From assembly GCA_030595905.1 (NCBI GenBank), contig JAUVLE010000003.1, positions 1 through 34,313 on the forward strand: a stretch of DNA of 34,313 nucleotides. The letters run 5' to 3'. The position numbers and the translations under genes are program-made. A model generated the notes under the pieces. That model saw only the letters and a list, made by a program, of their open reading frames with translations, did no database searches and had not been told where the DNA came from. The DNA comes from Candidatus Cloacimonadota bacterium (GTDB lineage: Bacteria; Cloacimonadota; Cloacimonadia; Cloacimonadales; TCS61). Shown piece after piece: positions 1-34,313 of this stretch. The stretch's first letter is position 1; every line of letters begins with the position of its first letter.

Positions 1-9
1 GAGGTTCGG

Positions 10-39
10 CAAAATTGAAAGTGTGCCTTTATGTGTCAA
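10..39 (-). promoter_or_regulatory. Putative promoter (TTGACA-N19-TTTTG) for a transcript leaving the left end of the window
   Basis: Minus strand reads TTGACA cataaaggcacactttcaa TTTTG, with an A-tract upstream; same geometry at 23082 and 29566. Confidence 0.4.
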
Positions 40-83
40 GCGCAAATTATCTTTTTTTCAAAAAAAAAACAAAGGTAGTATTC

Positions 84-1019
84 TTATAGAAAAAACCTGC
101 TGTCAATTCTTGAAATTATCCGCTTTTTAAAAACGAATTCAGACCATACTTTCAACGTTTCCAGCGACATCCTTATTTTTGCATTTTTTGTGAAAGAACC
201 GGCATGCGGAGACAATAATACATTTTCTTTTTTTGCAAAATTTTGTGCTTTCCATGGTTCTTGACTAAAGACATCAGATGCAAACCCAAGAATTTTTCCG
301 GATAATAAGCCGGATTCAATAATGCTTTCATCTACAATCCCGCCCCGAGCTGTATTGATCAACCATATAGATTCATGCAATTCCTGTAAAATCGAAACGG
401 AAAAATAATGTTGAGTTTCCTTTGTGAGCGGACAATGAAATGTTACCAGGTTACACCATTCGATTCCTTCTTTATAGGAGATCTTTTCAACGCCTCTCTC
501 CTTCCATTCGGAAACAGAAAGATATGGATCGATTCCTTTAACTTCCGCTCCAAGAAATTGTAAAGCTCCGGCAACCCTGGAGCCAACTCTTCCCACACCC
601 ACGATTAAAACTTTCAGATCAGGAATTTCCCAATTTGCCGGAAAATCCTTGCTCCAGTCTTCTTTCAAAACCATTTCTTTACACTTCTGATGTTGTTTGA
701 TAAGCGCAAAGATGAAAGACAAAGTGTGCTCATAAGCGGAAAAAGCATTAGCTTCGGGAGTATTGCAGACAACGATATTTCTCTTCTCAGCTTCCGGAAT
801 ATCTATATTATCAAAACCACTACCGGCTCGTATTATCATCTTCAGATCGGGAAATTTTCGGAAATATTCTTTATTAAAATTTGTTTTTGTGCGAATTATT
901 ATTATTTCAACTTTATCCTGATTGCCTTCAGTATCTTCCAGAAAATAACTTTCCCAGTTCTTTTCCTTTATTTTCTGCCAAAAAAGTTTCGGCATTGATT
1001 CCATTACATATGTTTTCAA
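84..1019 (-). CDS. D-isomer-specific 2-hydroxyacid dehydrogenase (SerA/D-3-phosphoglycerate dehydrogenase-like, no ACT domain)
   Basis: RAGSGFDNID, NTPEANAFSAYEH, Rossmann GVGRVG, INTARGGIVDE, DVFSQEP, SPHAG motifs; TTG start preceded by GAGG RBS. Confidence 0.85.
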   Translation of the reverse strand: MKTYVMESMPKLFWQKIKEKNWESYFLEDTEGNQDKVEIIIIRTKTNFNKEYFRKFPDLKMIIRAGSGFDNIDIPEAEKRNIVVCNTPEANAFSAYEHTLSFIFALIKQHQKCKEMVLKEDWSKDFPANWEIPDLKVLIVGVGRVGSRVAGALQFLGAEVKGIDPYLSVSEWKERGVEKISYKEGIEWCNLVTFHCPLTKETQHYFSVSILQELHESIWLINTARGGIVDESIIESGLLSGKILGFASDVFSQEPWKAQNFAKKENVLLSPHAGSFTKNAKIRMSLETLKVWSEFVFKKRIISRIDSRFFL

Positions 1020-1214
1020 AATTAATTACCTCATTTAATCTAAAGGAATTTTTTATGACTATTGTACTTTGCTCTGATTAATTTTTTTTTAATAAGATTC
1101 TTCTTCATTATTATAATACTATCCATATACTGCATAAAATCAAAAAAAAATAACTACTTAGTTAATCAAGGAAAAAATGTTTGACAGATTATATATTCCA
1201 ATAATTTATCTCTA

Positions 1215-1373
1215 ATGGAATTAGGTATTATGATTTTTTTAATAAAAATAGTAACTGAATTTAACTATCGAAAAATGAGGAATAGTGCTGCACATCTTGA
1301 TATGCAACACACTAAAGAACAAGCAGAAAATGCAGTTGCTTTTGTAAAAAGTTTAATTCAAAGGAACAGCTAA
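1215..1373 (+). pseudogene. Short ORF (52 aa), likely 3' remnant of a HEPN-domain cassette gene
   Basis: Own translation: MELGIMIFLIKIVTEFNYRKMRNSAAHLDMQHTKEQAENAVAFVKSLIQRNS. Contains the R-N-x-x-x-H HEPN motif followed by an amphipathic helix; the stop codon lies inside the R'' box of the attC. Confidence 0.5.
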
Positions 1374-1447
1374 AAAGGCGCTGAAGCCGACCATTTCCCG
1401 CGCCGCTTCGCTCTGCGGAAAATGGCGATTTAGCTTCATCGTTGGCT
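1368..1447 (+). mobile_element. Integron attC-like recombination site
   Basis: R'' AGCTAAA (degenerate RYYYAAC), 5-nt spacer, L'' GCTGAAGC with extra G, stem CCATTTCCCGC/GCGGAAAATGG, L' ATTTAGC, 6-nt spacer, R' GTTGGCT; GC-rich island in AT-rich DNA. Confidence 0.75.
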
Positions 1448-1458
1448 GAGAAGATAAA

Positions 1459-1896
1459 ATGAGAAAATATCAACTACCGGGTTTGTTGGCTAAATTTGTA
1501 AATCAAAAAGTATATGAGCAGTGGCTACATCGAAAAGCTGTTGCTCATGTTCGTCGGGACAGAAATCGTGGGAACAAGACAGCAACATACGAGAAATACA
1601 AAATCGCTATTCATAAAGCAGTATGTGATTCAGATGGCAAGGACGCCTATACAAACGAAGAACTGAATTGGTTGCTGCTCAGTAAGTACGACAACGAAAA
1701 ATCCAAAAAAGGCGGAAGAAATTACAAAAAGCAATTTGCATTGTTGCCTTCTGTTGACCATGTTGGGAATGGCACAGGTCCAGCAGACTTCAAAATTTGC
1801 GCGTGGCGCACAAATGGCGCAAAGAACGATTTATCATACGAGGAATTTTTGGATTTATGTGAAAAAGTTGTTGTATCAGCTAATCGCTGCGGCTGA
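1459..1896 (+). CDS. Stand-alone HNH (His-Me finger) nuclease-like protein in an integron-type gene cassette
   Basis: GKDAYTNEEL...PSVDH...DFKICAWRTNGAKND-SYEEF pattern; starts 11 nt after R' and runs through the next R'' box. Confidence 0.6.
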   Translation: MRKYQLPGLLAKFVNQKVYEQWLHRKAVAHVRRDRNRGNKTATYEKYKIAIHKAVCDSDGKDAYTNEELNWLLLSKYDNEKSKKGGRNYKKQFALLPSVDHVGNGTGPADFKICAWRTNGAKNDLSYEEFLDLCEKVVVSANRCG

Positions 1897-1911
1897 AGAG
1901 CGACGTTCTAA
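1878..1911 (+). mobile_element. Second, internally deleted attC remnant
   Basis: R''-like AGCTAAT (near-complementary to the cassette's own GTTGGCT), then only the right arm GCG-GCTGAAG-AGCGAC-GTTCTAA; left arm missing. Confidence 0.5.
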
Positions 1912-1949
1912 AGAATAATCATATCTATTTAATTCCATTACCAGTGTTT

Positions 1950-2492
1950 TCATTTAATAAAATTCATCTGCAAATATTCATTTTTATATTTCACATAATT
2001 TTTTGAAGAGGTATATATATTTTCAACCTCTTTATCGGAAAGTTTTCTCACCACTTTTGCAGGAGTTCCCATGATCAGGCTTCGGGAAGGAAACTTCTTA
2101 TTCTGGGTAACCACTACTCCTGCTGCAACAATTGATTCATTCCCGATCTCCGATCCATCAAGCAAAGTTGCACTCATTCCGATCAGGCAGGCATTCCCGA
2201 TCCGACATCCGTGAAGCATAACTTTATGACCAATCGTTACATCACTTCCAATAATGGCAGGAAAACCTCCTTCGATATCATCATTTTCGGAATGCGTAAC
2301 ATGGATCACGCTGAGGTCTTGAATGTTCGTGCGGTTACCTATTTTGATATAGTGAACATCTCCCCTGAGCACAACGCCAAACCAGACGGAGCAATCATTA
2401 CCAATTTCACAGCGGCCGATAACATCTGCCGTAGGTGCTATCCATGTGTTCTTTCCAATTTTGGGAACATGATCTTTGAAATTCGAAATCAT
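1950..2492 (-). CDS. Gamma carbonic anhydrase family / hexapeptide-repeat protein (YrdA-like)
   Basis: LRGDV, NIQDLSVIH, TIGHKVMLHGC metal-binding His set, hexapeptide repeats, GTPAKVVR. Confidence 0.9.
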   Translation of the reverse strand: MISNFKDHVPKIGKNTWIAPTADVIGRCEIGNDCSVWFGVVLRGDVHYIKIGNRTNIQDLSVIHVTHSENDDIEGGFPAIIGSDVTIGHKVMLHGCRIGNACLIGMSATLLDGSEIGNESIVAAGVVVTQNKKFPSRSLIMGTPAKVVRKLSDKEVENIYTSSKNYVKYKNEYLQMNFIK

Positions 2493-2496
2493 GATA

Positions 2497-3405
2497 TTAT
2501 CCTTTTATTTTATCAAATGTTTTAAAGTGTATTTTGGCAACTTCTCTCAATTTCTCTTTTCCGAATTTGGTTGCAAAATCATTCGCTGTTTTCACAACCT
2601 TATCCGAAGCACCTTTTGGGAATTTCATTCCATATTTTTCCGACATTTCATCCATTCTTTTCAGGAAGATATAACGCGCAATAATAGAAGCCGAAGCAAC
2701 CGCCGGATCTTCTTCTGCCTTTATCTTATTCTGTAATTCTATGTTCTTCAAATCTTTCAAAGAAGAAAGCAAAACCCTGTCACCTGCAAATTTGTCCACA
2801 ACAGCTCCTTCAAATTTATGTTTCTTTTTCAGGTTCAGAATTATCCTGCCATGCATCCAGGCAAGCAGTTCATTCAGCTTCTTATTCTGCTGACGAAATT
2901 TTGCGTAAAGTTCATTATACTTGGAAGGGAACAGACACAAGACCTCGATATTATCAAAGAAACAGGCATACAATCTTTTCGCCATTTTCCTGATCTCCGC
3001 ATCATTAAGAAGTTTGGAATCTTTCACACCGATCTTCTTCAATTCCGGAAGCATTCCTTCATTTGCAATAAACCCGCAGACAACAAGCGGTCCGAAGAAA
3101 TCTCCTTTCCCCGATTCATCGGTTCCAGCCCAGATCTTCCATTTGTGAAAAGAAGATGCAGTTTCAATTTCCATTTTAAGAAGCTTTCGCATCAACGGGC
3201 GAAGTTTATTGTTCGGAGAACCACCGATAACTGTGGAAATACCCTTCTTCTTAGAAAAATAGATATTAACGGAAATTTTCTGATCTTGCCTGCAAAACTT
3301 CAGTTGAACACCAAAATTGATCTCACGTTCATCTTCGAGGATCAATCCTGCATTTTCGGCTTTTCCTAAAAATTCCGTAACAAAATCAACTAATTCTTTT
3401 CCCAT
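2497..3405 (-). CDS. rnhC: Ribonuclease HIII
   Basis: GTDESGKGDFFGPLVV, GVKDSKLL, VVDKF, KAE..AVASASIIAR, PKGAS, AKIHFKT; N-terminal extension typical of HIII. Confidence 0.92.
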   Translation of the reverse strand: MGKELVDFVTEFLGKAENAGLILEDEREINFGVQLKFCRQDQKISVNIYFSKKKGISTVIGGSPNNKLRPLMRKLLKMEIETASSFHKWKIWAGTDESGKGDFFGPLVVCGFIANEGMLPELKKIGVKDSKLLNDAEIRKMAKRLYACFFDNIEVLCLFPSKYNELYAKFRQQNKKLNELLAWMHGRIILNLKKKHKFEGAVVDKFAGDRVLLSSLKDLKNIELQNKIKAEEDPAVASASIIARYIFLKRMDEMSEKYGMKFPKGASDKVVKTANDFATKFGKEKLREVAKIHFKTFDKIKG

Positions 3406-3935
3406 TTATCCTCAATTACTGCATTTCCGAAAACCACATCGATGTTCAATTTCAGATGGTTTTCACCTTCCACATAACTTTTGGTCTTGTATGTGCGATC
3501 ACCAAAGAAACTAACGTTTCCCTTTGGCAGTTTGCTTTCTGCAAAGACAGTGCTGACCTTTATCAATGTGGGAATTTCCGGGTTGATGAGAATATATCCC
3601 GAACCAAAAATAATATTCACTTCCATAACTGCTCCGCTTTCGGAAATATCAATATCCGTCAGGTCGATCGTGCTTTTCCCAAAAATGATATTATACTCAT
3701 TTCCAGCTTCCTTCGATTCGATCTTTGATTCACTGAAAATAACAGTATTTCCACTCGAACCCAGGAAAGATCCACCGAAAAGTAATTTTAAGCCCCAATA
3801 AATTATGAGCAGAGCAAATACCATCCTGAACAGGGGAATATCTATTTTGAATACTGCTTTTAAGATGATCGTTAATCCAAGCAGAACTAACAGAATGCCC
3901 CAGAATAATCCTCCAAATAAAAAATGCATCTTCAC
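3390..3935 (-). CDS. LiaF/DUF2154-like membrane protein
   Basis: Two N-terminal TM helices, then repeated xxIFGxxxI beta motifs (NIIFGKSTIDL, NIIFGSG, DVVFGNA). Confidence 0.65.
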   Translation of the reverse strand: MKMHFLFGGLFWGILLVLLGLTIILKAVFKIDIPLFRMVFALLIIYWGLKLLFGGSFLGSSGNTVIFSESKIESKEAGNEYNIIFGKSTIDLTDIDISESGAVMEVNIIFGSGYILINPEIPTLIKVSTVFAESKLPKGNVSFFGDRTYKTKSYVEGENHLKLNIDVVFGNAVIEDKWEKN

Positions 3936-4981
3936 CGTTCCTCCTTCTTTATTTTTTCGAATATTATATCTATCCTTTCTTTGATCTTCTCGAATGTTTC
4001 GCGATAATAAAATATCTCCATTCCATAAGGATCATCGATGTCAGATTTGAATCCGGCATATTCCGACAGCGTAAAGACTTTGTTCTCTGCATTTGGAAAA
4101 TAATCCAGAAGATGCCATTTATGCTGCTTTGTCATCGTTAGAATCAGCCAGCTATCGGAGATCAATTCTTTATTTATCTGTGTGGATAAATGACAGGAAG
4201 CATCTATCCCGATCTCTTTGAGAACTTCCCTGGAATTCTCCGATATTTCAAAACCGCTGTCAAAGAAGCCGGCAGATCTAACAGAAAAAGCAAGATCGTT
4301 CTTTTTAATTGATCCTTTCAGATAATATTCCGCCATTGGACTTCGGCAGATATTTGCCGTGCAAACGAAAAGAATCTGTGGTTTTTGGAATGAACTTGCA
4401 ATTTTTTCAAATGGTATATTTCCATCCCGAATGCAGGAAATGTTTTTTCCGGAAGCATCGATAAGAGTCGAAGGTTTTGAACTTTGAGCTGTAATGTTAT
4501 CCGGCAGTATTCCAAAATCGAACCAATCGCTTTTTCTTGTTAAAATACTTTCTAAATGTGTTTGTGGAGTTTCTCCCTCAATATTGATACTGGTACTTAT
4601 TATCGGTGTATCGATTTTCTTCAGGAACTTTCGGATGACCGGACAGGATGGAATCCTGAATGCAGCTTTTCCGTTATGAGAAACCAACCTGAATTTATCC
4701 TGCGGGTCTTTCAGGATCATCGATACTTCTCCGGGCCAGTATTGCTGGAATAATCTTTTTATTTGTGGGGAATATTCGATGTTGAACTTATCTAACCATT
4801 CTATTTCCGGGATAAGGATAATGAAACCTTTTCCGGAAATCCTTTTTTTGAGAGAATTAATTTTTTTTATTGCAGATTCGCTGAAAGCATCGCAGCCAAT
4901 ACCGAACATATTGCCTGTGTGATGCATGAAAACTGCATCTTCAAAATATTTTACTCTTGATACTTTATCGTAAATCTTCAT
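3932..4981 (-). CDS. Fusion of Sua5/YrdC (TsaC-like) domain and low-molecular-weight protein phosphatase
   Basis: N-half: FGIGCDA, KKR..K, YWPG, FRIP, ISTSIN, PSTLID, IRDG. C-half: ILFVCTANICRSPMAE P-loop and DIDDPY. Confidence 0.85.
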   Translation of the reverse strand: MKIYDKVSRVKYFEDAVFMHHTGNMFGIGCDAFSESAIKKINSLKKRISGKGFIILIPEIEWLDKFNIEYSPQIKRLFQQYWPGEVSMILKDPQDKFRLVSHNGKAAFRIPSCPVIRKFLKKIDTPIISTSINIEGETPQTHLESILTRKSDWFDFGILPDNITAQSSKPSTLIDASGKNISCIRDGNIPFEKIASSFQKPQILFVCTANICRSPMAEYYLKGSIKKNDLAFSVRSAGFFDSGFEISENSREVLKEIGIDASCHLSTQINKELISDSWLILTMTKQHKWHLLDYFPNAENKVFTLSEYAGFKSDIDDPYGMEIFYYRETFEKIKERIDIIFEKIKKEER

Positions 4982-5219
4982 TCTAAATCAACTCTAATTT
5001 TCATTTCCATTATTACATTGATATTACTCTACAAAAGAAAAAAACATTGGTTTCTTTGCAAGATTTTTTAAATTTGACAGATATAACTTCTTCTCTATTT
5101 TTTCCGATGCTCTACAAAATGCAGTTAAGATAAATTGATATACTCCGTTGTGAAGTAGAGCCACAAAGGATATGTTTGTATTAAGGTAAAAGAAATAATA
5201 ATGAAGGAGTTAATAAAAA

Positions 5220-5897
5220 ATGCTCTTAATATTGAATAGGATCGTCGATACTGAAAAAAAGAAAAAATATGATCTTATTTTCTCAGAAATATTTAATGAT
5301 CTAAAATGTAATTCTGAAATAATTTACCCTGAAGATGAAATATCCGATTCCAAATTTTCAAGGTTCAGTCATCTTTTAATAACCGGATCAGAACTTTTTG
5401 CATCACAGGAAAACAAAGATGATGGGAAAATATTTAGGGTTATCCGTCATTTTCTGGATAATAATAAATCTATTCTGGGAATCTGTTATGGTCATCAAAT
5501 GCTGGCAAAGACCATTCTGGGGAATACAGGCTGCCGGAAAGCAGCAAAACCCGAGTTCGGCTGGAAAAAAGTTCAACTTGCATCTAATTCTCTTTTTGAA
5601 GGAATAAAAAATCCGGTTTTTTATGAATCGCATTACGAGGAAGTTTGCAGCCTGACGGATGATTTCAGGATAATCGCCTATAATAATGATTGTCCTATTC
5701 AGGCATTTCAATATAAAGATCATCCTGTCTGGGGTGTTCAGTTTCACCCGGAAGTCAATTATGAAACGGGGGAATCTGCCTTTCGGCAACGATTGTTAGA
5801 AAAGCATGAGCTTAAAAATTATTTCAGGAATGAGTTGGAAAAACCTCAACAGATCGAACAGAATTTTAAAATTTTCAGGAATTTTGTTAAAGATTAA
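5220..5897 (+). CDS. Class I glutamine amidotransferase (GMP-synthase GATase-like, stand-alone)
   Basis: LITGS, ILGICYGHQ nucleophile elbow, GVQFHPE. Confidence 0.88.
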   Translation: MLLILNRIVDTEKKKKYDLIFSEIFNDLKCNSEIIYPEDEISDSKFSRFSHLLITGSELFASQENKDDGKIFRVIRHFLDNNKSILGICYGHQMLAKTILGNTGCRKAAKPEFGWKKVQLASNSLFEGIKNPVFYESHYEEVCSLTDDFRIIAYNNDCPIQAFQYKDHPVWGVQFHPEVNYETGESAFRQRLLEKHELKNYFRNELEKPQQIEQNFKIFRNFVKD

Positions 5898-5920
5898 AGG
5901 GTTCTATAAAAATCTGAGAT

Positions 5921-5969
5921 TGTCATTGCGAGGTTTAATTTCTCGTATCAAAGTCGGACAAAGCATTCC
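5921..5969. repeat. Degenerate REP/RPE-like palindromic element between convergent genes
   Basis: TGTCATTGCGAGG...AAGCATTCC frame; shares the TGTCATT end with elements at 20388-20636. Confidence 0.4.
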
Positions 5970-5970
5970 A

Positions 5971-7077
5971 TCATTCCAGGTAAAGCAGTGGATTTATGGG
6001 TGCTCCTCTTTTACGAAGTTCAAAGTGAACACATGGATATTCTACCGATCCTGTTTTCCCGGACAGAGCTATCATCTGGTTCTTTAATATTTTTTCTCCC
6101 TTTGAAACAAGCAAAGTGCTGTTGTGAGAATAAAGAGTATGAAACCCGTTCTGATGATCTATAATAATTAGTTTTCCTGCACCATTATACCATTCGGCAA
6201 AAGCTACCACTCCATCTTCAACTGCAACTATCCCCGACCCTTCCTCGGCAGAAATATCAATTCCATTATTGAAAGTGCTTACTTTATATTCTTCACTTTT
6301 ATGCTCTCCATATCCTCGAATTATACTGCCTTTGATGGGCCAGATCAGTTTAGGAGAAGAAAATTTATAGGTGAAATGTTCGGTCATAATATCCGACTGC
6401 AGCTTGGTAATAAGTTCGTCGATTGCAGCAGCTTCTGCTTCCAATTGTTTTTTTCTTTCATTCGCTGCCTGTTGTTCTTTATCAAGTTTTGTAATGCTTC
6501 CTTCCAAAGAACCGATCTGCTTTGAATATTTCCTGCTCTTCTTTTTTGTAAGTATGCGTGACCAGATAAGGTCTTCATATTTCCTGTTCTTCTTTTTCTT
6601 ATCTTTCTCAAGGTCTGTTTTTTGTCCTTTAGCAGTATTGATCATATCTGCCGTTCCCAGGATCAACGATGCAAGCAGGCGACTGTCTATTTTTTTTTCT
6701 GGAAAAATAATGCTTTGATAGTGGATAACGGCAAGTTCATAAAATCCTTTCTGACAGAGTATATTCAAACCTTCAAGTTGTTTACCGGCTTCTTCCAATT
6801 CTTTGATTGTTATATCGAGTTTTTTCCTGGTTTCACTTTCAGATTTTTTTAATCCTTTTATTTTCTTATCGGTTTGTTTTTTCTTTTTTTGTGTACTTTG
6901 CAGGTCTGCTTCTTTCTTTTTTTTCTGTTCTTCTTTTTCCTTTATCAATTGTTGTTCTTTAGTGATCTTTTCGTTCAATTTATCCAACTGCTTTTTCTTC
7001 TCATCCAGACTCTGAGAAAAAGCCTGATAAGAAATTGAAAGCATTAAGAATATTACTATTATCTTTTTCATTTTCAT
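5971..7077 (-). CDS. envC: EnvC-like murein hydrolase activator (coiled coil + degenerate M23/LytM domain)
   Basis: Signal peptide, long coiled coil, WPIKG, NNGIDI, TLYSHN, CVHFELR; Zn-site His residues substituted. Confidence 0.75.
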   Translation of the reverse strand: MKMKKIIVIFLMLSISYQAFSQSLDEKKKQLDKLNEKITKEQQLIKEKEEQKKKKEADLQSTQKKKKQTDKKIKGLKKSESETRKKLDITIKELEEAGKQLEGLNILCQKGFYELAVIHYQSIIFPEKKIDSRLLASLILGTADMINTAKGQKTDLEKDKKKKNRKYEDLIWSRILTKKKSRKYSKQIGSLEGSITKLDKEQQAANERKKQLEAEAAAIDELITKLQSDIMTEHFTYKFSSPKLIWPIKGSIIRGYGEHKSEEYKVSTFNNGIDISAEEGSGIVAVEDGVVAFAEWYNGAGKLIIIDHQNGFHTLYSHNSTLLVSKGEKILKNQMIALSGKTGSVEYPCVHFELRKRGAPINPLLYLE

Positions 7078-7140
7078 TCAACCCGCTCAAGAGGGAGATT
7101 CTATAAGATCGTTAATTATGTCAAGTTGTTCGGAAAGTAA

Positions 7141-7168
7141 GAAAAAGCCCCGACAATCGTCGAGGCTT
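7141..7168 (-). terminator. Intrinsic terminator after the C10 protease gene
   Basis: Minus strand AAGCCTCGAC-GATT-GTCGGGGCTT hairpin followed by a T-run. Confidence 0.7.
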
Positions 7169-7219
7169 AATAATTCAGTTTATTATTATTTCATATCACC
7201 AGAGGACTGGTGAACCACA

Positions 7220-9700
7220 TTATTTCATCAGGATCATTTTCCTGGTGCTTGTATATCTTCCATCTGATCTCATTTTGTAGAAATAGATTCCGCTTGAAAC
7301 ACTATTGCCGTTATCATCGGTTCCGTTCCATACAACTTGATGTTCTCCTGCTGTCATTTTTTTATTTGCCAGTGTTTTGATCTTCTGACCTTTGATATTA
7401 TAGATGCTGATCTCGATGTTAGCAGTGTTTCCCGTTGTGAACATTATGGTTGTTTCAGGACTGCGTCCGGCTCCGGCACCTGACGGATTGAACGGGTTGG
7501 GATAGTTACTTACAAGTTGATCTACGAATGAGGGTATATTATTTTCGTTAGAACCGGCAGGAGACTGAGAATATGCAATACCTTTTATACAGAAATTAAA
7601 ATTGTGATTTGAAAGGGGAAGCCAACTGCTTGTTCGAATATACGCTCCTTTTCCTTCCACTTGCGGACCATCATCATGATATGCAGCAGGAATGGCACCT
7701 GATAATGAGTGGAGTCTGTATCCAATGTAATATTCAGCATCGGTATCTATCAGTGCAAAATCTTCCAAAATAACTTCTACCCATTCACCATCAACGAAAT
7801 CAACAATTTGTTTTTCGGAAATAAGAACTTCTCCTTTCCATAGTTGTCCAAAAAGTTCTCCATCTGCAGGATTGAATGGCGCAATGAATCTTACTTTAGA
7901 GAAAAAATCGTTAGAAAGATTTGCGATATCTTCTTCGGCCACACGAATACCACAACTCATATTTTGAATAATTTGAATTGTTCCGGTAGGATCTCCTGCA
8001 AAATGCTTTATATGTTCATACTGATATTCTTCCAATGCAAAATCGATCTCTTGATTCGTTGCCGTGATCTCAACAACAGCACTATCGAAATAATTTTCCG
8101 AAGAACTTGCAGTAGCTGTGAATGTGCCCGGAAGAACACCGGCTATGGTATAATCACCGGAAGCATCAGCAAGTCCGGAAGTTTCCAATATATCGTCCTG
8201 GTAAAAATTTATATGGGTATTTTCGGGACTAATGGAAGCCGTCACGGTTCCGGTAATATCTTCATAATCATCAAGGTAAAAAATCAAAGTATGACTTGCT
8301 TCGGTCAGTTCAACTTCAAACGATTTATAGAAGTAACCTCCACCCGCTAATTCGATGATCGCTGTTGCCTGATAAGTTCCCTCGATTACATAAGGTATTT
8401 CATATTGTCCGTTCGCATTAGAAACATAGCATTCATAGAATCTAGGTCCATCCAGAGTTATGTATGTTTCTGTTAGAGGGGCACCGTCTCCAATAACCTG
8501 ACCTACCACTGTGAATGGCTCGGGACCACCTTCAATATTTATTACAGCTCTCGATATAACATTAAAACCGGAAGGCATTCCACCCGGAAGTATGTACCAG
8601 CCATCTTGACTCCCACCCCATCCAAGATTTAAATGATAGGTGTTGTTAGTTTGATTGTAACCATCACAAATAATAGCATGACCATAAGGAGAACCGGATT
8701 CTATTACTCCGAGAAGAACCGGTTTCGCAGTCATCATATTGTTTTTGAGATTATTATAAAATGTTGCATTTATATTAGTAACCAGAGTAGCTGTATCATA
8801 ATCGAATTTATATATCAGCGCATAGGGAACATCTCCTGTGTAGGCTCCGGAACCATTGGAAGAATAACCCATTTCCACAGAACCACCTGCTGCAAAATTC
8901 AGGGCAGCTATCATATCGTTTGTTAGAGGTTCCTGGTTTTCATAAGCTGTTTTCAGTTCATCCAGATATACATTTAATTGGGGAAAAGACGGGAAATCGT
9001 AAGTATTATAATTATTATCAATGTATATATACGGAGACGTATATTGAGAAACATAATCATCACTATCATTGAAACTGACATCACCAACATGATAATGATA
9101 ATTGATGATCTGTACCATTGCTGTTGCAACGCAACCGCTTACACAACGATTCTGTGTTCCCGGATCGATAGGACAGAATGTGTTATATGGCACAGGACTT
9201 TGATTCCACTGAGTTTCTACCCAGCCAGTTGTAGAACTATATCCTGCAGGAGGCCATACATCATCTCTGTTTCCGGAAGATTCAATATTCTCTTCAAGGT
9301 AATCTCTCCATAATTGACTGTTTGCATTCTTCACTTCTGCTGCTGTGAAAGGAATTGCTTCCAATCTTAATTCCATATCTTTTTTCAGATATTGATAACC
9401 AACATTCTGTCGGATATCTTCCGCCACAAAATTGTTGCGGAACGAATATCCAATCACCGGCGAGATGTCTGTATCGATTGAAGTTGCAATGAAACCATTC
9501 GGCTCCAATATGAACACATAAGAAAGCAGGTTGCCTTCCGAACTCTTCAATTCATAAACATCCGCTATGGTGTGTTCATTTTGACCATTGATTTGAATTA
9601 AGAAATCGGCTACATTAAAAGCCTCTTCATAATTCACAAATCTGGCAGATAAACTTGCCACTAAAACTACTAAAAACACAAAGGTTAATATTCTTTTCAT
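7220..9700 (-). CDS. C10 family (streptopain/SpeB-like) cysteine protease with propeptide, beta-sandwich domains and FlgD/T9SS-type CTD
   Basis: TQWNQ, SGCVATAMVQ (Cys), GHAIICDGY (His), HLNLGWGG; CTD NYPNPFNP...IYNIKGQ...WNGTD...SSGIYFY. Start moved to ATG 9700 (GGAGG RBS, signal peptide MKRIL). Confidence 0.9.
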   Translation of the reverse strand: MKRILTFVFLVVLVASLSARFVNYEEAFNVADFLIQINGQNEHTIADVYELKSSEGNLLSYVFILEPNGFIATSIDTDISPVIGYSFRNNFVAEDIRQNVGYQYLKKDMELRLEAIPFTAAEVKNANSQLWRDYLEENIESSGNRDDVWPPAGYSSTTGWVETQWNQSPVPYNTFCPIDPGTQNRCVSGCVATAMVQIINYHYHVGDVSFNDSDDYVSQYTSPYIYIDNNYNTYDFPSFPQLNVYLDELKTAYENQEPLTNDMIAALNFAAGGSVEMGYSSNGSGAYTGDVPYALIYKFDYDTATLVTNINATFYNNLKNNMMTAKPVLLGVIESGSPYGHAIICDGYNQTNNTYHLNLGWGGSQDGWYILPGGMPSGFNVISRAVINIEGGPEPFTVVGQVIGDGAPLTETYITLDGPRFYECYVSNANGQYEIPYVIEGTYQATAIIELAGGGYFYKSFEVELTEASHTLIFYLDDYEDITGTVTASISPENTHINFYQDDILETSGLADASGDYTIAGVLPGTFTATASSSENYFDSAVVEITATNQEIDFALEEYQYEHIKHFAGDPTGTIQIIQNMSCGIRVAEEDIANLSNDFFSKVRFIAPFNPADGELFGQLWKGEVLISEKQIVDFVDGEWVEVILEDFALIDTDAEYYIGYRLHSLSGAIPAAYHDDGPQVEGKGAYIRTSSWLPLSNHNFNFCIKGIAYSQSPAGSNENNIPSFVDQLVSNYPNPFNPSGAGAGRSPETTIMFTTGNTANIEISIYNIKGQKIKTLANKKMTAGEHQVVWNGTDDNGNSVSSGIYFYKMRSDGRYTSTRKMILMK

Positions 9701-9723
9701 AATTTCCTCCAATTTTGAATTTG

Positions 9724-12087
9724 TTATTTTAACATTAACATTTTCTTTGTAATATTTATTTCTCCCATTTGGAGTTCATATAAATATACTCCACTTGTCA
9801 CTTTTCTATTTTTATTGTCAAGCCCATTCCATTTTATAAATGTTATCCCGGCTTCAAGATCGTCATCTAAAAGAGTTCTAACAAGTTGCCCTTTGATATT
9901 ATAAATATTAAGGATTGCTCTGCCGTTTGCAGGAAGATACAGTCTTATTGTAGTTTCCGGACTGCGTCCGGCACCTGACGGATTGAACGGGTTAGGATAA
10001 TTTGAAATGACAGGTCTTTTTATATCAAGGGTTTTTTCATCGATATCTGTCGGATTGCTATCCACAATAGCCCTGATCATTATATTTCCTGCATCGACAA
10101 TTTCCCAACCACTTTCATCTGTGTAGCTGTAACCTGCACTGTTTTCATCCAGACCGATAGCAGACAGGTTTTCAAATTCCTGGATCCCCACAAAGAAACT
10201 TCCTGTTGAAAATTGAGGTCTGTTCTCTACCGGGATTTCCAGTGTATTCCAACCATTTACCAGTTCCGATGCAGAAAAGCTGATAGGTGGATCGGGCATC
10301 AAGACATTTCCGGGAACTCCATTATTATTATCATCCCATATTTTTAGAACAAGGGGTCCGGAATTTAACTCGTGAATATAAATTTCTGCGTGTGTTAACG
10401 TCAGGGTTTCACGGTAATAAAGCGGTGTAAATTTCACAGCCATATTGTGTAAAGTTCCCGCATTAAAACCAGATTCGCTGGAGCCATCATCATTTAGAAG
10501 AAGGGCTGCCGAACTGTTTGGAACAAACATGAAAGCTTCATTTGAATATGCAGATTCTTCATCGTCAAAGAGTGCAGTTACAACGTAGTAATTATTCGAA
10601 TTATTAACAGGATCGGTATGAATGAAAGTGGTATCCGTAACGGTATCGATGAGTTCAAAACAGCCGCAACTTTCACCTGAAAAATAAATATTATAACCGG
10701 TTATATCTCTGCTTGCCGGAGTATTCCATTTTAGTTTAACAGAAAGATCTTCCAGCAGTTCTACCGAAAGATTTTCTGGTGGAAACCCGGAATAAATTAT
10801 GTTCCGGATCATAATATTATCGATATGAATCCCGAAAGTTTCCGGTGTGTTTTCATTTGAATGAAAACCTATTCGCAATTCGATATTTTTCCCGGCTAGA
10901 ACAGATAAATCGTTGTATCCCTGCCAGCCTTCGGAAAAAAGAGACCATTCATTTACAGAGCCAGTGAAAACAACATCGGTTCCGTTTGGCTCACCGGTTG
11001 GGTTCGAGATCGAATTCCAGTTCGTCCACCATGACATCCATGCATTAGAACAATAATAACGGACTTCAATAGAAAAATAATCACAATCCGGAAATAGAAT
11101 ATCATCAAATTCGGTTTTTACGAACATATCAAAAAAAATAAGACCGTCATCAGGAAGTATTATCGAGGGACTAATAACATAATTTTGCATATTGGGATTA
11201 TAAGTTCCCGTATCCGGATCGAAGCATCCGTATGCATGAGACGGTGACGGTGCTGAAGTATCATCAAAAATGTGCCAGAGATTACCGCCAACTACGGTAT
11301 TTGAAAAAGCATTAAAACCTGTCTCATCTTCACCATCATTTGTAAAGACATCTGCAACGTTGATGTTGTCAACGAAGACACCTGTAAATTCGGGATTAGA
11401 AGCCGTCGATATGTTCGGATCGGAAGCAAATGCAAAACTGATGATGACATCTTTTCCAAGATAAGAATCCGGAATTATGATGCTGGTGGTTATCCAGTCT
11501 GTCGAATCGCCCCAGCCGGGAATCCCTGGAATTCCATCACTATCTTCGCCATGCTCATAACCGAAACTGTACATACTTGAACTGTTATATGCAGGATTGC
11601 AGTCAGTAAGGATTTCAGCTTCATCATACTCTTGCTCGGAAGTTCGAATGCGGATATTAAAACCATCCCAGCCATTAAAATTTTCATATTCACCAAGTTC
11701 TTCAATTGCTCTGTATTGTTCAAAAGTTAAAGTTAGATTCCCGGAATTCGGAAGTGTGATGACCGGAGTGTCCAGAATCTGATACCAACTGTCAAGATAG
11801 CCGCCGTCCGGGTCTATTTCGATATCTGCCATTCGCCATGACTTTCCTGAACCGCCAAATGCATTAAAGGTGCCGGTGTGCCAGAAAGAACCGGGATCGG
11901 TTATATCTGTCGATATCCATTCTGTTGATCCTGCTTCAAAGTTCTCCTCATAGGTTATGATCTCTTCACGTGACGGATTGGGAATAGAGGAAACATACGG
12001 ATCGAATTTCACGATCTTATCATATCCGGAAGCAAACGAATATGTAATGAAGGATATACATATAAGTATCAAACCAATCTTTTTCAT
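9724..12087 (-). CDS. Secreted multidomain protein (MAM/cleaved-adhesin-like jelly-roll domains, FN3-like domain, FlgD/T9SS-type CTD)
   Basis: Signal peptide; YEENFE..W, LDTPVI, GVFVDNI, GIHIDNI; PPENL..LKWNTP..GYNIY FN3 pattern; terminal CTD; no catalytic motif recognised. Confidence 0.7.
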   Translation of the reverse strand: MKKIGLILICISFITYSFASGYDKIVKFDPYVSSIPNPSREEIITYEENFEAGSTEWISTDITDPGSFWHTGTFNAFGGSGKSWRMADIEIDPDGGYLDSWYQILDTPVITLPNSGNLTLTFEQYRAIEELGEYENFNGWDGFNIRIRTSEQEYDEAEILTDCNPAYNSSSMYSFGYEHGEDSDGIPGIPGWGDSTDWITTSIIIPDSYLGKDVIISFAFASDPNISTASNPEFTGVFVDNINVADVFTNDGEDETGFNAFSNTVVGGNLWHIFDDTSAPSPSHAYGCFDPDTGTYNPNMQNYVISPSIILPDDGLIFFDMFVKTEFDDILFPDCDYFSIEVRYYCSNAWMSWWTNWNSISNPTGEPNGTDVVFTGSVNEWSLFSEGWQGYNDLSVLAGKNIELRIGFHSNENTPETFGIHIDNIMIRNIIYSGFPPENLSVELLEDLSVKLKWNTPASRDITGYNIYFSGESCGCFELIDTVTDTTFIHTDPVNNSNNYYVVTALFDDEESAYSNEAFMFVPNSSAALLLNDDGSSESGFNAGTLHNMAVKFTPLYYRETLTLTHAEIYIHELNSGPLVLKIWDDNNNGVPGNVLMPDPPISFSASELVNGWNTLEIPVENRPQFSTGSFFVGIQEFENLSAIGLDENSAGYSYTDESGWEIVDAGNIMIRAIVDSNPTDIDEKTLDIKRPVISNYPNPFNPSGAGRSPETTIRLYLPANGRAILNIYNIKGQLVRTLLDDDLEAGITFIKWNGLDNKNRKVTSGVYLYELQMGEINITKKMLMLK

Positions 12088-12133
12088 TCTATTTTCCTCT
12101 ATGTTATAATTCTTCTTTTTAATTATGCATTAT

Positions 12134-13222
<1,089 letters not shown>

Positions 13223-13258
13223 TTATTTTTTTGATTTTTATCATTTTTTATTACTTAT

Positions 13259-14233
13259 TTATAGTAGAATTGATTTCCCTGTGCTGCCGGTAATCTGCAC
13301 TAATTCTTCCACAGCATTCTGCATCAGTGTTTCACTTTTTACAAGCCATTTTCTGGGATCAAAACGTTTTTTATCCGGAATATATTCGGTTTCAGAAATA
13401 TCATGCGGTCTTACGATAGCATCCTTTTCTTTTTCCCAGTATTTTTGTACAGCGTCTGCAAATTCCATTTGATAGCGTGTGTCTTTATTAATCTTAACCA
13501 CACCGTTCTTAATTGCATCTATCTGCTGTCTGGCAGTAAGTCCGGAAGCACCGTGCAGAACAATTCCCGTTTCCACGTTATTTGCAATTAACAAATTGTC
13601 GATTTCTTTTATCAGGTCTAATTTCAGAGTAACCTGTGCACCTTTGGTCACGCCGTGATTTGTTCCAACAGAAGCAGCAAAGAGGTCTACATTAGTTTTT
13701 TGAACATATTCAAGGGCTTCTTCCGGTTTGGTATAAAGTTCGGTATCAGAGACGATTTCGTCTTCGGCACCTTTGATATAACCGATCTCACCTTCAACAA
13801 GTACACCATGTTTATGAGCAATTTTTACAACTTCCGAAGAGATGCGGATATTTTCTTCAAATTCTTCTTTGGAAGCATCTATCATCACAGAAGAGACCAG
13901 ATCATTTTCGATACAGTAAACAATGAAATCAAAGTAATTTGGAGTAGCGTGATCGATGTGTAATCCTACTCCGGAATTCTTGAACTGCCCGGATAGTATC
14001 TTTATGATCGAGGATATCAATTGTGCACCAATTTCCATATTCTGTGTATTTCCTGCTGCATATTTCACAGCACCGGAACTCATCTGCAGCAGTCCGTCAG
14101 ATCTCTGTGCTTCATAACCCTGAAGTACACCACGAACAGCACTGTCGAACACAACATTGGAAGCGATGATCCCGAATCGCTGTTTTTTTGCTTTCAGGAA
14201 AACTTCCCTTAATTTATCTCCTCTATAGAACAT
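13259..14233 (-). CDS. fba: Class II fructose-bisphosphate aldolase
   Basis: LHIDHA, SVMIDAS, VEGEIG, VGTNHG, VLHGASG, KIN.DT, FDPRKW. Confidence 0.92.
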   Translation of the reverse strand: MFYRGDKLREVFLKAKKQRFGIIASNVVFDSAVRGVLQGYEAQRSDGLLQMSSGAVKYAAGNTQNMEIGAQLISSIIKILSGQFKNSGVGLHIDHATPNYFDFIVYCIENDLVSSVMIDASKEEFEENIRISSEVVKIAHKHGVLVEGEIGYIKGAEDEIVSDTELYTKPEEALEYVQKTNVDLFAASVGTNHGVTKGAQVTLKLDLIKEIDNLLIANNVETGIVLHGASGLTARQQIDAIKNGVVKINKDTRYQMEFADAVQKYWEKEKDAIVRPHDISETEYIPDKKRFDPRKWLVKSETLMQNAVEELVQITGSTGKSILL

Positions 14234-14323
14234 AATATCCTCCCTTATTAAAATTTTACAGCATTTAACAAAAACAAGTCAAGCTTTTATACTTGACTTA
14301 GTTTTCTGCAACTATTTTAGATA

Positions 14324-16024
14324 TTACTGATCACTCGATTCAAAATTCTCGATTATATTGCTTTTACCTTCCAGTTCGGAGATCATAAATCTTGCAGATT
14401 CGTGTAGGTCTCCTTCCGGATATTTATCGAGCAGTTCACTGAACATTCCCAGAGCTTTCTCTTTATCATTAAGCTCTTCCGCATATAGAAAGCCTTTCAT
14501 GAAGAAAGCTTTATAATCGTCTGAATTATTTTGATGATATTTGATTATTTCATCATAATAATAGATCGCATCATTAAATCTTTTCTTCTTTTGTGCTTCT
14601 TCAGCTTTGTTGAAATATTCTTCTGCGGTTAGTTTAACGATCATTCTTTCAGGGAATTTTTCGAGATTATATTTTGTTTCCAATTCAGCAGAAACGGCTT
14701 CAAATTTCTCTTTTGAAAGATTCTTCTGCATTTTAGCTTTTATTCTATCTTTGATCTCGTCAAAAGGTGTTGCTTCTGCTTCATGATCTTCCAATAATCT
14801 GAAGAATACAAAAACGTCTTTGGAATTTTTAAATACTTTAGAAAGTTTACCAAATTCTGCTTCCCAGATCATATTAGAATAAACTTCATCTTTCCCGATA
14901 CCCGGAACTATCCCGTTTTGATAAATATGATCGAGCTCGCCGTTCTTTGCGGTATAGACGGAATGTTCTTCGATAAGTTTGGAGATGGCTTCTTCATCGT
15001 TCTTCTTCATATATTTTTTTACAAGTTTACACTTTTTCTTTGCAGTCTTCTGTGAATCAAAACCAAAGGTCTGTATCTTTCTGTATGCTTTGGAACTGAA
15101 TTGGTCGATATTTTCGTGGTAATATGCTTCGACATTTTCATCACTGTAACCTATGGTTTCCACTACAAGTTTATTATAAACCGTCCTCAACATCATATTT
15201 CTTTTTATCTGCCCAACTATTTCCTTCACGTATTCATTGTCTTCATATCCTTTTTCAGATGCTGCGAAATAAAATATGTCCAGCTCAGATTTGTTCTCGA
15301 TATATTTTTTCAGGTCTTCATTAGTCTTTAAAGCAGCTTTATTATTTTGCGGAATGAATTCGTAGGAATCTATGAATTCTCCGACAGTCTTTTCTATTTC
15401 CGGTTTGGAACTGATAATGTATTTCTTTTTTGCATTAACGCGATTACTATCGATATTGGCAAGATCAAAAGAATCCAGAACAGAATAAACGATCTCGACG
15501 TTAAAGCTTTTAAAAAGTTCATTTTTCTTATCTTCAATCAATTGTTTTTCTTTTTCCGGACGTAATCTTCTTTCGATATCTACTTCAGATTCTTCGTATG
15601 TTTTACCTTTGAACATATCAGGATTTTCTTGATAATATGATTTTTTCTCTTCGGTTGTATAGGAAATCCCTTCTTTTAAAAGCTCCTTTTTGTATTCTCC
15701 AAAATAAACCGATTTGATCTGGTTCTCTATTCTACTATAGAATCCTTCATCCTGTTCAACGTTCAGGGCAACAGCTTCCAGGAAGAATATTTCTTCTGTA
15801 CACATCATATCCAGAAGGTTTTTCCTGCCTTCGTTCGAGGTGTATTTAGATTGATACATCGGTGGTATTTTACTAATCCTGTTGTCAACATCTCCCATTG
15901 TGACCTTCCCGCCCTCAAATTCTGCAACAATGGTTTCTCCGGGAATCTCTTTTGAAATTATTATCAATGGTATTAGAAGAATTAATGCAAATATGATTAT
16001 TCTTAAATTCTTTATCTTGAACAT
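14324..16024 (-). CDS. Periplasmic PrsA/SurA-like chaperone (degenerate parvulin PPIase domain) with C-terminal TPR
   Basis: Signal/TM, IVAEFEGGKVT, VEAYYHENIDQF, EHS...NGELD, ATPFDEIKDRI; TPR AFFMKGFLYAEEL..LLDKYP. Confidence 0.7.
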   Translation of the reverse strand: MFKIKNLRIIIFALILLIPLIIISKEIPGETIVAEFEGGKVTMGDVDNRISKIPPMYQSKYTSNEGRKNLLDMMCTEEIFFLEAVALNVEQDEGFYSRIENQIKSVYFGEYKKELLKEGISYTTEEKKSYYQENPDMFKGKTYEESEVDIERRLRPEKEKQLIEDKKNELFKSFNVEIVYSVLDSFDLANIDSNRVNAKKKYIISSKPEIEKTVGEFIDSYEFIPQNNKAALKTNEDLKKYIENKSELDIFYFAASEKGYEDNEYVKEIVGQIKRNMMLRTVYNKLVVETIGYSDENVEAYYHENIDQFSSKAYRKIQTFGFDSQKTAKKKCKLVKKYMKKNDEEAISKLIEEHSVYTAKNGELDHIYQNGIVPGIGKDEVYSNMIWEAEFGKLSKVFKNSKDVFVFFRLLEDHEAEATPFDEIKDRIKAKMQKNLSKEKFEAVSAELETKYNLEKFPERMIVKLTAEEYFNKAEEAQKKKRFNDAIYYYDEIIKYHQNNSDDYKAFFMKGFLYAEELNDKEKALGMFSELLDKYPEGDLHESARFMISELEGKSNIIENFESSDQ

Positions 16025-16135
16025 TTTTAAAACCTCTCCTATTATTTAAATTTTGCAACACAAAAAAAAATTGACTATTTAAAGTCAAGTAAATAAATGG
16101 GGGTGTTTTGATAATGTTTGATAGGATTTTTGTAT

Positions 16136-16588
16136 ATGGATATTTTTTCTTCCGAGTTGATTAAATTGAATTATTATGCTCTGGATAAGAAGAGTTGCCT
16201 TTCCGAAATGGCAGATTTTCTTTTTGAGAAAGGAATAATAAATTCATTAGAAGTTTTTTTAAACTCTATCCTAGAACGTGAAAAACTTATGTCCACGGGT
16301 ATTGGCAGGAACGTGGCAATTCCGCATGCACGCTCTGATACTGTAAAGGAATTGAAGATAGCCGTGTATATACTTGACAATGAATTGGACTTTAACTCGA
16401 TTGACGGTGAACCTGTAAAGATCATATTTATGATAGCTGTGCCGGGAAATATGAAAGAGGAATATATGAAGGTTTTAAGCGTTATATCGAATTTCTTCAG
16501 GATGGAAGAAAACCGCCGGAAGCTTTTAGAAAGTACTTCCGAAAAAGAAATATATAATATATTGAGAGGAATTAGCGATGAAATTTAA
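16136..16588 (+). CDS. PTS IIA domain protein (fructose/Ntr type)
   Basis: EREKLMSTGIG, VAIPHAR phospho-His, FNSIDGEPV; ATG 16136 with AGGA RBS preferred to TTG 16118. Confidence 0.88.
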   Translation: MDIFSSELIKLNYYALDKKSCLSEMADFLFEKGIINSLEVFLNSILEREKLMSTGIGRNVAIPHARSDTVKELKIAVYILDNELDFNSIDGEPVKIIFMIAVPGNMKEEYMKVLSVISNFFRMEENRRKLLESTSEKEIYNILRGISDEI

Positions 16589-17522
16589 AGCTGTATTAAT
16601 GATCTTATCAATCTCATTTGCTCTTTATGCTGTGAGTGATAATGCCGGAACGTCCGGTTTTTCTTTTTTAAAAGTTAATTATTCTGCCAGAGCGGCTGCA
16701 ATGGGAAATGCATATACCGGGTTATCCAATGATGCCAGTGCTGTATTCTTTAATCCTGCCGGACTTGTTCAGTTAAAATCGCCGCAGGCTTCTGTAACTT
16801 ATATGAGCTATTTTGAGGGAGTACATTGCGGTTCCGCTGTTTATGCGTTCCCAAAAGGTGAGAAAACCACGTTCGCTTTTTTTACGAAAGGTCTAACCGC
16901 AACAGAAGATAGAACCCTGGCAGATGAACACGGACAATTTGCCGGAACGGATGGAACCTTTGGCATGTCTGATTTTGTTTTTGGAACTTCGGTAGCCAGC
17001 TACCTGATAGATATCCTCGATATTGGATTTAGTCTGAAATATATTCAGGAATCCCTGGATGATAGAACCGCATCTGCCGTTGCTTTTGACGCTGCGATTA
17101 TGCATCAGACCACGAACGAAAACCTTAAGCTCGGAATTACTTTGCAGAATTTCGGATGGCAGTTCTCTTATTTCACGGAAAATGAATATAAAGAAAATCT
17201 TCCAACAACGATCAATGCAGGTTTCAGTTATCATCCAAGTGAAAAGTTTTATGCAAACCTGGATTTCTACAAACCTCTGGATTTCGATTTTTCCGGTCGA
17301 TTGGGACTGGAATACAGCATTCACGAAATGCTGGATCTTCGAGCAGGATATAAGACAAATGCAGGCGACTGGAAAACGGGTGGAGATAATGAAACCTTTT
17401 CCGGTCTTTCGTTCGGAGCCGGATTTAACATCATTAAATACAACCTGAAGATCGACTATGCGATAGTATCTTTTGGCGATCTGGGTTATGTGAACCAGGT
17501 GACAGTGAATTATTTGTTTTAA
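16578..17522 (+). CDS. PorV/UPF0164-family outer-membrane beta-barrel (FadL-like)
   Basis: Signal peptide, FLKV..SARAAAMGNAYTG, DASAVFFNPAGL, LRAGY, IDYA...GDLG, terminal YLF. Confidence 0.8.
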   Translation: MKFKAVLMILSISFALYAVSDNAGTSGFSFLKVNYSARAAAMGNAYTGLSNDASAVFFNPAGLVQLKSPQASVTYMSYFEGVHCGSAVYAFPKGEKTTFAFFTKGLTATEDRTLADEHGQFAGTDGTFGMSDFVFGTSVASYLIDILDIGFSLKYIQESLDDRTASAVAFDAAIMHQTTNENLKLGITLQNFGWQFSYFTENEYKENLPTTINAGFSYHPSEKFYANLDFYKPLDFDFSGRLGLEYSIHEMLDLRAGYKTNAGDWKTGGDNETFSGLSFGAGFNIIKYNLKIDYAIVSFGDLGYVNQVTVNYLF

Positions 17523-17552
17523 TTAAAAAGAAAGAAAAAAAGGGAGGAGAAG

Positions 17553-20183
17553 ATGAAAAAGAAATTATGTTTTGTTATGTTGTTTGTTAGTTTTACAATT
17601 GGTTTATTTGGAACTGAGATTTTTGTGTACGCAGGAGAATCAATTCAAGATGCAATTGATATGTCTGTAAATGGGGATATTATAACCGTATATAATGGAG
17701 AATATGTTGAAAATTTAGTAATCGAGAACAAAAGTATAACTTTGAGAAGTGAATCAGGTAATTCAGATCAGTGTATCATTAATGGTAATTATAATGGACA
17801 TGTAATAGAAATAAATTTTGGAGATTATGTTATAATTCAAGGATTTACAATAAAAAATAGTGGAACTAATTATATAAACAATCCATTAGATCATACAGAT
17901 GTATATGATTCCGGAATATTTTCTTACTTTACTGATGTTATAAAAATTCAACATAATAAATTTACTAATAATTACTGTGGGATCTATATGAAAATAATTA
18001 GAATCAAAGCTGAGATAACATCAAATACCTTTGATGATTTAATATATGTACCAATTGGAAGTTCAAAATTCATTTTTTGGCATGGTTATGAATATTTGTC
18101 TGCAAACATGATAATTAAGGATAACTATTTTTATAAAACATATCCTTCATATTTAAATAGCCTTATAGATTGCTGGTATTGCAATATTGAAATTATAAAT
18201 AATGAATTTTCTATACATAGAGCTAACGTAATAGATATTAGACATACATCACTAATTACTGTAAACAAAAATAATTTCATTTTTTCATATTCAGGAACTG
18301 CTGTAGTTGCTACCAACACTGACTTAATAATGAATTTTAATAGTATAATTTATGAAGATGGTTCCACAGGTACTGCTGTACAATGCTATTCAGGCGGATA
18401 TGGGCCAACAGACTATAAGACTGGATATTTTGCTGAAAATCTTATCGTTGGAGGAACAAAAGGCTTCAGGTTTGAGGATATAGAAGGAAGTCCTGCAAAT
18501 TTTCATGGCTTTTTTAAAAATAACATTGTATCATTATGTGAAACAGCAATTCATATTGAAAATGTAGTAACACCAGGTGCAGAAAACAATATACTGGAAT
18601 TCAAAAATAACATTATTTGGAATGTTGATACAGCTTTTGATATTGAAAGGGAATTGATTATACCAATAAATATTGAATTTTCTTGTATCGAAGGTGGTGT
18701 TCCTGTAGATCCATCTATTATAAATGGTGAAGGTAACATCGACGATGACCCACTATTTGCTCCGGACTACCACCTTTCCGAAAACAGCCCCTGTATAGAT
18801 ACTGCTGACCCTGATACTGATGGTGATGGTGTGGACTGGATTTATGATGAAGATGACAGAGACCTGGACGGCTCTCGAAAAGATATAGGGTGTTATCCAT
18901 TCTTACACGACTATGATACCAAACACTTCCACAAAGGCTGGAACTGGACGAGTGTGCCCATACTTGATGTTGTACCGGGTGAAGAATTCCAATATGCAGA
19001 CGAATTTCTGAAAGATGAAGAGAATGAACCAACTATTCCTCATTTTACATGGATAAAAGGGAAAAGAAAGATTGGTGGGGAATGGGAATTTATGGATATT
19101 ACTTATGATCCTGAAGAACCAGAACCTTGGTCTGATTTTGACGACTTTGAAAACAAATTATATCGTCATGAAGGATATAAGATCGAAGTAACTGATGATA
19201 GTGGTGAAGAAATTCTAATTGTAACAGGTGAAAGAATAGAACCGGACTATCCGTTGAATTTTGAATATGGTATATATCACTGGTATGGTTACTTCCTGCC
19301 CTATAATCAAAATATCAAAGATGCCTTTGGCGATCATTGGGAAGATGTCTATATGGTAAAAGCTGAGAAATGGACTTATTTCTGTGGGGAACAACCTCGT
19401 GGAACATCCGAACCTGTTTGGGGAATGACGCCTGACGGCAAGACCATGGAATACGGTAAAACTTATGTTATAAAAATGAAAAATGAAGTAACAGGCTTCA
19501 CCTGGAACGATTCCGGAATAGAGGAAGAACCGGTTAAAAAAGGAGAAACTCAATTTTTTACATACCAGGATAAGCCGGATTATGAGGTTATCGAGATAGA
19601 CTCAATTGCCGGTATTGGAAATATGGTAGAAATAGGAGTTTTTGAAGATGGAGCCTGCGTTGGAGCAGCAGTTGCAGATACACTTCCAGTCCAGGTATTA
19701 GCATATACAGACCAATTCAATCGTGATGGAACAACATTATCATTCCAGGTAGAAACAGGAAGGGGTATTCCACAGGTTATAAAGAGCTATTCTGTATTGA
19801 ACTTTGAAACAGGAAAGTATGAGATGAGACCTTTAGTTTCAGGTCAACAGGAATACTCGGTTATCAGGCTTGGTGAAGGTGATTATGAAGAAGTAACACC
19901 TGTCCAAAAGATAGTTCTTTCCAAAAATTATCCAAATCCTTTCAATCCGACTACAACCATCTTGTTCTCATTACCGGAAGAGATGAAGATAGATCTTTCA
20001 ATCTACAACATCAGAGGTCAAAAAGTTAGAACATTGTATAAAGGAAAAGCAGGTTCAGGTCAGCATACCGTTATCTGGAACGGAAAGGATAATAATGAAA
20101 AACCGGTTTCATCCGGAATCTATTTCTATAAATTGGAAACAGGTGGAAAAGGCAAAGTCAGGAAAATGCTGCTTTTGAAATAG
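17553..20183 (+). CDS. Secreted parallel beta-helix protein with acidic Ca-binding-like loop and FlgD/T9SS-type CTD
   Basis: SIQDAID..GD.I.V..GEY.EN, I.GFTI.N, Asn-rich helix repeats, GNIDDDPLF..SPCID, DPDTDGDG, CTD NYPNPFNPTTTI. Confidence 0.8.
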   Translation: MKKKLCFVMLFVSFTIGLFGTEIFVYAGESIQDAIDMSVNGDIITVYNGEYVENLVIENKSITLRSESGNSDQCIINGNYNGHVIEINFGDYVIIQGFTIKNSGTNYINNPLDHTDVYDSGIFSYFTDVIKIQHNKFTNNYCGIYMKIIRIKAEITSNTFDDLIYVPIGSSKFIFWHGYEYLSANMIIKDNYFYKTYPSYLNSLIDCWYCNIEIINNEFSIHRANVIDIRHTSLITVNKNNFIFSYSGTAVVATNTDLIMNFNSIIYEDGSTGTAVQCYSGGYGPTDYKTGYFAENLIVGGTKGFRFEDIEGSPANFHGFFKNNIVSLCETAIHIENVVTPGAENNILEFKNNIIWNVDTAFDIERELIIPINIEFSCIEGGVPVDPSIINGEGNIDDDPLFAPDYHLSENSPCIDTADPDTDGDGVDWIYDEDDRDLDGSRKDIGCYPFLHDYDTKHFHKGWNWTSVPILDVVPGEEFQYADEFLKDEENEPTIPHFTWIKGKRKIGGEWEFMDITYDPEEPEPWSDFDDFENKLYRHEGYKIEVTDDSGEEILIVTGERIEPDYPLNFEYGIYHWYGYFLPYNQNIKDAFGDHWEDVYMVKAEKWTYFCGEQPRGTSEPVWGMTPDGKTMEYGKTYVIKMKNEVTGFTWNDSGIEEEPVKKGETQFFTYQDKPDYEVIEIDSIAGIGNMVEIGVFEDGACVGAAVADTLPVQVLAYTDQFNRDGTTLSFQVETGRGIPQVIKSYSVLNFETGKYEMRPLVSGQQEYSVIRLGEGDYEEVTPVQKIVLSKNYPNPFNPTTTILFSLPEEMKIDLSIYNIRGQKVRTLYKGKAGSGQHTVIWNGKDNNEKPVSSGIYFYKLETGGKGKVRKMLLLK

Positions 20184-20636
20184 GAACTCACCCTTCGGTC
20201 TTCTCCGGCAGTTGCCGGATACGCCCTGACAGGACTGTCCCTCCGCCTAAGGCGGATAAATCTCTTTAATTGAAACGAGGGAACATAAGATGCTTATGAA
20301 AGAAGAAATGCTGTCTTGCGAAGGTTTATCAGCCTTTGGCTTGGTTATGGAGCTTCCTCTAACTCTAAACCTTCGTAAGGCTTTCAATGTCATTCCCGTG
20401 AAAGCTTGTCCTAGAGAAATCTGGGACGGAAATCCACGAGATCCCCAGGCAAGCTGAGGATGACAAGAAAGAAAAAAACAGTGTCATTACCGGATAGTAC
20501 AGTGTCATTCCTCCTAAGGCGAATAAATCTCACGAACTATGTCCGGCTTTTTTTAATCATCTCTGGTAATTTGACGGAAGTGGGAATCTATGATTTAAAT
20601 AGATTCCCGATTCCCGATTTATCGGGAGGTATGACA
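20184..20636. repeat. Cluster of nested REP/dRS3-like palindromic elements
   Basis: TCCGGCAGTTGCCGGA, TCCGCCTAAGGCGGA, CTTGCGAAGGTTTA/TAAACCTTCGTAAG, TGTCATT(C/A)C x3, GGGAATCTA/TAGATTCCC, TCCCGATTTATCGGGA. Confidence 0.7.
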
Positions 20637-20650
20637 GATAAGAGAATATT

Positions 20651-22921
20651 ATGAAAAAACTCTTTATTTTATACTTTATACTTTTTACTTTGTTCACTTC
20701 ACTTCTTCTTGCAGAAACTATCGAAGTGAAACAAGACGGCACCGGTAACTTCCTTACCATCCAGGAAGGCATCGATGCTTCGATAGATTCCGATACTGTC
20801 CTCGTCTATCCCGGCACATATACAGAGAACGTTGTAATCGAAGCAAAGAATATAACTCTGGGAAGTTTATACCTTATTACTCAAGCTGATTCTCTTATTT
20901 ATCAAACCATAATTGACGGAAACCAGGACGGAAGTTGTGTCAGGATCGAGTTGGTTGATAGTGTTACTGTATGTGGATTTTCCATTACTAATGGTAGTGG
21001 TTTTGTTACTTATGGAGATATGTATAAAGGTGGAGGATTATATATTAATGACTCCCAAATTAACTTAAAAAGCTGTTTTATTTATGAAAATCATGCTCAT
21101 TATGGTGGTGGCATATATTTATGGGAGTCTTATGTAAATTTAGTTTCTACGGTTGTACATAATAATTATGCTGTATATGGTGGTGGTGGCATTAAATTAA
21201 CAATGTATAGTGAAATTACCTTTGATGGAAATGAATTGAACAGTATTTACCTTAACTATTCAGCGACAGGTTCGGATTTCAATAAAAGCACAAGCCCTGT
21301 ATTTACTGATGTTATAGTTGATACATTCACAGTTATCAACCCGGATGATTTTTATATTATGCCTATTGATGAAGTAAGTTATTCCATTCAACAAAGTAAA
21401 ATTCAACAAATAAATGCTGATATATTTATAGCACCTGACGGAAGTGATGAAAACAACGGTTTAACTCCAGCAGAACCCCTGCAGACAATTGCCCGGGCAG
21501 AAACCATAATCGCATCCGACAGTCTGAATCCGAAAACTATCCACTTAGCAGAAGGTGTATATTCACCATCATTAAATAACCAGAGATTCCCAATTAATAT
21601 AAAAAACTATGTAAATATCGTTGGAGAAAGCAAGGAAAATACTATCCTTAATGCAGAAGAAGAAACACCATTTATTTATTTCTTAAATAGTAATCTTTTC
21701 AGAGAATTTAATATTGAAAAATTAACTTTAACTAATGGATATTGTAATAATTATGCAGGTTCGTTAATACTTCATAGCGCACCTAACATTATACAACTAA
21801 AAGACATCAGAATTACAAATAGTGAAGGAGAATCTTGTAGTGTTTTAGCCTTTAATGATGGTTATTACTACTTTATGAATGTGGAAATTGTAGATAATTC
21901 TGGTGGTCAGGCTATTCAAATCTCAACTGTAGATTTCCCGCAATACAATCCCGTGGTATATGTAATTTTTGAGAACTGTACAATCAGAAGTAATTTACCC
22001 AATTTACCACCAGGTGATTGGGGTAATGGCGGAGCCTTACAGATTCGAGGTCATTATGAGCAGCCCGGTGATTATAATTGTAAGTTTATAAATACGGAAA
22101 TTACTGAAAATTACAATAATGTTTATGCACAAGGTTCAGGTGGAAAATCAGGTTTAAGTTTATTTCATGATATGAAAGCTGATATTATTAATTGTACAAT
22201 CGGTAATAATATTACGCAGTATAGTGCGGGAACTACTATTCAGTTATATAATAGTGCAGAAGCGAATTTTATAAACTCTATTTATTACGGAAATGAAGGA
22301 CAGGGCATGACTGTAGGAGATAGCTGCTATGTTTCATTTACAAATTCTTTATATGAGGGTGGAATAGATAATATAAATCTTTATGGCACAGCAGTTGTGG
22401 AGTGGTTTGGAGATAATTTATATTATGAAGACCCGATGTGGCAGGGAGAAGGAGCAGATTGGCCCTATGCTTTTTTATCCGGTTCACCCTGCATAAATGC
22501 AGGCACACCGGATACAACAGGTTTGAATTTACCGGAGTTTGATCTTGCCGGAAATCCCAGGATTTATAATGGTATTATAGATATGGGAGCTTATGAGTAT
22601 CAGGGTGTGGATGTAGAAGATGAAAATCTTCAATCTTCAATCTTCAATACTCAATTATCCAACTATCCTAATCCATTTAATCCTTTTACAATAATAAAAC
22701 TTGATCTTGCAGAATCAGGAAAAATTGAATTAGCAGTTTACAATATCAAAGGACAAAAAGTGAAAACCCTGATGGATGCATATTCCAGCACAGGTCATTT
22801 TGAGGTTATATGGAAAGGAAAAGATGAGAATGGAAACAAGGTTGCAAGTGGACACTATTTTGCTAAGCTTAAAGTGAATGAAGAAGTAAAAGCTGTTAGA
22901 AAGTTGATTTTGTTGAAATAG
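20651..22921 (+). CDS. Secreted beta-helix protein (DUF1565-like, choice-of-anchor Q-like motif) with FlgD/T9SS-type CTD
   Basis: VKQDGTGNFLTIQEGID, GGGIY repeats, APDGSDENNGLTPAEPLQTI, SPCINAG..DLAGNPR..IDMGAYEY, CTD. Confidence 0.8.
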   Translation: MKKLFILYFILFTLFTSLLLAETIEVKQDGTGNFLTIQEGIDASIDSDTVLVYPGTYTENVVIEAKNITLGSLYLITQADSLIYQTIIDGNQDGSCVRIELVDSVTVCGFSITNGSGFVTYGDMYKGGGLYINDSQINLKSCFIYENHAHYGGGIYLWESYVNLVSTVVHNNYAVYGGGGIKLTMYSEITFDGNELNSIYLNYSATGSDFNKSTSPVFTDVIVDTFTVINPDDFYIMPIDEVSYSIQQSKIQQINADIFIAPDGSDENNGLTPAEPLQTIARAETIIASDSLNPKTIHLAEGVYSPSLNNQRFPINIKNYVNIVGESKENTILNAEEETPFIYFLNSNLFREFNIEKLTLTNGYCNNYAGSLILHSAPNIIQLKDIRITNSEGESCSVLAFNDGYYYFMNVEIVDNSGGQAIQISTVDFPQYNPVVYVIFENCTIRSNLPNLPPGDWGNGGALQIRGHYEQPGDYNCKFINTEITENYNNVYAQGSGGKSGLSLFHDMKADIINCTIGNNITQYSAGTTIQLYNSAEANFINSIYYGNEGQGMTVGDSCYVSFTNSLYEGGIDNINLYGTAVVEWFGDNLYYEDPMWQGEGADWPYAFLSGSPCINAGTPDTTGLNLPEFDLAGNPRIYNGIIDMGAYEYQGVDVEDENLQSSIFNTQLSNYPNPFNPFTIIKLDLAESGKIELAVYNIKGQKVKTLMDAYSSTGHFEVIWKGKDENGNKVASGHYFAKLKVNEEVKAVRKLILLK
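22625..22652 (+). repeat. Heptamer tandem repeat (AATCTTC)x3 + AATACTC in the linker before the CTD
   Basis: aatcttc aatcttc aatcttc aatactc read directly; encodes NLQSSIFNT. Confidence 0.75.
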
Positions 22922-22979
22922 TGTCATATGATAATATGCTTTTGGATAGATTCATAAAATTTCGTTAAGGTCAGTTTCA

Positions 22980-22995
22980 TCCGGCAGTTGCCGGA
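22980..22995. repeat. 16-bp palindrome TCCGGCAGTTGCCGGA (second exact copy)
   Basis: Identical to 20204-20219. Confidence 0.8.
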
Positions 22996-23081
22996 CCGAA
23001 TTAACATAGTCTTCTGAAAAATAAGTTCAAGCGGTTTCGATATTCGATTCCGCTTTTGCTTTTTACATTAATAAAAAAAGT

Positions 23082-23111
23082 TAGACAATAAACATTTTAT
23101 TTAAAATTTTG
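23082..23111 (+). promoter_or_regulatory. Putative promoter of the glyS operon (TAGACA-N19-TTTTG)
   Basis: A-tract, TAGACA, 19 nt, TTTTG, then RBS GAGGA and ATG 23135. Confidence 0.4.
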
Positions 23112-23134
23112 ACCAAAATTTTGTTGAGGATTAA

Positions 23135-25225
23135 ATGCAGAGAAAAAATCTTCTTTTTGAAATCGGAATGGAAGAGATACCTGCCGGCTATATCGCAGGA
23201 GCAATCAATAAATTAGTTTCATATTTCGAGTCTGGCTTAAAAGAAGCAAAACTTGAATTTGAGGAAATAATTCCATTTTCAACTCCACGCCGCCTGACAA
23301 TAAAAATAACCTCTCTGCAAACTCAACAGCAAGATGAGATTATAGAAAAAGTGGGACCGGCCAAAACAGTTTCTTATGATGAAAAAGGGAATTTGACAAA
23401 AGCCGCACTTGGATTCTTAAAAGGTGCCGGAGCAGCAGAGAAAGATATTTTTATAAAAACAACTCCCAAAGGCGAAAAAATAGCCGTAAAAAAAGAATTT
23501 AAAGGAAAAGAAACAACAGAAATTTTAGCTCAAATCATCAAAGATGTAATTCCAAAAATCCCTTTCCCGAAATCCATGAAATGGGGAAGCGGAAAACTTT
23601 CGTTTGCACGTCCTATCCGCTGGCTGCTTGTGTTATATGGAGAAAACGTAATCTATCTCGAAATAAATGGTATTAAATCCGGAAATATCTCTTATGGAAA
23701 CCGCTTTCTGAAACTGGAAAATCCGGTTGAAATTAAAAATATAAATGAATACGAACAAAAGCTGGAAAGTGTCTTTGTGATACCGGATAGAGAAAAACGA
23801 AAGAAGATCATCTTTAAACAGATGGACGACCTTTTTATGAACTTAGACGAAAAAGTTATAGAAAATAATAACCTGGTTGATATTGTTACTGATCTTGTTG
23901 AATTCCCAACGGTAGTAATTGCAGAATTTGATATAAAATACCTGAACCTTCCAAAGAAAGTGGTAATGCTCACTTTATCTGAACATCAGAAATATTTTGC
24001 CATAAAAGACAATAATGGAAATATCACCAACAAATTCGTATTCATTTCCAATGGAGATGAAAAATATTCTAACCTGATAAAACAGGGTAATGAAAAAGTT
24101 ATAAAAGCCCGTCTGGAAGATGCGGCATTCTATTATAAAGAAGATACAAAACAAACATTAGAGAGTTATGTTCCAAAATTAAAAGAAGTTACATTCCAGG
24201 AAAAATTGGGATCACTTCTCGAAAAGACTGAAAGAATAAAAATACTCACTGAATACTTGTGTGATGAATTACAGTTAGATAAAACGATAAAAGAAAATTC
24301 AATGCGTGCTGCCCATTTATGTAAAGCAGACCTCGTTACAATGATGCTGGGAGAAAAGGAATTTACAAAATTGCAGGGATACATCGGTAATAAATATGCT
24401 CTCAAAAGTGGTTTGAACCCACAGACATCAAAGGCAATAGAAGAACATTATAAGAACGGTGACAATGAAAATGAGATGTCAATTGAAGGTTCTCTGGTTG
24501 CCATTGCAGATAAGATGGATACTGTTTGCGGAATTATTGGAGTCGATATGATCCCGACCGGTTCCAAAGACCCATTTGCTCTACGACGGGCAGGAAATGG
24601 AATTGTTCAGATAATCGCAGATAAAAAAATTGAGATCAGCCTGCATGATTTGATAGATAAAGCCTTCAATAACCTGCAAACAAAATTGACCGAACCAGAT
24701 CATAACAAAGATGTGGTTTACGACTTTTTCAGACAGCGTGTGAACTGGCTTCTTAAACAAGAAGAAATAGACTACGATATAATTGAAAGCGTTATGCATA
24801 TCGATCATTCTAATATTCCCGATCTGATTCACAGGGCAAAAGCACTTCAGAATTTCAAACAAAAAGAAAACTTCATCAAGCTGGTTCTGGGGTTCAAAAG
24901 AGTTTCCAATATAATTGCAGAAGCAAAAGAATTTGAAGAAGTAAACGCAAAACTTTTTATAGAAGATACTGAAAAACTGCTTTATGAAAAATGTTCGTTC
25001 TTAGAAAATCAAATAAACGATCTTCTTCCCAAAAAAGAATATGAAACAATACTTGAAAAACTTGTGATCTATGGCGCTGTCATCGATAAATTTTTTGATG
25101 ATGTTCTGGTGAATATCGAAGATAACGATCTGCGCCGGAACCGGTACAATTTGTTAAAAAAAATAAGAGAACTTTTCCTAAAAGTTGCTGATATTTCACG
25201 GATAGTTGTGGAAGGCGAAAAATAA
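23135..25225 (+). CDS. glyS: Glycine--tRNA ligase beta subunit
   Basis: LLFEIGMEEIPA, STPRRL, FPKSMKWG..FARPIRW, GNEKVIKARLEDA, KADL, EFTKLQG, PTGSKDPFALRR, KRVSNI, DALR-type C-terminus. Confidence 0.96.
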   Translation: MQRKNLLFEIGMEEIPAGYIAGAINKLVSYFESGLKEAKLEFEEIIPFSTPRRLTIKITSLQTQQQDEIIEKVGPAKTVSYDEKGNLTKAALGFLKGAGAAEKDIFIKTTPKGEKIAVKKEFKGKETTEILAQIIKDVIPKIPFPKSMKWGSGKLSFARPIRWLLVLYGENVIYLEINGIKSGNISYGNRFLKLENPVEIKNINEYEQKLESVFVIPDREKRKKIIFKQMDDLFMNLDEKVIENNNLVDIVTDLVEFPTVVIAEFDIKYLNLPKKVVMLTLSEHQKYFAIKDNNGNITNKFVFISNGDEKYSNLIKQGNEKVIKARLEDAAFYYKEDTKQTLESYVPKLKEVTFQEKLGSLLEKTERIKILTEYLCDELQLDKTIKENSMRAAHLCKADLVTMMLGEKEFTKLQGYIGNKYALKSGLNPQTSKAIEEHYKNGDNENEMSIEGSLVAIADKMDTVCGIIGVDMIPTGSKDPFALRRAGNGIVQIIADKKIEISLHDLIDKAFNNLQTKLTEPDHNKDVVYDFFRQRVNWLLKQEEIDYDIIESVMHIDHSNIPDLIHRAKALQNFKQKENFIKLVLGFKRVSNIIAEAKEFEEVNAKLFIEDTEKLLYEKCSFLENQINDLLPKKEYETILEKLVIYGAVIDKFFDDVLVNIEDNDLRRNRYNLLKKIRELFLKVADISRIVVEGEK

Positions 25226-25239
25226 CAGGAGGAAATAAA

Positions 25240-26445
25240 ATGGGAATTCAAATATCACACAGGGCAAAGGCGATAAAACCTTCTCCCACACTCATGGTCT
25301 CTTCGCTTGCAAAACAGATGAAAGCAGAAGGGATCGATGTGATCAATTTTGGGGTTGGAGAACCGGATTTCAATACTCCGGAAGTTATAAAGAATGCAGC
25401 CAGGAAAGCCATCGATGACAATTTTACAAGATACACTAATACGGCGGGCATCATCGAACTCAGAGAAGCTATTTCTGCCAAATTGAAAAGAGATAATAAC
25501 CTGGATTGCGATCCGAATGACATCCTGGTCTCACCGGGGGCAAAAGCTTCTATCGTATTCGTATTGATGACCGTTTGCGATCCTCGAGATGAAGTTTTGA
25601 TCCCGTCTCCGTATTGGGTCAGCTACACTTCTCAGGTAGAAATGGTGGATGCATTTCCGGTGCTTCTTCCCACTACGATGTCATCGAATTTCAAGATCAA
25701 TGCCAAGCAACTCGAAGAAGCAATTATATCGTTAAGCAGTCCCAAAGCACTTATTCTTAATTCTCCGAACAATCCTACCGGCTCTGTTTACACAAAAAAG
25801 GAACTGGAAGAAATTGCTAAAGTATGTATGAAATATGACATCCTGATAATTTCCGATGAGATCTATGAGAAGCTGATCTACGATGGAGAGGAACATGTTT
25901 CCATTGCTTCAATTTCCGATGAAGTGTGCGAACATACTATTTTGATAAACGGAGTTTCCAAAGCCTATGCAATGACCGGCTGGAGACTGGGTTATGCGGC
26001 AGGTCCATCGAAGATCATCAAATGTGCCGGCAGGATTCAAAGCCATACTACTTCCTGTGTAAATTCCATTACCCAGAAAGCCTCTATTGCAGCTTTGAAT
26101 GAGGGTGAAGAAAGCATCAAGGCAATGCGTTCCGAATTTGAAAAGAGAAGGAATTTCCTGGTTGGAGAATTGAACAAAATCCCGAATATTAAATGCTGTA
26201 TGCCAAAAGGTGCTTTTTATACAATGCCGAATGTTTCTTATTATCTTCAAAATAATAAAATCGGGATTAAAGATTCGATCGAACTTTGCGAATACCTGTT
26301 AAAGAAATTCAAAGTGGCAGTAGTTCCCGGTGCAGCTTTTGGTGCAGAAGGATTTGTCCGTTTTTCTTATGCCACCGGTATGGGAAACATAAAAAAAGGT
26401 TTGCAGCGCTTCGAGAAAGGATTGAAAGAAAGTATTTCCCGTTAA
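25240..26445 (+). CDS. aspC: PLP-dependent aminotransferase class I/II (aspartate aminotransferase-like)
   Basis: GEPDFNTP, NSPNNPTG, SDEIYEKL, SKAYAMTGWRLGY, PKGAFY, VRFSYA. Confidence 0.88.
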   Translation: MGIQISHRAKAIKPSPTLMVSSLAKQMKAEGIDVINFGVGEPDFNTPEVIKNAARKAIDDNFTRYTNTAGIIELREAISAKLKRDNNLDCDPNDILVSPGAKASIVFVLMTVCDPRDEVLIPSPYWVSYTSQVEMVDAFPVLLPTTMSSNFKINAKQLEEAIISLSSPKALILNSPNNPTGSVYTKKELEEIAKVCMKYDILIISDEIYEKLIYDGEEHVSIASISDEVCEHTILINGVSKAYAMTGWRLGYAAGPSKIIKCAGRIQSHTTSCVNSITQKASIAALNEGEESIKAMRSEFEKRRNFLVGELNKIPNIKCCMPKGAFYTMPNVSYYLQNNKIGIKDSIELCEYLLKKFKVAVVPGAAFGAEGFVRFSYATGMGNIKKGLQRFEKGLKESISR

Positions 26446-26462
26446 TTATCAAGGAATGAAAA

Positions 26463-26675
26463 ATGAATGAATTCAAGGAAGAATTGCTAAGGCGTCGCGA
26501 AAATCGAAGAAAGAAAAGAATTTCTACATGGACAAATCTTTTGATAAGAATCCTGGCATTGATATTCGTAATTGTCATTATTCGTTATCTGGGAAAATCA
26601 AATGTAAGGAAAATAGAGAGTTTGAAAAAAGCAGCACAAATGGATACAATTCAAATATTCGAGGATAAAAAATGA
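26463..26675 (+). CDS. Small single-pass membrane protein, unknown function
   Basis: Basic N-terminus plus one TM helix; AAGGA RBS; ATGA overlap with the next gene. Confidence 0.65.
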   Translation: MNEFKEELLRRRENRRKKRISTWTNLLIRILALIFVIVIIRYLGKSNVRKIESLKKAAQMDTIQIFEDKK

Positions 26676-27568
26676 GTTTGGTGATCGTTGGTTCAATTGC
26701 ACTGGATTCTATTAAAACTCCTTTCGGAGAAGTGGAAAAAGCTCTCGGCGGTTCTGCAATGTATGCCTCTCTTGCAAGCAGCAATTTCGTAAAAACGCAT
26801 ATAGTAGGCGTGGTGGGAGAAGACTTCCCGATCGAACATATCGATCTTCTGAAAGAAAATGATATTTGCTGTAAAGGTCTAAAGACCGTTCCCGGTAATA
26901 CCTTTCATTGGAAAGGCGTGTACAACGATCTGAACAAAGCGGAAACCCTGGAAACACATCTTAATGTGTTTGCAGATTTTAATCCTGAACTTCCACCGGA
27001 ATACCGAAAAAGTAAATATGTTTTCCTGGGAAATATCGATCCTGTGTTGCAGTTAAGAGTCCTCGATCAGATGGAGAATCCCGGAATAACCGCATGTGAT
27101 ACGATGAACTTCTGGATATCGGGAAAGAAAGAAGAACTGATGGAAGTAATAAAAAGGGTTGATATTCTTTTTATTAACGAAGATGAAATTAAAATGCTGA
27201 CGGGTGAACAGAATGTTTTTTCTGCTGCCGAAACTGCGTGTTCATACGGACCAAAGTACCTGATAATAAAACGCGGAGAATACGGCTCGATGGCTGTTTC
27301 AAAGGATTTTTTGTTCTTTGTCCCGGTCTATCCAATAAAAAAAGTAATAGACCCAACCGGTGCAGGTGATTGTTTTGCCGGTGGCTTTATGGGTTATCTT
27401 GCAAGTATGGACAGATCTGATAAAGAAACTATTAAAAATGCTATGATATACGGGACAGTGACAGCTTCTTTTGATGTTGAATCCTTTAGCCTGGAAAAAA
27501 TAAAAGGAATTGACAAAGATATGATAGAAATAAGAAAAGAAAAAATAAAAAAAAGTATGAAATTTTAA
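26672..27568 (+). CDS. PfkB/ribokinase family kinase
   Basis: VGSIALD, LGGSAMY, INEDE, IIKRGEYG, DPTGAGDCFAGG. Confidence 0.92.
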   Translation: MSLVIVGSIALDSIKTPFGEVEKALGGSAMYASLASSNFVKTHIVGVVGEDFPIEHIDLLKENDICCKGLKTVPGNTFHWKGVYNDLNKAETLETHLNVFADFNPELPPEYRKSKYVFLGNIDPVLQLRVLDQMENPGITACDTMNFWISGKKEELMEVIKRVDILFINEDEIKMLTGEQNVFSAAETACSYGPKYLIIKRGEYGSMAVSKDFLFFVPVYPIKKVIDPTGAGDCFAGGFMGYLASMDRSDKETIKNAMIYGTVTASFDVESFSLEKIKGIDKDMIEIRKEKIKKSMKF

Positions 27569-27584
27569 AAAAAAGGAGATCATT

Positions 27585-28280
27585 ATGAAAGAAAATTCGG
27601 TAATCCGGCAATCTGCAAGAGAAATTCTGGCTGGGAATTGGGGAAATGCTGTAGTTGCATTTCTTATCTACATGGGAATCTCAATGGTTTTACAAACCAT
27701 TCCGTCTATTGGTCAGATAGCATATCTTGCCGTTATCGGACCTTTTGTTTTCGGACTTACTCTATTCTTTCTGAAATTAGTCAGGAAGGAAGGAACAGAT
27801 TTTAATTATTTATTCAAAGCTTTTAATTTTGAAGGAAAGAATCTTGGATTGTTCGGAAGAACTCTTGGAGTTTATTTACTGGCGAAGTTGTATATCCTAC
27901 TCTGGTTTCTGCTTTTGATAATTCCGGGAATAATTGCTTCTTTATCCTATAGTATGATCCTTTTCATATATATCGATAATCCTGAAATGGGAATTTCCGA
28001 AACTTTAAGAAAAAGCAAGGAAATGATGTATGGATATAAAACAAAATTATTCCTGCTTCATCTCAGCTTTATCGGATGGGGATTATTATGTTTACTATCA
28101 GCCGGAATAGGATTCTTGTGGTTAGGACCTTATATGTTCACATCTTTAACTGTTTTTTATGAAGAATTGAAAAAAAATCAGGGAATAGAACTAACTAAGG
28201 TAAAAGAAGAAGCAGAAGAATCGGAAAAAATTATGAATCCAAAAATAGGCGGAGTTGTAGGAGATTCGGAAGAGAAGTAA
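27585..28280 (+). CDS. DUF975-family integral membrane protein
   Basis: AREILAGNWG, LLLIIPGIIASLSYSM, SKEMMYGYK..LF...LSFIGW, LWLGPY. Confidence 0.8.
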   Translation: MKENSVIRQSAREILAGNWGNAVVAFLIYMGISMVLQTIPSIGQIAYLAVIGPFVFGLTLFFLKLVRKEGTDFNYLFKAFNFEGKNLGLFGRTLGVYLLAKLYILLWFLLLIIPGIIASLSYSMILFIYIDNPEMGISETLRKSKEMMYGYKTKLFLLHLSFIGWGLLCLLSAGIGFLWLGPYMFTSLTVFYEELKKNQGIELTKVKEEAEESEKIMNPKIGGVVGDSEEK

Positions 28281-28301
28281 TTAATCCTGATAATTAATAT
28301 T

Positions 28302-28350
28302 TTTTGCGGAATTAGATTTGCATATTGTGAAATCTTTTCCGCAAAATTTT
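28302..28350 (+). terminator. Long hairpin, probable terminator of the glyS operon
   Basis: TTTTGCGGAA..AGATTT/AAATCT..TTCCGCAAAA followed by TTTT. Confidence 0.55.
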
Positions 28351-28440
28351 CTTTAATTAATGTGATATTTATTTATATAAAGATGAGTTTACTTTTAAAA
28401 GGTCATTAAATGAATTTCTTGAAAATGTTTATAAATTTCC

Positions 28441-28590
28441 GAAACCGTTGAAGCGGTTAAAGCAGCTATCTTCATATTAACCCGCAATTATCTATTCCGG
28501 CTTTTTAGTCGCCTCTGGTGATCAAGCGGATCAGTTATAGAAAACGATGAAAACACAAAAAGCAGACTTCAATCATTTTAATGGTTTTTT
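28441..28590. repeat. Degenerate REP-like composite element
   Basis: AACCGTTGAAGCGGTT palindrome, AACCCGCAATT, a block shared with 20542-20570, AATCATTTTAATGGTT end palindrome. Confidence 0.45.
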
Positions 28591-28716
28591 GAAATTTACC
28601 CGATCTTGCAGTGTAAATATTTTTAAAAACAATAAGTTCAGGTTTGAACTTAATATATGGAATAGTAAATGCTAATAATTATTTATAGAGTTAATTATGG
28701 AAGTTAGAGGAATATT

Positions 28717-29538
28717 ATGAAATGGCGTTTTCTTAATTCCGGCAAATGCGATCCGGCAGAGAACATGGCAATAGATGAAGCCATCTTTAATGGGATCATC
28801 AAAGGAAAGTCTTTGCCAACCATTCGTTTTTACGGTTGGAATCCGCCATCGGTTTCCTGCGGTTATAACCAGGAATTAGAGAAAGAGGTCGATCTTGACG
28901 CTGTAGCGAAATGTGGTTTCGGATTTGTCCGCCGTCCAACTGGCGGCAGAACTGTTCTTCATAATGAAGAAATAACTTATTCTGTAATCGCTCCCATAGT
29001 AGAACGTTTGGAAGGAAATATCATAGATTCCTATTCCGAGATAAGCAGAGCTTTGGCGGAAGGATTGAAGATATTAAGAATAGATGTGGAATTAGAAAAA
29101 GGTTCTCTTTCTTCTCATCATCAGCGAACAGTAACTAATCCATGTTTCTCCAGCAGTTCCAGGTTCGAATTGAATTACCACAATAAAAAGATCGTGGGAA
29201 GTGCACAGGTCAGATCAAATAATGTTCTTCTTCAGCATGGCTCGATCTTACTTCATTTCAATCAAAGTAAGATCACTGATTTTCTTCCGGGTATAAACAA
29301 TGAACAGAGAGCAAGGATCAAGGAGTATTTCAATAGAAAAACAATTGCAATAAACCAGATACTTTCTTCTTCTGTTGATGAAGGCGAAACGATTTCCGCT
29401 TTGAAATCGGGTTTTAAAAAAACATGGAATAATGATGAATTTATTTTTTGTGAAAACATTGAACCTTTTGAAAAAGAATATGCTGACTATCTTGTGAAAA
29501 CTAAATACTTGACAGATGAATGGAATAAACGCAAATAA
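28717..29538 (+). CDS. Lipoate-protein ligase / octanoyltransferase (LplA/LipM-like)
   Basis: NMAIDEA, RFYGW.PP.VS.GYNQ, VRRPTGGRTVLH, KKIVGSAQ, LQHGSI. Confidence 0.9.
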   Translation: MKWRFLNSGKCDPAENMAIDEAIFNGIIKGKSLPTIRFYGWNPPSVSCGYNQELEKEVDLDAVAKCGFGFVRRPTGGRTVLHNEEITYSVIAPIVERLEGNIIDSYSEISRALAEGLKILRIDVELEKGSLSSHHQRTVTNPCFSSSSRFELNYHNKKIVGSAQVRSNNVLLQHGSILLHFNQSKITDFLPGINNEQRARIKEYFNRKTIAINQILSSSVDEGETISALKSGFKKTWNNDEFIFCENIEPFEKEYADYLVKTKYLTDEWNKRK

Positions 29539-29565
29539 AATAAAGAGGAATGGAAGAAAAAAAAA

Positions 29566-29595
29566 TTGACATTAATTTTCTATTGAATGTTTTTG
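29566..29595 (+). promoter_or_regulatory. Putative promoter of the TonB receptor-exbBD operon (TTGACA-N19-TTTTG)
   Basis: A-tract immediately before TTGACA; TTTTG 19 nt later; GGGGGAG RBS downstream. Confidence 0.45.
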
Positions 29596-29633
29596 TCTAA
29601 AGTTAAAATTTAGAGTCATAGGGGGAGTTATTA

Positions 29634-32600
29634 ATGTATAGAAAAAATTTTATTTCCATACTGCTGATGCTTTTTATAAGTCTTTCGTTATATGCAGGTA
29701 CCACAGGTAAACTTGCAGGAAAAGTTACAGATGAAAAAGGTAATCCTGTGCCATTGGCAAATGTAATTATAGAGGGTACCGAAATTGGCACAAGGACAAA
29801 AGAAAATGGAACATATATTATTATTAATATACATCCGGGAACTTATAATGTATTTTGTTCCCGCGGCGGATATGCCCCGCGGAAAATCACAGGTGTTAAA
29901 ATAAACCTGGACCTCACTAAAATGTTAAATATTACCCTGACAAAAAGTGCTATCGAAATAGAAGGATACGAAGTTACAGAAGCTCGAATAGAAATGGTAC
30001 AAGCCAGTAAAACAAGTTCGGGAAGAACAATTACTGCTGAAACGATCGAAGATATTGCTGTGGACGATCTTGAAGGTGTTATCGCTATTCAAGCTGGTGT
30101 TTCCATAGTAAATGGAGAGTTGCATGTTCGGGGTGGAAGATCAAATGAAGTCGTTTATACGGTCGATGGTATGTCTGTTTCCGATCCTGTTGATGGAGGA
30201 GCTGCTCTCTCGGTCGATATGGATGCAATTGAATTTACAGATGTGAAAACAGGCGGATTTACTGCTGAATATGGTAATGCTCAATCCGGTATTGTTAATA
30301 TAGTCACCAAATCCGGGGGAAGTGACTATTCCGGTAAGATCGAATTTATTACCGACCACCTGATTCCGGATATTGATAATTCAAATGAAGATGAAGTAAA
30401 ATTTTCTCTCGGCGGTCCGGTTTTAAGTCCGCTGGTTTCATCGCTCAGAGATAAATTCACCTTTTTTATAAACGGCGCTGCAAATTGGTCTGATTCCAGA
30501 TATAAAGATCATTATGTAACCGATCCTGTCAAAGAACTAAAATATCTTACTGTCGAATCTTTCTCTACAAGTGATCCTTATGAAAACAGGGACGATTTTA
30601 TCGGATTCGATCTGGGTGACAGGAATTTTAATAATTATAACGGCAATCTTAAAATGAAATATCAATTTAATCCAAAACAGAACCTGACAATTGCTGTTCG
30701 TGCCGATAGATCAAAATATAAAGTTTTTTCATATTCATGGAAATATAGCCTTGATCACTTCCTTGCCGGCGAAAGTACTCAAAAACAATATGTGGCAACT
30801 TATGATCATACTTTCAACTCTCAGACAAACCTGAAAGTAAAAGCCAGTTACTATCATAAACAAATAGAACAAGGACCAGATGGAATTTCACGGGATGATT
30901 ATTTTGTATTGAATCCTGATAATTTTGACTTTCTTGATGAAAACGATAGGTACAACTGCACAGGAATCGATTATTTAACGTTAGACGGACTGATCGGTGA
31001 TGACAGTATCTATCCGTGGATGATCATGTCTGATGCGCAAGAAAAAGGAGTAACAGGTTTTGTCCGTCCTGGCTATATCTCGGGTTTTAATGCAAAAGAT
31101 GAAAATAGTGTAGCTACGTTTCGAACAGATTTTGAATACCAGTATAACCAGATCCATGGTTTTAAAACGGGACTGGAAATAACAAAACATGATATAAAAA
31201 AAGACAGATTGACAAACCCCTGGATACTCGATGAAAATCGTTATAAGAACTATCTATTGAATTATGCAACTCCCACTTACTGGTTCTATAATCTTGCCGA
31301 TCTGGATTCTCTTGAAATAAATCAATATGTTGATGATTATGGTTTAATTCAGAAAGGAGAGAACTCACCGGTATATTATTCTTCATCAAATAACGGATAT
31401 GACATATTGGAAGAATACTTTACAATAAACACATATAGTCTGGATGATTATTATAATGCTACCCTGGCATCATCCGGGCAGACAGACGGCTATGAAGCCG
31501 AGCCATGGCAAGCTGCATATTATCTTCAAGATAAGATGGAATGGGAAGGTATGATCGTTAACGCCGGATTGAGATTTGATTTCTGGTATCTCGGAGAAAA
31601 ATATAAAATCATCCAGGATGCAGGGGAATATCAATGGGAAGAATTCGATAAAGACGAGAAATACCAGATGATGATGTCTCCCCGATTGGGAGTATCTCAT
31701 CCTATTTCCGAAACAGCCGTAATGCACTTTGCATATAATTATCAGAATCAGCTTCCGCAAATGCAGTACATTTTTACAACTGCCAGACCGGAAGATGCTC
31801 TTACAAGTAACACTCAGATAATAGTAGGAAAACCGAATCTTGAACCTCAAATTACAGTTACCTATGAAGTAGGTCTTCAAAAACAATTGAACGAAGATTT
31901 CGGTATGGATATTCAGGCTTATTTCAAAAATATCTATAACTATGTAAGCACACGGGAAGTTGTTGACCCTGACGATGCAACCATTACCTGGTTTGAGTAT
32001 ATTTCGGAAGACTACGGCAGTGCCAGGGGTATAGATTTTAACCTGGAAAAAAGACTCTCAGGATTCATCCTGGGTACTGCTTCTTACTCATTGGCATGGG
32101 CAAACGGAAACAACTCCAGCACAGTTGTTCAGTCTGAAACCATGAATCTCAGAGAATTCCCGCTTGATTGGGATATGAGACACAATTTCAGTCTCAATAT
32201 TACATTCAGAGTTGGAAAAGGAGAGGAGTACTATCTACCATTTACAGATGTATTGGTTCCCGCTTTCATTACAGACGACTTTTCCACGAACTTATTCTAT
32301 ACAATAGCCAGTGGTACACCATATACGCCAATGAACGAAGAAGGTAATACTATGATGGATACAAACAGCGATAATCAGCCTTATACCGAAAATGCTAATT
32401 TGAAGTTCACGAAGAAGATCGGTATTAACAAAAAAGCATTTCTAAAAGTTTATCTGCGTATTAATAACTTATTCGACAAAAGAAATGTTAACTGGGTTTA
32501 TGCAAGAACAGGTTCTCCATATTATGATGGAGCCGATATTACAGAGCAAAACAGTGATTATGTGGCAAAAGAAGTTCAATACATACATGACCTTTATACG

Positions 32601-32663
32601 AAAAACCCGAGTGCGGTTACACAGGGAAGAACTTTTTCCTTTGGATTTTCATTTAATTTTTAA
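29634..32663 (+). CDS. TonB-dependent outer-membrane receptor with N-terminal carboxypeptidase-regulatory-like domain
   Basis: GTTGKLAGKVTD, plug LHVRGGRSNE..VDG, TGGFTAEYGNAQSGIVNIVTKSG, NAGLRFD, SPRLGVSHPI, NLFDKRN, terminal aromatic SFNF. Confidence 0.92.
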   Translation: MYRKNFISILLMLFISLSLYAGTTGKLAGKVTDEKGNPVPLANVIIEGTEIGTRTKENGTYIIINIHPGTYNVFCSRGGYAPRKITGVKINLDLTKMLNITLTKSAIEIEGYEVTEARIEMVQASKTSSGRTITAETIEDIAVDDLEGVIAIQAGVSIVNGELHVRGGRSNEVVYTVDGMSVSDPVDGGAALSVDMDAIEFTDVKTGGFTAEYGNAQSGIVNIVTKSGGSDYSGKIEFITDHLIPDIDNSNEDEVKFSLGGPVLSPLVSSLRDKFTFFINGAANWSDSRYKDHYVTDPVKELKYLTVESFSTSDPYENRDDFIGFDLGDRNFNNYNGNLKMKYQFNPKQNLTIAVRADRSKYKVFSYSWKYSLDHFLAGESTQKQYVATYDHTFNSQTNLKVKASYYHKQIEQGPDGISRDDYFVLNPDNFDFLDENDRYNCTGIDYLTLDGLIGDDSIYPWMIMSDAQEKGVTGFVRPGYISGFNAKDENSVATFRTDFEYQYNQIHGFKTGLEITKHDIKKDRLTNPWILDENRYKNYLLNYATPTYWFYNLADLDSLEINQYVDDYGLIQKGENSPVYYSSSNNGYDILEEYFTINTYSLDDYYNATLASSGQTDGYEAEPWQAAYYLQDKMEWEGMIVNAGLRFDFWYLGEKYKIIQDAGEYQWEEFDKDEKYQMMMSPRLGVSHPISETAVMHFAYNYQNQLPQMQYIFTTARPEDALTSNTQIIVGKPNLEPQITVTYEVGLQKQLNEDFGMDIQAYFKNIYNYVSTREVVDPDDATITWFEYISEDYGSARGIDFNLEKRLSGFILGTASYSLAWANGNNSSTVVQSETMNLREFPLDWDMRHNFSLNITFRVGKGEEYYLPFTDVLVPAFITDDFSTNLFYTIASGTPYTPMNEEGNTMMDTNSDNQPYTENANLKFTKKIGINKKAFLKVYLRINNLFDKRNVNWVYARTGSPYYDGADITEQNSDYVAKEVQYIHDLYTKNPSAVTQGRTFSFGFSFNF

Positions 32664-32695
32664 AATAATTTAAGAATAAATTGGGAGGATAAAAA

Positions 32696-33520
32696 ATGAG
32701 TAAAAGATTTTTTATAATATTAATGATCATGGCGTTTGCAATTTTTATATCAATTGCCTTCGCTCAGGAAGAAGTGGTTGAAGAAACTACATCGGAAGAG
32801 ATTTCGGCAGAAGGATCTGCCGCTGAGGAAATTGCCGAAGAAGAAGTAACATTTGAAGAATCACCTCAATCCAGCGGCATGGAAATGTTTGCTCGTAAAA
32901 TAGTTGGAAGCGGACTTGTGGACCTGTTCATTCAAGGTGGATTCGTTATGTACCCGATGCTAATTTTATTGATCTGGGGTATTGCTACTATCATCTGGAA
33001 GATCATTTCTCTGAGGTATGCAAAGATCAACCTGAAGGAATTTCTGGATAAAGTTGTTCCGTTAGTTGAAAATAAGAAATATAATGATGCGATTAAATTG
33101 TGTGAAGAGACAAAAGGACCGGTTGCAGCAATTATACATCTGGGTTTGCTGAAAGTTGATAAAGGTATTGAAGCTGTAGAAAAAGCTATAGAAAATGCCG
33201 GTGTTATCGAAATGGCATTTCTGGAAAAAGGTTTTATCCCTCTTTCTACAACTATCAATCTCGCTCCTATGTTCGGATTCTTTGGAACCATCGTTGGTAT
33301 GATCCGCGCATTTAGAGATATTGCTGCTGCTGGAGAAGTGGAACCTACAATCGTTGCCAATGGTATCGAAATCGCTTTGATCACAACTGCTACCGGTCTG
33401 GCAATCGCTATTCCCATGCAATTCTTTAATAATATATTCCTGGGAATGGTTGACGGACTTGTGATGGATATGCAAAGAGGTTCGGAAAAACTCGTAGAAA
33501 CCCTTGTTGAGAATAAATAG
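32696..33520 (+). CDS. exbB: MotA/TolQ/ExbB proton channel family protein
   Basis: GGFVMYP, LAPMFGFFGTIVGMIRAF, GIEIALITTATGLAIAIP. Confidence 0.88.
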   Translation: MSKRFFIILMIMAFAIFISIAFAQEEVVEETTSEEISAEGSAAEEIAEEEVTFEESPQSSGMEMFARKIVGSGLVDLFIQGGFVMYPMLILLIWGIATIIWKIISLRYAKINLKEFLDKVVPLVENKKYNDAIKLCEETKGPVAAIIHLGLLKVDKGIEAVEKAIENAGVIEMAFLEKGFIPLSTTINLAPMFGFFGTIVGMIRAFRDIAAAGEVEPTIVANGIEIALITTATGLAIAIPMQFFNNIFLGMVDGLVMDMQRGSEKLVETLVENK

Positions 33521-33529
33521 GGGGACTTG

Positions 33530-33946
33530 ATGTTAAGCAGAAAAAGAAAAAATCTGGGTGGGATTCCCACTGCATCGATGTCTGATGTAGCTTTTCTGCT
33601 CTTGGTTTTCTTTTTGTCCACTACCAAATTTGATATAAAGAGAGGTCTGGGACTGGTTTTACCACCCGCATCCGAACAGGCAGATAAAAGAGTGAGACTG
33701 AAAGATGAGAACATTACAAAAGTCTGGATAGATTCGGAAGGTCAGATCACAGTTATTTCCGGTGGTATCGACGAACAGGTTTCTATGAATCAATTAGAAG
33801 CTAAGATACGAAAGATCGTAAAAGGTAACCCGGATATGGTAATTTCTTTGAAAACCGATAGGAAAAGTAAATATCAGAATATGGTTATTGCACTTGATAA
33901 ACTTCAAGCTGCAGGTGCAGAAAAAATTTCTTTATCTACAAATTAG
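33530..33946 (+). CDS. exbD: ExbD/TolR family protein
   Basis: IPTASMSDVAFLLLVFF with conserved Asp; alternative TTG start at 33527. Confidence 0.88.
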   Translation: MLSRKRKNLGGIPTASMSDVAFLLLVFFLSTTKFDIKRGLGLVLPPASEQADKRVRLKDENITKVWIDSEGQITVISGGIDEQVSMNQLEAKIRKIVKGNPDMVISLKTDRKSKYQNMVIALDKLQAAGAEKISLSTN

Positions 33947-33955
33947 GAAGGAACT

Positions 33956-34313
33956 ATGGCAAAAATAAAGAAAAGCGCAAGACCAGAAACTCTTATTCCC
34001 ACTGCATCGATGTCGGACATTGCTTTCCTGCTTCTTCTCTTCTTTATGGTCACAACTGTGTTCGTAAGAGAAAAAGGATTGAAAGTAAATTTGCCCAAAG
34101 CAGTCAGCATACAAAAGATCCCTCGAAATCATTCTGCTACTATTTATGTAGATCGGAATGGAAATATTTCTATCGATGATCTGGCAATTTCAATTCCCGA
34201 TGTACAATGGGTAATGCAGAAAAAACTGATGGAAGATTTTAATGTTATTGCTTGTTTCCGAACAGATAAAAATACAAACTACGGGATCATGTCGGATATT
34301 TTAAATCAGCTTA
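33956..34313 (+). CDS. exbD: Second ExbD/TolR family protein (cut by window end; absent from ORF track)
   Basis: Own translation: MAKIKKSARPETLIPTASMSDIAFLLLLFFMVTTVF...VNLPKA...RTDKNTNYG; open to the window end. Confidence 0.88.
   Translation, partial: MAKIKKSARPETLIPTASMSDIAFLLLLFFMVTTVFVREKGLKVNLPKAVSIQKIPRNHSATIYVDRNGNISIDDLAISIPDVQWVMQKKLMEDFNVIACFRTDKNTNYGIMSDILNQL

What the first reader, a model, noticed from the sequence alone, without database searches (positions are those of the whole stretch)
1215..1911. Orphan integron cassette array (no integrase) carrying a HEPN fragment and an HNH gene
Seen: a GC-rich 80-bp site at 1368-1447 with attC geometry (R'', 5 nt, L'' with extra G, stem, L', 6 nt, GTT). 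The upstream ORF stops inside R''. The next ORF starts 11 nt after R' and ends on a second attC that keeps R'' and the right arm but lacks the left arm; its R'' AGCTAAT nearly complements the cassette's own GTTGGCT, as expected for one cassette (~1442-1905). Known: attC clusters without intI (CALIN/SALIN) exist and cassettes often carry toxins or anti-phage genes. Inference: a decayed, immobilised array between housekeeping genes. Both R'' boxes have lost the AAC, so the HNH cassette may be locked in place.
Basis: partly seen in the sequence, partly recalled or inferred. Interest (0 to 1): 0.72.

Follow-up and report, generated by a model that had tools for sequence, protein, structure and literature searches.

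The report
Dead integron spliced into housekeeping gene
A 934-base insert between two housekeeping genes holds two decayed gene cassettes and likely the promoter, docking site and last codons of a deleted integrase gene, so it is probably a whole gene-capture system that arrived, replaced the start of the neighbouring gene and then died: a known kind of relic with unusually clear footprints.

Summary
The array is real. A model built from 17 foreign attC sites finds exactly 1368-1447 (26 bits, E 0.0013). The junction is empty in 26 of 38 related loci, including all four same-genus genomes where both genes were found. Three corrections. (1) The array was probably not born orphan: 1122-1187 best matches an intI promoter region (E 5e-12), 1035-1052 resembles intI's last codons and 1211-1226 resembles attI. 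(2) attC2 lost 25 bp between two 7-bp repeats; another study's contig carries the intact arm. (3) Only codons ~18-52 of the first ORF are HEPN. The 934-bp insert duplicated the 5' end of the serA-like gene and supplies it a new start, as SXT and dusA islands do, but no mobility gene remains. The 145-aa protein is likely an HNH/endonuclease VII-type nuclease; a defence role is unproven. Verdict: a CALIN likely formed by integrase loss, a known kind. The scan noted a similar integrase relic in another genome (e1-6627150).

The parts
995..1019 (-). Left direct repeat: replacement 5' end (TTG start, codons 1-7) of the serA-like D-2-hydroxyacid dehydrogenase gene (84-1019)
   Evidence: Repeat family D2, 24 nt, spacing 934. 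Differs from the close relative's allele at the start codon and codon 4. The same TTG allele is native in other genera.
1028..1032 (-). Ribosome-binding site supplied by the insert for the serA-like gene (inferred)
   Evidence: GAGGT 8 nt before the TTG; in relatives the gene is coupled to gamma-CA by overlapping stop and start
1035..1052 (-). Likely last five codons and stop of a deleted intI (K-I-P-L-D-stop)
   Evidence: 14 of 16 nt identical to the G058 intI end at the same distance from the same start stub; corrected background 7e-5. Not found by a pooled profile.
1122..1187 (.). Likely intI/cassette promoter region of an integron platform
   Evidence: Best non-self match in 231 genomes is the region just upstream of G042 intI, 82% identical, E 5e-12
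1211..1226 (+). Likely degenerate attI (one base short, crossover G missing)
   Evidence: Resembles the attI cores of G041, G222 and G228. Only match of the pattern in the window; 3 matches in the genome. Pattern chosen after seeing the site.
1221..1441 (+). First cassette remnant: short 5' stub joined to the last ~35 codons of a transmembrane-HEPN gene (ORF 1215/1230-1373)
   Evidence: Residues ~13/18-52 match 137-275-aa proteins, E 4e-7 to 3e-4; two of the four reach Pfam's HEPN cut-off
1368..1447 (+). attC1, full length, R'' AAC changed to AAA
   Evidence: Model hit 26 bits, E 0.0013; fold z -2.49
1459..1896 (+). 145-aa cassette gene, likely HNH / endonuclease VII-type nuclease; cassette 1442-1905
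   Evidence: 447 homologues; invariant D100 H101 N119 K122; PHROG endonuclease VII in 23 of 33 aligned members, not the window's own copy; weak fold hits to HNH domains
1877..1911 (+). attC2 remnant: 25 bp deleted between two 7-bp repeats at 1877-1883; L' 1893-1899, non-consensus R' 1905-1911
   Evidence: A contig of run X3 (another study), 7 differences in 500 bp, runs on after 1883 into R'' plus the left arm; other contigs show the same site family intact
1929..1953 (-). Right direct repeat: the original 5' end of the serA-like gene, still overlapping the gamma-CA stop, now heading a 25-codon orphan frame
   Evidence: Matches the G001 empty junction; translation

Best explanation
The 934-bp insert holds two decayed integron cassettes and is likely the remnant of a complete integron (integrase gene, promoter, attI, cassettes) that entered as one block by recombination within the first seven codons of the serA-like gene and later lost its integrase. 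Shown: the insertion, the duplicated and replaced gene start, attC1, the 25-bp deletion in attC2 and the truncated HEPN gene. Inferred: (a) the donor had intI directly upstream of a TTG-type allele of the same gene, so a crossover in the shared 9-bp core gave the host gene a new ribosome-binding site and start and left the old start behind gamma-CA; (b) intI was deleted almost completely, before or after arrival; (c) with attI, attC1 and attC2 all damaged and no intact IntI in the assembly, the 145-aa gene is fixed; (d) that gene would be read from the old cassette promoter and likely encodes a small HNH-type DNase, with a defensive or toxic role at about even odds.
For: Junction empty in 26 of 38 loci and in all four same-genus genomes with both genes. 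24-nt direct repeat, spacing 934. An unbiased DNA search of 231 other genomes ranks an intI promoter region first (E 5e-12). Order and orientation fit an integron: intI end, promoter, attI-like site, cassettes reading away. In G058 an intact intI is followed by the same RBS and TTG stub, and the alignment runs across that junction; the RBS-plus-stub pattern occurs at only 3 places in 232 genomes, the three it was designed from. Intact left arm of attC2 in run X3. The cassette follows a different upstream sequence in run X6 and is the gene next to intI in L019. Model attC just downstream in 10 of 80 homologue loci, 6 of them not in the training set. Acquired integrons lose intI function quickly (PMC3510236, abstract).
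Against: Pooled profiles of 11 intI 3' ends and of 9 and 8 upstream regions did not find the window relics, and tblastn with IntI finds nothing in the window. The intI-end match is 16 nt and the attI pattern was defined after the fact. Similarity to G041 beyond 1187 is no better than shuffles (62% score as well). The same minus-strand stretch also holds an open frame of about 28 codons in another frame. Promoter type (G042-like) and intI end (G058-like) point to different relatives, and no donor with the whole arrangement was found. A 9-bp core is short for ordinary homologous recombination. 70 of 80 homologue loci have no model attC just downstream. Only 14 of 150 neighbouring ORFs hit PADLOC, several as generic kinase or protease domains.
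Confidence: 0.6

Rival explanations
1. [quoted passage not shown]
For: Direct repeats with a 9-bp perfect core and a supplied RBS and start, as described for prfC and dusA islands (10.1101/2021.06.18.448947, passages). An imperfect inverted repeat joins 1213-1236 and 1917-1940 (0.7% of 3000 random low-GC stretches score as well).
Against: Only 27 bp lie between the last attC crossover and the right junction, and no recombinase relic other than intI is seen. The TTG allele is native in other genera (G036, L185). In G058 the stub is fused to nifS at about codon 8-13 by eye, not clearly at the same point. No second element at this site in 38 loci. No joint or empty form in six runs, contigs only.
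Confidence: 0.2
2. The cassettes were dropped at a secondary chromosomal site (attG route) and never had a platform here; the promoter, intI-end and attI likenesses are chance in AT-rich DNA.
For: The last R' is non-consensus after GTT. This route is demonstrated and needs only GWT (10.1101/2022.09.11.507474, passages). Pooled profiles miss the relics.
Against: Such an insertion would not duplicate 20-24 bp or bring about 200 bp of non-host upstream DNA. That DNA matches an intI promoter region at E 5e-12, and three separate relics fall in integron order.
Confidence: 0.1
3. The integron is ancestral at this locus and was lost from the relatives.
For: An intI-to-serA-stub junction also exists in G058, and the family varies at this site (12 of 38 loci differ).
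Against: The right repeat keeps the stop/start overlap seen in G001, 26 of 38 loci across many genera are empty, and the cassette gene is found in only 2 of 232 phylum genomes, one as a fragment.
Confidence: 0.05
4. The insert or the attC2 deletion is an assembly artefact.
For: The genome has 329 contigs, and in the probable source run the contigs break at 1879-1894.
Against: A second sample has one contig spanning 1571-2334 and another spanning 738-1041, both with no differences; the probable source run spans 500-1894 in one piece.
Confidence: 0.02

Closest known systems
[quoted passage not shown] 2016, PMC4889954, passages)
   Same: Cassettes with attC sites, no intact intI nearby; loss of intI is one of the four listed origins.
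   Different: Only one attC is full length, so a tool would probably call it a single site. The intI relic is under 60 bp, far below the 50% profile coverage used there, where 95% of CALINs showed no pseudogene. Here the promoter and an attI-like site survive.
SALIN / attG insertions (10.1101/2022.09.11.507474, passages)
   Same: Isolated cassette between chromosomal genes; non-consensus sequence after the last GTT.
   Different: A 20-24 bp duplication of a gene start and platform relics are not expected from an attC x attG event.
SXT at prfC and dusA-targeting integrative elements (10.1101/2021.06.18.448947, passages)
   Same: Insertion in the 5' end of a housekeeping gene, with a new N-terminus and translation signals supplied.
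   Different: No element integrase, excision factor or transfer origin; 934 bp only; excision not seen.
His-Me finger (HNH / endonuclease VII) nucleases; Sirona and Nemetona cassettes (10.1101/2024.07.02.601686, passages)
   Same: Small single-gene cassette with a DH...N..K pattern and weak HNH fold hits; HNH-like and HEPN-like cassettes are described anti-phage systems.
   Different: No Pfam, NCBIfam or PADLOC family for the window protein; the zinc-binding cysteine pairs are not kept (my reading of the alignment). Identity with Sirona or Nemetona could not be checked because the preprint's supplements are closed.

Membership tests
attC site (1368-1447) | R''/L''/L'/R' boxes at canonical spacing and a bottom-strand hairpin | tested here: met
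   Model hit 26 bits, E 0.0013; fold z -2.49
attC site (1368-1447) | Complementary AAC/GTT crossover triplets | tested here: not met
   R'' reads AAA
attC site (1368-1447) | Recombined by IntI | not testable with these tools
   Needs an assay
CALIN | At least two attC sites | tested here: inconclusive
   One full site and one remnant shown to derive from an attC; IntegronFinder itself is not available
CALIN | No intact intI nearby | tested here: met
   None over the TIGR02249 cut-off in the assembly, 96% complete
Complete integron | Intact intI | tested here: not met
   Only a likely 18-nt 3' relic
Complete integron | attI with GTT between promoter and first cassette | tested here: inconclusive
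   attI-like site without its G at 1211-1226
Complete integron | intI/cassette promoter region | tested here: met
   82% identity to the G042 intI upstream region, E 5e-12; activity untested
5'-end-targeting integrative element (SXT/dusA type) | Flanking direct repeats and a replacement gene start | tested here: met
5'-end-targeting integrative element (SXT/dusA type) | Own integrase gene | tested here: not met
   No ORF or relic other than intI in 934 bp
5'-end-targeting integrative element (SXT/dusA type) | Excision to a circle or empty site | tested here: inconclusive
   No joints in six runs, all held as contigs
HNH / endonuclease VII nuclease | Conserved DH and downstream N | tested here: met
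   D100, H101, N119, K122 invariant in 33 of 33; likeness to the Cas9 HNH catalytic pattern is recalled, not from a call
HNH / endonuclease VII nuclease | Profile or fold match | tested here: inconclusive
   phrog_1035 in 23 of 33 members, best E 4e-6, window copy 0; Foldseek best E 0.5, top five all Cas9 HNH; VIA best Z 4.1, rmsd 6.3, 110 aligned, PacI; Atlas nearest named cluster HNH 18%, score 0.90
HNH / endonuclease VII nuclease | DNase activity | not testable with these tools
   Needs an assay
HEPN protein | RxxxxH motif and homology to HEPN proteins | tested here: met
HEPN protein | Whole domain present | tested here: not met
   About 35 residues of a ~110-residue domain in ~270-aa proteins
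Anti-phage defence cassette | Match to or clustering with known systems | tested here: inconclusive
   1 of 33 members weakly hits PADLOC; 14 of 150 neighbours

The most novel reading that the evidence does not exclude
In this phylum whole integron platforms move as units with no transposon or second integrase: they carry a spare ribosome-binding site and gene start just behind intI, insert by a short-homology crossover into the first codons of a housekeeping gene, re-head it, and then shed intI almost without trace. That would be an undescribed route of integron spread and a hidden origin for many CALINs that seem to lack an intI pseudogene.
Probability: 0.2. Interest if true: 0.7.

Novelty: new member of a known kind. 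Interest (0 to 1): 0.4.

Why it matters
Cury et al. found no intI pseudogene near 95% of CALINs and left their origin open. This locus shows that intI can be deleted down to a few codons while promoter and attI traces stay, which protein-profile searches cannot see; DNA comparison with relatives' intI flanks is a direct way to test how common that is. It also catches attC decay in the act, with intact and deleted forms in environmental data, and adds an unnamed, widespread nuclease-like cassette family as a candidate for defence screens. None of this overturns known biology.

Tried and rejected
Pooled nhmmer profiles of intI ends and upstream regions found the C224 relic (E 4e-12) but not the window relics. 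My first ungapped test of the intI-end match was one base out of register and was redone. My hand-written attC scanner missed the true register of attC1 and found only 6 of 80 downstream sites, so I replaced it with the covariance model. The idea that 1213-1255 continues the G041 intergenic region failed a shuffle test. The idea that the TTG allele marks an element end was weakened when it proved native in G036 and L185. A likeness of the G058 serA upstream DNA to an intI promoter, seen by eye, was not among the top BLAST rows. A search for the other junction of the G058 nifS locus found nothing. The inverted repeat 1213-1236/1917-1940 is marginal and has no copies elsewhere in the genome; dif-like and terminal-repeat readings were dropped by inspection. 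The promoter scan gave 1 site against 4.4 expected. No RNA holder listed. Word-indexed search with the HEPN fragment found nothing. The metagenome scan with the serA-like protein found nothing. No PDB sequence match; no Pfam or NCBIfam family. One viral locus and three plasmid records give no sign of a phage gene. Literature searches listed no paper on Cloacimonadota integrons or on integron platforms that replace a gene start; the library lacks most subscription journals.

Full report
Observation. The region 1215-1911 lies between a D-2-hydroxyacid dehydrogenase gene (84-1019, minus) and a hexapeptide-repeat, gamma-CA-like gene (1950-2492, minus). I built a covariance model from 17 attC sites picked by a simple scanner from loci of other genomes. 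It hits 1368-1447 on the minus strand at 26 bits, E 0.0013, with non-standard pairs at the crossover and in the L arm; it is the only genome hit at E<=1. The model is GC-biased and missed attC-like sites I saw by eye on C57 and C313, so it is not a census. The bottom strand folds better than shuffles (z -2.49), though its lowest-energy form shifts the L register.

The second site. Contigs of run X3, from a different study, include one covering 1384-1883 with 7 differences that then continues for 18 letters into the rest of R'' and the left arm; other contigs in X1, X3 and X5 show the same site family intact. I had predicted this continuation before one search showed it. The window's site therefore lost 25 bp between two 7-bp repeats at 1877-1883, which also changed the last codons of the gene. 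The deleted form is real: a second sample spans 1571-2334 with no difference.

The cassettes. The 145-aa protein has 447 homologues among 460 candidates, the best 120 at 66-82% identity, with named sources as far apart as Vibrio and Acidihalobacter. Of 80 genome loci, 10 have a model attC just downstream, 4 of them training sites, and in L019 the gene is next to intI. Most homologues are thus not flanked by a detectable attC. In run X6 the attC1-plus-gene start follows a different upstream sequence, which fits cassette shuffling. D100, H101, N119 and K122 are invariant in 33 sequences. The model is confident (pLDDT 86.6). Fold matches are individually weak but repeatedly HNH-type: Cas9 HNH domains take the top five Foldseek rows at E 0.5-0.95; PacI, a type II restriction enzyme, Gme HNH and McrA are in the top eight VIA rows at Z 3.6-4.1. 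PHROG endonuclease VII matches 23 of 33 members, not the window copy. The window copy departs from consensus at D70N, D104N and D120G; the close X3 contig has D120. A defence role is plausible from what cassettes carry (10.1101/2024.07.02.601686, passages), but only 14 of 150 neighbouring ORFs (150 of 153 extracted) hit PADLOC at E<=1e-8. The upstream 52-aa ORF is a chimera: residues about 18-52 match the C-terminus of transmembrane-HEPN proteins (4 informative hits of 6).

The insertion. In G001 (about 90-95% identical DNA) the two housekeeping genes overlap at stop and start. Of 38 related loci, 26 have them within 18 nt, 2 have a larger gap and 10 have no gamma-CA within 1.5 kb. The window insert is 934 bp between imperfect 24-nt direct repeats. 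The right copy is the original gene start; the left copy has a TTG start, another codon 4 and its own RBS. The crossover most simply lies in the shared 9 bp at 999-1007/1933-1941. The TTG allele is native in other genera, so it looks donor-derived. Replacing a target gene's 5' end is known for SXT and dusA islands (passages), but those encode an integrase.

The missing integrase. No protein passes the TIGR02249 cut-off in the assembly; 10 of 232 phylum genomes pass at E<=1e-90, none of 8 in the genus. Searching 1020-1300 against those genomes, the best non-self hit is the DNA just upstream of G042 intI (1122-1187, 82%, E 5e-12; next 8.5e-6, the same region in G041). Between it and the RBS, 1035-1052 reads K-I-P-L-D-stop on the minus strand and matches the G058 intI end at 14 of 16 nt (3 such matches in 5.8 million positions; 7e-5 after correction). 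In G058 that intI is followed by the same RBS and TTG stub, fused to nifS. Downstream, 1211-1226 resembles this group's attI core but lacks the crossover G, and an ATG follows at 1230. The three relics fall in integron order. Against this, pooled profiles missed them, tblastn sees nothing, the patterns were defined after the fact, and no donor with the whole arrangement was found. I put the former presence of intI here at about 0.75 and the full account, including entry by short-homology recombination, at 0.6.

How it likely works now. Nothing can move: no IntI is held, attI lacks its G, attC1 has a mismatch at the crossover pair, and attC2 cannot form its hairpin. A mismatch in this triplet lowered recombination about 370-fold for another position (PMC2811028, passages). 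The insert must supply translation, and probably transcription, signals to the serA-like gene, which would favour keeping its left end while intI and the HEPN cassette were deleted (inference). Loss of intI after acquisition has a measured fitness basis (PMC3510236, abstract). Expression was not shown.

Comparison and verdict. This is a CALIN-like relic formed by route (iii) of Cury et al. (PMC4889954, passages), with an insertion signature like that of 5'-targeting islands. It fails membership as a complete integron and as such an island. The taxon label Cloacimonadota comes from an earlier scan note and was not tested. A similar integrase relic was noted by the scan in another genome, seen after I had reached this reading; it is not independent support. 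PMC3607928 was seen as abstract only and is not relied on; PMC3410848 passages gave nothing usable. Supplements of the bioRxiv preprints are closed, so identity with Sirona or Nemetona is open. Interest 0.4.

Noticed in passing
G000:C224:619-986 (L227): A second dead integron: the first ~56 codons of intI with an in-frame stop, fused to what looks like a type I restriction-modification region; its upstream DNA is 85% identical over 207 bp to the G016 intI upstream region.
   Followed up: partly
G000:C57:966-1777 (L226): attI-like site of the G065 type (E 3e-12) followed by a cassette gene and an intact attC-like hairpin that shares 19 bp with attC1; no intI.
   Followed up: partly
G000:C313:12801-13810 (L225); G006:C399 (L228): Promoter plus attI-like site plus one cassette upstream of a hutI-like gene, with a 7-bp direct repeat at both ends and no intI. 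G006 has two such modules in tandem, G004 other cargo, G003 none; the attI-like motif recurs at 1-3 places in four same-genus genomes. Possibly a mobile integrase-less attI module.
   Followed up: partly
L183:1448-1510 (G058): An intact intI is followed by a serA-like RBS and start stub fused in frame to a cysteine desulfurase gene; the same genome's serA-like gene has the same start and sits beside a nuclease-methyltransferase pair.
   Followed up: partly
window:1196-1220 and 1213-1236 / 1917-1940: A short palindrome found once in the genome and an imperfect inverted repeat linking the attI-like site with the right junction (p about 0.007); unexplained.
   Followed up: partly
L195:533-760 (G041): The same promoter type with an attI core but no intI, directly beside the gene that flanks intI in sister genome G042: another apparent clean intI loss.
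   Followed up: partly
L167 (G045): Two small genes resembling a nucleotidyltransferase-HEPN pair (my reading of the ORFs) lie just upstream of the serA-like gene, so this site takes up foreign DNA in other genera too.
   Followed up: no
L009:4740-5300: The closest genome homologue (83%) follows an attI-like sequence and also has a degenerate attC of the same family as attC2.
   Followed up: no
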